Source of the DNA: a virus
Taxonomy: Duplodnaviria > Caudoviricetes
DNA length: 51,719 bases
Virus record (IMG/VR): IMGVR_UViG_3300029258_001571
Coordinates: 1 to 51,719 of that record
Reading direction: 5' to 3' (one strand)
A program made the position numbers and the translations under genes. This document shows, piece after piece, positions 1 to 51,719 of this stretch (the first letter of the stretch is position 1; each line of letters begins with the position of its first letter). The notes beneath the pieces were generated by a model that saw only the letters and a list, made by a program, of their open reading frames with translations, ran no database searches and was not told where the DNA came from.

Positions 1-144
1 CCCAAGGAGAGCCGCCAGAGATCAGCAGCCACGCAGATGAAAGAAGGGGAGATAGCCCCTGATGCCAAAACTAGGTGGGAATTTGAGGCAGAGGCTCCAG
101 AGGGATACGAGCTTATTATCAATGAGCCTGGCCAGGTAATGAAA
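1..144. repeat. 144-bp direct repeat identical to 51576-51719 (circular overlap)
   Basis: cccaaggagagcc...gtaatgaaa occurs at both contig ends; it lies inside an ORF, so it is likely an assembly overlap. Confidence 0.97.
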
Positions 145-2799
145 ATAGACCCCAAGACTGGAAATAGATACTTCTCATCAGATATTACCCTGAAGAAGAT
201 TGCCGACAGGGAGAGTGTAGAGAGATATATTGAGCGGCAACAGAATACGGTAGACAGTATACTACAAGCCAACAAGGCACGGTATGAACGTGGCGATCCA
301 CTCAAGTACAGTAAGGGTGAGGAGAAGATTGCCCCCGATGTGGCTCGTGCCTCAATGGAGAGATGGAAGCAGATACAGGACCTCAATCGGAGAATAGAGG
401 CAAGAGAAAAGGGAGAGGGACTTCCAGAAGAGATTAAGTTGTATGATGATCCTTTGGCCGAGGGAACATTTGAACCAACCAAGGCTGATCTTCAGGCGCT
501 GTATGAGGCATATCCAGAGTTCTTCACTGATATGAATTTCGGTCTGCCACTGAAATCTATCCTTGAGAGCTACAATAGGCTAAAAGACCAGGTAGCTGGG
601 CTTGATCTCAAGAGATTCATGCACATGCCATCTACACGCAGGCAATGGGAACGTCTCCGCATGGAGGATCTTGGAGAGTTTAGACCGCCAACCAGGTTCC
701 AGCATCCAAGAGATTTTGCCCGTGAGCTAACAGCAGAGACGTTTGCCAAGGATCGCAAGATGATCAAGGAGTTCCATGAGAACGGACTTGATATGTCTCC
801 GACTATACATGCCAAGGTATTCCTTGACAACCTAACAACCGGCACCGGCAAGAAGATGAAGTGGGACTTTGCAGATTGGCCGGAGGGATTCCTACCTAAC
901 CCAAAGTTTAATCTACAATCTGTTCTTTGGAGCCAGCCTCACTACTGGGCTGGCCTGGCGGACTATGTCCCATCACTAAAGCAGGTTCGAAGACAGGGTC
1001 GAGGTCCTATCCAGAAGCTGATGACAGATGTTAATTATCTTACTGTGCAGAGAGCAGGATGGTTTAGTTCAAGGCAGAGCTTTATCGCACAGGCAGTAAG
1101 GGAACACGGTGTTGGTAAGGCCGGATCGCTTATTGACAGGGTTGCTGACCTGATGATCCAAGAGCTTCAGCACGGAGACTGGAAGAAGAGTCCAGAGGAG
1201 TTGCTTCAAAATCCTCAGATCGCAGCTTACATGGAGCAGTTCCCAAGGGTTGGCCACAGAAGTTTGCTATATGCTATGAAGGGACGTCAGATCCTAGATG
1301 CCATGATCATGGAACAAAACATGTTCCGTGATGCCATGGGTGATAAGCTAATCCCATACAGAACAAAGGATGGCAAAGGATACACTCCAGAGCAGATCAG
1401 AGATATGACATGGCAGGATGTTGTAACCGGCGATAAGGGATTGTCACATGACAAGATTGTAAAGCTGCTTGAAAAAGAAAATGCACCACTGCCAGAGTTT
1501 ATAGTTGAGCAACTAACCGCACCAGGTAACCCGAGAGCTAAGCATAGAACAGGTAGGATCCCAACAGAATCCAGGGAGACAAGTCTTACTAAGAAACTAT
1601 ATGACTATGCCGACATCGCATCGAGGGATATCTTCAACAGAATGGCTGTGAAGGCACTGAAGGATGCCGCAAATAAGATTGATAATACTTACAAGAAAGC
1701 CTCAGCTAAATCCAAGGGAACGAAACCAAAGGATGAGGCCGGTCACGTTGGTGCTCATGCCCTAAGAGCCTATTCTGCAGAAGCATTTGTTGGCACACTA
1801 GCTGGCCTGGACAGGGCCATCTCCCTATCTGTTGGCATGCGTAAAGCGATGAAGGGTTACCGCAACATGTTGCAGCGAACAGCTTTTCCGTTCAACGTTG
1901 GGTGGAACCTGTTTACACAGACATCCTCTATCGCCTTGACCATGGCAAGGCATCCGGTTACTACACCGATAGCTATGATAACATATCTATTTAGCCCTAA
2001 GCTGAGAGGAAAGCTGCGTGCTAATACATATGCCTTGCAGATGAAGAACCTGAAGAGAGGGCGCATAACCAAACAAGAGACGGCCTCGATGGGAGAGTTC
2101 TTCAAGAAGAAGACAAAGCTGGAGACAGTTGAGGATGTTGGGACATTTGGTATGCGTGTTATGGAAGACTATCTCGCTGGTGCATCGGCGCTGGCTGAGT
2201 ATATGAGCCTGAAATTAAAACGCATGCCTGAGGGTGAAGACTTCTGGGCAATGGTATCGGATACGGCTGCCAAGACTCAGTCTATGTATAACTGGGAAGA
2301 TAGACCAGGCATGCTGAGAAGCGAGATCGGTCGTACTGTGGCTCCGTTCCAGTCATTCTCATTCGAGGTTATGAATACAGTCAAGGAGTTCGCCGGAAAA
2401 ACTGGGCAGAGTCCCGGCAATGTGGCAACGAGACTAAAGAGAATACTTGTTGGGGCTGCGGCTGTGCAGACCGTCAACATGTTTACTCAGCTCATGACCG
2501 GCAAGAAGAAGTGGAATGCAAGCTCGTTTGTCCCATACTATGACATGACATTCGGCATGGCTATGGCGTTCATGAAGGGTGATAAGTGGGAAATGAGAAA
2601 GGGGCTTGCCTCACCATTGGCTACTGGACAGGAGCTAGCCCAGGCTATTCACGGGATCTTGACTGGCAAGGCTGGGGCATTCGAAGACTTTGTTTCATGG
2701 TCTGTTAAGTACGGCATGGGGTTTGCTAAGATCCCAGGTGGCCTGCAACTAGAGAAGATGAGACGAGGATTGCTGGAGTACATGCATGAATACGAGTAA
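1..2799 (+). CDS. C-terminal part of a ~1730-aa large internal virion/ejection-type protein starting at 49182
   Basis: ATG at 37 corresponds to 51612, in frame with ATG 49182 (810 codons); last gene of the tail/ejection block; function inferred from position and size. Confidence 0.7.
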   Translation, partial: PKESRQRSAATQMKEGEIAPDAKTRWEFEAEAPEGYELIINEPGQVMKIDPKTGNRYFSSDITLKKIADRESVERYIERQQNTVDSILQANKARYERGDPLKYSKGEEKIAPDVARASMERWKQIQDLNRRIEAREKGEGLPEEIKLYDDPLAEGTFEPTKADLQALYEAYPEFFTDMNFGLPLKSILESYNRLKDQVAGLDLKRFMHMPSTRRQWERLRMEDLGEFRPPTRFQHPRDFARELTAETFAKDRKMIKEFHENGLDMSPTIHAKVFLDNLTTGTGKKMKWDFADWPEGFLPNPKFNLQSVLWSQPHYWAGLADYVPSLKQVRRQGRGPIQKLMTDVNYLTVQRAGWFSSRQSFIAQAVREHGVGKAGSLIDRVADLMIQELQHGDWKKSPEELLQNPQIAAYMEQFPRVGHRSLLYAMKGRQILDAMIMEQNMFRDAMGDKLIPYRTKDGKGYTPEQIRDMTWQDVVTGDKGLSHDKIVKLLEKENAPLPEFIVEQLTAPGNPRAKHRTGRIPTESRETSLTKKLYDYADIASRDIFNRMAVKALKDAANKIDNTYKKASAKSKGTKPKDEAGHVGAHALRAYSAEAFVGTLAGLDRAISLSVGMRKAMKGYRNMLQRTAFPFNVGWNLFTQTSSIALTMARHPVTTPIAMITYLFSPKLRGKLRANTYALQMKNLKRGRITKQETASMGEFFKKKTKLETVEDVGTFGMRVMEDYLAGASALAEYMSLKLKRMPEGEDFWAMVSDTAAKTQSMYNWEDRPGMLRSEIGRTVAPFQSFSFEVMNTVKEFAGKTGQSPGNVATRLKRILVGAAAVQTVNMFTQLMTGKKKWNASSFVPYYDMTFGMAMAFMKGDKWEMRKGLASPLATGQELAQAIHGILTGKAGAFEDFVSWSVKYGMGFAKIPGGLQLEKMRRGLLEYMHEYE

Positions 2800-3040
2800 G
2801 GTAACATCATCGGGAACGATCCTGATGTCCATGGCAATCGTGGCAGCAGGGTTTGTATTCAAGACGTTCTATCCGTCTGCACCATATGAGACTCTTGTAT
2901 GGGCGACGTGTGGACTCGCTGGAGGATATTTTGCTAAGAGAACTGTTCAGAAAACCGAAAAGTTTAGTTATACTCTTCGTAATGGTGGCTCTGGTGGCAG
3001 CAACACTACTGTCAACCATGAGAGCGTGCCGTCTGGATAG
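2786..3040 (+). CDS. small membrane protein, possible holin
   Basis: two hydrophobic segments and a polar tail; GGAG upstream; next to other membrane genes. Confidence 0.45.
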   Translation: MNTSKVTSSGTILMSMAIVAAGFVFKTFYPSAPYETLVWATCGLAGGYFAKRTVQKTEKFSYTLRNGGSGGSNTTVNHESVPSG

Positions 3041-3575
3041 CAAAAACGCTGTACTAAAGGACCGTGCCGAGCGGTCGGAGCGTATAGCTCGTGCTGTCGA
3101 CAAAGAGTATGCTGACTACAGAACATGGGCCGAGGGGCTGATCGAGAATAACCGGCTTCAGATTGAAGTGCTGACAGAGGAAGTGCTGGAGCATGAATCT
3201 ACTATAGAGACTGTGCTACTTGAGAACCAGCGGCTGAAGATGCTGGAGCCTGCATATCCTGAGCTTGAGAGCCACCCCTTAGTTATCAACCTGAGAGCAC
3301 AGATCAGCACGCTTGAGTCGGCTATCGCCGAGTACATTGAGCAGGTCAAGGCTCAGGATAATATCATTCTACAGTGGACATCGTCATTTAAGGCTGAGCA
3401 CAAGCTAAGGCTCAGGTGTGAGGATGCACTAGAGGCTTACAAGAGAAGCATGGAGGACTGGAAGGCAACCGCTCTCAATCTGGAGTGGAGCTTAAAGAAA
3501 GCAAAAGCATGGGGTGTAGTTACTAAGGCGACTACAGTAGCGGGGGTTGTAATCATCTTGTTGATACTGAGGTAG
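2931..3575 (+). CDS. coiled-coil protein with N- and C-terminal hydrophobic segments, spanin-like
   Basis: GGAGG at 2921 precedes in-frame TTG 2931; LVILFVMVALVAATLL, a long heptad region and C-terminal VAGVVIILLIL. Confidence 0.5.
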   Translation: MLRELFRKPKSLVILFVMVALVAATLLSTMRACRLDSKNAVLKDRAERSERIARAVDKEYADYRTWAEGLIENNRLQIEVLTEEVLEHESTIETVLLENQRLKMLEPAYPELESHPLVINLRAQISTLESAIAEYIEQVKAQDNIILQWTSSFKAEHKLRLRCEDALEAYKRSMEDWKATALNLEWSLKKAKAWGVVTKATTVAGVVIILLILR

Positions 3576-3581
3576 AGGGGT

Positions 3582-3845
3582 ATGGAAGAAAAAAACGGAA
3601 GCTGGCTAAAAGAATACCTGAGGGATATCAGGCAATCGCAGATTTCCATCGCCGAAAAGCTGGAACACTTCATTGAAGAGACATGTCCAGGGAGACATGC
3701 TCAGTTAGACACAAGGCTTGAGGCTCTTGAGGCAGATGCAACTAAGAGGAAAGCCATCTCTGCTTTACTGTATGGTCTGGCCACGACAATCGGCGGTCTG
3801 ATCACGCTGATAGGACAGAAGCTATGGACACTGATAGCAAAGTAG
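3582..3845 (+). CDS. coiled-coil protein with C-terminal TM (XhlA/holin-like)
   Basis: charged helical N-terminus, then ISALLYGLATTIGGLITLIG. Confidence 0.45.
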   Translation: MEEKNGSWLKEYLRDIRQSQISIAEKLEHFIEETCPGRHAQLDTRLEALEADATKRKAISALLYGLATTIGGLITLIGQKLWTLIAK

Positions 3846-4219
3846 AAACCCCAGAGGAGCTTGCCCTCAAGGAATGGAGACGCAAGTACCAGTTCGAGAT
3901 ACTGGAGAAGTCAAGGAAGGTACTGGAGGATATACGGGATCTTCCTCATGGCCAGAAGACAGTCGAGTGTCCAGACTGTGGGAAGAAATTTAAGGTAGAT
4001 TGGGCCAGCATTAGGGATATCAATGAAGCCACTAAGACTCTTCTCCGCATGGTCAGCGGTCTGCAACCTGATAAGGTGTCCGCCGCAGACAAGAAGCTGC
4101 AACAAGTTGCAGTGAACGGAGAGGTCTCTGACGAATTACTTGAGGAGATTGAGAGACTAGCACATGGCGGCGACGAATGGAAAAACGAACCTGATCCTGA
4201 AGATCGGAAAAAAACTTAA
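3824..4219 (+). CDS. putative terminase small subunit (CPDCG motif)
   Basis: overlaps the terminase large subunit start; helical, acidic C-terminus; positional inference. Confidence 0.45.
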   Translation: MDTDSKVETPEELALKEWRRKYQFEILEKSRKVLEDIRDLPHGQKTVECPDCGKKFKVDWASIRDINEATKTLLRMVSGLQPDKVSAADKKLQQVAVNGEVSDELLEEIERLAHGGDEWKNEPDPEDRKKT

Positions 4220-5849
4220 CTACTACCGGGCGCTGTGTGACCGGTCATTCTTTCACTTTGTCCGTATCGTGGGCGGCCACGTCCACCAGGGCGGCGTAGC
4301 CAACGAACACATACATGGCAGGCTGTGCCGCTTCACGCAGGATACTAGACACAATAAACGCAACGCTATCGGGACACCCCGAGACTGGCTGAAGTCTACC
4401 ATCTTCACTAAGTGGAAGGGCATATGGGACTATCTGCAAGATACTGAGGAGCGCCAGCTTATCGCCGCTGAGAATGCCAAGCTAGCCTCACGCATGCTGA
4501 AGTGGATCGGCAAGCAATTCATGACCAACGAAATGTTGAGGTTACTTTACTCAGATCGCCTGCAGTACCAGCACCCGGACGATGACTATGGTCACACCCG
4601 TATCATAGATGGCTACTGGTCAAGGACATCCACCTGGTCCGGCGAAGCACTTGAGCTACCAAGGATAGGCAGCTGGGCTGAGCCTGCCTTTACTGCCATT
4701 GGTATCGGCGGAGCCGCCCAGTCAGGTCACTACACCACCATACATATCGACGACCTCGTTGGTGAGAAAGCAATGGAGTCTGAGCTTGTGATGGAGGACG
4801 TTTACCGGTGGTTCGATAACGTGGATGAGCTTCTAGTGAACCCCGATCCAGAGAACCCGGAAGGAAGCAAGGTCAATGTGGTCGGTACCCATTGGGGTGC
4901 CGGTGATTTCTTCTGCTATGTCCAAGAGAAGTACAAAGATTACAAATGGAATATAGTGCCAGCCCTGAAGGATTCTAGTCTCAAGGATACTGAAACAGTA
5001 ACCTGGGTGCAACATCCATACCAGCCGGATATGGAAACTAACTGGCCGGGCAGCCCGTTCACTACTCAGTATTACATCAACATGATGAACAACCCTGAGA
5101 AGGTTATGGTGTTCTGGGCACAGCATATGAATAACCCCCACAAGGGGAAAGGACTAAACAAATTTGAGAAGACCTGGCTCAGGTTTTACAGGTGGGATAA
5201 GAGAGATGCTGGGCTATGGCTTGTATGCCTCGATAAGGATGGAAAAGATGCAGAGGTATTCAAGGTTTCCGATATCCCTCTATATGGATACATTGATCCA
5301 GGCGGATTTCGAGCCGAGAAAGGACTCAAAAAAGGAAGCAGAAATGCTATCCTTGTAGGTGGGCAGCCAAGAGGAAGCGTCAAGAAGTTTGTAGTGCATG
5401 CTGAGTCCTTTGTATTCGACACGCCAAAGGATTTCCTTGATCGCATCTTTGATGCACACAAGAAATGGAAGCCACGTGCCTGGCAAATAGATACGGCTGG
5501 ACAGCAGAGATATATCTATAACGATGTGTTAGAAGAGAGAAAGCGGCGTAAGGTACGGCTTCCTATATCGCCGATAGAAGAGGATAAGAGCCGAGACTCT
5601 AAGGACAAGGACATTGAAGCCCTACTATACCCGGTGTCTAATGGTGAGCTATACATCCATGAGTCATTCAAGCACCTCGTAGCTGAGGTGGTGTCCTGGC
5701 CTCATGGCATGACTAAGGATTTGCTTGACATGCTTGCTAAGCTCTATAAGGTGAGGTGGCAGAGAGGTGAAGCGGCGAGTTCGGAGGCCATCAACCTTAA
5801 TCGACAGCGATTCCGAACCCGCCAGCGTGACAAGAAGACTGGGTACTAG
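4164..5849 (+). CDS. terL: terminase large subunit
   Basis: Walker A-like PRDWLKST, Walker B IHIDDL, coupling motif VGT, nuclease YIDPG...KDLLD. Confidence 0.9.
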   Translation: MAATNGKTNLILKIGKKLNYYRALCDRSFFHFVRIVGGHVHQGGVANEHIHGRLCRFTQDTRHNKRNAIGTPRDWLKSTIFTKWKGIWDYLQDTEERQLIAAENAKLASRMLKWIGKQFMTNEMLRLLYSDRLQYQHPDDDYGHTRIIDGYWSRTSTWSGEALELPRIGSWAEPAFTAIGIGGAAQSGHYTTIHIDDLVGEKAMESELVMEDVYRWFDNVDELLVNPDPENPEGSKVNVVGTHWGAGDFFCYVQEKYKDYKWNIVPALKDSSLKDTETVTWVQHPYQPDMETNWPGSPFTTQYYINMMNNPEKVMVFWAQHMNNPHKGKGLNKFEKTWLRFYRWDKRDAGLWLVCLDKDGKDAEVFKVSDIPLYGYIDPGGFRAEKGLKKGSRNAILVGGQPRGSVKKFVVHAESFVFDTPKDFLDRIFDAHKKWKPRAWQIDTAGQQRYIYNDVLEERKRRKVRLPISPIEEDKSRDSKDKDIEALLYPVSNGELYIHESFKHLVAEVVSWPHGMTKDLLDMLAKLYKVRWQRGEAASSEAINLNRQRFRTRQRDKKTGY

Positions 5850-6145
5850 CCCTCTTCCTTGAAGAGAGCCACCAGATCTTCTAGGTATTTAACCATGCTC
5901 TCATGGTTCTCAAAAACATTGATCTCCACCTTCTGCTGACCACGGAAGGTTCCCTCTTTCCAAATTCCCTCACCCTGCACGATGAATCCATTGGTCACCT
6001 TGCGGATTGTAACCGCATTCAGCATGATTTCATTTGCAGAAACCCCAATGATGGGTACCTGGACAGGTACCCTTAGATCAGCACTTCCATCTCTCAATGT
6101 TTTGTTATCAAGCACTCGCTTGCTAGGTATTCCTGGTCGTCTCAT
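5846..6145 (-). CDS. hypothetical protein
   Basis: overlaps the stop of the upstream gene; GGAGG RBS. Confidence 0.6.
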   Translation of the reverse strand: MRRPGIPSKRVLDNKTLRDGSADLRVPVQVPIIGVSANEIMLNAVTIRKVTNGFIVQGEGIWKEGTFRGQQKVEINVFENHESMVKYLEDLVALFKEEG

Positions 6146-6573
6146 ACTCTTCCTCCTAGTTGTCCAAGGAGTTCGTCTATCTCCTTGCTCTTTATTACAG
6201 CATCATCCACCTGATCATCGGCAGCATTCATGCCTATCTCCTGCATCACAAGCAGGATCATGTTGGCTACAGATGAGCCAAGCTCCGGCAGTATGCCTAT
6301 GTTGACCTGATGGGCCATGCTTTGTTTCTCGTGATTGCCCTTTAGCTTCCTCCACTGGAAGCCAATCCCATTCTTTCCCTTGTAGATTTCAACGACTCTG
6401 ATCTTCAGCCAGGATTTGCCGTCTATCTCTCCTGAGTTGCGGTACACAAAGTACCCTTTACTCCCGCTGAATGCGGCATACCCGGTGTGGTCACCGAGTG
6501 TTATCTTCTGTATCTTCGGCATTACATTCTGCCTGATAACAAGGGGCTTTACTTCGGCTTCCATGCTAGCCAC
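6142..6573 (-). CDS. hypothetical protein
   Basis: 143-aa ORF in a tightly packed operon. Confidence 0.6.
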   Translation of the reverse strand: MASMEAEVKPLVIRQNVMPKIQKITLGDHTGYAAFSGSKGYFVYRNSGEIDGKSWLKIRVVEIYKGKNGIGFQWRKLKGNHEKQSMAHQVNIGILPELGSSVANMILLVMQEIGMNAADDQVDDAVIKSKEIDELLGQLGGRV

Positions 6574-7688
6574 TCGTTGGAGATAACTTCAATGTCGGTG
6601 TAGTTGATGCGGTCTAAATCTTCGTAGAGGTATCCAAGTTCGTCCATCACAAAGATATGCATTGGCATGTAGACAAGCCATACCCTTGGGCGGTATTCCT
6701 TGTATGCCAGCCGTGCCCATCTTTGGATATCTACCATTGATGGGCCAACATAAGACGTGCCAGGCACACGATAGAAACCAAGGACCTCTCCCCCCTTTCT
6801 GTTTCCATCAAGACTCCAGACTACTTTCCTCCAGCCCATGGCTCCATCCATGAGTTGACGGTAGGTTCTTCCAGATCCTGGTTCTGTCTCCTCATCGAGA
6901 CGATACTGAGCAAGGAAGTCATGCCACTCAATCCATCCGTAGCGATTGTAATCGTCATCGCCCCAAGACGCTTCGATAGGCCTTTCGGCTTGCCATGAGG
7001 ATGGCATTTGTAAGTAGTCGCTGAGCATCATGACTTGCCATCCAAAGTCCTCGGCACCGCTACCGAACGGTTCTATGTAGAGAACCCCAGGTTCTTCCAG
7101 CTTACAGAAATCTGAGTGGCTTACGTCCATGCGTTGATGATGGACGGGAACAATGTTTTTGATCTTCTCATAAATTCTTGCATGAAGCTGAGCAAGCTCT
7201 ACTCCTTGCTGCTTATCCCTGTGGCCGATTTCGTTTGAGATCCTCATCCACATTTCCGAGGGATCATAGTCTAATCTCTTTGTCATCCTCATCAGTCGAG
7301 TGATGAACCTAATCCATCGGCGGTCAGCCTCTGGTCTAAGCCATGGTGCTCCGAAGCTGGTGATCCACCTGCGTGAGGTATATCTGGACATGGGCACCCA
7401 GTCAATGTGCACCTTGTTTTTGGCAGCCAGTTTCAGCAACTCTCTCGTTCTCTTCCACCAGACTGGCCTTTCTTTCCAGTCTCTCTTGTATGGATGATAC
7501 TGAGAGTAGTATCCCCACTTGCCCTCATCCACCATTGGGAATGATTCAACATGGGAGCAGCCGGATTCATGCAGCTTGCTTAGTATATCACCGAAGTATG
7601 CCTTGGCCCTGCGAGGACCATCCCTTTCCCACATTCTCTGGAAGATTCCATTGAATGCATAGATGGCTGTTGACATTGGTACTTTCAT
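6549..7688 (-). CDS. possible glycoside-hydrolase-like TIM-barrel protein
   Basis: Trp-rich; ISNE motif resembles the clan GH-A acid/base NE; alternating alpha/beta pattern. Confidence 0.35.
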   Translation of the reverse strand: MKVPMSTAIYAFNGIFQRMWERDGPRRAKAYFGDILSKLHESGCSHVESFPMVDEGKWGYYSQYHPYKRDWKERPVWWKRTRELLKLAAKNKVHIDWVPMSRYTSRRWITSFGAPWLRPEADRRWIRFITRLMRMTKRLDYDPSEMWMRISNEIGHRDKQQGVELAQLHARIYEKIKNIVPVHHQRMDVSHSDFCKLEEPGVLYIEPFGSGAEDFGWQVMMLSDYLQMPSSWQAERPIEASWGDDDYNRYGWIEWHDFLAQYRLDEETEPGSGRTYRQLMDGAMGWRKVVWSLDGNRKGGEVLGFYRVPGTSYVGPSMVDIQRWARLAYKEYRPRVWLVYMPMHIFVMDELGYLYEDLDRINYTDIEVISNEWLAWKPK

Positions 7689-7873
7689 TTCATAGCCTCC
7701 GTCACCTCGTTCACCGCATCGCGGAATGCACGTATAACACCATCTTCAAACTCCGGGGATTCCATCATCTTGGCCAAAACTTTCTCGAAGATGTAACGTG
7801 TGCCCACACGTAGGCCGATCAGGTACCCAACTAGGCCACCTACAATCAGGCCTATGAGTACAAAGATTATCAT
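7685..7873 (-). CDS. small membrane protein
   Basis: N-terminal hydrophobic IIFVLIGLIVGGLVGYLIG; GGAGG RBS. Confidence 0.65.
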   Translation of the reverse strand: MIIFVLIGLIVGGLVGYLIGLRVGTRYIFEKVLAKMMESPEFEDGVIRAFRDAVNEVTEAMK

Positions 7874-8229
7874 GGTTTACCTCCGTCAACTACGGGTGGA
7901 TACTCTATGGTAACAGTTTCAGAGTCGTCTGGAAATCTGACTCCAGCATCGTTCAGCACGCATTGTGCAAGGCATGCATAGTTGGCAATGTCGATCAGCG
8001 TATCCTCAAGGCTTTCGTTCATGGCTTTCTTATCACCCTTAGATAGGTTCTCGAGGCGGTTTATCTTATCTTCAAGGCGAACACATATGCCAAAGATCCC
8101 ATGCTTCCTGAAGTTACGAAGCACATCATCCTCTGGTGCATAGTCATGCCCCTTTTGTTTTAGTAGCTCTACACACTTCAGAAAGAAATGCTCTGCCACA
8201 TGAGCTTGTGTCTTAGAGTTCATCCTCAA
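7870..8229 (-). CDS. nucleotide modification associated domain 1 (DUF1599/Nmad1-like) protein
   Basis: KGHDYA...RNF...VRLEDKINRL...ESLEDTLIDIANYA. Confidence 0.75.
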   Translation of the reverse strand: MRMNSKTQAHVAEHFFLKCVELLKQKGHDYAPEDDVLRNFRKHGIFGICVRLEDKINRLENLSKGDKKAMNESLEDTLIDIANYACLAQCVLNDAGVRFPDDSETVTIEYPPVVDGGKP

Positions 8230-8602
8230 GCTCCCTCATTACCCGGTCCCAATCCTCAAACCTAACTGCTCGGTCGTCAACATAGAACGCGGCGAGGGGC
8301 TTGCCTCTCTCTGTCCAGATCTCATCATACGGTACACCGTCCACATCCAGCTTGTTGCGGACGATATCATACAACTGTTTCTCTGAGTAGCCCTCATTCA
8401 ACTCGGGAATCACCCGGCAAGTGTGAATGATAATCCTGTATCCCTTGTCCTGAAGATCAGCCAGTGCCTGCTTGGCACCCTTGATCTTACTACCGAAGAC
8501 GAATGGCCTATACTTAATCTCTACGTCCTCAGTGTCCCAATAGACCTCATAGATAACTCCATCCAGGTCTACGGCCACAGCCTTTCCTTTGTCACCGTTC
8601 AT
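8213..8602 (-). CDS. HAD-superfamily phosphatase (capless, PNKP-phosphatase-like)
   Basis: VDLDGV motif I, HTCR motif II, KP..AFYVDDRA motif IV. Confidence 0.85.
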   Translation of the reverse strand: MNGDKGKAVAVDLDGVIYEVYWDTEDVEIKYRPFVFGSKIKGAKQALADLQDKGYRIIIHTCRVIPELNEGYSEKQLYDIVRNKLDVDGVPYDEIWTERGKPLAAFYVDDRAVRFEDWDRVMRELEDEL

Positions 8603-9270
8603 TAAATGCTCCTTTGTGAGTTGCCCTTGACGTAAGGAAGCATACGCAGATAGATATCCCGAAGCTCTCTGACATCAATTACGCAGTGGTCACGAATATA
8701 TTTCAGGGAATCCTTGTTCCCTTGCAATGCTTGAATCCAATGGCCTGATGTAATCTTTGTTTTCTCTGATTCACCGAACAGGTGCTCATGCACCTTGATC
8801 AGCCTCCGGCTTGAGATAGCCAGGAGCCTGCGTGCCATGTAGTATGTGTCGGTATGCTTGATCAGGCCATGCTCTGGGAAGTTTAGCCTCCAAAACTCAG
8901 CCCTTGCTCTTGAGTAGGGTACATCAAACCTGGTGCCATAATGGGTGATGATCCTGTCGTATTTCGACAGGTCGGCGATCAGCTTCTTTACTACGTTAAA
9001 GTCGAGAGCGCCGGACTCAAGACATTTCTTCGTGATCCATGCCTCGTCTATGCTGCCTGAGTCCTCATCCATGATGCAGTACCCAAAGATGATACCGAAG
9101 TCGGCCTTGAGGTTGGAGGCCTCTATGTCAAAGTACCCCACCTTTTCTCCTAAGCCAACCTCTTCCTGATAGCATGCATAATGATCTAAGCCATCATGTC
9201 CATGCTTGCATCTAAACTTTTTTAGCTTTAAAATTTCCGCCTTAGTCATCCGGTGTACCGGTGCACTCAT
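8602..9270 (-). CDS. DEDD 3'-5' exonuclease (RNase_H_2/YprB-like)
   Basis: FDIE, HYGTRFD, HCVIDV motifs. Confidence 0.85.
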   Translation of the reverse strand: MSAPVHRMTKAEILKLKKFRCKHGHDGLDHYACYQEEVGLGEKVGYFDIEASNLKADFGIIFGYCIMDEDSGSIDEAWITKKCLESGALDFNVVKKLIADLSKYDRIITHYGTRFDVPYSRARAEFWRLNFPEHGLIKHTDTYYMARRLLAISSRRLIKVHEHLFGESEKTKITSGHWIQALQGNKDSLKYIRDHCVIDVRELRDIYLRMLPYVKGNSQRSI

Positions 9271-9461
9271 TCTTGCCTCCTGTGAAACTTCGGTGTCGGG
9301 AGTCCATTAAAGCCTCCCGGTACTGATGGCATCCGATCCATGACTCCGCGAGCACAGTGTGGGCACACCCTGTTCTTCATGTTCTTGCTTTCATCCTTGT
9401 ACTCAAGAACGTCTCGTTCGATGTGGCCACATGCCCTGCACTTATAGTCGTACATTGGCAT
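9267..9461 (-). CDS. FmdB-type zinc ribbon protein
   Basis: MPMYDYKCRACG...CPHC. Confidence 0.8.
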   Translation of the reverse strand: MPMYDYKCRACGHIERDVLEYKDESKNMKNRVCPHCARGVMDRMPSVPGGFNGLPTPKFHRRQE

Positions 9462-9756
9462 CGAGATCCTCCATCAGCCTGAGAAAGTCGTCTACCCTCA
9501 TGACCAGCATATCCTGTTCATGGGGCTTGTTTGTCTCATGCAGGCACAAGACAGGTAGCTTGCCGCCTGCATTGTTGTTGGCCTGGAGCCAGGCTTTCAC
9601 CAGAAATCGAGGCAGCTTATCTCTGGACTTGCACTCTATCGCAAATCGTTGTGTCACTACATCCATGTTTCCGAGAAGCCCAACTCTCATGCCATTAAAC
9701 TTTTCAGCTATCTTTCTTTCGAACCGCTTTCCTCTGCGGCGGTTTACGTTTGACAT
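9442..9756 (-). CDS. Hjc-like PD-(D/E)XK Holliday junction resolvase
   Basis: RGKRFERKIA...D...AIECKS; start taken at MSNVN (9756). Confidence 0.75.
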   Translation of the reverse strand: MSNVNRRRGKRFERKIAEKFNGMRVGLLGNMDVVTQRFAIECKSRDKLPRFLVKAWLQANNNAGGKLPVLCLHETNKPHEQDMLVMRVDDFLRLMEDLDANVRL

Positions 9757-10012
9757 TAGACTTCGCCTTTGCCTTGGCCTTGAGTTTATCGTAGTCCTCC
9801 TTGGCCAACAGCACAAAACCATTGTCCCTACAGTAAGTTTCCACTCTGTCCGGCATGTCATGTAGAGCCAGCATGGCCCACTCGACCAGCGTGCCCCACT
9901 TCATGGGCACCGTCTGCCCTCCGGGTTGAGTATAGACTATCTTCCTTCCCTCGATGCGGACATGGCGATCATGCCACCGCTCCCTGTATTCCTCGATCTC
10001 TCTCTTATCCAA
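9704..10012 (-). CDS. hypothetical protein with basic tail
   Basis: AAGGAG followed by TTG at 10012, overlapping the Ro60 stop. Confidence 0.5.
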   Translation of the reverse strand: MDKREIEEYRERWHDRHVRIEGRKIVYTQPGGQTVPMKWGTLVEWAMLALHDMPDRVETYCRDNGFVLLAKEDYDKLKAKAKAKSNVKRKPPQRKAVRKKDS

Positions 10013-11537
10013 TCTCTGTCTCCTTAATGGCATCCAATGCATCCCCGCCCTTGTCGATACGGGCAAGCACATCGAATACTTTATCTGACCATCCGCTGAT
10101 TTTCCACACATCCTTATCCAGGGTGGAGATCGGAGTATCCCCATACCCTGATAGGTCAAAGAAGTAGAGTTTAGCTCCCGGGTTTACATGCTTCACGGCC
10201 TTCCATGATTCAAGGGTTGTGTTCACATCACCTCTATGCATGCTGTAAAGGCCACGGTACCCATACATCTGCGAATCAGTGAAGAAGAATACCTTGTCTA
10301 CCGCCTTGCCATTTCGTGTGATCCAGTCAAGCACCTTGTGCCCATAGGTAGAATACCCCGCCTCCCCCTCTCTCCGGTGCATTTCATCAGCAGCTTCAAG
10401 CAAGGCATGGGATGAGAACTGGATAGGAATCCAATGGTCTCCGAACATGCCAGTGATACAGTTAGGCAGTCTCAATGACAGAGCCATGCCTAGTACTAGT
10501 CCGATATCAAACTGTTGAATCTTTGAGCGTGGTGAGATAGGTGTTTGCATGGACCCCGATGTATCACATGCGATCACAACAGCCTCATCATCTGCTATCG
10601 GGATGTTTGCTGAAGACATATTAAATGCTTCTTCAAGGGCATCGAGAAGTACACGTGCTCCGGTATACGGCTCGGCTTTTAATTCCCTGTATGCAGATAG
10701 GAACCTGAACGGGAACTGACGGCTACGTTTCACTCGTTCCAGATCAGTTAGCATCTTTCCAACCAGCGTCAAGTGGTGGTAGGGAGTTTCAGCTTTCAGT
10801 ATATTTCGCAGGTTGCGAAGCAGGGCCATGTAGGGTAGCTTATCAGATTCGATAAGCTCAGCCCACACCTCAGCAGTGTTGCCTCTCTCAGACAACTGTG
10901 TTTCCCAGGTATATGGGGTTTTGAGATCGTCATCGGCGATCTTGCGGAAGAGATGGGCCTTGCCATCTTGACCATATTTCAGTGGCTGTGGTGAGGGGTG
11001 AGTAAGAAACATAGCGTCACGTAGCCCAGGGTACACCGGGCGGTTGTACTTAGCAAACTGGTACTCATCGAACTTGTGGAATGCATTGGCTACTCCCTTG
11101 CGGAGGGCATGTGATAGCTTGGTGATGCCATCTTTAATGCCATTTGCTTGCTTGTAGTAGCCAAGGATCTCATAAAGCTCGTCAGCACGCTGGATTGTAG
11201 CAATGATTGCCCTGGATGTGAGCGGGTGAACGTCGATTCCATTGTCGTTGCAATATTTGATGTATTCAACGAGCAGGACCAGAGGTGACGACCTCATGTA
11301 CATCTTTGATCTGGCATAGATAGCCAGCTTCAGGATAAACAGAGGGGTTACCTTGGGGATGAGCGTTCTGATCTTGGTGATGTAGTCGGAAGAGGAAGGT
11401 TCGTAAAAGCGGGGGTTTAAAGTCGAGGTCACCGTTGCCCCATAGAGTGCCATCTCTGGCGAGTCCGTGTAGGCAGGTGCCCCTTCATAGTTTAGGGTCT
11501 TGGAAGACCCACGTTTTGACTCAGAGAATCTTGTCAT
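10005..11537 (-). CDS. rsr: Ro60/Rsr orthologue (TROVE domain + vWA)
   Basis: NYEGAPAY, RADE, FDEYQFAKY, TWET.LS, LPYMALLRNLRNI, SRQFPFRFLSAY, MIDAS DTSGSM and FTD. Confidence 0.95.
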   Translation of the reverse strand: MTRFSESKRGSSKTLNYEGAPAYTDSPEMALYGATVTSTLNPRFYEPSSSDYITKIRTLIPKVTPLFILKLAIYARSKMYMRSSPLVLLVEYIKYCNDNGIDVHPLTSRAIIATIQRADELYEILGYYKQANGIKDGITKLSHALRKGVANAFHKFDEYQFAKYNRPVYPGLRDAMFLTHPSPQPLKYGQDGKAHLFRKIADDDLKTPYTWETQLSERGNTAEVWAELIESDKLPYMALLRNLRNILKAETPYHHLTLVGKMLTDLERVKRSRQFPFRFLSAYRELKAEPYTGARVLLDALEEAFNMSSANIPIADDEAVVIACDTSGSMQTPISPRSKIQQFDIGLVLGMALSLRLPNCITGMFGDHWIPIQFSSHALLEAADEMHRREGEAGYSTYGHKVLDWITRNGKAVDKVFFFTDSQMYGYRGLYSMHRGDVNTTLESWKAVKHVNPGAKLYFFDLSGYGDTPISTLDKDVWKISGWSDKVFDVLARIDKGGDALDAIKETEIG

Positions 11538-11556
11538 CTGACACCTCCATGTCAGG

Positions 11557-11574
11557 ACTGCAATATGTTGCAGT
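11557..11574. promoter_or_regulatory. 18-bp palindrome, inverted copy of ACTGCAACATATTGCAGT
   Basis: exact copies at 16511 and 21384. Confidence 0.7.
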
Positions 11575-11603
11575 CGTAGTTTATTTTGGGAGGGATGGTA
11601 TTA

Positions 11604-11668
11604 GGGGGAACATTCGGTTAGAGTCTGTTTGCATTCCGGTAGCGAAGTATCTCTGACCTGGGCCACCC
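11604..11668 (-). ncRNA. candidate Ro60-associated (Y-like) RNA 2
   Basis: GGGUGGCCCAGGUCAGAGAUACUUCG...CUCUAACCGAAUGUUCCCC; bulged helix shared with RNAs 1 and 3. Confidence 0.7.
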
Positions 11669-11693
11669 AGTTATTCAATCAAGGAGGCAATGC

Positions 11694-11785
11694 GGGAGCA
11701 ACAGGCGATAGCGGCATTTTGTGGTCGTGGTTAGCGACCATCGATATAATTTGGTAACCGAAGTATCCGCTGTCTGGGTCATCCC
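11694..11785 (-). ncRNA. candidate Ro60-associated (Y-like) RNA 1
   Basis: GGGAUGACCCAGACAGCGGAUACUUCG...CCGCUAUCGCCUGUUGCUCCC; lies just downstream of a consensus promoter. Confidence 0.7.
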
Positions 11786-11799
11786 TTACGTATACTACT

Positions 11800-11829
11800 A
11801 TTATACCAAAAGATGCGGGGGGATGTCAA
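11800..11829 (-). promoter_or_regulatory. sigma70-type promoter for the ncRNA-Ro60 operon
   Basis: TTGACA-18bp-TATAAT with TG extension. Confidence 0.85.
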
Positions 11830-12902
11830 CCCCTACCGCTACCCTTCTGGTAGCTCTGTCCGTATGGGTCGTCTACCATCGGGAACCAATCAGGGAAGCT
11901 CATCTTAAACTTCCACCCACCGAACAGATGATATTCCATCTCCTTGCCAGCAAGCCCATCGTCTTCCTTGCGCCTGTTCTTGGCTGCGAGACAGCACATC
12001 TTGCCGATCTTCTTGGTTGGCCCGTATTCCATGGTTAGATACAGACGTGGTCGTTGCAAGGTGAATGCCCTGCCTCTGCCAAGCGTAGCGCCAAAGTCTT
12101 TCTGCAAGCCTACGATTGCTATGCCGTTGTGTAGCCGCTCATGTATCTCCTTGATCTTGTCACCCATCTTCATCAGGTTCTCGTTCTCTTCGATGTAGTC
12201 TATGATATTGATGGCATCAGGGAAGATAACATCTTTGAAGTTATCACTGCGCTCGTAGGCCTTGAATCTCCATTGATCGAGCTTGATATCTTGGTGCTTA
12301 TTCAGCCGCACACTAAATTCATTCTCCCCCATCTCGGAATTGAAGTAGTGTATCTCATGTCGATGCATGTTCCTCTTGATAAAGTCAAGGAAGAACGCTG
12401 TCTTGCCTGCATCCTTTGTTCCGGCCACCACTATCACCGATTTTGGGTAGGTAATGTACCATTCGTGTATCTTGAATGGCCAGTCAATGTTAAGCTCAAT
12501 CAGATCCTCAACCCTCTTGAATACCATTTCGATGAGTTCACCCTGTATCACCCGATAGTACCCACGGCCCATGCTCTCCAGCTTCTTGTCTTCCACCATC
12601 CTCTGGACAGCCTTGCGTATCGCTCCCTTCTGTTGCGTGGTGAATGCATTGAGGCCGGAGTACATATCCATGAGCCTAAACTCAAGCTCACCGTAAGCAA
12701 ACTCCTCTACCTGCTTGCTCCATGCCTCTTCCCCATGCAGGCGGATGTTCTTCAAGCCACTAAGGGCGGCGAGCACCTTGTCAGGCTTGTTGTTATCCAC
12801 CCCCTCGAGGACCATCTTGGCCAATCTCTCGATGACCATGACATCTCCGACATTAGCAAGCTGAGCCTTCATCTTCTGCATGAAGGGGTCCTTACGTTCC
12901 AT
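11826..12902 (-). CDS. RecA-fold (DnaB/SF4-like) helicase/ATPase
   Basis: Walker A AGTKDAGKT, NSEM, Walker B IIDY, Q motif. Confidence 0.75.
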   Translation of the reverse strand: MERKDPFMQKMKAQLANVGDVMVIERLAKMVLEGVDNNKPDKVLAALSGLKNIRLHGEEAWSKQVEEFAYGELEFRLMDMYSGLNAFTTQQKGAIRKAVQRMVEDKKLESMGRGYYRVIQGELIEMVFKRVEDLIELNIDWPFKIHEWYITYPKSVIVVAGTKDAGKTAFFLDFIKRNMHRHEIHYFNSEMGENEFSVRLNKHQDIKLDQWRFKAYERSDNFKDVIFPDAINIIDYIEENENLMKMGDKIKEIHERLHNGIAIVGLQKDFGATLGRGRAFTLQRPRLYLTMEYGPTKKIGKMCCLAAKNRRKEDDGLAGKEMEYHLFGGWKFKMSFPDWFPMVDDPYGQSYQKGSGRG

Positions 12903-12913
12903 GTTTGCCTCCT

Positions 12914-13597
12914 TTAATCACTCTTTACTTCTACGCTGTTGATGAAATCATAGAATAACTTAAATACTTTTTTCCTCCCTTCATAAAATTCTCCTGCCCA
13001 GAATACGAAGAGGTTGTCGTGCATCAATCTGTGGCACTCTCCGCATACAGGGATAGCCTCATGTGGCAGGGCACCGGCTCCCTTTGTAGTTGGGAAGTGG
13101 TGCGGTTCTGATGGCCGATCAGGGTGGAATACACATGGATGCTGTGATATGTAGGCTATCCACAGCTTAGCCAGTGCACCTTGCTTGCCATCCTTGGGCA
13201 GGGCTATCGGTGAGTCTGGAGTCAACCCTTTCACTCCCGTTTGGTCAGGCTCTTTCGGGGCCTCTTCCTTTCCGGTAGTGAGGTACTTGGTTATCACCTT
13301 GCGCCATGATATATTCTTCTCTTGCGTAGACAAGAAATCCTCCACGCTGGGAAACATATCGGCGAATGATACACAGTACCACAGGCTACGCTCCGACACA
13401 TCAATAGCTTCTGATAGTTTGCCGATAACCTTGGTGATGCCACTGTCAGGGTAATACTCCCTAATGATAGCACCGTAAGCATGCCTCAATCTGATCAGCA
13501 TTTCCCTCATGCTGAACTCAATCTCTACCTTGGCTGTCTTCAAGTCCTCGATGCATGCATCCAGGGTATGCTTGGGATTGGCTAGTATGTCACTCAT
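12914..13597 (-). CDS. HTH-like N-terminus plus HNH-like (DUF968-type) C-terminus
   Basis: PCVFH...EPHH...IPVCGECHRLMH. Confidence 0.55.
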   Translation of the reverse strand: MSDILANPKHTLDACIEDLKTAKVEIEFSMREMLIRLRHAYGAIIREYYPDSGITKVIGKLSEAIDVSERSLWYCVSFADMFPSVEDFLSTQEKNISWRKVITKYLTTGKEEAPKEPDQTGVKGLTPDSPIALPKDGKQGALAKLWIAYISQHPCVFHPDRPSEPHHFPTTKGAGALPHEAIPVCGECHRLMHDNLFVFWAGEFYEGRKKVFKLFYDFINSVEVKSD

Positions 13598-14207
13598 CCT
13601 CCACCTCCACGCCTAGCTCTTTGAGCCATTGATAAAACCTTTGGACACCCCATATTCCATCCGCAACCATCTTGTAGGCGAAATCTACGCTCTCCCTGCT
13701 AACCCGTAAGGGTTCACTCACCTTGGGCTTGGCTTGGGCCTGGAGTCGTTCTTTAATCTGCTGAATGGTGATGTGGATTGTTTCATAGGCTGACTCTATG
13801 GGGCGATTTCCGGCCTTTACATTCTCAAGGTCTTGGATAATGTCCATAAAATATTCATCAATCTGGGCGTCAATATCCCCCTCCCCCTGATCGCTGTCGG
13901 GGCCGTGTACTTTCACTTCCCCGAACTCATCTTGACCTATGGGGTAGGGATTTTTCCCCTCATCCGGTGGGGTGGGGTTTACGGTGTTCTGAAGTGTAGC
14001 CTCAATTTCGTTCCCGCATTGACTACATCGGAATGTTACACCAACAAGTGAAGCCCAAATTTCATCCTCCCCGCCCTCAGGTGCGTTCTCAATGTCGGCT
14101 CGGATCGCATAAAGCATATCAACCTGCTTTGTTGTGATGAGGCTACCAATAAAGTCTTTAATTGCCTCGAGGAAAGCCAGCTTCTCCTCTTTCGTGGGTT
14201 CACTCAT
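13590..14207 (-). CDS. hypothetical protein (CxxC)
   Basis: AAGGAG RBS before ATG 14207 (MSEPTKEEK). Confidence 0.6.
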   Translation of the reverse strand: MSEPTKEEKLAFLEAIKDFIGSLITTKQVDMLYAIRADIENAPEGGEDEIWASLVGVTFRCSQCGNEIEATLQNTVNPTPPDEGKNPYPIGQDEFGEVKVHGPDSDQGEGDIDAQIDEYFMDIIQDLENVKAGNRPIESAYETIHITIQQIKERLQAQAKPKVSEPLRVSRESVDFAYKMVADGIWGVQRFYQWLKELGVEVEDE

Positions 14208-14337
14208 CGGATGGCTCCTTTTTCTTGGGCTTGAATATGAGCACCATGGGTTTTGTTGACCACCCACACTCGGAACAATAGTAGTATTCGTCCCCTCCCT
14301 GAAACACGGACTCTTTCCCACACTCAGGACAAATCAT
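14200..14337 (-). CDS. 45-aa zinc-ribbon protein (not in ORF track)
   Basis: GGAGG RBS; MICPECGKESVFQGGDEYYYCSECGW. Confidence 0.65.
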   Translation of the reverse strand: MICPECGKESVFQGGDEYYYCSECGWSTKPMVLIFKPKKKEPSDE

Positions 14338-14797
14338 CTTTACCTCCCACGGCTATGACACGGCGGTATAGGGCCTCTTTGAGAGTATCGCCCCATGAAT
14401 CCCCTTGTGTCCCTCTATATTCTGTATAGACCGACCACCTTCCATAGGACTCCGAATAAATCTCTATGGAATCCACTCGCCCCCTAAGGAACTCCAGGCA
14501 ATCCTCCACGGAGGGGAGCCAGGTATATCTTTCAGGCAAACAGGAGTAAGAGGGGTCCTCGCTAAACACCCCTCCGCATCCATGAATCCCAGCATACGAG
14601 TAATAACGCCCCTCCTTACTGTTATGAAGGAGATACACATGCGGTTTATCATATACCTCGGCCTTTGGGCCATCATACAAATCTCCTCTGGTTTCAAAAA
14701 CCGCCATATAATCCCCATCTTTCGGCTCCCACGGCCCCATAATCTCCGCAACCTTGGGGGCCAGGTCTAACTCAACATCCGTGAATTTACGCATCAT
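14324..14797 (-). CDS. hypothetical protein
   Basis: coupled ORF with GGAG RBS. Confidence 0.6.
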   Translation of the reverse strand: MMRKFTDVELDLAPKVAEIMGPWEPKDGDYMAVFETRGDLYDGPKAEVYDKPHVYLLHNSKEGRYYSYAGIHGCGGVFSEDPSYSCLPERYTWLPSVEDCLEFLRGRVDSIEIYSESYGRWSVYTEYRGTQGDSWGDTLKEALYRRVIAVGGKDDLS

Positions 14798-15471
14798 TTT
14801 TCTCCCTGATTAGATTGTATCCAGTAGCACCGCTCCTTCCATTCACAGTTATCACACTCTGATCTGCCACCCCCAAACTTATGTGGATGTATTTCATGTG
14901 GCGGTACATGGGCACCAAACTTGAGGCATGCCCTGAATATCTCTGCTCTCCTCAGTTTTTCTTTCCAGTTTTCCTCAAGTTCTTCGTCTGTGAATTTAAT
15001 GCGGTAGCTTCTGATTCTTTCCTCGGATCCCCTGTACCATACGAAGTGAAACACATTTAACACGATCTCGTTGACACCGTATGCATAGCAGTATCCTTTC
15101 ATCCTCTCTGCCCACCATGGGTAGGTCTTGAGTGGGTGGAATTTACCTGCTGATTTGATGGTGGCCTTGATTTCGATGATGTTTCCGCATGCCTCATCAT
15201 CAATGGTGCAGATGATACCGTCCTTTACAACCGGCTTCCTTGTTTCTCTGGTCACAAAGTCTTCGAAGGCTACACCTCTGGCAATTCTTAGCAGGCCTGG
15301 TGTATCCATCTCTGGTACTGGCCTCACTGTTCGCCGGAGAAAGCTCTTCTCCATACACCCCTCCAGATCAGAGAGGTGTATCTCATTCATGCCACGGTCA
15401 AGGTCAAGCCTGGTTAGCAGCGATAGGTAGTAGTGTCTCTCAACGTCCTTGGCTCTCTTCCAGGTAGCCAT
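14794..15471 (-). CDS. Cas4/AddB-like PD-(D/E)XK exonuclease
   Basis: HLSDLEGC, TIDD, IEIK, C-terminal CDNCEWKERC Fe-S-type cysteines. Confidence 0.75.
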   Translation of the reverse strand: MATWKRAKDVERHYYLSLLTRLDLDRGMNEIHLSDLEGCMEKSFLRRTVRPVPEMDTPGLLRIARGVAFEDFVTRETRKPVVKDGIICTIDDEACGNIIEIKATIKSAGKFHPLKTYPWWAERMKGYCYAYGVNEIVLNVFHFVWYRGSEERIRSYRIKFTDEELEENWKEKLRRAEIFRACLKFGAHVPPHEIHPHKFGGGRSECDNCEWKERCYWIQSNQGEK

Positions 15472-15710
15472 CAGTTGTCTACCCTGGCAAGCACCCGGAA
15501 CGCACCGCTGTCCCATGATACCAGAAAGCCAGCGGCTTGGCGTTGAGTGTCACCCTCCGGTGATATGGTAACGATCACCCTGCCCTTGTAAAGAACCCTC
15601 AGTCTCAGTCGCGTGCGATCAAGAGAACCAAACACGTCAGTGTATGTTCTGCGCTTTTCGATCAGGGGTTCAAACTCCAACTTCTTGGTAATGTCTAAAT
15701 ACTTTTCCAT
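15471..15710 (-). CDS. hypothetical protein
   Basis: AAGGAG RBS before MEKYLD. Confidence 0.55.
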   Translation of the reverse strand: MEKYLDITKKLEFEPLIEKRRTYTDVFGSLDRTRLRLRVLYKGRVIVTISPEGDTQRQAAGFLVSWDSGAFRVLARVDN

Positions 15711-15724
15711 TTTTGTCTCCTTGT

Positions 15725-15752
15725 GGAGGGGCCAGCCGAAGCCAGCCCCTCC
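15725..15752 (-). terminator. GC-rich hairpin with cUUCGg loop after the SSB-like gene (no U-tract)
   Basis: GGAGGGGCUGGC-UUCG-GCUGGCCCCUCC. Confidence 0.5.
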
Positions 15753-15763
15753 GGTTAGCCCCA

Positions 15764-16321
15764 TTAGAATGGGGTGTCGTCCTTGTCCGCCTCACCCGAA
15801 TCAGAGGCATCCTTGCTCATGTCCACCGGGATGGTAGGCTCATCACTCTCTGGATCAGGCTTGCGAGGCTCATCCTCAAAACTCAGGAGAGACTTCGCAT
15901 CCTTGAGAGCAATGGTGAACACCTCGTTCCCCTTGGCAAAGAATTTCTCAGTCAAGGTTCCGACCAGTTTTACGTAGTCGTCCAGCTTGACACTATCCTT
16001 GCTACTCAGCAGGAAGTTAGCCGCAAGCACAGCATTGGATCGAGCGTTGCCATATCCTTGCATGATATTGCGGACGATATCAGGCACCCACTCTTTCTTC
16101 CCACCACCACTGGATCCACCGGACGCTGCCTTCATGGACTCGATGTTGTGGTACTTGCCACGCTTCACGACCTCGGCTTCTACCTCAGTGCCTGCCTTAC
16201 ACAGGGGGAAATGTTCCGTATCCCAGGTTGAAGCCCGGACTCCATTGGAAAACTGTACCGTTCTGAAATCCTGGCCTGCACTGTCGGTGTTCTCCCAAAC
16301 TTTCTTAATCATGACGCTCAT
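15764..16321 (-). CDS. single-stranded DNA-binding protein-like
   Basis: OB-fold-like N-terminus, Gly linker, acidic tail ending DDTPF; GGGAGG RBS before 16321 (in-frame extension to 16426 possible). Confidence 0.6.
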   Translation of the reverse strand: MSVMIKKVWENTDSAGQDFRTVQFSNGVRASTWDTEHFPLCKAGTEVEAEVVKRGKYHNIESMKAASGGSSGGGKKEWVPDIVRNIMQGYGNARSNAVLAANFLLSSKDSVKLDDYVKLVGTLTEKFFAKGNEVFTIALKDAKSLLSFEDEPRKPDPESDEPTIPVDMSKDASDSGEADKDDTPF

Positions 16322-16472
16322 AGTAAAACCTCCCTTAAAGATTGTGACTAAATGGTCAAAGCCCTCGGCCTCCGAGACTGTCCATGTCTCGGGGTCGAAC
16401 CGTACGATAAACTCTTGATAATCCATGGGTTAATGCATATCGCCTCCCTTGATTGGTTTGGTGCATACTATA

Positions 16473-16502
16473 ATTATACCCCCGTATGCGGGGGGTTGTC
16501 AA
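16473..16502 (-). promoter_or_regulatory. sigma70-type promoter for the replication operon
   Basis: TTGACA-18bp-TATAAT. Confidence 0.85.
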
Positions 16503-16510
16503 GCATTTTC

Positions 16511-16528
16511 ACTGCAACATATTGCAGT
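16511..16528. promoter_or_regulatory. 18-bp palindrome ACTGCAACATATTGCAGT
   Basis: 8 bp upstream of the -35 box; three copies in the genome. Confidence 0.7.
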
Positions 16529-16540
16529 ACCAGGGGTCAG

Positions 16541-16705
16541 TCACGCAACGTCACGCCTCTTTAGCTCCTTCATGGCACGCTTGAATCTACGACTACACTT
16601 CCTCCAGTTCTTACTGTAAGGACGGTAGCTCTCTCTCCTCTTGTGCCACTTGGATGCATAGACATATAGCTGGGCAACTGGTATCTCGGTTAGCTTCATC
16701 TTCAT
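16541..16705 (-). CDS. 54-aa basic protein (not in ORF track)
   Basis: AAGGAG RBS; MKMKLTEIPVAQLY...KRRDVA. Confidence 0.55.
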   Translation of the reverse strand: MKMKLTEIPVAQLYVYASKWHKRRESYRPYSKNWRKCSRRFKRAMKELKRRDVA

Positions 16706-16739
16706 TAGTATTCTCCTTTAGCATGCATGCATATAGTAG

Positions 16740-16771
16740 TAATATATTCCCCCCTAAAGGGGAATATATTA
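16740..16771. repeat. 13-bp perfect inverted repeat flanked by GCATGC motifs
   Basis: TAATATATTCCCC-6nt-GGGGAATATATTA. Confidence 0.85.
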
Positions 16772-16788
16772 TATAGCTAGCTAGCATG

Positions 16789-17256
16789 CTAGTCTCTGTC
16801 TCCTAACGGAGACGTTACAAGCCTTGGTCTTGTCTCGTCAACATCGACTTCGTCTTCGTTGCCGATAGGCTTGTCCCTTATAGGTGCAGTTGTTTTACCA
16901 TGTTGGTGTGCATACCCAGGAGCATGGCGGTCGATCAGGCGACCGCCTGGGTATTTCCATGCTCTGCCCCCATCGTCTCTTGGGTTGATGTAAGCGTCAA
17001 GCATTCGCCGTTGATATGGTGTTACGTATTTCAGTTTGCGGATCATGTATTCGATCCGATCAAGGTTACGCACATCCCAATCAACATCGGCCCATCGCTT
17101 GCCGCGTCTCTTCTCAAGAGACTCCCTTGCCTGCTGTACGAGAGCCAAGCCAGCATCCATCTGTTTCTTTAGCTTCCTTGCTATCCTGGCATCCGTCTTA
17201 TCAGCATGCTTGTCTAGTTCCTCAGCTATCTCTGGATGATTGGACTCTAAGCTCAT
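16789..17256 (-). CDS. hypothetical protein
   Basis: GAGGAG RBS before MSLESNH. Confidence 0.55.
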   Translation of the reverse strand: MSLESNHPEIAEELDKHADKTDARIARKLKKQMDAGLALVQQARESLEKRRGKRWADVDWDVRNLDRIEYMIRKLKYVTPYQRRMLDAYINPRDDGGRAWKYPGGRLIDRHAPGYAHQHGKTTAPIRDKPIGNEDEVDVDETRPRLVTSPLGDRD

Positions 17257-17416
17257 CAATAAGCTCCTCGATCCTCTTGTTGAGTACGGAAGAACACCGC
17301 AAATGAACATCCATTTCCGTGACAACAGACACCCTGTCTCCATTATTTACTGAGATCATCCATCGACTGGGGTTACTGTCCTTGATATCTTCACCGCAGA
17401 TATCACATATTATCAT
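17222..17416 (-). CDS. small CxxC protein
   Basis: GGAGG RBS before MIICDICG. Confidence 0.6.
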   Translation of the reverse strand: MIICDICGEDIKDSNPSRWMISVNNGDRVSVVTEMDVHLRCSSVLNKRIEELIDELRVQSSRDS

Positions 17417-17424
17417 CGTTCCTC

Positions 17425-17754
17425 CTATCTGTCCCAGTCTGTTATTGGCAGACCAGGTTCCTTGGTTCCAGGCACCCACGCCTCCATGATACCATGGGAT
17501 TGCAGGTGCCACCCTTTGTACTTGCTTGGGTTGCCCCAGTAAAGACACATCAGCCGGAATGAATTGGGCATCCACTTGTACTTCTTGATGAACCGCTCCA
17601 TCCAGTCCAGCTTTAGTAGCTTCACATCAGCAAGCCAACTGTTCCTGGCAGGCAACCAGGGATAGCCAGATGACATGCTCCGCTGCCTTTTGACTACCCT
17701 CCTGACCTGCCTCACCCTATGAAGAGCATCATTCATCTGCTTCTCTAAGTCCAT
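17425..17754 (-). CDS. hypothetical protein
   Basis: ORF from MDLEKQ in a packed early region. Confidence 0.5.
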   Translation of the reverse strand: MDLEKQMNDALHRVRQVRRVVKRQRSMSSGYPWLPARNSWLADVKLLKLDWMERFIKKYKWMPNSFRLMCLYWGNPSKYKGWHLQSHGIMEAWVPGTKEPGLPITDWDR

Positions 17755-17899
17755 GTCCCTTTCTCCTGAGGTGGGCACGGTAGAAACTCAATGCTACCTC
17801 TACGAAGTGACAGTCTTCATAGTTAGCATGCTTGATCTCAAGGATCAGCCGATCCCTGATCTCTTGCAGTTTGCTCTCTGAGAATGTGAGATCACTCAT
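17729..17899 (-). CDS. hypothetical protein
   Basis: ORF from MSDLTF overlapping the upstream stop. Confidence 0.5.
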   Translation of the reverse strand: MSDLTFSESKLQEIRDRLILEIKHANYEDCHFVEVALSFYRAHLRRKGHGLREADE

Positions 17900-18275
17900 C
17901 CTCTTTCTCCTTGGCATCTGTGGCTGGCCTGAAGAACGCAGGAAAATCATGAAAATGCAACCAGTTATCCTTGAGGATATGAGCGATAGCTTCAACGTGC
18001 ACATTGTCTGCCTTTACCCTGATGTTGGTGCCCGGTAGATCCTCCCATTTCTCAACGCCAACTGTTTCGAGAATCTTTGTGATCAGCCTGATGCTAAGGT
18101 AGAGTCTCTCTGGAGGGTTGTTTTTGTTTGGCCAGCTTACATGATCGAGTGCATATCCTCCCGCTCCCTGGTGTACACCTTTTCCATAGTCTAGGTACAA
18201 CCAGAAAGAAAGGAAGCCATGGTCCTCTATACCAAGCATGGTCCTTTCGATAACAGCGTTCTGTTCCTTGATCAC
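17892..18275 (-). CDS. phage hypothetical protein
   Basis: LGIEDHG...GGYALD...VGVEKWEDL pattern; coupled ORF. Confidence 0.65.
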   Translation of the reverse strand: MIKEQNAVIERTMLGIEDHGFLSFWLYLDYGKGVHQGAGGYALDHVSWPNKNNPPERLYLSIRLITKILETVGVEKWEDLPGTNIRVKADNVHVEAIAHILKDNWLHFHDFPAFFRPATDAKEKEDE

Positions 18276-18508
18276 TTGAGTCTCCCTGTCATGATCTCAT
18301 CGAGGCTGAGCATGCTAAAGAATGCTTCTATTCTATCTATGCAGTCTTTGCATACATACCCATTGCCTCCGCCAATGCCGAAGATGGTTTCTGATATCTC
18401 CAGGCTTCCAATAAACACATTGATATTGAGTTTTCCTGGTTTAAATTCATCTTCGTCTGTTGACGTGTGGCCACACAAATCACATTCATAGTTGCATGTT
18501 AAACCCAT
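18272..18508 (-). CDS. small zinc-finger protein
   Basis: CDLCG...CKDC; GGAGG RBS. Confidence 0.65.
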   Translation of the reverse strand: MGLTCNYECDLCGHTSTDEDEFKPGKLNINVFIGSLEISETIFGIGGGNGYVCKDCIDRIEAFFSMLSLDEIMTGRLK

Positions 18509-18516
18509 GATACCTC

Positions 18517-19137
18517 CTAATGCTGAAAGAATATCACTTGCTGGTCCTCATCTGGTGTCTGAAGACAGTGCAAGCAATCTCTTCCGCATACAATTTTCCT
18601 CCCTGAAAATTCGGGGGAGGTTGCCGGACATACGAACAGCTTATCGCCAAACTCTTCGAGCTTGTCGAATACGTAGTCGGACGGGCCATAGTTATTACTA
18701 CCATCAGGCAGGAACGATGACTTGAAGTTGCAGTTGTCATGGTAATTGAGCAGGCGGTATGCCAATTCATCCCTGGTGTAGCCAAAGAACAGGTACTGCG
18801 GGAATCGTAGGATGATAGTCTCCCAAGCTAGCAGGTACGGTGTATTGTAGAAGTCTCCTGCAACGTGCACCCTGACCACCCTCTCTGGTTGCCGTGATCT
18901 CTTGTCGAATGCTGTAAGCTCTGCTGATATCTGCTCAATCATTTCGTTCGGTTTCTGCGTCAAGTCCCAGTTTCTTTCCCATGCATCACGTACGTTCTTG
19001 AGTCGCCGATAGAATTTGTAGGCATAGCACGTGTTAAAGCACTGACTATTGTCAAAGCATCCCTTGCCTGGAGGGATAGACCAGTTGAGGATGTAGCTTG
19101 CCAGTTTCTGGTTGCCGTGCTGTAGCAGTTGCATCAA
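18517..19137 (-). CDS. GP88-family (radical-SAM-like) protein
   Basis: NQKL, Cx5Cx3CYA, RVHVAGDF, YTR, CPA...CGRDCLHC. Confidence 0.75.
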   Translation of the reverse strand: MMQLLQHGNQKLASYILNWSIPPGKGCFDNSQCFNTCYAYKFYRRLKNVRDAWERNWDLTQKPNEMIEQISAELTAFDKRSRQPERVVRVHVAGDFYNTPYLLAWETIILRFPQYLFFGYTRDELAYRLLNYHDNCNFKSSFLPDGSNNYGPSDYVFDKLEEFGDKLFVCPATSPEFSGRKIVCGRDCLHCLQTPDEDQQVIFFQH

Positions 19138-19454
19138 TACCCGCTTAGATCACATAATATCTCGTGATGCCCTTGATTACTGTTGTCCACCGTATTTAGG
19201 TTGCATGCCAGGCGGTAGTTCCCATCAACGGGGTTGTCCTTATTGTACCCCCTCTTATCCAGGTACCATCTCAGGAACTCTACCATTACCACGTCTGGTT
19301 CCATCCTGTCAAGTGGAGAGCAGGCTTTATTTTTCCTGGTTTTAGCAAGGCTCTTAACGTAGGTCTTGGCATGATTAACGATGCTCATCCCATCCCAATG
19401 GGAACTCAGAATGGCACTCTTCCACTTGTCGCCTCCGTACGGAGACTTGCTCAC
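19134..19454 (-). CDS. hypothetical protein
   Basis: ORF coupled to the GP88-like gene. Confidence 0.5.
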   Translation of the reverse strand: MSKSPYGGDKWKSAILSSHWDGMSIVNHAKTYVKSLAKTRKNKACSPLDRMEPDVVMVEFLRWYLDKRGYNKDNPVDGNYRLACNLNTVDNSNQGHHEILCDLSGY

Positions 19455-19473
19455 AAATTATAATGATACTCTG

Positions 19474-20004
19474 TCACCCATGATTTCTCCTTTTCTTGAG
19501 AGGATTACTCACCTTGGCAAAGGCCACGGCCCTCTCAACCGCAGCCCTTTCTGCCAACTTAGCCTTGACAATCTGTCGGGACTCAACAAAGCGTATCGCT
19601 CTCCGCCTGCCGAAGCGTTGTGTCATAGCGACACTGTATCCACCGGGTATAATATGTCCGGTTGGCATCCATCGTTCTGCTTCCGGGGAGAATGACTTGC
19701 TGTGTTTCAAGTCCCTAACCTCTGGTTCTTTCTTGTCGAACCTGAGTTTATATTTCAGCCATTTCAATGGGATTGTATACCACCTCAGAGTAGACACCTC
19801 GAAATCCATGGTGTACTCTGCCTTACATGGCCTCCTGTTTCCACGTCTAGTGATATACTCTCCCATCTTGATGGACTTATATGCAGGCCAAGGAAGATTG
19901 CCTAATTCCTTGACCATGCCCCATTGGTGAGGCTTCGGCCTGTTAAAACATGATTGCCAAAGCCAGCCCAACCACCACCAAAAACCTACGTATCGCATGA
20001 TCAC
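19474..20004 (-). CDS. hypothetical basic protein
   Basis: ORF coupled to the ArdC-like gene. Confidence 0.5.
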   Translation of the reverse strand: MIMRYVGFWWWLGWLWQSCFNRPKPHQWGMVKELGNLPWPAYKSIKMGEYITRRGNRRPCKAEYTMDFEVSTLRWYTIPLKWLKYKLRFDKKEPEVRDLKHSKSFSPEAERWMPTGHIIPGGYSVAMTQRFGRRRAIRFVESRQIVKAKLAERAAVERAVAFAKVSNPLKKRRNHG

Positions 20005-20873
20005 TCACTTTCCATTGTATCATCTTTCGTTCTCCTGATCAAGCGTTTTACTATTCTTTCTGCCGATTGCAGGATGTAGATAGAGGACTTGTCAATGATA
20101 GACTCTGCTTCTTCCCCTCCCCAATGGCCGATGTAAAACTTGGATGAGTCGGACTCGATGCCAACCATAGAGCATGCAACATAGGCTGTGGCCTCAGCCT
20201 GCACCTCTTTCATCTGCGGAGTGAACCAGTCATGCTTCCGTTCGGTATGACCAAGCCAATGGTGTGCAATCTCATGGAATAGGGTGTGAAGCATAGCCTC
20301 CTGCTTCCTTGGTGTGATGCGGATGATGTGCTTGTCTCCGATGGTAGTAGCATAGCCTCCGGCCTCGCCATTATAGCCGACCCTGATCTCGAAGTCTCCC
20401 TTGAATGCCTCGACTGCCTGTTCGAATGTAACTGGGGCATCACCGTTGATCATGTCTTGTGCTCCGATGTTCAAGTCTTCTCCCTCTGTATCTTCGATAG
20501 GTATGGGGCCGAGCCTCCAGTTGAAGAATATCCTTGCCCGTTTCTTCTCCTCATCGGTCAATGGATCCCGCCATTTGTACTTGCCAACCTTAGGGTTTTC
20601 GTTCCTCACCTTGGGAGCAGAGGGTACGAGCACATAGTATTTCCTGGCGTTATCCTTTGGCTGCCGGTTCTTTTGTGCCCATTTGCTTTTGTTGGCAAAG
20701 AGACTCCCACTGCCATGCTGTATCATAAGCATGATACTGTTGAACAACGAGTAATGATAGGGCATCACTCGCCATTTGGCAGCGAAAGACTTGAGCTTGT
20801 CCTTGTCCTTAACTAGCTGTGATGCTAGCTCCTTGAGATGTTTCTTTGCTTCTCGTTCATTCATTGTACTCAT
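20001..20873 (-). CDS. ArdC-like ssDNA-binding/zincin (antirestriction-type) protein
   Basis: YSLFNSIML N-domain; HEIAH and EVQAE metallopeptidase motifs; YIGHW. Confidence 0.8.
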   Translation of the reverse strand: MSTMNEREAKKHLKELASQLVKDKDKLKSFAAKWRVMPYHYSLFNSIMLMIQHGSGSLFANKSKWAQKNRQPKDNARKYYVLVPSAPKVRNENPKVGKYKWRDPLTDEEKKRARIFFNWRLGPIPIEDTEGEDLNIGAQDMINGDAPVTFEQAVEAFKGDFEIRVGYNGEAGGYATTIGDKHIIRITPRKQEAMLHTLFHEIAHHWLGHTERKHDWFTPQMKEVQAEATAYVACSMVGIESDSSKFYIGHWGGEEAESIIDKSSIYILQSAERIVKRLIRRTKDDTMESE

Positions 20874-21369
20874 CCCTCCCTGTCGTTATCTCATCTCTTA
20901 TGCCGCTTCTAATCCGCCTGGATTTAGTGGCCATTAAAGGACTCATTACCCTAACCCTATTTCCGTCCGTAGACTCTGTTGTAGCCTCAATAGTCGCAAC
21001 GAAACCTGTTCTGAATTGTACAATAGTATAACCATCCAAACGAGGGGTGTAACCTATAATATCGTCCTTTCTTACCATGACTTTGATAAGATAATCTCCA
21101 ATGCCATGCCGCCTTGCAAGACGTTTGCTAGTATAGCCCATGTATCCATAGATGGGATCCGTGGACTCTGGCAACCATGCTCCAATCATGTCGGCATAGT
21201 CAAACCTAATTCCATGATGCATATGTGCCAATTCATGCATGCTAACAATCTGTCCTGTTTCTCTGCACATCGGCTGATATTTCCAGATGGTATACATGCC
21301 TTTGAATGGCCATGTCGGCTTGCGTTTCAAGCCCTTTGGAATAGAAAAACGTGTGATTCTTATGCACAT
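20857..21369 (-). CDS. hypothetical protein
   Basis: AAAGGAGG RBS. Confidence 0.6.
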   Translation of the reverse strand: MCIRITRFSIPKGLKRKPTWPFKGMYTIWKYQPMCRETGQIVSMHELAHMHHGIRFDYADMIGAWLPESTDPIYGYMGYTSKRLARRHGIGDYLIKVMVRKDDIIGYTPRLDGYTIVQFRTGFVATIEATTESTDGNRVRVMSPLMATKSRRIRSGIRDEITTGRDEYNE

Positions 21370-21383
21370 TTTGTGCCTCCTTT

Positions 21384-21401
21384 ACTGCAACATATTGCAG
21401 T
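21384..21401. promoter_or_regulatory. 18-bp palindrome ACTGCAACATATTGCAGT
   Basis: directly upstream of the RBS of the 21369 gene. Confidence 0.7.
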
Positions 21402-21805
21402 CATGTTTCCTCATCATAGCAAGGCATGCTAGTTTTCATAAGCATGCCATCCCAGGGATCATGGCGACCGAGATAGATGATCCAATCCTTGATCTGATCG
21501 ATGCGATGTTCTCTCCATGCCTCGTTCAACTCTTTGTCTTTTGTGACTCCGCGTCTAAGGTATGATACTGACGGCGGGACAACATCATCCTCGCCATAAA
21601 AATACCTGACCCATTCGCCTGTATAATCCTCGCAGTCAAGGCCGGTCATTTTACTCCAAATGCAACCTTTGCAGGTGAGTTCAACAGCTAGCTCAGAGTG
21701 CTCCATAACCCTGCACAGCGGACAGTAAGATAAATCTGCCCCTGTTGAATAGACTTCCAACAATTCCTTGAGTGCATCAATCATTGCGTCTCTTACTGTT
21801 TGCAT
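21401..21805 (-). CDS. Cys-rich hypothetical protein
   Basis: CPLC...CKGC; AAGGAGG RBS. Confidence 0.6.
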   Translation of the reverse strand: MQTVRDAMIDALKELLEVYSTGADLSYCPLCRVMEHSELAVELTCKGCIWSKMTGLDCEDYTGEWVRYFYGEDDVVPPSVSYLRRGVTKDKELNEAWREHRIDQIKDWIIYLGRHDPWDGMLMKTSMPCYDEET

Positions 21806-21806
21806 G

Positions 21807-22013
21807 TTAATCCTCCTTTAACAAATCTTTTTCTCGTTCTATGTAAATACCCTGATTAATATCAGAGACTGAGCCTCCGATTTTTACATAGAAATCCAGT
21901 GCCTTGCCTGGTGATTCAAACACCATGACATTGTTAGCCTTATCCAAGACAAATTCCATTGGATTTAGCATGACTCCATGTGGATAACGCCCTATAACCC
22001 ATTTTGTATTCAT
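21807..22013 (-). CDS. hypothetical protein
   Basis: GGAGG RBS. Confidence 0.6.
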   Translation of the reverse strand: MNTKWVIGRYPHGVMLNPMEFVLDKANNVMVFESPGKALDFYVKIGGSVSDINQGIYIEREKDLLKED

Positions 22014-22014
22014 G

Positions 22015-22245
22015 TTAGACCTCCGTTTCTTTGATTACAGCCAAGGCATTCAAGTCCTCGAGCATGACCTTTTTGATAACGCTTTCCTTGTGTGCAGGCA
22101 TTACATTTGCCCATACAGGATGCGTTTGCCTCAAGGAATACAATGTTTCACCTTGAAACTTGACTGCCTCTCCATTGACTATGATAGGCAGGTACTCAGA
22201 CCTATCCCTATCACTCCACACAACTACCAATTTCGCCGGTTTCAT
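22015..22245 (-). CDS. hypothetical protein
   Basis: GGAGGTG RBS. Confidence 0.6.
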   Translation of the reverse strand: MKPAKLVVVWSDRDRSEYLPIIVNGEAVKFQGETLYSLRQTHPVWANVMPAHKESVIKKVMLEDLNALAVIKETEV

Positions 22246-22248
22246 GAT

Positions 22249-22419
22249 TCACCTCCCTACTTGCCACCATTCCATGTCCAGATACTTGGGCCTGGCATAG
22301 GCTTTGTGGCTGTCTTTGTCTGGTCTGCTGTCCCGGGCCTCAGACCTTTGCCCTTTCCTAGCAATGATGGTACAAGGCTTGCCATCTTTGCGTACAAACG
22401 TTGGGATGTAGCGTGTCAT
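22249..22419 (-). CDS. 56-aa hypothetical protein (not in ORF track)
   Basis: GGGAGG RBS; MTRYIPTFVRKDGK...; fills an intergenic gap. Confidence 0.55.
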   Translation of the reverse strand: MTRYIPTFVRKDGKPCTIIARKGQRSEARDSRPDKDSHKAYARPKYLDMEWWQVGR

Positions 22420-22428
22420 TGAACCTCC

Positions 22429-22644
22429 CTAGATTTCGCCGTCCCATTTCCACATCGAGCAGTCCCTTGCCAGTCCCATCAAGGTATACTGTTGACCAAG
22501 CAAGACATCTTCCTTTGTGGCAATCTTGAGACGGAGAGCGATGCCCTGGTAGACCGAGCACACCTTGGCATGGGAGCAGTACATGCAGGACTTTACCTGC
22601 TCCTTGAAGATGATTGAAGATTCTAGTTTGTCCTTAGTGAGCAT
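22429..22644 (-). CDS. small Cys-containing protein
   Basis: GGGAGG RBS; CMYCSHAKVC. Confidence 0.6.
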   Translation of the reverse strand: MLTKDKLESSIIFKEQVKSCMYCSHAKVCSVYQGIALRLKIATKEDVLLGQQYTLMGLARDCSMWKWDGEI

Positions 22645-22655
22645 GACAAACCTCC

Positions 22656-23018
22656 CTAAAACTCCGTATCCTCGCCGTTAAAGAGGCAAACAAAGCCCTC
22701 GGAGACTGCGGAGAGTATCCGTATGCCGGAGCCTTTCAGCAAATCGTTGAGGGCTTCCATTGTATCTCCGATACTCACCCCGCTATCCCTTATGGTTTTG
22801 AAGATAGCATTGGCATCCAAGGTTTTGACCTCATAGGGGAGCACGCTTTGCATGTCAGCGATGCAGTCTATGATGGTATCGACCTTGTCCTTTGCCTCCT
22901 TGAGGCCCAGTCCGGTGGTTTCACGGACATACTTGATGGCTTCGATTTTCTTACCATCGGCCAGGAAGCCGATAACTTTGAGTAAGAAAATCCCAAAGAA
23001 TTTAGCTAACGTGTTCAT
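22656..23018 (-). CDS. ribosomal protein L7/L12 C-terminal-domain-like protein
   Basis: KKIEAIKYVRETTGLGLKEAKDKVD; AAAGGAGGT RBS. Confidence 0.8.
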   Translation of the reverse strand: MNTLAKFFGIFLLKVIGFLADGKKIEAIKYVRETTGLGLKEAKDKVDTIIDCIADMQSVLPYEVKTLDANAIFKTIRDSGVSIGDTMEALNDLLKGSGIRILSAVSEGFVCLFNGEDTEF

Positions 23019-23125
23019 TAGAACACCTCCTTTGATGAATTAGCCTACATGCCCTTGCAAGGCATGAATGAGGCTTTAAGCAGGGGCTTGAAGCACGCTG
23101 CCCCTGCCTGCTCAGCCTTTAGGCT

Positions 23126-23536
23126 TTAGCTGTAGGACTTGACCACTGCCTGAGGGGTCATCCGTTTGATCTTGCGGTAGGACTGCTTCCAGTACCCATA
23201 GAGATCATCGCAGTATCCCTTGGCTACGGCGTTAAAGAGCTTCTTGCTCTTGGTCTTGAGCAGGGAGTCATACATGGCTTTCCGGTTGGCATTGACTCCC
23301 CAGAAGATCTTCCGGCAGGCCTCCAGGTTCTCTTTGTCCGTGAAGTAAGCCCGTTTGCACTTCTGGTTCAGACCTCTGCACAGGGCCTGAGTGATGCGGT
23401 AGTCCCTGATCTCCCGGTAGATCTCCCTGGCCTGTTCCTTCTTGGCCTTGGGCAAGCCCTTGATGTAAGCCTGGGCTTCCTTGACTTCCTCAGGGGAAGC
23501 CTCAAAGATGTTGGGATTGATAGTGATGGTTGGCAT
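23126..23536 (-). CDS. first leftward (early) gene, basic hypothetical protein
   Basis: GAGGAGG RBS before MPTITI. Confidence 0.65.
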   Translation of the reverse strand: MPTITINPNIFEASPEEVKEAQAYIKGLPKAKKEQAREIYREIRDYRITQALCRGLNQKCKRAYFTDKENLEACRKIFWGVNANRKAMYDSLLKTKSKKLFNAVAKGYCDDLYGYWKQSYRKIKRMTPQAVVKSYS

Positions 23537-23636
23537 GATAGCCTCCTCAATTTGATTTGCTGATTGAATCAGCACTCCAATCGTACCATAAAATGGGCAA
23601 AATCACCAAACTACCTCGAGAAGATGCTGTTTTTTT

Positions 23637-24025
23637 AGCATGCAAAACATGCCCCAATTTCGCCGATCGTTCACCTCTTTGTTCACCTAATAGCATACAT
23701 ACCAGACAAGTGAACATTGCATGCATGCTCCCTCCGGCTTGCTAGCATGCTTTCCCCAAGAATACATATACATATCTATATGCATGCTACTAGATGTAGT
23801 ATGCATGCTTCCTTACCTACACAAGATCTGGTATGCTAGCATGCAATCCTGGGGCATGGCAGGCATGCATGCATGCATGCATACCCCCGGTGGGCTGGCT
23901 GGCTAACCCAAAGCCCCCCCCATGAGCCGGAAGCAGTGACTATCAGCCCTTAAAAATCCAGCAGGAAAAGCCAGCATATATGCATGCATGCAGAAAGCAT
24001 TTGACAAGCCCCCGCGTTGCATGCT
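23637..24025. repeat. non-coding GCATGC/(GCAT)n-rich divergent junction
   Basis: many GCATGC palindromes, including the run gcatgcatgcatgcatgcat near 23863-23882. Confidence 0.85.
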
Positions 24026-24030
24026 ATAAT
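24001..24030 (+). promoter_or_regulatory. sigma70-type promoter for the tRNA array
   Basis: TTGACA-18bp-TATAAT with TG extension. Confidence 0.85.
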
Positions 24031-24051
24031 AGTAGATGTAGGCGGTGAGAG

Positions 24052-24267
24052 ATGAGGATAAGAGACCAGGTTACAGACGTATTGACTGATGGCCTTAATC
24101 CAAAGGATGGGCTTTTGCCGGATCAGATTCCTGTGCATGTGCATCTTGGCCGAGATTCGATCCACTTATGGGTTACTGTGCCGAGGAATTTGCGCCGTGA
24201 GGGGCCTTTCAGGTTTGACGATGTTATTGGTGCTATCAGGAATATCCTGAGGAGGCACATGACATGA
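24052..24267 (+). CDS. hypothetical protein
   Basis: first ORF after the promoter. Confidence 0.55.
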   Translation: MRIRDQVTDVLTDGLNPKDGLLPDQIPVHVHLGRDSIHLWVTVPRNLRREGPFRFDDVIGAIRNILRRHMT

Positions 24268-24515
24268 AGCTCAGAATGCCGAGGTTGCTTGCTAATTTGC
24301 TTGCTCGCTTTGAGCTTGCGACTGAGGTTGAGCAGGATACTGAGGAGGATCAGAACCCATACTTAACTGTGGATGAGGCAAAGGATCTTGAGAGCCGTGT
24401 GGATCTTTTGAAGGAAGCCGAAAGAACCATAGGCAGCACTCAATGGGTTGATTGGGAGAGTAAGGAATCACAAGGGCGGAAAGGATTAACCAGCTTGCAA
24501 GGGCGGAGGGGCTAA
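24264..24515 (+). CDS. hypothetical protein
   Basis: GAGGAGG RBS; ATGA overlap. Confidence 0.55.
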   Translation: MKLRMPRLLANLLARFELATEVEQDTEEDQNPYLTVDEAKDLESRVDLLKEAERTIGSTQWVDWESKESQGRKGLTSLQGRRG

Positions 24516-24590
24516 CATTGGCGTGTGCAGCGGTCTTGAAAACCGTAGGGTGTGAAAGCTCTGGGAGTTCGAATCTCCCTCCCTCCTCCA
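24505..24590 (+). tRNA. tRNA-Ser(UGA)
   Basis: gcggt-ctTGAaa-accgt, long variable arm, TTCGAAT, CCA. Confidence 0.85.
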
Positions 24591-24595
24591 CATAT

Positions 24596-24681
24596 GGTAG
24601 GGAGCCGAACGGGTAGGAACATGCCTGCTAAGCATGCAGAGGTGGAAGCCTCAGGAGGTTCGACTCCTCCCCCTACCGCCA
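24596..24681 (+). tRNA. tRNA-Ser(GCU)
   Basis: catgc-ctGCTaa-gcatg, long variable arm, GCCA. Confidence 0.9.
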
Positions 24682-24695
24682 TAGATGAGAAAATT

Positions 24696-24863
24696 ATGAG
24701 GTTTGGCAAGTCGATATGGGACAGGCTTGCGGACCTGGAGCACAGGGTGAACATTTTGGAGGCTGAGGATGAAGATAGCGACAATGGCAGCGGCGAGGTG
24801 CCCGAAGTGCTATCGAAAGAAACTTCGCCTGCAGGTAGACAAAAGGAAGGACCAACAGAATAA
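24696..24863 (+). CDS. 55-aa hypothetical protein
   Basis: MRFGKSIWDRLADLEHRV, between tRNAs. Confidence 0.4.
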   Translation: MRFGKSIWDRLADLEHRVNILEAEDEDSDNGSGEVPEVLSKETSPAGRQKEGPTE

Positions 24864-24993
24864 AAATACATGGGTTTACTCAACGCTGATGAGGTGTGAG
24901 GCATGTGGCTTTGTGCTTGGATACGGTGTGAGGAAGCCTAAGGCCCGGCTGGCCAAAATGGCAAAGGCAGCAGGCTTAGACCCTGTGACGTAG
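24784..24993 (+). CDS. zinc-ribbon protein overlapping tRNA-Leu
   Basis: CPKC...CEACG. Confidence 0.45.
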   Translation: MAAARCPKCYRKKLRLQVDKRKDQQNKNTWVYSTLMRCEACGFVLGYGVRKPKARLAKMAKAAGLDPVT

Positions 24994-25019
24994 AGGTTCG
25001 AATCCTCTGCCGGGTACCA
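24943..25019 (+). tRNA. tRNA-Leu(UAG), short variable loop
   Basis: gcagg-ctTAGac-cctgt, GCCCGGC/GCCGGGT, ACCA. Confidence 0.9.
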
Positions 25020-25021
25020 AC

Positions 25022-25096
25022 ATATCCGTGGTAGTAAAGGTAACACGACAGGCTCCAACCCTGTAGTTGCATGTTCGAATCGTGCCGGGTATGCCA
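25022..25096 (+). tRNA. tRNA-Trp(CCA)
   Basis: acagg-ctCCAac-cctgt, GCCA. Confidence 0.9.
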
Positions 25097-25111
25097 ATTT
25101 AAGGAGTTGAC

Positions 25112-25285
25112 ATGGAAGTCAACTGGAGGGAGTGGTTAATGTACGAAAGAAACAGAGAAATGGACGAGACAGATTTTTCCATGATCTTTGAGGCAGACGG
25201 CATCACACAGGCAGTAACCGACATTGAGGTCGGATACTGGGATAATGATCTGAGCATCGAAGATATGGCGATGGATCTGATTTAG
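25112..25285 (+). CDS. 57-aa acidic protein (not in ORF track)
   Basis: AAGGAG RBS; MEVNWREW...MAMDLI. Confidence 0.6.
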   Translation: MEVNWREWLMYERNREMDETDFSMIFEADGITQAVTDIEVGYWDNDLSIEDMAMDLI

Positions 25286-25286
25286 C

Positions 25287-25362
25287 TGCGGGTGGGAGGT
25301 CTGGTGACCTCGGGTGTCTCATAAGCACCATCAGGTGGGTTCGATTCCCATACCCGCTACCA
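25287..25362 (+). tRNA. tRNA-Met(CAU), initiator-like 1:72 mismatch
   Basis: ggtgt-ctCATaa-gcacc; U1.U72; ACCA. Confidence 0.85.
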
Positions 25363-25374
25363 AAAGAAATGAAT

Positions 25375-25471
25375 CGGTGGCCCAGGTAAGGGTTACTTCG
25401 TTTGAATCGAATACCCCCCAATATATGGGGGGTGTGCCCGAAGAGGGCTTTCCCTTGCCGCATGTTCCCCG
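25375..25471 (+). ncRNA. candidate Ro60-associated (Y-like) RNA 3
   Basis: GGUGGCCCAGGUAAGGGUUACUUCG...CCCUUGCCGCAUGUUCCCC, homologous to the RNAs at 11604-11785. Confidence 0.75.
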
Positions 25472-25479
25472 TATAGAAA

Positions 25480-25554
25480 GCGAACGTGGTGTTAACGGTA
25501 GCATTGAGGCCTTCCAAGCCACCGGTGCGGGTTCGAGTCCCGCCGTTCGCTCCA
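25480..25554 (+). tRNA. tRNA-Gly(UCC)
   Basis: ggc-ctTCCaa-gcc, GCGAACG/CGTTCGC, TCCA. Confidence 0.9.
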
Positions 25555-25555
25555 T

Positions 25556-25658
25556 GGGCGGTAAACCTGCATGCTGAAGCCCGGCGGTGGTGGCTGATAT
25601 GATCTGGGTAGCACCCAGGCTCCAGCTAAGGAAGTCGGGTGTAAGGAGCCGCCCTCCA
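25556..25658 (+). ncRNA. unidentified rod-like RNA with acceptor-like stem and UCCA end
   Basis: GGGCGGT/GCCGCCC-TCCA; nested stems; no T-loop or anticodon arm. Confidence 0.6.
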
Positions 25659-25659
25659 G

Positions 25660-25735
25660 GCCAGGGTAGTGTCAATAGCAGCATACCTGTTTTGTAATCA
25701 GGTGGTGGCGGTGCAACTCCAGCCCCTTGGCTCCA
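25660..25735 (+). tRNA. tRNA-Thr(UGU)
   Basis: cctgt-ttTGTaa-tcagg, TCCA; bulged T stem. Confidence 0.8.
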
Positions 25736-25814
25736 GAGACTAACAGCACCGAAGGGTGCGTTTGCCAACCGGGATGGCAGGGAAGGGCACCCGGCAAACA
25801 AATGCCCTTGCTAT

Positions 25815-25887
25815 GCGACTGTGCCGGATGGTCCGGGGCGAGATTGCAACCCTCGTTAAAGGAGTTCGATTCTCCACGGTCGCTCCA
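25815..25887 (+). tRNA. tRNA-Cys(GCA)
   Basis: cgaga-ttGCAac-cctcg, U73, CCA. Confidence 0.85.
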
Positions 25888-25888
25888 T

Positions 25889-25962
25889 GGGTAGGTAGTT
25901 CAGTAGCAGATCACTGCGCTGTGAACGCAGAGACCCAGGTGCAACTCCTGGCTTACCCTCCA
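25889..25962 (+). tRNA. tRNA-His(GUG)
   Basis: ctgcg-ctGTGaa-cgcag, TCCA. Confidence 0.85.
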
Positions 25963-25965
25963 TGT

Positions 25966-26039
25966 GGGCTTGTAGTTTAACGGGAGAACATCTGTTTTGC
26001 AAGCAGAAGATGTGGGTTCGATTCCCTCCTTGTCCACCA
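25966..26039 (+). tRNA. tRNA-Ala(UGC)
   Basis: tctgt-ttTGCaa-gcaga; G3.U70; ACCA. Confidence 0.85.
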
Positions 26040-26053
26040 AATAAGGACATACT

Positions 26054-26167
26054 ATGGCAAAAGGAGTTCCAAAACGCGACGGATCAGGTAGGGGCGTGAG
26101 AGCTAACCGAGGCCGTGGCGGATGTAAGACAACAAAGAAATCTGGCCGTGGTCGCAGGAAACGCTAA
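26054..26167 (+). CDS. 37-aa Arg/Gly/Lys-rich peptide
   Basis: TAAGGA RBS; MAKGVPKRDGSGRGVRANRGRGGCKTTKKSGRGRRKR. Confidence 0.6.
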   Translation: MAKGVPKRDGSGRGVRANRGRGGCKTTKKSGRGRRKR

Positions 26168-26190
26168 TACATGCACAGCAGAAAAAGCTA

Positions 26191-26319
26191 ATGCCTGTAC
26201 GAAAAGCAAGCAACGGTAAGTGGCGGATAGGATCCGGCAAGGCCATGTACAAGAGCAAGGCCTCTGCTGAGCGTGCCTATCGGGCGTACCGTGCCAGGAA
26301 GCATTCAAAGAAGAAATAG
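26191..26319 (+). CDS. 42-aa basic peptide
   Basis: MPVRKASNGKWRIGSGKAMYKSKASAERAYRAYRARKHSKKK. Confidence 0.55.
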   Translation: MPVRKASNGKWRIGSGKAMYKSKASAERAYRAYRARKHSKKK

Positions 26320-26394
26320 GGCTGTAGCAGAATAGGAATATGCAGCGGTCTCAAAAGCCGTGACGTGAGGGTTCGAATCCCTCCAGCCCTACCA
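26318..26394 (+). tRNA. tRNA-Leu(CAA), short variable loop
   Basis: gcggt-ctCAAaa-gccgt, AGGGCTG/CAGCCCT, ACCA. Confidence 0.9.
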
Positions 26395-26395
26395 A

Positions 26396-26469
26396 GCCAG
26401 CATGGTGTAGTGGCAACACAGCGGCCTTTTAAGCCGTCTACCGGGGTTCGATTCCCTGTGCTGGTACCA
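26396..26469 (+). tRNA. tRNA-Lys(UUU)
   Basis: gcggc-ctTTTaa-gccgt, ACCA. Confidence 0.9.
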
Positions 26470-26483
26470 GAAAGGGAGAGAAT

Positions 26484-26594
26484 ATGATAGAGGCACTGAT
26501 TGGAATTGTGGTCTTGGCCGCATTTACTTACCTCGTATTTAAATACGGATTCAAGATCGACTTGATCAAGAAAATTAAAGGTTTATTCAAATAG
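26484..26594 (+). CDS. 36-aa membrane peptide
   Basis: GGGAG RBS; MIEALIGIVVLAAFTYLVFKYG... Confidence 0.6.
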   Translation: MIEALIGIVVLAAFTYLVFKYGFKIDLIKKIKGLFK

Positions 26595-26667
26595 CCCGAT
26601 TCGTATAACGGAAAGACGCTTGCCTTACAAGCAAGAGATGGAGGTTCGATTCCTTCATTGGGCACCA
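26594..26667 (+). tRNA. tRNA-Val(UAC)
   Basis: cttgc-ctTACaa-gcaag, ACCA. Confidence 0.9.
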
Positions 26668-26668
26668 C

Positions 26669-26743
26669 TGGCAGGTGGTGTAACGGTAACACGGGTGACT
26701 GTTAATCACCGTAATGTTGGTTCGAATCCAGCCCTGTCAGCCA
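26669..26743 (+). tRNA. tRNA-Asn(GUU)
   Basis: ggtga-ctGTTaa-tcacc, U1-A72, GCCA. Confidence 0.92.
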
Positions 26744-26781
26744 TAAGTCACATCCCTTATATCAGGCTGATATAAGGTTAA

Positions 26782-26856
26782 GCACCTATAGTCTAAAGGA
26801 TAAGGCACAGGGTTTCTACCCCTGGAATGCGGGTTCGAGTCCTGCTGGGTGTTCCA
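26782..26856 (+). tRNA. tRNA-Arg(UCU)
   Basis: caggg-ttTCTac-ccctg, CCA. Confidence 0.9.
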
Positions 26857-26858
26857 TA

Positions 26859-26933
26859 GCAGGTGTCGTCTAAGGGACAAGGCACATGGCTACGAACCAT
26901 GAAATGGGAGTTCGAGTCTCTCCACTTGCTCCA
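26859..26933 (+). tRNA. tRNA-Arg(ACG)
   Basis: catgg-ctACGaa-ccatg, CCA. Confidence 0.9.
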
Positions 26934-26934
26934 T

Positions 26935-27009
26935 GTTCGCATCTTCCAACGGCTAGGAAGCTCGCCCGATAAGCGAGTAATGATGGTTCGAGTCCATCTG
27001 CGGACACCA
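26935..27009 (+). tRNA. tRNA-Ile(GAU)
   Basis: ctcgc-ccGATaa-gcgag, ACCA. Confidence 0.88.
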
Positions 27010-27010
27010 C

Positions 27011-27087
27011 GGTAGAGTAGCTCTTAACAGTAGAGCGGTGGCTTGAAGAGCCATGCGTTGGAGGTGCAAATCCTTCCTCTACCACCA
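27011..27087 (+). tRNA. tRNA-Phe(GAA)
   Basis: gtggc-ttGAAga-gccat, ACCA. Confidence 0.88.
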
Positions 27088-27121
27088 GTAATTAAGCGTT
27101 CCGTAAGGAACCTTTAATAGT

Positions 27122-27198
27122 GGGGAAATAGCGTAGTGGACAAACGCACTGGCTTTGGGAGCCAGGGGTCGCAGGTTCGAATCCTGCTTTCCTCACCA
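27122..27198 (+). tRNA. tRNA-Pro(UGG)
   Basis: ctggc-ttTGGga-gccag, ACCA. Confidence 0.92.
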
Positions 27199-27199
27199 C

Positions 27200-27285
27200 G
27201 GATAGGCTGGGCATGGGTGGGCCTGAGCGGCTGTAACCCGCTTCCTTTGACAGGCGTGTTGGTTCGACTCCAACCCTATCCACCA
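27200..27285 (+). tRNA. tRNA-Tyr(GUA)
   Basis: agcgg-ctGTAac-ccgct, variable arm, ACCA. Confidence 0.88.
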
Positions 27286-27286
27286 T

Positions 27287-27361
27287 AGGTCTCGGAGTGG
27301 CTGGCGTGACTGCCGGGCTTTGAACCCGGCTAGCCTGGTTCGATTCCAGGGGGGCCTGCCA
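27287..27361 (+). tRNA. tRNA-Gln(UUG)
   Basis: ccggg-ctTTGaa-cccgg, GCCA. Confidence 0.85.
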
Positions 27362-27433
27362 GTTGCCTTGGTCTAATGCTAAGACGTCAGCCTCATAAGC
27401 TGAAAGATGTCGGTGCAAGCCCGGCAGGCAACA
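27362..27433 (+). tRNA. tRNA with CAU anticodon (elongator Met or Ile2); CCA not encoded
   Basis: tcagc-ctCATaa-gctga; GTTGCCT/AGGCAAC. Confidence 0.8.
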
Positions 27434-27434
27434 C

Positions 27435-27509
27435 GCTGCTGAGGACGAAGGGTCGAGTCCTCGGGCTTTCAACCCGTGCAAGCAGGTTCAAGTCCTGTCG
27501 GCAGCTCCA
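27435..27509 (+). tRNA. tRNA-Glu(UUC)
   Basis: cggg-ctTTCaa-cccg, GCTGCTG/CGGCAGC, CCA. Confidence 0.85.
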
Positions 27510-27522
27510 ACTAAACTTTTAG

Positions 27523-27552
27523 TTGACAACACCCCGAGAAATGTGCTATAAT
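27523..27552 (+). promoter_or_regulatory. sigma70-type promoter upstream of the head genes
   Basis: TTGACA-18bp-TATAAT with TG extension. Confidence 0.85.
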
Positions 27553-27569
27553 AGATAATAGAGGGAAAC

Positions 27570-27812
27570 GTGCGGAGAGTAATATATGAACAGAGATGCA
27601 TTAAGTGCTCTGGACGATTTTATTGGAAGTGGATTGCCGAACCCTGTTCCACCCCTGCCGTGTGCCCCTATTGCGGGGCGGACAACTTCCATCCTCAGGG
27701 ACACAGTTGCAGGGGCTATCGTAGATTTAAGAGGCGGTGGGATGCCCAAATGGCTTTCCGAAGACGACACAATATGGAGCTTCCATCCTGGGATAGGGTG
27801 GTATCTTCATGA
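27570..27812 (+). CDS. zinc-ribbon protein
   Basis: GAGGG RBS, GTG start; CIKC...CPYCG. Confidence 0.5.
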   Translation: MRRVIYEQRCIKCSGRFYWKWIAEPCSTPAVCPYCGADNFHPQGHSCRGYRRFKRRWDAQMAFRRRHNMELPSWDRVVSS

Positions 27813-27880
27813 TCCAGAGTTAAAGGCTAAGGGTATATTCCCTAAGGGCCAGTTGAGAACAATAGACTTGAATGTTGGAT

Positions 27881-27957
27881 ACTATCGAGGATGAAGGAGT
27901 CGAGTCATCGCCCTGTCACGGCGAAGGAAGCCAGTGCGAGTCTGGTCGATAGTGCCA
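27881..27957 (+). tRNA. tRNA-Asp(GUC)
   Basis: tcgcc-ctGTCac-ggcga, ACTATCG/CGATAGT, GCCA. Confidence 0.88.
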
Positions 27958-27967
27958 AATAAAACAA

Positions 27968-28129
27968 ATGCCATCTAGTACAATAAACACGGGATTTGGT
28001 AAGGCCTTGCTTGAAAGGCCGAAGCGGAAGCGGCGCAGAGTAACTAAGGGTCGCACAGTAACCAAGAAGCGAATAAGCACGAGGCGGAATGCCACAAGAC
28101 GTAATACCGCAAGAAAACGAAGAAGCTAA
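27968..28129 (+). CDS. 53-aa Arg/Lys-rich peptide overlapping the portal start
   Basis: MPSSTINTGFGKALLERPKRKRRRVTKGRTVTKKRISTRRNATRRNTARKRRS; no clear RBS. Confidence 0.45.
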   Translation: MPSSTINTGFGKALLERPKRKRRRVTKGRTVTKKRISTRRNATRRNTARKRRS

Positions 28130-30131
28130 GGAAAGTAACGAAGCTGAATCCAAGCATCCTTATGACGGATTCAGAGGTGCTCTGGATGTAGACTTGGATA
28201 AGGCCGTCAAAGGTGATGGCACCACATTACGTGATGAGCTTTCAAAGCATGTTACTGAGGTACTTTCCCAGGAGATTAGAAATCAAGCTCCCAGAATGCA
28301 GGAGATGCAAACCTGGGAGGATAATTACGCCGGGCGGAAACCGCCCAAACAATATCCATGGCCCGACGCGGCCAATGTTTGCACACCCCTAACACGTTCC
28401 AACACGGATGCTATCCATGTGCGTCTTGTTGATGCTCTATTCAACAAGCGTAAGATGTGGATGATCCGTGCCAGGGATCCACTCTATGTCGGCATAGACC
28501 GGCAGCTTGAGGAGGCACTGGACTGGTTCCAAAAAAACATCCTCAAGTTCAGACAAAAACTTCAGTCACCCCTTATCCAATGCATTAAGACCGGTACTGG
28601 TATAGTCAAGATCGGATGGAGATCCGACAAGCGTACCGTATACAGGTATGCAACGACGAAGGAGCGGCTGAATCCTAAGGTTAGAACATATCCCCTGCCT
28701 GGTACCAAGGCGAGAGCCGTAAAGGTTGTCCAAACTCTCTATGAGGGGCCTCAGGTTTATCCGGTCCCGAGAGAGGATTTCGTAATTTCCGCCGACGCAA
28801 CTACCATACAGGACGCCTATATCGTAGGTTTTCGCACTAGAGTCCGCCTCCCTCAACTCAAACTAAAAGCCAAGCAGGGGATTTACGACAAAGACTCTGT
28901 CGAGGATATCTCCCCAGGATCGAGGGTCGATGAGAACCTTGAGGGGAGAGTTATTCGGCAGGAGAAAGATGTAAGATATACGGTCGACGAGACCATGCCT
29001 ATTGACGTGTGGGAGACATGGCTATCCTATGATGTCGATGGCGATGGGGAGCCGGATGATATCGTGGTGACGATCCATAGAGAATCCGGTAAGATCCTCA
29101 GATGTGTTTATAACCCCATGTTCCTTGGGTTCAGGCCTTTTGTGGCGCTGGTATTTTATCCAAGAGAATATGCCGTAGATGGGGAGGGTGTGGCTGAAAT
29201 CTTGGCCAATGTGCAGCAGGAGATTGACTCCTTGCATAATCAGAGGCTGGACAGGTTGACGCAGATCAACTCTCCTGTTTTGTTTGTTAGAAGCGGAAGC
29301 TCTCTGGAGGACTTGGAAGTTCTGGAGCCGGGCAACATCTACGTTGTTGACGACGAATTGGACACAGCCCTGCGGGAGTTCAGGTTCTCCGATACTACGT
29401 TTTCGACCTATCAGGAAGAGCAGATGCTCCGTTCCGATGGAGACAGGGCCGTTGGTATCACGCCGAACGTGCTTGGCATCCAGACTGCCGAGAGACCGGT
29501 TGCCAAGGAGACATTTGCAAATATTCAGGAAGCCAACAAGAAGTTTAAGTTTGGAATTGACAACTTGAGGATTGGCATTTCTGAGATAGGATATATGCTG
29601 ATAGAGTTCTTTGCTCAGTATCGGCCAAAATACAAATACATCAATGCCTTGACGGAAGGCAAGAAACGGAAACTGACGGAAGCTACCGTTGAATTTCCTC
29701 TTGAGTATATCAGGGATGGGCTGTTCATAGATCTGTATGCCTCTACCGAGTTTATCAACCAGGAAACTCGAAGAGACATCCACATGACGCTGTACTCACT
29801 GCTGTCAGATTACTACTCTAAGACTGCTGGCATGGTACAAGCTATCCTTGATCCTAATGTACCATCTGAGTTCAAGAAATTCTTGACCTCAATCATAGAC
29901 AAAGGCGATAAGAGACTCGACCAGATAATGAAAGAGTTTGATCAGGTTGACGGCGAGTCTTATCTGGTCAACCTACAGGAGACCATTGACATCGCTGGAG
30001 CTATAGAAAACTCAGTGGACCTCAGACCTCCGGCACCGGAGCCGGAGCCACCGGTACCACCGGGTCCTAATCCTGGGCCGCCGGGGCCACAGCCCCCACC
30101 CGTAGGAGCAATGAATGGACCACCTGGATGA
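28089..30131 (+). CDS. portal protein
   Basis: 680 aa, first head gene; GTGIVK, PFV...YP...GEGVAE..QQEID..N motifs typical of podoviral portals; Pro-rich tail. Confidence 0.85.
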   Translation: MPQDVIPQENEEAKESNEAESKHPYDGFRGALDVDLDKAVKGDGTTLRDELSKHVTEVLSQEIRNQAPRMQEMQTWEDNYAGRKPPKQYPWPDAANVCTPLTRSNTDAIHVRLVDALFNKRKMWMIRARDPLYVGIDRQLEEALDWFQKNILKFRQKLQSPLIQCIKTGTGIVKIGWRSDKRTVYRYATTKERLNPKVRTYPLPGTKARAVKVVQTLYEGPQVYPVPREDFVISADATTIQDAYIVGFRTRVRLPQLKLKAKQGIYDKDSVEDISPGSRVDENLEGRVIRQEKDVRYTVDETMPIDVWETWLSYDVDGDGEPDDIVVTIHRESGKILRCVYNPMFLGFRPFVALVFYPREYAVDGEGVAEILANVQQEIDSLHNQRLDRLTQINSPVLFVRSGSSLEDLEVLEPGNIYVVDDELDTALREFRFSDTTFSTYQEEQMLRSDGDRAVGITPNVLGIQTAERPVAKETFANIQEANKKFKFGIDNLRIGISEIGYMLIEFFAQYRPKYKYINALTEGKKRKLTEATVEFPLEYIRDGLFIDLYASTEFINQETRRDIHMTLYSLLSDYYSKTAGMVQAILDPNVPSEFKKFLTSIIDKGDKRLDQIMKEFDQVDGESYLVNLQETIDIAGAIENSVDLRPPAPEPEPPVPPGPNPGPPGPQPPPVGAMNGPPG

Positions 30132-30372
30132 ACAAAGTAAACAACAGATCAGGAGAGAAGGTCAGTCTTTCCTAAACAGCATGTTTTGGGCTAAGCTCAA
30201 ACAGTATTTAGAAAGGAAAGCAAACGGCTACGATCTTGATTGCAAACGAACGTCACCTGCAGGCCCGGAGGCAATGGCTAAGATTGCCGGGGCACAAGAA
30301 GGACTTAGGTTCTATGGTGACCTATTAACTAACATCGAGACGCTGGTAAAACGAGGAGCAACTAGATTCTAG
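30115..30372 (+). CDS. small head-region protein
   Basis: between portal and scaffold. Confidence 0.6.
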   Translation: MDHLDEQSKQQIRREGQSFLNSMFWAKLKQYLERKANGYDLDCKRTSPAGPEAMAKIAGAQEGLRFYGDLLTNIETLVKRGATRF

Positions 30373-30398
30373 TCCCTTAACCGGCAGACGGAGGAGTT

Positions 30399-31286
30399 AT
30401 GGCAGAAGAATACAGGGAGGGGAGTACCGACCCTGTCGTGCCTGGAACAGGCAACGATCAGGCCCCCGATCAAAAACAAGACGATAAGTCCACCTTGCCA
30501 GTCTACGACGGAGACGTTGAAGAGCTTAAAGGCAAGACCATGGATGAAATCGTCAAAATGTTTGCTGACCGCAACAAGACGGTTGGCAGGCAGGGACAGG
30601 AAATCGGCAAACTTCGTGCAGACCTAGCCCACATTGAGAGAACGCAGCGTCTTGGCCCTCAGCCGAAACCTGACGAACCCGCTCCAGATACCGAGGCTTC
30701 TGAGGACCCGCTTGGGGATATGGAAGACGACCAGTTTGTTAAGGTTGCGGATGTTAAGAAGATGTTGAGGACCACACTCCAGAAGTATGATGGGGAAAAG
30801 CAGACAAGTGACGTGAAGAAGCTCAGAGACATGGCTAGAGTTGCTCATTCGGAGATGGCCCCAAGGTTTGTCAACCACTCTATTATTAAGGGAAAGAGCG
30901 AAGACGGTTCCGACAACATCATGGATGACGTTGGAAAAGTTATTCACGACTCTCTTCGCCCTGCGGTAGAGCGTGGCTATGATGTATCACACATCATCAG
31001 GGCAGACGACACTTGGGTCAGAGCCGCCAAATATGTGCGGTTTATGAGAGGCGAGTATGACTACTTGTCTGATGCCGACCGGGCTGAGCAGGAAAGAAAT
31101 GCCGCTGAGTCGAGCGGAAACCCTGTGCCTCCATACAATGGAGAGGTACCAATGGGGAGAACCGGGAATCGCGGAGGAAAGGTGGAATTAGACGCCAAAG
31201 GCCGATTTATCAAAAACAAGTTCAATCTGACAGATGAAGAGATCGAGCAGGGACTGGCTTCGATTAAGAAGCAGAGGGGGTACTAA
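30399..31286 (+). CDS. capsid scaffolding protein (putative)
   Basis: acidic, coiled-coil GRQGQEIGKLR; position before capsid. Confidence 0.7.
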   Translation: MAEEYREGSTDPVVPGTGNDQAPDQKQDDKSTLPVYDGDVEELKGKTMDEIVKMFADRNKTVGRQGQEIGKLRADLAHIERTQRLGPQPKPDEPAPDTEASEDPLGDMEDDQFVKVADVKKMLRTTLQKYDGEKQTSDVKKLRDMARVAHSEMAPRFVNHSIIKGKSEDGSDNIMDDVGKVIHDSLRPAVERGYDVSHIIRADDTWVRAAKYVRFMRGEYDYLSDADRAEQERNAAESSGNPVPPYNGEVPMGRTGNRGGKVELDAKGRFIKNKFNLTDEEIEQGLASIKKQRGY

Positions 31287-31936
31287 TGGCATCCCATCTA
31301 CAGCAAATCAAAATCATTTCCCTGGCGGCATCTGTACTCGATGATGGGCCACTAACCCAGTTGAGCACAAAGTACGGCGAGGCTAAGGTCAAGCTACAGA
31401 AGATGCAGAAGAAGAAAGCTGGCGAAGCTGAAGTGAAGAAACAGGAAGCACTGGTTAAGAAGGCTAAAGCGGCACTCGAGAAAGCTAAGAAAGAATTTGG
31501 GGCAAGCCTGGCGATGGCCAGGGCTGCTGGGGTTTTTAAATTCAGACGCAAGGTATACGTCAACGACAAGCTCTATAAGGGGATTGGAGGCCCACGCCCC
31601 GCACACAAGCTGAAGTGGGTCAGACACACAAGCACCAATGATTACAGAGAATACCAGACCTACCTGGCTAACCAGTGGACCCCAGTGGACAGCACCAAAG
31701 ATCCCTACTGGCCGGAAGGCATTGTAGCGGATGCTGAGCATCACTTCAAATTTGGTGATGCTATCCTGATGAAGAAAGAGTTGAAGGCCTATATAGTAGG
31801 CCGTCTTGAAGACCTGGCCCTATCAGAAGGTGCCAGAGATGCTGAGCTAAGAAGATTCAGAAACCAAGTTGAAGCAGAGGGTGGAGTTGTTCCTGACGAC
31901 GAAGTAGAAAAGGCCCTTAAAATCATCGGAAGATAA
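31286..31936 (+). CDS. head-region protein
   Basis: TAATG coupling; Lys/Ala-rich helix. Confidence 0.6.
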   Translation: MASHLQQIKIISLAASVLDDGPLTQLSTKYGEAKVKLQKMQKKKAGEAEVKKQEALVKKAKAALEKAKKEFGASLAMARAAGVFKFRRKVYVNDKLYKGIGGPRPAHKLKWVRHTSTNDYREYQTYLANQWTPVDSTKDPYWPEGIVADAEHHFKFGDAILMKKELKAYIVGRLEDLALSEGARDAELRRFRNQVEAEGGVVPDDEVEKALKIIGR

Positions 31937-31982
31937 GCATACTTGATCTCGTCTCTGAGCAGAAATTCTAACGGAGACACAC

Positions 31983-32423
31983 ATGGCTGGATTTCAACTA
32001 CGACAAGGTAATCCTAACATCGTAGAGATTCCTGAGCATACAACAGCTGGTTCGTTCGCAATCGGCGATCCTGTCAAAGTTGATAGTGGCAAACTGAAAA
32101 TCGCCTCTGACGACCAAGACATTTTTGGGATCGCTATGAAAGCTGCGACCGGGACTGCTGGCACAGATATCCCAGTTGCCGTGCTAACTCCAGAGCAGAT
32201 CTGGTCGATCAATGCCGATTCGGCTACGACACCTCTTACCACAATGGTTGGGGCGTCTTATGGTCTTACCATCTCTGCCGGAGCTACCGTGATCAACCTG
32301 GCTGGCGGAACAACTGCCGGTCACTGGATTCTTGATTCTCTCGACCAGAGAGACACAGCTGCTGCCGGAACACGTGTATGCGTACGGGCATCCTACGGGG
32401 TGTGTGATGCTATTGGAGGATAA
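31983..32423 (+). CDS. capsid decoration/cement-like protein
   Basis: small, Ala/Gly/Thr-rich, GDPVK...FGIA; immediately before the capsid gene. Confidence 0.6.
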   Translation: MAGFQLRQGNPNIVEIPEHTTAGSFAIGDPVKVDSGKLKIASDDQDIFGIAMKAATGTAGTDIPVAVLTPEQIWSINADSATTPLTTMVGASYGLTISAGATVINLAGGTTAGHWILDSLDQRDTAAAGTRVCVRASYGVCDAIGG

Positions 32424-32427
32424 CTAG

Positions 32428-33366
32428 ATGGCTGACACACATTCAGTAATTCGGACAGATTTTGACAATACTGACAACAAGGACCTGCTGAACATCGGGC
32501 TGCGTAAGCTGTTCGATACAACTCAACGCGAAGCTCTTGTAGAATACAAGCAGTTTGTTAATGATCTAACCACAAAAGAGTACGACGAGCGAGATCAACA
32601 AATCGCTGGTCTGGGGCTGGCTGAGTCAGTTGCTGAAGGTCAACCTATTAAGATCCAAACTCCTGCCCTGGGTAACGCGGTTACCTACACACAAGCAGGC
32701 TGGGGTACAGGATTCCGTATCACCCACAAGATGGACTATTTCAACAAGTACAATCTGTACCAACGTTGGACACAGGACATCTCAAAGGTGCAAGCCGAAA
32801 CCAAAGATATCGAGATTATGCGGATGTTCAACAATCCGACATCCTCAACATATCAAGGTACCGGTTTTGACGGACAGGTTATGGCCTATGACACGCACAC
32901 TGGACTAGCCTCTGGAACTGATGACAACTACGACAACTATCTGGACGCGGCTCTGAGCATCTCAGCGCTTGAGTCAGCCAGATACTATTTCAAAACACTT
33001 GTCGACGACATGGGACTGCCCATCGGAGCCAAGCCGACTATCCTTGCCGTGGAGCCTACGCTCTACATTACAGCCAAGGAGATCCTGGGTTCTGATGGAA
33101 AAGCTCATGAGATGAGCAACACTACGAACGTCCTGAAGGAAATGGGACTGCAAATCGTGGAATCGGTGCGTCTATCTTCTACAACCGCATGGTTCATGGA
33201 AGCCAAGGGCGACCGCAACTTCGACCTCAACGTGTTCACATCAATGGCACCGATCATGGTGATCAAAGATGCACCTGACTCAACTCTCGACAAGATTGTG
33301 GTATCGCTACAGTATTTCACATACGGATTCGGTGATCCTCGTTGTTACTACTGCGGTAATACCTAA
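32428..33366 (+). CDS. major capsid protein (HK97 fold, Mu gpT-like)
   Basis: EGQPI, GFDG..MA..H, P.IL.V.P, AWF, YGFGDPR. Confidence 0.85.
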   Translation: MADTHSVIRTDFDNTDNKDLLNIGLRKLFDTTQREALVEYKQFVNDLTTKEYDERDQQIAGLGLAESVAEGQPIKIQTPALGNAVTYTQAGWGTGFRITHKMDYFNKYNLYQRWTQDISKVQAETKDIEIMRMFNNPTSSTYQGTGFDGQVMAYDTHTGLASGTDDNYDNYLDAALSISALESARYYFKTLVDDMGLPIGAKPTILAVEPTLYITAKEILGSDGKAHEMSNTTNVLKEMGLQIVESVRLSSTTAWFMEAKGDRNFDLNVFTSMAPIMVIKDAPDSTLDKIVVSLQYFTYGFGDPRCYYCGNT

Positions 33367-33377
33367 GGAGGAACGCT

Positions 33378-34253
33378 ATGACTAGAGTTCCTGACATGCT
33401 AGAACACATGGGTGGAGTGCCTGTAATCAATGCACTTGCCATGCTTCCTCGCTACAACTCAAATATTTACTGGGTTGACGGGGCTAACGGGTCAGATGGG
33501 AATGATGGGCTTGCATGGGACAGGGCCTTTGCTACTATTGCTAAGGCTGTAACAACCATGAATGACAGAATCTCTTGGTCAGCCACACCGTGGGCCAACA
33601 GAGACATCATGATCATCGCACCCGGCACTTATGCCGAGAATCTAACGTCGCTCCCATATGGATGTACGATTATTGGTCTTGGGCATGATGTCCGCGATGG
33701 ACAGAATGGGGTAAAGGTCAAGCCAGCATCTGGAGATCCTGTAGATGTTGGTGCTTTGATTAATACTGCCATCTACAACGTGGGCTTTGAGTCTCCAGGT
33801 ACTGGTGCTGCATTCGATGCTGACATTTGCAACAATAACTATTTCGAGGGATGCTTTTTCACCGGCGCAGCCGAGGCAACTACGGCTGTATATGCATTTA
33901 TTACCACAGACTTGACTAAAACCACATTCAAGAACTGTTGGTTCTGCAATGCTGATTACGGAGCATACTTCAACTACACGGATGCCAATGACAAGGTTGC
34001 ATATCTTCTCATGGAAGATTGCCTAATTACAGGATGTGATACGGCTGGCATCTACACTCATGCGAATCTTGTTGGGCCACATTCAATCGTTCGCCATTGC
34101 ACAATTACTGGCAGCGGCCAAACCCTGACAAAGGGTATCGACGACAATGCTGGCGTTATCGACGAGATGTTTAATGCTATTGAGGCCACAACGGCTGTTG
34201 AGGGTGTAAGAAGCTCTAACGGCTCTTACGGCAACGGTGTGCTTCTGACATAA
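33378..34253 (+). CDS. beta-helix (pectin-lyase-like) virion protein
   Basis: YWVDGANGSDGNDG..WDRAFATI, APGTYAE, repeated xCxF rungs. Confidence 0.7.
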   Translation: MTRVPDMLEHMGGVPVINALAMLPRYNSNIYWVDGANGSDGNDGLAWDRAFATIAKAVTTMNDRISWSATPWANRDIMIIAPGTYAENLTSLPYGCTIIGLGHDVRDGQNGVKVKPASGDPVDVGALINTAIYNVGFESPGTGAAFDADICNNNYFEGCFFTGAAEATTAVYAFITTDLTKTTFKNCWFCNADYGAYFNYTDANDKVAYLLMEDCLITGCDTAGIYTHANLVGPHSIVRHCTITGSGQTLTKGIDDNAGVIDEMFNAIEATTAVEGVRSSNGSYGNGVLLT

Positions 34254-34257
34254 GGAC

Positions 34258-34473
34258 ATGGCTACTGAGATCAAAGTTCCTTGTGAACAATGTGGAGGTA
34301 GTGGATCCGTGACCACTTGGGTTAATGACCAGGAAAGCGGATCAATCTCGTGTCCATCGTGTAGCGGCACTGGAAAGCGGATTACTAGCGTAGTAGACTT
34401 GTCCGATATCGACGATAAACTCGATGACATTATGGACAGGTTAAATGATATATTTGAGCAGCTTTCCGAATAG
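34258..34473 (+). CDS. DnaJ-type zinc-finger small protein
   Basis: CEQCGGSG...CPSCSGTG plus acidic heptads. Confidence 0.7.
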   Translation: MATEIKVPCEQCGGSGSVTTWVNDQESGSISCPSCSGTGKRITSVVDLSDIDDKLDDIMDRLNDIFEQLSE

Positions 34474-34488
34474 CACGCAAAGCAACTT

Positions 34489-34520
34489 GAGGGGGAGATG
34501 CAAGCCTCCCCCTCCATTTT
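34489..34520 (+). terminator. putative intrinsic terminator after the head genes
   Basis: GAGGGGGAG-8nt-CTCCCCCTC then CATTTT. Confidence 0.55.
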
Positions 34521-34524
34521 CATT

Positions 34525-34950
34525 ATGACTGAATGGTATCATAAATCGGACTCTTGGATTGGAGTCCACAAATCAAGACCAAGTTTGTGTCTCGCCTGCA
34601 ACACCCGAGGGGTGAGAACGGAGATGCAACCCTACCTATTTAAGCCTCTACGCTTTTACCTGCCAGACGGCAAGCCGGGCCATGCTGTAGATATATGGTA
34701 CTGGTGCCCTAAATGCGGGATGACACAGGTCTACGGAGTTGCCATATCTCCAAAGCATTTCTGGAGGATCTGTGAGAAAACTTCTAACTTTTTTGCGAAG
34801 GGTATTATTCAAGACACCAGGGAAGACCTATCTTTTGTCCCCGGAGAAACGGACCCCCATGTGGAACAGGAATTACAACGCATGGGGCCACGAGCCGGGA
34901 TGGGATCTGATCTGCCCGGAATGCCTGCTCCACAACCGGGGCAGGAATAG
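34525..34950 (+). CDS. CxxC/CxxC protein
   Basis: CLAC...WCPKCG. Confidence 0.55.
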   Translation: MTEWYHKSDSWIGVHKSRPSLCLACNTRGVRTEMQPYLFKPLRFYLPDGKPGHAVDIWYWCPKCGMTQVYGVAISPKHFWRICEKTSNFFAKGIIQDTREDLSFVPGETDPHVEQELQRMGPRAGMGSDLPGMPAPQPGQE

Positions 34951-35251
34951 ACTTGTCCTTCGCCTATCTTTTATCGTAGAGAACCCAAAAGAAGCCACGG
35001 GTACCGTGGATGAAACACACAGCTTCCATCAGCAAGCATGGAAGTGCCCTATCTGTGCGTATTACGTGCGCTTTAACATCGTGTCTACACGCAGCTACCT
35101 GAAGAAGGTGATGAAGCTGAGGGACGGTCAGCGACAGCTTGTGCCGGACAAGGATGATTGGGCAAGGGATAACCCTAAGATCAGAAAACAACTAGCCGCA
35201 CTTGGCTACATAGCCGGTGGGATAGAGGATACATATACGGAGGAAGAATAA
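34859..35251 (+). CDS. CxxC/CxxC protein, possible paralogue of the preceding gene
   Basis: CPEC...WKCPICA. Confidence 0.55.
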   Translation: MWNRNYNAWGHEPGWDLICPECLLHNRGRNRLVLRLSFIVENPKEATGTVDETHSFHQQAWKCPICAYYVRFNIVSTRSYLKKVMKLRDGQRQLVPDKDDWARDNPKIRKQLAALGYIAGGIEDTYTEEE

Positions 35252-35640
35252 TGGTTACATTTACCGAGAAGTTTTTGGCTACGGACACTTCTGTGGCAAA
35301 GACTGCAACAGAGACAGACGGTACGGACTTCACTTCCAAGCAAATTAATACTAAGCATGCCCATCTAGGGTCTATCACCTGCTATGTGAAGGGAGCCAAT
35401 GCCGGATCCAGCGGAGATGTTACATTCAAGTTTGCAACATACGATGTTCTGAGAGAGATGTGGGACACTATTTATTATGTTCAGGTCGTATGTGCACTAA
35501 ATGGAACAACTGCTGTGCAGAAGACAATCACGTTTTATCCAGACATGCAGAAGCTGAAGCTGCTTTCGATCCAGAATGAGGATACAACATATGCAGCAAC
35601 ATGCAATGCCTCCGTTACGATCAAAGAGCGTCATGCATAA
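35251..35640 (+). CDS. virion-region beta-rich protein
   Basis: GGAGG RBS, TAATG coupling. Confidence 0.6.
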   Translation: MVTFTEKFLATDTSVAKTATETDGTDFTSKQINTKHAHLGSITCYVKGANAGSSGDVTFKFATYDVLREMWDTIYYVQVVCALNGTTAVQKTITFYPDMQKLKLLSIQNEDTTYAATCNASVTIKERHA

Positions 35641-35650
35641 GGAGTAGTGA

Positions 35651-36337
35651 ATGTTCAAGAAGATACTGGGAATCTTTGGGGCTGTGCTGCTTTCAGCCAG
35701 CCTATCCTTTGGGTTAGTGCTATATCCGCAAATAAGATACCCGTTCTATATTACCCTAAATGATCTGACCGATGTTGATGTCTCCTCACCGACAGACAAT
35801 TATGTATTAACCTATAATTCTGCTACAGAGACATGGGGTGCGGAGGCTGCGGCGGGAGACGTCGACACATCTGGAACGCCGGTCGCAAATGACTTTGCAA
35901 AGTTTACAGATGCTGATACCATAGCTGGTCGTTCCTATGCGGAAACCGCTGGCGATCTTGAGGCAGAGATCGAGGCTGATATTGACACGCTGCAAAATCT
36001 TGTTGTCTTGGAATACTCAGCGGAAACGACCCAGACCCCAAGTTCGTCCTTTACAGTGGACTGGTCGGCGAATCAGGTTCAGCGGGTGACGATTACCGGA
36101 ACAAACCTTGATGTAACCTTTACCAACCCGAGCGGCCCATGCCGCCTTTATCTTGTCGTGGTGCAGGGCACAAACGCGAGTGCCGCCGACACGATTGATT
36201 GGTCGAACGAGGCGGATATTATCTGGCCGGGCAATACGGCACCCACGCTTTCCACGGGGGATGGTGATGTGGATCTCGTATGCTTCATCTACGACGGCAC
36301 CAATTACCTAGGGGTAGCAAACTACGATTTCCGATGA
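35651..36337 (+). CDS. fibre-like protein with signal-peptide-like N-terminus
   Basis: MFKKILGIFGAVLLSASLSFG; LNDLTDVD repeat motif; C-terminal WPG..APTLST...D....YDG. Confidence 0.65.
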   Translation: MFKKILGIFGAVLLSASLSFGLVLYPQIRYPFYITLNDLTDVDVSSPTDNYVLTYNSATETWGAEAAAGDVDTSGTPVANDFAKFTDADTIAGRSYAETAGDLEAEIEADIDTLQNLVVLEYSAETTQTPSSSFTVDWSANQVQRVTITGTNLDVTFTNPSGPCRLYLVVVQGTNASAADTIDWSNEADIIWPGNTAPTLSTGDGDVDLVCFIYDGTNYLGVANYDFR

Positions 36338-39300
36338 GAAAACTAACGATACTTCTATTCGCTGTGGTTCTGTGTCTTGGTTTATACGCCGAGGATCACG
36401 AAGCTGCAAGCCTGAGTTATAGCGATATAAATACTGCACTCGCTCTTTGCTCTGATGGAGATAGGCTTATTTTACCCGCGGGAGACACCACCTCGGATTG
36501 GTCGTCTATCCTTGGGGTGCCAAATGGCGTGAGCATTATAGGGCAGGGGTCAGAGTCTACGATTGTCCGCAACTCCACTGACACCTATTACATGATTTAC
36601 ATAAACTACGGTGACGATGAGGGTAGCGCAGTAGAGATCAGCGGATTCTCGATGTACGGCCCAGATTACAACGCTTCTGGTTCCGGTGCAATCAAGATTT
36701 ACCACTGTGAGAAATTGCCGGATATTGTTATCCACGATCTGCATATCGAGAGCTTTAATGGGATTGGGATAAACCTTGATTCAGATGCAGTCAGCGGCCT
36801 TATCTATAACTGCTCGTTTAAAAATATCTACCCGGCCAACCTATCGAGCACGGGTTATGGAATATGTGTTCACGGCGATAATACCTATGATGACCCCATA
36901 CCGGCGCTCGGCTCTGCTACTGCTGTGTTTGTCGAGGACTCTACTTTCGAGGCGTGCAAGCATGGCGTTGTCGGTATCCAGGGGGCACACATTGTAGTCA
37001 GGTACAACACTTTCCGCGATCCCATAAGCAATCGAGGCATAGCAGACATACACGGTTATCAGGATACGGACCCGGTTTCTCAGGACGATGGCGACCCTGA
37101 TAATATCCCCGGTAGCACATGGGAATGGTACCATAATACATTTTACGGCGATGAGGGCACAGAGGACGATGAGGGGCTTTTGCTTCGTGGCGGCACAGGC
37201 GTGGTCTGGAGTAATGTATTTTGGGATTTTGAGGGCGACGAGTTTCCCGGCACATCTACCGATCATCATGCGATCAGGGTAAACATAGATGATTTCCCCG
37301 CCGATTATCATGTGGGTGAGGTGACTCCGGCTTATTTCTGGAGTAATGCGCTGGAGGGGTCAACCCTAACGGATATAAGCGTGACGGCAGCGGCGACAAC
37401 TTATGTGGTCAAGGATACAGATTTTTACATAGGCGAAAAGAGCGGGTATTCTCCATACACATATCCGCATCCGTCTAATGGTGATAACCCCCCGCAGGCC
37501 GACTTCCCAAGTATTTATATAGACGCTGATTACGAGGGCGGCTCATCTGATTCCAATACCTATGATTCAGACCATCAGGATGCGGCTGGAGATAATGACC
37601 TTCGGCAAAAGATTGCGGCATCGACCCTGGACCAGGATGCTTCCCAGGTAAGGATAAAGATACAGGATCACTCATCTGACGATATAACCGTAACCGCTGC
37701 GTATATTGGTGAGCAGGCTTCCGCTGGCGATGATTATGACATGGAATCCGGCACTATTGTGGAGCTTACATTTGACAGTGGGGACACCGGATGCACCGTG
37801 GCCCAGGGTACGGCAAAATATTCAGACTGGGTGAATTATACTTTCGATAAAGATACGGATTACATCATAAGTTACGGTGTTTCAGATAGGGTTAGAATCG
37901 GAGACACGGCAACCGGGACCTGCTGGTACAAAGGCTCTGCTTCGGGTGATGCCGGAACCGCTAATGTTACCGGGTATTCATCCTCAACGAGTGCTTATGT
38001 GGACATTATAGAGGTACGGTATCCTGATGGGGATGGTTCTCAGGCGGCACCCTATAATGAACTCTCAGACATCAACTGGACAACTGGCGGGGATAATTCA
38101 ATATATGACTACCTTGACGGCACACCATCTGAAAGCCCGACAATCTATCTCCAGAAAGGTGATACTTGGCGGGAACAGATGACGGTTGGGTGCAGTGGCA
38201 CGGCCACGTATCCGATAGTTATTACATCGTATGGCAGCGGGAATGATCCGATTATCAATGGGGCCAGGGTTATTGAAACGTGGACACAAAATACAGAAAT
38301 TATTAATGTAGAAATGTCCTCTGATGATGACAACCATTATATCAAGGAGGGGAGCGAAGATATGATGGGCGGCACGAAACTTTATTTGGGGCCGCTTGGG
38401 GGAGATGGGCCGGTCAGTCAGTGTATGAGATTTCAGTTAAATATTTACAATGCGGCTACAATAACAACATCATATTTAACAGTTACTTCAGCCAATGATG
38501 ATAATGATGGGGCAGAGTGTACAGTTTATGCTGAAGATGTGGATAACGCATCTCAAATTACGACTTTCGCTCACTGGACGACAGCATTAGGAAGAAAAAC
38601 AACTGCTTCTGCCGCATGGGATTTGCCCGCATTGACAGAAGATTCGTCATATAATTCTCCGTCATTGAACTCTGTTATACAAGAAATAGTCAACAGAGAA
38701 AGTTGGGCATCTGGCAATTACACCAATTTGCTTTTAGATGAAGATGGAAGTTCTACGGTTCTTGTAGAGTGGTATTCACATTCGGGCACAACGGAGCCGG
38801 TACTTCATGTGGAATATAATTCTGAATATACATGGAAGGCCACCTGTGATTCAGAGCCGAACTTGGTATGGTTTGACGGAACGCTTGGAACAAATGTGGC
38901 AGATGTTGGGTCTGTAGACTCAACAGGAGATTGGTATTGGGACTCTAATGTTTTATATGTGTATTATACAGAAGACCCCGATGGTGCTGTTGTTATTGAG
39001 GCATCGTATAAAGATGTTATAAAACCAAATGAGAAGTCATATCTTACCTTTGATGGACTTCATATCAAATATGCCAATGGTTACGGGATAAAAGGAACGA
39101 CGGGAACGCTAACGCACCTAATTGTTTGCAACTGCACATTTACTGAGCCGTATTACAGGGCGATAGAGTGGGTTGGGGATAATGCAACAATTTACGATAA
39201 TACGATAGTTGGGCCGGATTTAGCCGAGTCGGTTGGTATTAAAATAAAGGGAGACGATTCAACGATTTATGGGAATACGATATCGAAATTTGAAGGAAAT

Positions 39301-40071
39301 ATTATACTTCAAACAACCGGTTCTGCTAATACAAGTGGTCATTCTGTTTATCAAAATACCATCTCAGATGCAACTGCTGCGTCTGATGGTTCTGAGGATG
39401 GTCAAGGAATCGAAGTAACCGGTGATGACTCTTATTATGTTTCTGTGGCCATTTATAAAAATTCTGTTTTTGATTGTGATGGCGGCGGTATAGCTATATA
39501 TAAAACAGACAATTGCAGTATTTATCAAAATTTAGTTTATGGCTGCGGGACAACAAAACAATCAAACGGTGGCGACCCCGAGGGCGGCATTAATGTTTGG
39601 GTTGACTGTGACGGAAATGATATTTATGGCAATGTGGTTTTCAGTTGCTATGACGGAATAGATATAACAGATGGGTCTAGCAATACGAATGTTAAAAATA
39701 ATATTATTTCCACGATAACTAAGTATGGAATAAAAGTGACAGAAGATGGTGGCGCAGTAACCGGAACATCAAATGATTATAATTGTGTCTATAATGTCAC
39801 CGATACTGCGTTTTATGGAATCTCCAAGGGTTCAAATTCAATAGAATTAGACCCCCTCATGACCAACCCTGGTGGTGACGATTTCACCCTCCAGTTCGGC
39901 TCACCTTGCATCAATAAGGGTGCACACGTTGGGCTGTTCACAGACTATGCCGGGAATGTAGTGCCGATAGGGCATTTGCCTGATATCGGGGCATACGAGC
40001 ATAAGAATGGCGGGGCAATATTTGATCCGCTGCCCAGGTTTGTTGTAGAGGTTAAGCCAGAGAAGAAATAA
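36334..40071 (+). CDS. 1245-aa multidomain beta-helix (tailspike/adhesin-like) protein
   Basis: ATGA overlap; many right-handed beta-helix rungs; C-terminal DFTLQFGSPCINKG...PDIGAYE. Confidence 0.8.
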   Translation: MRKLTILLFAVVLCLGLYAEDHEAASLSYSDINTALALCSDGDRLILPAGDTTSDWSSILGVPNGVSIIGQGSESTIVRNSTDTYYMIYINYGDDEGSAVEISGFSMYGPDYNASGSGAIKIYHCEKLPDIVIHDLHIESFNGIGINLDSDAVSGLIYNCSFKNIYPANLSSTGYGICVHGDNTYDDPIPALGSATAVFVEDSTFEACKHGVVGIQGAHIVVRYNTFRDPISNRGIADIHGYQDTDPVSQDDGDPDNIPGSTWEWYHNTFYGDEGTEDDEGLLLRGGTGVVWSNVFWDFEGDEFPGTSTDHHAIRVNIDDFPADYHVGEVTPAYFWSNALEGSTLTDISVTAAATTYVVKDTDFYIGEKSGYSPYTYPHPSNGDNPPQADFPSIYIDADYEGGSSDSNTYDSDHQDAAGDNDLRQKIAASTLDQDASQVRIKIQDHSSDDITVTAAYIGEQASAGDDYDMESGTIVELTFDSGDTGCTVAQGTAKYSDWVNYTFDKDTDYIISYGVSDRVRIGDTATGTCWYKGSASGDAGTANVTGYSSSTSAYVDIIEVRYPDGDGSQAAPYNELSDINWTTGGDNSIYDYLDGTPSESPTIYLQKGDTWREQMTVGCSGTATYPIVITSYGSGNDPIINGARVIETWTQNTEIINVEMSSDDDNHYIKEGSEDMMGGTKLYLGPLGGDGPVSQCMRFQLNIYNAATITTSYLTVTSANDDNDGAECTVYAEDVDNASQITTFAHWTTALGRKTTASAAWDLPALTEDSSYNSPSLNSVIQEIVNRESWASGNYTNLLLDEDGSSTVLVEWYSHSGTTEPVLHVEYNSEYTWKATCDSEPNLVWFDGTLGTNVADVGSVDSTGDWYWDSNVLYVYYTEDPDGAVVIEASYKDVIKPNEKSYLTFDGLHIKYANGYGIKGTTGTLTHLIVCNCTFTEPYYRAIEWVGDNATIYDNTIVGPDLAESVGIKIKGDDSTIYGNTISKFEGNIILQTTGSANTSGHSVYQNTISDATAASDGSEDGQGIEVTGDDSYYVSVAIYKNSVFDCDGGGIAIYKTDNCSIYQNLVYGCGTTKQSNGGDPEGGINVWVDCDGNDIYGNVVFSCYDGIDITDGSSNTNVKNNIISTITKYGIKVTEDGGAVTGTSNDYNCVYNVTDTAFYGISKGSNSIELDPLMTNPGGDDFTLQFGSPCINKGAHVGLFTDYAGNVVPIGHLPDIGAYEHKNGGAIFDPLPRFVVEVKPEKK

Positions 40072-40598
40072 TGCCCACTATCCATCCACGCTATCCAAAC
40101 TGGTCACCGCCCAAGGGGGAGAAGTGGCGATCATGCCGATTCTGTGGATCTTCCCCACGCAAGCTGGTCAAGCTGAAGATAGAGAGTGGCGATACAGAGC
40201 CAAGTGATGGTGACCTTGTAACCGGCGGCTCATCTTCTGCTACTGGCTATTACCTTGATGGATGTGAGCAAAACATCTCTGGAACATGGGCTGGTGGAGA
40301 CTGGGCCGGGTGGATCACGCTCTACAGCGTATCCGGTGATGTTGCCTATGAGTTTACATGGGGAGAGGCTGAGGAAACTATTAGCTGGGATACCGGTAGT
40401 GCTAAGCTATCTCAGATTGGACATGTTATTCTGGCAGATGGGACAACCTTACATCCCGAGAGCGACATGGTAAAGCGTGATGGGCATTGGTACTGCATAT
40501 GGCATTATAATTGGTATTTTCGTGGCAAAGACAGGGACGACGAAAACAAACTAACCAACATTTCCGAGTCACCAGACCGGGAAAAGGAGTGGAAGTAA
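40071..40598 (+). CDS. hypothetical protein
   Basis: TAATG coupling; CRFC and C..H. Confidence 0.6.
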   Translation: MPTIHPRYPNWSPPKGEKWRSCRFCGSSPRKLVKLKIESGDTEPSDGDLVTGGSSSATGYYLDGCEQNISGTWAGGDWAGWITLYSVSGDVAYEFTWGEAEETISWDTGSAKLSQIGHVILADGTTLHPESDMVKRDGHWYCIWHYNWYFRGKDRDDENKLTNISESPDREKEWK

Positions 40599-40933
40599 TG
40601 AGTAGTCTTGAAACCTTTGTAGAGAAATTTGATCCAGATACGGATACGGCTCTTGTTCAGCTTGATGATTTTCAGGAAAAGTCCGCCGGTGGAATCTACA
40701 TGCCAGAGAAGCATCAGGAACAGAATAGAATCGGAACAGTCTTGAAATGTGGGAGACTGTCTCCATACCTGAGGGAGTCGGGAAGAAGGCAGTATGAGCC
40801 TGGGGATCGTGTTATAGTTTCATTCTATACTGGCGTTGTACTGCATATCGTTAAGTACAACATTGGTATAGGCAAGCAGGATAGAACGCGCCTGATCAAT
40901 GTTTCGGAGATTCTTGGCAAGATAGAGGAGTAA
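40598..40933 (+). CDS. groES: co-chaperonin GroES-like
   Basis: EKSAGGIYMP mobile loop, GTVLKCG, PGDRV, SEILG. Confidence 0.8.
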   Translation: MSSLETFVEKFDPDTDTALVQLDDFQEKSAGGIYMPEKHQEQNRIGTVLKCGRLSPYLRESGRRQYEPGDRVIVSFYTGVVLHIVKYNIGIGKQDRTRLINVSEILGKIEE

Positions 40934-41635
40934 ATGGCATTCTCATTTGATGAGCTTTGTGATATTGTAAAGTGGCGATCAGGGAAGAGATCTGACCTTG
41001 AGTCAGCCACGGATTCAAGCCTCAACCTGTTTGACAAGTGGGTGAACCAGGCTGTGCTGGAGCTAGCAAGCAAGCATCGCATATTTGAGGTTAAGCTAAA
41101 CTTTGAGTTTCCAAGTCTGCTTACATATACATCAGCCACAGACATTGATGATGGAGAGTATGAGCAGGCCATCGCATCTGACTGCCTGCATGTCAAGTAT
41201 GTGTGGGATGCTACCAGTGACTATCTTCTGGAGTGGAAGAGCTTTAACAATCTGCTTCAGATCGCTGGTAGGGCTGACTCTGATTCTGAGGGGCCACCAA
41301 AATTCTGGTCAAGGTATGGGAACAGCGTGTGGGTAAGTCCTACGGTAGATGATTCCTATTCTCTCGTACAATTTTACCGCCAGCGGCCAGCGACCCTGAC
41401 ATCAGCCAGCACATCTTCTGGGCTTGGTGCTGAGTTTGATGACCTGATCATAGAGCTTGCCACCTATAAAGCATTCCACTATCTGAGAGATGAGGATGGT
41501 AGGAAAGCATGCGTAGAGGAGTTTAGACGGCTTGTCATAGATATGGCTGGTCTGTACACAGAGGAAGAGAAGGCAAGGTCGGGAAGATCCAGGGCCAAGG
41601 TAAGCGCACGCCACATGAGGGCATATAAGCGATGA
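40934..41635 (+). CDS. head-tail adaptor (T7 gp11/P22 gp4-like)
   Basis: WVNQA, GPPKFW, SPTVD.SY, LII..A pattern; position. Confidence 0.65.
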   Translation: MAFSFDELCDIVKWRSGKRSDLESATDSSLNLFDKWVNQAVLELASKHRIFEVKLNFEFPSLLTYTSATDIDDGEYEQAIASDCLHVKYVWDATSDYLLEWKSFNNLLQIAGRADSDSEGPPKFWSRYGNSVWVSPTVDDSYSLVQFYRQRPATLTSASTSSGLGAEFDDLIIELATYKAFHYLRDEDGRKACVEEFRRLVIDMAGLYTEEEKARSGRSRAKVSARHMRAYKR

Positions 41636-41895
41636 GCAATAAGCCAAAACTAAAAGTGCGTTTTACAACACGAGAATACTTTAACCCTACCCTCGCATCG
41701 CTCTATGAAACTTTGCCTCCAGAATGCGTGGAAACAGCAATTAAAGTGGTAGATTTCATCAAAAAAACATACCCTTCGACCAAAGACGTTCTCAACGGAG
41801 ACTTGATTTATGAATCGAGTTGGAATGCGGACCCGAAAACTGGAGAGAAGACGAATGTAGAGGAGTTCTTTTATGGGAATCACAACAGCGGGTGA
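41632..41895 (+). CDS. hypothetical protein
   Basis: ATGA coupling. Confidence 0.5.
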   Translation: MSNKPKLKVRFTTREYFNPTLASLYETLPPECVETAIKVVDFIKKTYPSTKDVLNGDLIYESSWNADPKTGEKTNVEEFFYGNHNSG

Positions 41896-42247
41896 AAGTG
41901 CAGTTGCCAAAATGATCGTTGGGTCTGCATCGGTGGCAGCATTTGACTATCTGGCCCTTGGGGATTCGAACACAGCGTTCGCCGATACACAGACAGCACT
42001 GCAGTCAGAGATTACCGGGAATGGATTGGCACGAGCGCAGGATGCCTCAACAGCAGAATCAAGCGGGACAGGGACGGTCAATTACAGCTGGACAGCCTCA
42101 GGTACAGAGACTATCCGCGAGATCGGGGTGTTCAATGCGTCTTCTGGTGGGACAATGCTGTGTCGGCAGGTGTTGACTACACCGAGGTCGATGACCAGCG
42201 GGGCAACATACGAAGCATCAGTGGACATTACAGTAACCGGGGCATAA
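41873..42247 (+). CDS. tail-fibre N-terminal-like protein
   Basis: ITTAG, YLALG...QTALQSE, IREIGVFNA...MLCR. Confidence 0.6.
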   Translation: MGITTAGESAVAKMIVGSASVAAFDYLALGDSNTAFADTQTALQSEITGNGLARAQDASTAESSGTGTVNYSWTASGTETIREIGVFNASSGGTMLCRQVLTTPRSMTSGATYEASVDITVTGA

Positions 42248-42248
42248 T

Positions 42249-43538
42249 ATGCCTTATGAGAAGTACATAGTCCGCCCTACAAGCAAGGGGCTTAGCCTTG
42301 CATCCTCAGGGCTTACGCAGCCATTCGATGCTGCTACATGGGATGCCAAGAATTTCAAGCTCATGCAGGGGCAGATCAGGAAGCGGAACGGGTATTACCT
42401 GGATAGGACTCTGCCGAACGAGCAGGTGATGGCTATTGCATATGCCTTGCTCAGCAGTACCGGCTATACTGTTATTTTCATGGAAACTGATGCGCTGGTC
42501 AGAAAGACTGGTGCCAGTGAGACGTGGCAATACATTAACGAACAGCATACCGAGGAGTCTGTCAGTGACATCTCTTCTGGTGTAGTGACTGGTAATAGCA
42601 CTGACTGGGTAGATGCCACAGATGATACAGCACCCGTTGCTGGCGACATGTTCATTATGGACAATGAGCTTACCGCGGCACAGGAGCCAAACTCAGCGTG
42701 GATTGAGATAGACTCTGTTGACAACGATACCCAGATCACGCTGGTTGATACATATGAGGATGAGACACAGACCGGAAACTATACTATAAGGAGAAAGTAC
42801 TCGGTCCCATCAAATGAAAACTGGTCATGGGCTATCGTAAAGGACAACCTGTACTTCACAAACGGCGATATAAATGTTCAGAAATGGACAGGCACAGGAG
42901 CCGCTTCAACACTTGATTCTACGGATGCCACCAAGGCGAGATACTGCATTGAATATGCAGACAGGCTTGTGTTGGCTGATCTTTTTGTTTCAGGATCTAG
43001 GCAGATGTATACTATCAAATGGTGCATATCGGGCGACCCAACCGATTGGACCGGCATAGGGAGCGGGAGTGCTGACCTGGGAGATACCAGCGACTTCATC
43101 ACTGGATTAGGTAAAGTGGGAGCCAACCTTGTTGTATACAAGCAAGACTCTGTGATCATCGGTAACCGGACTGGTGCCCCATCTGCACCCATTGCATTCA
43201 CGCGGCAGAAGAAGGGTATCGGCACTCCTGCCCCGTACAGCATAGTACACGCACATGGGACAAACTTCTTTATCGGCAGAAGTGATTTCTTCCTGATGAA
43301 TGGTGATACTCCACAGCCTATCGGTCGTGCAATCAGAGACAAGTTCTTTGATATGACTACACCTACCGAGTTGAAGAGATGTTATGGATACCACAATGCC
43401 CTGGAGAACGAGGTTCGCTGGCTGACTACTGATGAGGATGGGAAGCGGTGGATGTTTGTGTATGACTACATCTATGACGAGTGGATGGTATATGATCACG
43501 CTAAGCCGATGGCCTGCGGCGGGAAGGGAGCAAACTAG
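42249..43538 (+). CDS. tail nozzle/stabilisation protein (P22 gp10/T7 gp12-like), N-terminal part
   Basis: beta-propeller-like repeats: YADRLV, W..SGDP.DW, LVVYKQDS, GT.APYS, VYDY...W. Confidence 0.65.
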   Translation: MPYEKYIVRPTSKGLSLASSGLTQPFDAATWDAKNFKLMQGQIRKRNGYYLDRTLPNEQVMAIAYALLSSTGYTVIFMETDALVRKTGASETWQYINEQHTEESVSDISSGVVTGNSTDWVDATDDTAPVAGDMFIMDNELTAAQEPNSAWIEIDSVDNDTQITLVDTYEDETQTGNYTIRRKYSVPSNENWSWAIVKDNLYFTNGDINVQKWTGTGAASTLDSTDATKARYCIEYADRLVLADLFVSGSRQMYTIKWCISGDPTDWTGIGSGSADLGDTSDFITGLGKVGANLVVYKQDSVIIGNRTGAPSAPIAFTRQKKGIGTPAPYSIVHAHGTNFFIGRSDFFLMNGDTPQPIGRAIRDKFFDMTTPTELKRCYGYHNALENEVRWLTTDEDGKRWMFVYDYIYDEWMVYDHAKPMACGGKGAN

Positions 43539-44416
43539 TGTCTACAACTGGTGCCCCGACTACTGTAAGCGTAGCCTATAACGGTGGCCTGTCAAAGATC
43601 AACACTATTACATGGGACTGGCCGACATCTGGATGGGGATATGGATGGGAAAGCTGGAACACAGCATGCATGTACGATGTGGATTATTACACCTCATCAT
43701 GGCATGATCTGGAAACAGGCTACTATCCTACAAGCTCTGCCCAGATAGGCATTAACTATGATACTCAGTATAATTACAGGGTTCGCCTAAGGTTTTACCA
43801 AGGCCCAAGGGGTCCATGGTATGACTGGTCGGCATACAAAGAGAGCGGTGCTTATACTGTATGGGGCGATGAGCTTGCTGAGAGCATTAGTATTGCTGAG
43901 TCCGTTACGGACTCTGCCAGCTTGTCTGATAGCTTCTCAGAAAGCATATACATATCCGATGGTGCCGGTGATGCAACCATCATCATCCCTCTTGAGGATG
44001 ATTTCACGTATTACTACGGAAGCTATGACGGCAAGCTGTATGAAGAGAATTATGGCTTCGTTGGTGATTACACGTCGGCCATAGATGCTTACTATCTGAC
44101 GCCTCAGAATGACTTTTCTGAAGTAAGGCCTGAGTTTTACGGAAGGTATAAGACGGTATACATGGTGAGGTTGTGGTACGTGGATGTATACAACGGATCA
44201 AATGCCTCTATCGGTGTAAGCACAGATGGTGGATCAACATGGGAATCTACCGGAGCTTCGATTGGGAACGGCGATGGCACGGTTAAGTATCATGATTTCT
44301 ACCTGATTTCTACCGGTGCCACATTCATGTTCAAGGTGCAGAATGACACAAACACAGACAGGTTTGCTTGGATATCTATTGAGGTATTCTTTAAGCCAGC
44401 AGGGCCGGTGTTCTAA
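43538..44416 (+). CDS. Fn3-like domain plus nozzle C-terminal-like domain
   Basis: YDTQYNYRVR..GPW.DWS; GKLYE...STDGGSTW...FKV. Confidence 0.5.
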   Translation: MSTTGAPTTVSVAYNGGLSKINTITWDWPTSGWGYGWESWNTACMYDVDYYTSSWHDLETGYYPTSSAQIGINYDTQYNYRVRLRFYQGPRGPWYDWSAYKESGAYTVWGDELAESISIAESVTDSASLSDSFSESIYISDGAGDATIIIPLEDDFTYYYGSYDGKLYEENYGFVGDYTSAIDAYYLTPQNDFSEVRPEFYGRYKTVYMVRLWYVDVYNGSNASIGVSTDGGSTWESTGASIGNGDGTVKYHDFYLISTGATFMFKVQNDTNTDRFAWISIEVFFKPAGPVF

Positions 44417-45045
44417 TGAGTGAGCTTCTGAAGCGTATACCTGAGTTTCCAAACCCGGATAGCTATGGTATACAAGATGAGGGCGCACTTAGGTTTTGCA
44501 GGGACCTGTATGCCGCTCTCCAGGACGATGCTGGCATGAGGCTTGAGGACTCATACAACCAGGCAAGGCCACGCTTCATGTTCTCGTCATTTATGAAAGC
44601 TGATACAACAATAAATGATGATACATGGACTGAGGTCACTGGATATCAGGACAATGGCTCTGACTCTTCAGTGGTAAACATAGGCGAGGCATTCGACCCT
44701 ACCACAGGCAGGTTCACTGTGCCAGAGTCTGGATACTATGCTTTCTGGGCATCAGTTCTTTATAAAGACACGAATATGGTAGCGGACAAAAGGGTTCTGT
44801 GTACCATTATAGATGGGCATAACCCACCAACGGGAATCTTTGCCAGGGATGATCGACACACGTCCTTTGCTGAGTTCATTATGACAACTTGTGGGGGTAT
44901 TGGGCACCTATTGCAAGGGGATATCATCAGCCTGTATGGGCTTCAGAAAACCGGGGCGCAACTTACGATGAGAGGGACTGCGTTTTCAACAACAAATTTT
45001 GCCGGGTATTACCTTGGTGGGTCGGTGGCCCCTTATAACGGGTAG
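44416..45045 (+). CDS. C1q-like domain tail protein
   Basis: NIGEAFDPTTGRFTVPESGYYAF...L.QGD.I...FAGY. Confidence 0.75.
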   Translation: MSELLKRIPEFPNPDSYGIQDEGALRFCRDLYAALQDDAGMRLEDSYNQARPRFMFSSFMKADTTINDDTWTEVTGYQDNGSDSSVVNIGEAFDPTTGRFTVPESGYYAFWASVLYKDTNMVADKRVLCTIIDGHNPPTGIFARDDRHTSFAEFIMTTCGGIGHLLQGDIISLYGLQKTGAQLTMRGTAFSTTNFAGYYLGGSVAPYNG

Positions 45046-45047
45046 GA

Positions 45048-45464
45048 ATGATAAGTAAATACCTCACCGAAGCTGAGTATTACTGCCGATGTGGGGATCC
45101 CCACTGCATGAGGCATCCATTCGACCACACGTGGGGAGCGTATACTAGGCTTTTTTCGGCGTATGACGCTACTAGAGAGGCTTGGGGGCGTCCACTATAC
45201 GTAAGCTCAGGGTTTAGGTGTCCTTGCCACTCTACGGGCGGCAGGTTGTCAGTCCATAGGTTCGGCCTTGCTCTTGACTGTGATGTAAGCAGTGACAGCG
45301 AGGTAGACGATCTGTATGAGATTATAACTAGCATTGACCCTGCCTTGAGGATTGGAAGATATTACGGAGCACAGACGTTCATACACATAGACGTTGGCTT
45401 TCTCATCCTGCCACGGGTTAAGTGGCAGTGGCGAGAAGGAGCCAGATGGGTTATTCGAAAATGA
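45048..45464 (+). CDS. peptidase M15 family Zn peptidase (endolysin candidate)
   Basis: CRCG, SSGFRC, SVHRFGLALD, FIHID. Confidence 0.85.
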   Translation: MISKYLTEAEYYCRCGDPHCMRHPFDHTWGAYTRLFSAYDATREAWGRPLYVSSGFRCPCHSTGGRLSVHRFGLALDCDVSSDSEVDDLYEIITSIDPALRIGRYYGAQTFIHIDVGFLILPRVKWQWREGARWVIRK

Positions 45465-45961
45465 ACACGATCAAGAAATACACGACGATTAAGAAATTTA
45501 TCCCGACTGAAGAGAAGATCAACAAGCTTGCTAACAAGCTGTTATATGAGCCACTGTACCTGGATGATGCTTACAGAAGCCCAGACAAGGTCAAGGAGAT
45601 GCTTACATTCTACATGTATGGCAATCCAGGCCTGCTGTTTGAGTTCAAGGACTTCTCCGGCATTCTCTGGTTCGTGAATATAATTCCAGAGTATCGGGCT
45701 GATGTGATCTTCAAGCTCTGGAACAAGAAGCTGTATGGTCCTACATTTGCACGTGAATTGAAAAGTATGTTTTCGATGTTCATGAAAATGTATAGGATCA
45801 AAAGACTTTCCCTGCAAACACCAAGTGATCGAGGAGCCGCCTTGGCTAAAAGGATGGGCTTCCAGATAGAGGGTAGGCAGAAATATGGATTCAGGTGGAA
45901 CGGAAAGCTGATGACAAATATCATGTTGAGAAAAGTTGTAGACAAGAAGAGGAGAAAGTAA
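45461..45961 (+). CDS. GNAT-fold acetyltransferase-like protein
   Basis: A..LAKRMGFQIEG..K; typical position before ejection genes. Confidence 0.7.
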   Translation: MNTIKKYTTIKKFIPTEEKINKLANKLLYEPLYLDDAYRSPDKVKEMLTFYMYGNPGLLFEFKDFSGILWFVNIIPEYRADVIFKLWNKKLYGPTFARELKSMFSMFMKMYRIKRLSLQTPSDRGAALAKRMGFQIEGRQKYGFRWNGKLMTNIMLRKVVDKKRRK

Positions 45962-46411
45962 ATGGCATTTCTAGCACCTGCACTTCCTGCCATCGGTGGG
46001 GCTGTTGCATCATGGGGGCTTAACCAGCTTTCTAAATCAGGGAAGAAAGACAAGACAGGGAAAAGTGGTGAGTATCTGTGGGAGACAACACAATCTCCTG
46101 AGGAACGTGCTGCGTACAACAAGATCCTTAGCGCATTTCAGGACAAGGCATTCTCTGAGAAATGGGGAGAGATTCCTAAGTTTGCACCAGTGCCGGGACA
46201 AGCACACCTGGCAATGAATGTCATTGGTGGAGGATCGCTTGGTCGCCAGTTCGCCCCAATGAATATGGGCATGATTACTGGTGGTGGTATGGGTAGCCCA
46301 TTCGCACGAGCGGGAACAGCACCCCCTGGTGGGGGCATGCCTCCACAACGTATGCCATTGAGACCTGGGCCAGCTAAGCCTGGGTATGGTGGCAATCCCT
46401 GGATGGTATAA
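45962..46411 (+). CDS. putative ejection protein (Gly/Pro/Met-rich)
   Basis: hydrophobic Gly/Ala N-terminus; position. Confidence 0.5.
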   Translation: MAFLAPALPAIGGAVASWGLNQLSKSGKKDKTGKSGEYLWETTQSPEERAAYNKILSAFQDKAFSEKWGEIPKFAPVPGQAHLAMNVIGGGSLGRQFAPMNMGMITGGGMGSPFARAGTAPPGGGMPPQRMPLRPGPAKPGYGGNPWMV

Positions 46412-46626
46412 TGATTGATCCGAGATACATACTGAAGGATCATTGGCTGGCAAACCTGGCCCCCAAGAACCCTACGCAGACTATGTATCGGCGATTTAAG
46501 CGTGGCTTCACTGGTCCATTCAGAAGCAGGTTCGATGACCTGCAGGATGATTTTGACAAGAAGATGGATGATGCCCTGAAGACACCGTATACAAAGAACC
46601 TAGACGTGGAGTTTGAAAATGGGTAA
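46411..46626 (+). CDS. hypothetical protein
   Basis: TAATG coupling. Confidence 0.5.
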   Translation: MIDPRYILKDHWLANLAPKNPTQTMYRRFKRGFTGPFRSRFDDLQDDFDKKMDDALKTPYTKNLDVEFENG

Positions 46627-47224
46627 GCCTGCATGGTTTGATGCAAGCACATACAACTGGTCACCGCACATGGGTCACCACTACGATCCATGGTCGCAGG
46701 AGGCTCAGTCTAAAGTTGGGCAGCAGTGGTACAGAGACCCCAAGTGGGGTGGACACGTAATTTGGAACCCGGACTATGGGTTCCAAGACCTGCGATCCGT
46801 GCAGGACTTCTATATAGGCTGGGACCAATCTAAGCCATGGAAGCAGGCATTCAAGAAGGCTGGCTTTCAGCAGCAGCATAGTGATGTTGGTGACTGGAGT
46901 CAGTATTACAATGACCCTGAGCACAGAGTTGTATCTCACCAGGAAAAAATGCAGAATCAATATGGGAATGCCTGGGGCCAACCATGGTCACAGCCATATG
47001 GCCAGTACGGTCAATATGGTGGGAATTATGACTTTGCACCACCAGGCGAATATTCGCCACCGGTACCTGATGCCACGCCACCAGACACTACGTCTCGAAA
47101 TGTCACATCTGGCATGCAGAAGAGAAGCAACACGGCCCAGGCTGGATATGCACCTGGAAGTGGAGTGAATCCATGGGCAGAGGAAGCTAAATACTACAAG
47201 GGTACAAAGGGATTCGGAATATGA
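46619..47224 (+). CDS. Gln/Trp/Tyr-rich putative virion protein
   Basis: GGAG RBS; low-complexity QYG repeats. Confidence 0.55.
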   Translation: MGKPAWFDASTYNWSPHMGHHYDPWSQEAQSKVGQQWYRDPKWGGHVIWNPDYGFQDLRSVQDFYIGWDQSKPWKQAFKKAGFQQQHSDVGDWSQYYNDPEHRVVSHQEKMQNQYGNAWGQPWSQPYGQYGQYGGNYDFAPPGEYSPPVPDATPPDTTSRNVTSGMQKRSNTAQAGYAPGSGVNPWAEEAKYYKGTKGFGI

Positions 47225-48060
47225 TAAGCAAAGATTATCTACAAGGATATGGAGGTGGGTCAACTGGAGCCTCAAGTCGCGGGATGATGACGCCGATGAA
47301 CATTGCCAAGAAGACAATGTCCGTACAGCCCAATGGAGGATTCAAGGAAGTGGTAGAAGCCAACAACCCCTGGGGGCAGGCAGTTCCCCCCGAGTATACC
47401 TATGGTGGCATCCAGAATCTGCCACCGGAGTGGAGCTTTGCAAGCAATGCCTACGGTCAGATGTTTGATCAGATGGGCATGCCTGTTGATACATCCGGCA
47501 TCTTCGATAAGGCTATGGCTGCGGCTCAGCCAGCACTCAACGAGAAAGCGGCTGAGCTTGCTGAGCAGTATGGGCTGAGTGGCCTTCGCTGGTCCGAACC
47601 TCTTGGAGATGAGATCACAAGAGAGACTGGGCGCATGGTAAGCAATGCCGCGTTACAGCAAGCCATGGCTGACATACAGGCTCAGGAAGCTGGGCGATCA
47701 CGCATGCTACCGGCTGTAGCCGGGGCGGCTGGGATGGGAGACAAGTTCTGGAATGCACCATTCCAACTTTCAGATGCGATGATGAATCAATCGGCAATGT
47801 ACCAGGCAATGAACCAGAGTGCTCTCGACTCGTACTACCGAAATGCAATGAACCCTTATGAGCAGGCACTGATGCAGATGTTTATGAATACCGGACACAA
47901 CCTGCCCATGTATCCACAAAGTGGGTGGGAATCTGCTGCTGGTGGTGCGGCCCCGTATCTTGGCGATGCTGTAAACGGTATCATCAATAATCTGTGGGGT
48001 CCTCCATCGACACCGCTGGTGGATGACTCTATGTTTGAAATGCCTGGACCTATTTACTAG
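47221..48060 (+). CDS. putative ejection/DNA transfer protein
   Basis: Ala/Gln/Met-rich helical protein; position. Confidence 0.55.
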   Translation: MISKDYLQGYGGGSTGASSRGMMTPMNIAKKTMSVQPNGGFKEVVEANNPWGQAVPPEYTYGGIQNLPPEWSFASNAYGQMFDQMGMPVDTSGIFDKAMAAAQPALNEKAAELAEQYGLSGLRWSEPLGDEITRETGRMVSNAALQQAMADIQAQEAGRSRMLPAVAGAAGMGDKFWNAPFQLSDAMMNQSAMYQAMNQSALDSYYRNAMNPYEQALMQMFMNTGHNLPMYPQSGWESAAGGAAPYLGDAVNGIINNLWGPPSTPLVDDSMFEMPGPIY

Positions 48061-48069
48061 GAGACATAA

Positions 48070-49182
48070 ATGGCTGGACCTACAATCAATCCTATACCGC
48101 TTATTCAAGAACAGCAAAAGAGCAATCCGTTCTATAACCCCCTTGGGCCTGGCATGGATGCTGTATCTGGCATACGTGCCATCATAGATGAACAGCGTGA
48201 TTTAAAGGACAAGGAGTGGGCCAAGGGACTCAAGGAACAGGAGATGGCTCTTGAGGAAGAGAAGGTTAAAGCCAAGGCTGTGCATGACAGGGCCATGGCT
48301 AAATACTATGACGCTCAGGCTGGCAAGCCATCTGAGAAGAAGGTGATTGACTATCGTATGGAACTTGCTAACCGTATGTTGAGACAAGGAAAGTGGACAC
48401 CAATCCAAGCTGACCACTACGCCATTGATGGCGAGTGGCCGGAGGAGGAGTATGAAGTACCGGAGAATGTTGCACCACTTTTGTGCATGCTTACTGGGCT
48501 TGATATGACACAGTGGAAAGATCTACAGCCTGATCAGCAAAAGCATCTGTTTGAAACAACATTCTCGAATCAGATCGACATGAATATGAGGCTCCAAGAG
48601 TTCATAGAGAAACATGGACTTACAAAGATGTGGGAGAAAGAGTCTCCGTTTAGTCCAGAGCAGATTTCACAAACAGTAAATATGATCGATCGGCAAACAA
48701 CCAGTGACCTTGAGGAGCTTGGGCCAAATATTCTTACTCTCGATGGTAGATCTAATGAACAGTTTGCAATGTCCCATGGGTATGATGCCTTGCTTGGCCA
48801 CGACTATGCTGTATTGATGCAAATGGCCCATCAGAACCCCATGCTGCTGAGTCCAAAGCAAGCAGATGATCTGACCTCAGCCCTGTATACTGTCGACATG
48901 TTTAGGGAATACAGAAAGAAACATCAAGATGAGACATGGGAGCAATTTATAACCCATAAAGATGACAATGGTGTCTTGTATGTTAAGTCTCTTGATAAAG
49001 AGGGGTATGACACAAAACTTCTTGAAAGATATTTCCGTGCATACATTGGGATGGTACCTGGGGAACCCGTAAAGCAGACTCAGGTGTCTAAGCTGGTGAA
49101 GTTTATAGACGAAAAAAAACAAGGATTGCTTGAAGGCATAGCCGGAACAGCCCTTGGCGTTATCCTTGGTAAAGAAAAATAA
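48070..49182 (+). CDS. putative ejection protein
   Basis: AGGAG RBS; charged helical protein; position. Confidence 0.55.
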   Translation: MAGPTINPIPLIQEQQKSNPFYNPLGPGMDAVSGIRAIIDEQRDLKDKEWAKGLKEQEMALEEEKVKAKAVHDRAMAKYYDAQAGKPSEKKVIDYRMELANRMLRQGKWTPIQADHYAIDGEWPEEEYEVPENVAPLLCMLTGLDMTQWKDLQPDQQKHLFETTFSNQIDMNMRLQEFIEKHGLTKMWEKESPFSPEQISQTVNMIDRQTTSDLEELGPNILTLDGRSNEQFAMSHGYDALLGHDYAVLMQMAHQNPMLLSPKQADDLTSALYTVDMFREYRKKHQDETWEQFITHKDDNGVLYVKSLDKEGYDTKLLERYFRAYIGMVPGEPVKQTQVSKLVKFIDEKKQGLLEGIAGTALGVILGKEK

Positions 49183-51719
49183 TGTCACAAACAAGACAGG
49201 ACCGCGTACTTAAAACCCTCCTTGAGCTTGAGGGTATCCATCAACGAGAGTCTGTGGAAAGGCTGGAGGGTGGCTCTGGTGAGACCCCGGAATCTCCGCT
49301 GTCTCGCATTCCTAAGATGCGGTCTAAGAACGATGAGATCCTTTCCGGGCTTGACAGGGCATGGAAGAGAGAAGCAAGCCAGTCTATCGTGGCCCAGGGG
49401 CCACGGGTTATGCCTGAGGATAAGCAACCTGGCCTACCAGCAAGAGCCTGGGATTGGGCCAAGGGTGCTGGTGGGGATGCTCTTGATTGGGTGAAAGGGC
49501 TTCCGGGCGGAGCACTCGAGCTTGGGGAAGATGCACTTGGTGCAGTTGGTGACTTCTTTACAGGCCTGTGGAAAGGCGGGGAAATACCGGAGGAGTATCT
49601 CCACGAGGACGGATCATTCAATGTTCAGAAAGCCCGGAAAGAACTTGCAAAGATTGATCCAATTAGGTCTACAGCCAAGACACCGTTAGATCCTGTGTTT
49701 GACCACGTTAAATGGGTATGGGACCAGATCAATCCAGGCACTGCTGTTACTGGATTCATGGACACTATGGCTGAGTATGTGTGGGGAGGGCGCAGTGTTA
49801 CCAACGACCTTGCTGAGATTGCATCTAAGAAGACAGGCTCAAAGGTGTATACTCAGATATGTGGCTTCTTATCTGCATTCCTACCACTCGCAGATGCCGC
49901 GTATTCACTTGGAATTATAGACGAGGAAGAATACAGAAAGATCCCACATAAGGGTGAGATCGTCAAGAGTCTCGTGAGCTTGTCTCCAGTCCGTGGCGTG
50001 AGTGAACTCATCTCAGGTTTCATGTATAACATGATAGGCAAAAGCCCAGCACTCCAAGAGGCTGGCAAGGCTGCTGTAAAGGCAAGCCCAGTTGGGATAG
50101 CTGCAGAGGCTTTGGGATTTGAGCCACAAGGAGTACCACCTACAGGTGAGTCTGTGATGAAGGGCACTGAAGGCCCAGGTTACGGCTCAATGACCAAGAA
50201 GAAAGCCGCCGCTGAGGCGCTTGCGGCATCCATAGGTCTGCCTGAGCCTGATTACAGTAGGACCCTAGAAGAAAGATCGCCGCTACAGCAGTGGATGAGT
50301 GAGCCGCTTGAGGGGCTGAAGACTGCCGAGCAATTTATCATCTGGCCATTCGCAGCCCTACATGACTTCGTCGCCGATCCACTTGGATTCGCAGCAGACA
50401 GACCACTAGATCTTCTGTTCCTTGCTCACATGGGACTGCTATCCACTCCAGTTAAGGCATTGAAGGGACCTGCGAAAAATGCAGCGATGAGCCTAAGGAA
50501 TGCATATGCAAAGGGAAGCATCGAGATTCCAATTTATATCCAGGTGCTAAGGCAGGCATTCGGACAAAAGGCAAAAGTTAAATGGGACGCCCTGAAAGAC
50601 AAGCTGGCTAGAGAGAATCCAAGTGGAGTGATCCCACTTAACAAACGAGCAGAGTGGATCAAACCACCAGACATCCCGGAGAGCCGGTACCGTCCAGCTG
50701 ATATAGGTGCCAAGCTGAAGGAGCCGTCTGCCAGGGAGAGGGCAACTGCCGACTGGTTCACTGAGGAAGTGACGGCACGTGACGTACCTGAGGGTGTGCA
50801 TCAAAGGCCATTCATCGGCAGACGCCCGTCATTTGAGCCTGGAGAAATGCAGAGGGTTGATCTGCCAGATGGTACTGCATTCAGAGTACGGGCACCTAGC
50901 CAAGAAGCAGCCAAGCTGATTGTCATGGATTATGTGGCTGAGCACAATCTGTACCAGCGCACGGGCAAGCCGGTCAAGTACCCACCTGAAGTTGAGATGG
51001 TTGAACGTCCGCCTGGCATACCAGAGGAAGCTCCTATGCCTGAGCCAAAGGGACTCGGGAGAAAATCCCTAACTGAATTGAGGGAAGAGGGAGTTAAGGT
51101 TCCTAAGTATAAGCTGACCAGCAAGCCATGGAACAATGTGATGCCAGGTACAATCATATACCGAGGGAAAGAAGGGTATATGGTGACCGATGTGTACCGC
51201 AGGAAGGTTCCAACCAGAGAGGGTACGCAAGCTGGCGAGTGGATGTACGAGGTTGAACGCTATACCGACAAGCCAGGTGCATCCGGTGAGCAGATGCTGT
51301 TCGACTCATACGACATGAATGATCTGTTTACCGTGAAACCAGCAGCTGAAGCCAAGTCGATCAAGAGATCTGGTGTTGACACTGGGGAAAGGGCACCATC
51401 TGCTTATAGGGAGTTTGAGGAGGGTGCATCTTGGGACAAGTCTATCAGTGAGGCCAGGGAATACTCTACATGGGAAGCCCTTGGCGAAGGCAACATGCCA
51501 AGGGGTATGGATTTTTACAGCCTGAAAGACCAGAGGATCATGGATGCCACTCAGATGATGGATGAGGGCATCATTCCCAAGGAGAGCCGCCAGAGATCAG
51601 CAGCCACGCAGATGAAAGAAGGGGAGATAGCCCCTGATGCCAAAACTAGGTGGGAATTTGAGGCAGAGGCTCCAGAGGGATACGAGCTTATTATCAATGA
51701 GCCTGGCCAGGTAATGAAA
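49182..51719 (+). CDS. N-terminal part of the ~1730-aa large virion protein (continues at position 1)
   Basis: TAATG-coupled ATG 49182 (MSQTRQDRVLKTLL...); absent from the ORF track, consistent with no stop before the contig end. Confidence 0.8.
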   Translation, partial: MSQTRQDRVLKTLLELEGIHQRESVERLEGGSGETPESPLSRIPKMRSKNDEILSGLDRAWKREASQSIVAQGPRVMPEDKQPGLPARAWDWAKGAGGDALDWVKGLPGGALELGEDALGAVGDFFTGLWKGGEIPEEYLHEDGSFNVQKARKELAKIDPIRSTAKTPLDPVFDHVKWVWDQINPGTAVTGFMDTMAEYVWGGRSVTNDLAEIASKKTGSKVYTQICGFLSAFLPLADAAYSLGIIDEEEYRKIPHKGEIVKSLVSLSPVRGVSELISGFMYNMIGKSPALQEAGKAAVKASPVGIAAEALGFEPQGVPPTGESVMKGTEGPGYGSMTKKKAAAEALAASIGLPEPDYSRTLEERSPLQQWMSEPLEGLKTAEQFIIWPFAALHDFVADPLGFAADRPLDLLFLAHMGLLSTPVKALKGPAKNAAMSLRNAYAKGSIEIPIYIQVLRQAFGQKAKVKWDALKDKLARENPSGVIPLNKRAEWIKPPDIPESRYRPADIGAKLKEPSARERATADWFTEEVTARDVPEGVHQRPFIGRRPSFEPGEMQRVDLPDGTAFRVRAPSQEAAKLIVMDYVAEHNLYQRTGKPVKYPPEVEMVERPPGIPEEAPMPEPKGLGRKSLTELREEGVKVPKYKLTSKPWNNVMPGTIIYRGKEGYMVTDVYRRKVPTREGTQAGEWMYEVERYTDKPGASGEQMLFDSYDMNDLFTVKPAAEAKSIKRSGVDTGERAPSAYREFEEGASWDKSISEAREYSTWEALGEGNMPRGMDFYSLKDQRIMDATQMMDEGIIPKESRQRSAATQMKEGEIAPDAKTRWEFEAEAPEGYELIINEPGQVMK
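51576..51719. repeat. copy of bases 1-144
   Basis: exact sequence identity. Confidence 0.97.

Follow-up and report, generated by a model that had tools for sequence, protein, structure and literature searches.

The sequence analysed here (the window: the whole stretch of 51,719 nucleotides) represents an entire phage genome of 51.7 kb, with direct repeats at its termini. Its minus strand encodes a Ro60 homologue preceded by two Y RNAs, RNA1 and RNA2, and its plus strand carries a third member of the same RNA family, RNA3, inside a tRNA array. The principal features of both regions are the following, with scores from the covariance model R1 described below.

10005..11537, minus strand: Ro60/TROVE gene, 510 aa (Pfam TROVE 1.9e-38; vWA_Ro60 5.3e-5; PHROG 850 6.4e-51)
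11600..11671 (approximate), minus strand: RNA2, a short Y RNA, 65 nt upstream of the Ro60 start (R1 44.7 bits, E 1.4e-10)
11691..11787 (approximate), minus strand: RNA1, a Y RNA with a more divergent sequence (GACCCAG), first in the Ro60 transcription unit (R1 29.2 bits, E 3.8e-6)
11800..11829, minus strand: perfect consensus promoter (TTGACA, 18 nt, TATAAT, with TG) before RNA1-RNA2-Ro60
24001..24030, plus strand: perfect consensus promoter of the class just listed, heading the tRNA array that holds RNA3
25287..25362, plus strand: tRNA-Met (CAU), followed by a 12-nt spacer to RNA3
25375..25471, plus strand: RNA3, the third Y RNA, recognised by its sequence, its fold (z = -3.7) and R1 (41.6 bits)
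25480..25554, plus strand: tRNA-Gly (UCC), after an 8-nt spacer from RNA3

The best solved relative of the window Ro60 is that of Thermus phage phiLo (9KOP/9L5Y, E 5e-26). Searches with the protein for closer phage relatives reached at best 44% identity among viral contigs (5 loci) and 48% among metagenome contigs (37 loci), and DNA comparison with named phages gave matches confined to the tRNAs flanking RNA3. None of the phage's genes was recognised as encoding an RNA repair enzyme or a nuclease. Directly before the ATG of Ro60, a hairpin at 11538-11558 (minus strand) holds the Shine-Dalgarno sequence GGAGG in its loop; the same arrangement occurs at locus L004, where the stem bases are different yet complementary.

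Contigs of four coded runs or studies span the region, with zero differing letters across RNA1, RNA2 and RNA3. One contig, from a run not flagged as a possible source, covers 24593-25538, also with zero differing letters, so the tRNA-Met/RNA3/tRNA-Gly junction is not an assembly artefact. In contigs of two coded runs, position 18831 is joined to 20472 (1640 bases skipped), which suggests a deletion variant of the phage.

The initial annotation had placed a third copy of a Ro60-linked RNA about 14 kb from Ro60, on the opposite strand and between tRNA-Met and tRNA-Gly. The strings it quoted are present at 25376-25470 (plus strand) for RNA3 and 11667-11603 (minus strand) for RNA2; the flanking tRNAs and the strand are as described, and the distance from Ro60 is 13.8 kb. 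RNA3 is built from the following elements, the interior hairpins being those of the minimum-energy fold.

25375-25377 / 25469-25471, plus strand: terminal stem
25378, plus strand: bulged U
25379-80 / 25467-68, plus strand: GG/CC pairs
Between the GG/CC pairs and the CA/UG step, plus strand: 2x2 internal loop, CC/UU
25383-84 / 25463-64, plus strand: CA/UG step
25460-62, plus strand: 3-nt bulge, GCA
25385-92 / 25452-59, plus strand: 8-bp helix
25393-96, plus strand: UUAC (UUACUUC spans 25393-25399)
25397-25411 (25398-25410 in the minimum-energy fold), plus strand: interior hairpin 1, with a 7-nt loop
25411-25435, plus strand: interior hairpin 2, 10 bp
25436-25448, plus strand: interior hairpin 3

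The minimum-energy fold has -44.4 kcal/mol (z = -3.7) and was equalled by 1 of 200 shuffles. It reproduces the three interior hairpins that had been proposed from the letters, and predicts a four-way junction made of the Ro60 stem and these hairpins. Hairpin 1 matches the first hairpin of the RNA family described below in position and in stem sequence (UUCG...CGA). The second hairpin is long and G+C-rich; the third has 4 bp, GCCC/GGGC, and in long members of the family the same place is occupied by a D stem, GCUC/GAGC.

RNA2 and RNA3 are identical in their first 12 nt and last 10 nt, and their interiors are unrelated. From RNA2 to RNA3 the differences in the 8-bp helix preserve pairing as claimed: A-U becomes G-C on both sides, C.A becomes A-U and U-A becomes U.G. 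The 3-nt bulge is retained throughout, as GAA in RNA2, GCA in RNA3 and GCC in RNA1. Metazoan Y RNAs also have a 3-nt bulge.

RNA3 shares its layout with a very large phage Y RNA family, which can be written UGGCGUAG-N7-YUACUUC ... CGNNUGUUCC. On the 5' side, a variable terminal stem leads to a bulged U and GGCGUAG, and seven variable positions then separate GGCGUAG from (U/A)UACUUC. The interior differs in length between members; on its 3' side come the complement of the seven positions, C, a 3-nt bulge with G as its first base, and UGUUCC. In other viral contigs, the same layout occurred on the upstream as well as the downstream side of Ro60 homologues. An exact scan with TGGCGTAG-N7-WTACTTC matched at least 120 viral contigs, often with 2-3 tandem copies. 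When a script further required the 3' motif and at least six of seven complementary bases, 83 complete elements remained in 55 sources (54 loci and the window), 78 of them with TTACTTC or ATACTTC.

We aligned 19 short elements from other phages, with zero window sequence, and built the covariance model R1 from them. In this alignment, 95.4% of cells are paired under the proposed 17-pair structure, and the covariation score (0.682, vs 0.201 for shuffles) was reached by none of 500 shuffles. Sliding the 3' partners by 1-3 columns lowers the paired cells to 38.7-52.3%. Five terminal-stem pairs, which had no part in selecting the sequences, covary strongly.

Run over the whole window on both strands with filters off, R1 returned RNA2 at 44.7 bits, RNA3 at 41.6 bits (E about 1e-9) and RNA1 at 29.2 bits; the fourth-best match had 10.4 bits and E about 1. 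With three matches so far above the next, the third copy is real and the window holds exactly three. R1 aligns RNA3 end to end, with 15 of the 17 model pairs standard, and 16 of the 17 invariant columns of alignment A2 are retained. Both the closing-stem layout of the family and the invariant (A/U)UACUUC after the helix are found in RNA3. The claim of a third Ro60-linked RNA is thus upheld by a model built from the RNAs of other phages.

On the strength of its sequence, RNA3 is a Y RNA: a known kind of RNA at an unusual location. The observation made by the initial annotation is therefore confirmed by sequence, fold and R1, and its interpretation is supported in part. A conserved docking stem with differing interiors is indeed present, and interchangeable modules on such a stem are the accepted, established design of Y RNAs (PMC4201824). 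Its treatment as a new kind of element fails, since RNA3 belongs to the YrlA/YrlB-like class of Y RNAs already described in phages.

The location between tRNAs and the predicted four-way junction, with a 4-bp stem at the D-arm position and a 7-nt loop, might also be expected of a degenerate tRNA or tRNA pseudogene of the array. This reading is close to refuted: no ARAGORN call and no match to the Rfam tRNA model (RF00005, E up to 5) falls at 25375-25471, RNA3 has neither T-loop or D-loop sequence nor a free acceptor end, and it fits the Y RNA model at E 1e-9.

The long members of the family provide the tie to YrlA. Their T arm, acceptor-like hairpin and D arm all show covariation, and their scores against Rfam YrlA, 35-52 bits (E 1e-8 to 5e-4), are significant although below the gathering score of 69. 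RNA3 carries the YUAY of YrlA (RF02553) as UUAC at 25393-25396; YUAY after the Ro60-side stem is a published feature of these RNAs (PMC4201824; 10.1101/312249). The published GNCGAAN0-1G motif is matched by some relatives, with GGCGAAG. A canonical tRNA-like domain is present in none of the three window RNAs. In RNA3, a search for T or D arms found no GTTCRA or D-arm pattern and no Rfam YrlA match at E up to 5; more generally, Rfam gave nothing but tRNA near RNA3, at gathering thresholds or at E up to 5. A second model, R2, made from 24 long phage members, scored RNA3 at 38.2 bits from the stem alone and left its 48-nt interior unaligned. On these three grounds (no YrlA match, no arm patterns, R2 interior unaligned) we rejected RNA3 as a T-arm-bearing YrlA. 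We infer, rather than observe, that it is a YrlA derivative whose T arm was lost and whose D loop was shortened. R2 also produced a weak match of 16 bits at 26939-27068 (plus strand), running from the T arm of tRNA-Ile to the D arm of tRNA-Phe; it fits the dimeric-tRNA false positives of which Chen 2014 warned (PMC4201824).

Pfam TROVE is present in 46 of the 50 tested records with a complete element (the test covered 50 of 54 records), and in 19 of 21 among those at least 90% complete. The co-occurrence of motif and TROVE suggested by the initial annotation thus holds for these 46 records, and it has an exception in G048. This complete 71.6-kb phage with terminal repeats contains a YrlA-type RNA that is full-length, T and D arms included (L148 5141-5260, minus strand), and a TROVE gene was not detected in it with Pfam or with the window Ro60 as query. 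Y RNAs are therefore not always tied to a phage-encoded Ro60. Homologues in the arrays of phages lacking Ro60 had been named as what would uncouple the RNA from the protein: G048 provides one homologue without Ro60, but its RNA lies outside a tRNA array.

In the 46 TROVE-bearing records, R1 matches (E up to 0.001) all lie on the TROVE strand within about 4.6 kb. Matches to the canonical pattern keep to the same strand and range, except for two in G010 that R1 does not support. From the metagenome Ro60 loci, of which 28 of 37 were searched after leaving out nine apparent repeats, we obtained 31 matches in 17 loci, all on the Ro60 strand and within about 1.2 kb. Among the records examined, RNA3 is the sole copy both far from Ro60 and on the opposite strand. 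In G003, one copy lies 12.6 kb from two others; this record is a fragment, 21% complete, in which a TROVE gene was not detected. Bacterial Y RNAs have been sought, as a working criterion, on the Ro60 strand and no more than 4 kb from the gene (Chen 2014, PMC4201824). RNA1 and RNA2 fall within these bounds and RNA3, at 13.8 kb on the other strand, falls outside them.

Such a solitary position could also mark RNA3 as a copy of RNA2 that came to lie in the array and is decaying or neutral, or as a mere structured spacer aiding tRNA processing. The ends identical to those of RNA2 could mean a recent copy, and with the nearest Ro60 relatives at no more than 48% identity there is no relative showing purifying selection. 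We nevertheless judge this very unlikely: the interior is unrelated to that of RNA2, yet it comes with a fold at z = -3.7 (RNA2: z = 0.1), the helix differences keep or improve pairing, and RNA3 retains both the 15 standard pairs of R1 and 16 of the 17 invariant family positions.

The 5' motif sets the window apart as well. All three copies read GGCCCAG or GACCCAG vs GGCGUAG in the family. The C at motif position 4 occurs in 3/3 window copies and in 0/80 complete elements of other records, and the change at position 5 converts the U.G pair of the family into C-G. The Ro60 recognition motif is GNCGAAN0-1G in bacteria and GGUCCGA in vertebrates (PMC4201824); compared with the former, GGCCCAG fits in its G-N-C start and later A-G, and has CC for GA as the two central letters. 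The window phage shares this variant with phiLo, where a 26.9-bit R1 match directly behind the Ro60 gene also reads GGCCCAG. An exact scan with TGRCCCAG-N7-WTACTTCG matched 33 viral contigs, and since R1 supported none of the 33 loci at E up to 0.01 we discarded these as chance matches. The derived C common to RNA1, RNA2 and RNA3 fits what one common protein partner would be expected to produce; duplication after the motif change would have the same outcome.

The array that contains RNA3 comprises 21 tRNAs according to ARAGORN, and a few more according to Rfam or permissive settings. The genome holds four perfect TTGACA-18-TATAAT promoters, vs 0.01 expected, with a common C-rich spacer. Beyond the two already listed, one lies at 27523-27552 (plus strand) for the unit after the array and one at 16473-16502 (minus strand) for another leftward unit. 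In a search for a promoter of RNA3's own we found only a weak 9-of-12 promoter-like site at 25218-25246, and no terminator-like site adjoining RNA3.

Juxtaposition with tRNAs recurs elsewhere: at least five other phage records have R1 matches right beside tRNA genes. In G021, two matches follow tRNAs at 5 and 3 nt, inside an array upstream of Ro60, while G050 has two between tRNAs, with gaps of 1-17 nt. G003 carries one match 1 nt from tRNA-Gly and another within a 14-tRNA array. In G005 and G017, Ro60 is followed by two or three Y RNAs and then, after 8 nt, by a 26-tRNA array. Overall, at least three tRNAs are present in 11 of the 54 loci. The Y-like RNAs that abut tRNAs, mostly at 1-8 nt, or are interleaved with them are:

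L168, 633-734 and 1619-1686: abutting or interleaved with tRNAs
L167, 2652-2723 and 3112-3183: abutting or interleaved with tRNAs
L163, 1722-1796: abutting or interleaved with tRNAs
L164, 2071-2174: abutting or interleaved with tRNAs
L165, 2008-2078: abutting or interleaved with tRNAs
L166, 1996-2065: abutting or interleaved with tRNAs

Co-processing with tRNAs, as put forward in the initial annotation, is plausible given the 12-nt and 8-nt spacers, the lack of a separate strong promoter or terminator, and the tRNA-abutting relatives. From the arrangement of the genes we reasonably infer that RNA3 would be co-transcribed with the array and released by tRNA-processing enzymes; the YrlA of M. 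smegmatis, which is cleaved by RNase P (PMC4201824), is the precedent for this step. A literature search covering articles apart from their supplements found no paper on Y RNAs inside phage tRNA arrays.

Family membership, a conserved and covarying structure, the genomic arrangement, a common promoter class and the recurrent juxtaposition with tRNAs are all observed, and we now propose a mechanism for RNA3. It would be transcribed within the tRNA array from the promoter at 24001-24030, with the RNA1-RNA2-Ro60 unit under a promoter of the same class. Maturation of the neighbouring tRNAs would release it, through RNase P at the 5' end of tRNA-Gly and 3' processing after tRNA-Met. The phage Ro60 would then bind its closing stem. 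The interior would act as an effector module, bringing to Ro60 a partner or substrate unlike those of RNA1 and RNA2; by analogy, this partner could be the host PNPase or a tRNA-binding enzyme. We consider it likely that RNA3 functions as a Y RNA, as the third paralogue of the phage, and that it works in this way; it would thus be expressed, processed, bound by Ro60 and matched with a partner of its own.

The effector module begins with hairpin 1, whose 7-nt loop had been described as anticodon-like. Across the family, a first hairpin is detectable in 62 of the 83 elements and has a 7-nt loop in 36 of these 62. U stands at position 2 in 30 of the 36 loops, a purine at position 6 in 34, both in 29, and the loop ends with AA in 24, counts that are uncorrected for relatedness among the sequences. 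The family stem after YUAC is often 5 bp long (loci L004-L161). The U2 and A6 of RNA3 fit the family, and its positions 5 and 7 depart from the consensus (NNU, AA). The remark on the loop has therefore gained family backing, with U2 and purine 6 in 29/36. Y RNAs have been proposed to derive from dimeric tRNA transcripts (10.1101/312249), and the loop counts are compatible with this origin, because the hairpin before the T arm would then be the anticodon arm of the first tRNA.

An anticodon-arm-like hairpin, or the cloverleaf-like interior as a whole, could alternatively mean that RNA3 serves mainly as a decoy, sponge or sensor, directed at host nucleases that target tRNAs or at host enzymes that modify them, with Ro60 dispensable or a stabiliser only. 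The loop would suit such a role both by its family-wide pattern (29/36) and by its core UUGAA, which is that of the anticodon loop of the phage's own tRNA-Ser(UGA). The place in the tRNA array points the same way, as do the Y RNA of G048 without a phage Ro60 and the proposal that phage tRNAs counter anticodon nucleases (PMC10264068). Still, we find it unlikely: the stem of hairpin 1 has just 4 bp, the loop differs from the family at positions 5 and 7, and the phage has no recognised nuclease or repair gene. RNA3 also retains a full Ro60-type closing stem, with a lineage-specific change common to both Ro60-adjacent copies. For the decoy and tRNA quality-control roles suggested by the initial annotation, the loop signature is the one supporting observation.

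A broader scenario can be drawn, to which we assign little probability. Phage Y RNAs would arise in, and mature from, tRNA arrays, as the dimeric-tRNA origin predicts, and RNA3 would be a T-arm-less YrlA derivative that presents an anticodon-arm mimic on Ro60. The particle would sense or soak up host tRNA-targeting defences, or pass cleaved tRNAs to the host PNPase, and the switch from CGUA to CCCA would keep it apart from any host Ro60 system.

Returning to RNA3 as a Y RNA with a proposed Ro60 partner, the closest known systems are the YrlA and YrlB RNAs of bacteria and phages (PMC4201824; RF02553). Like RNA3, these have paired 5' and 3' ends and a 5'-strand motif beside a bulge; like the window, they combine YUAY after the stem (here UUAC), several paralogues with different distal modules, a TROVE partner and a link to tRNA-processing enzymes. 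RNA3 differs from them in the absence of a T or D arm, in GGCCCAG for GNCGAA(N)G, and in its location 13.8 kb off, on the other strand and in a tRNA array. Chen 2014 described Ro60 with Y-like RNAs in 22 phages, considering matches within 4 kb only and discarding those that overlapped tandem tRNAs (PMC4201824). Searches limited to 4 kb of Ro60, or dropping tandem-tRNA matches, miss copies like RNA3.

Phage phiLo resembles the window phage in having a phage Ro60, the closest solved relative, with two Y-like RNAs beside the gene. In vitro, its Ro60 binds two Y-like RNAs and forms a complex with the host PNPase (PMC12135203). Yrl1 and Yrl2, as published, come from the region upstream of Ro60, where they were picked by a CGAA motif, whereas the R1 matches in phiLo lie downstream of the gene; unlike in the window, the available part of that paper describes no array-embedded copy (PMC12135203). 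The R1 matches in question are at 4517-4581 and 4708-4786 (plus strand) of L206 (MH673673.1), with 26.9 and 14.1 bits, and overlap the CDS phiLo_25. The archaeal virus HGTV-1 (L207, KC292026.1) has weak R1 matches of 14.3 and 10.9 bits at 896-964 and 3843-3935 (plus strand), both containing AUACUUC; tRNA-Asp starts 7 nt after one of them, and the other immediately precedes the TROVE gene. A whole-record model search of phiLo and HGTV-1 returned nothing and full scoring of the loci gave these weak matches, so a whole-record first look misses weak members.

The Yrn1/Rsr/PNPase system of Deinococcus radiodurans (RYPER) and metazoan Y RNAs are comparable to RNA3, as proposed here, in a Ro60-bound bulged stem and a distal module that tethers an effector (PMC4201824). 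They differ in having no sequence similarity to it beyond the layout, and their genes are their own, beside Ro60 or dispersed, not in tRNA operons. GOLLD, from Mycobacterium tRNA arrays (cited in PMC9569102), is likewise a structured non-coding RNA gene within the tRNA array of a mobile element, but it is an unrelated RNA and is not known to have a Ro60 link.

The window phage bears on two questions: the reason for tRNA mimicry by bacterial and phage Y RNAs, and the binding partners of their distal modules. It forms a compact natural test set: one Ro60 and three Y RNAs with a common docking stem and different modules, one of them in a tRNA operon. Y RNAs flush with tRNA genes fit the proposed descent from dimeric tRNAs (10.1101/312249) and suggest maturation by tRNA-processing enzymes. 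The common GGCCCAG variant offers a testable case of protein and RNA partners changing specificity together.

Finally, several minor features were noted in and around the array. Immediately after tRNA-Gly, a rod-like structure of about 103 nt (25556-25658, plus strand) has a 7-bp acceptor-like stem and then UCCA. It is followed at 25660-25735 (plus strand) by a tRNA-Thr(UGU)-like sequence, called under permissive settings only (Rfam tRNA 24.8 bits), whose anticodon stem seemingly closes a 9-nt loop. Default ARAGORN missed two further candidates on the plus strand: a Ser(GCU) tRNA-like sequence at 24596-24681 (Rfam 34.6 bits, permissive ARAGORN) and an Rfam tRNA match of 39.8 bits just after the array, at 27881-27954. 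Small plus-strand ORFs occupy gaps of the array at 24769-24993, 25112-25285, 26054-26167, 26191-26319 and 26484-26594; among their products are a protein with CxxC...CxxC, two very basic peptides (37 and 42 aa) and a hydrophobic one of 36 aa. At 22656-23018 (minus strand), an ORF matches the C-terminal domain of ribosomal protein L7/L12 (Pfam 6.4e-10).
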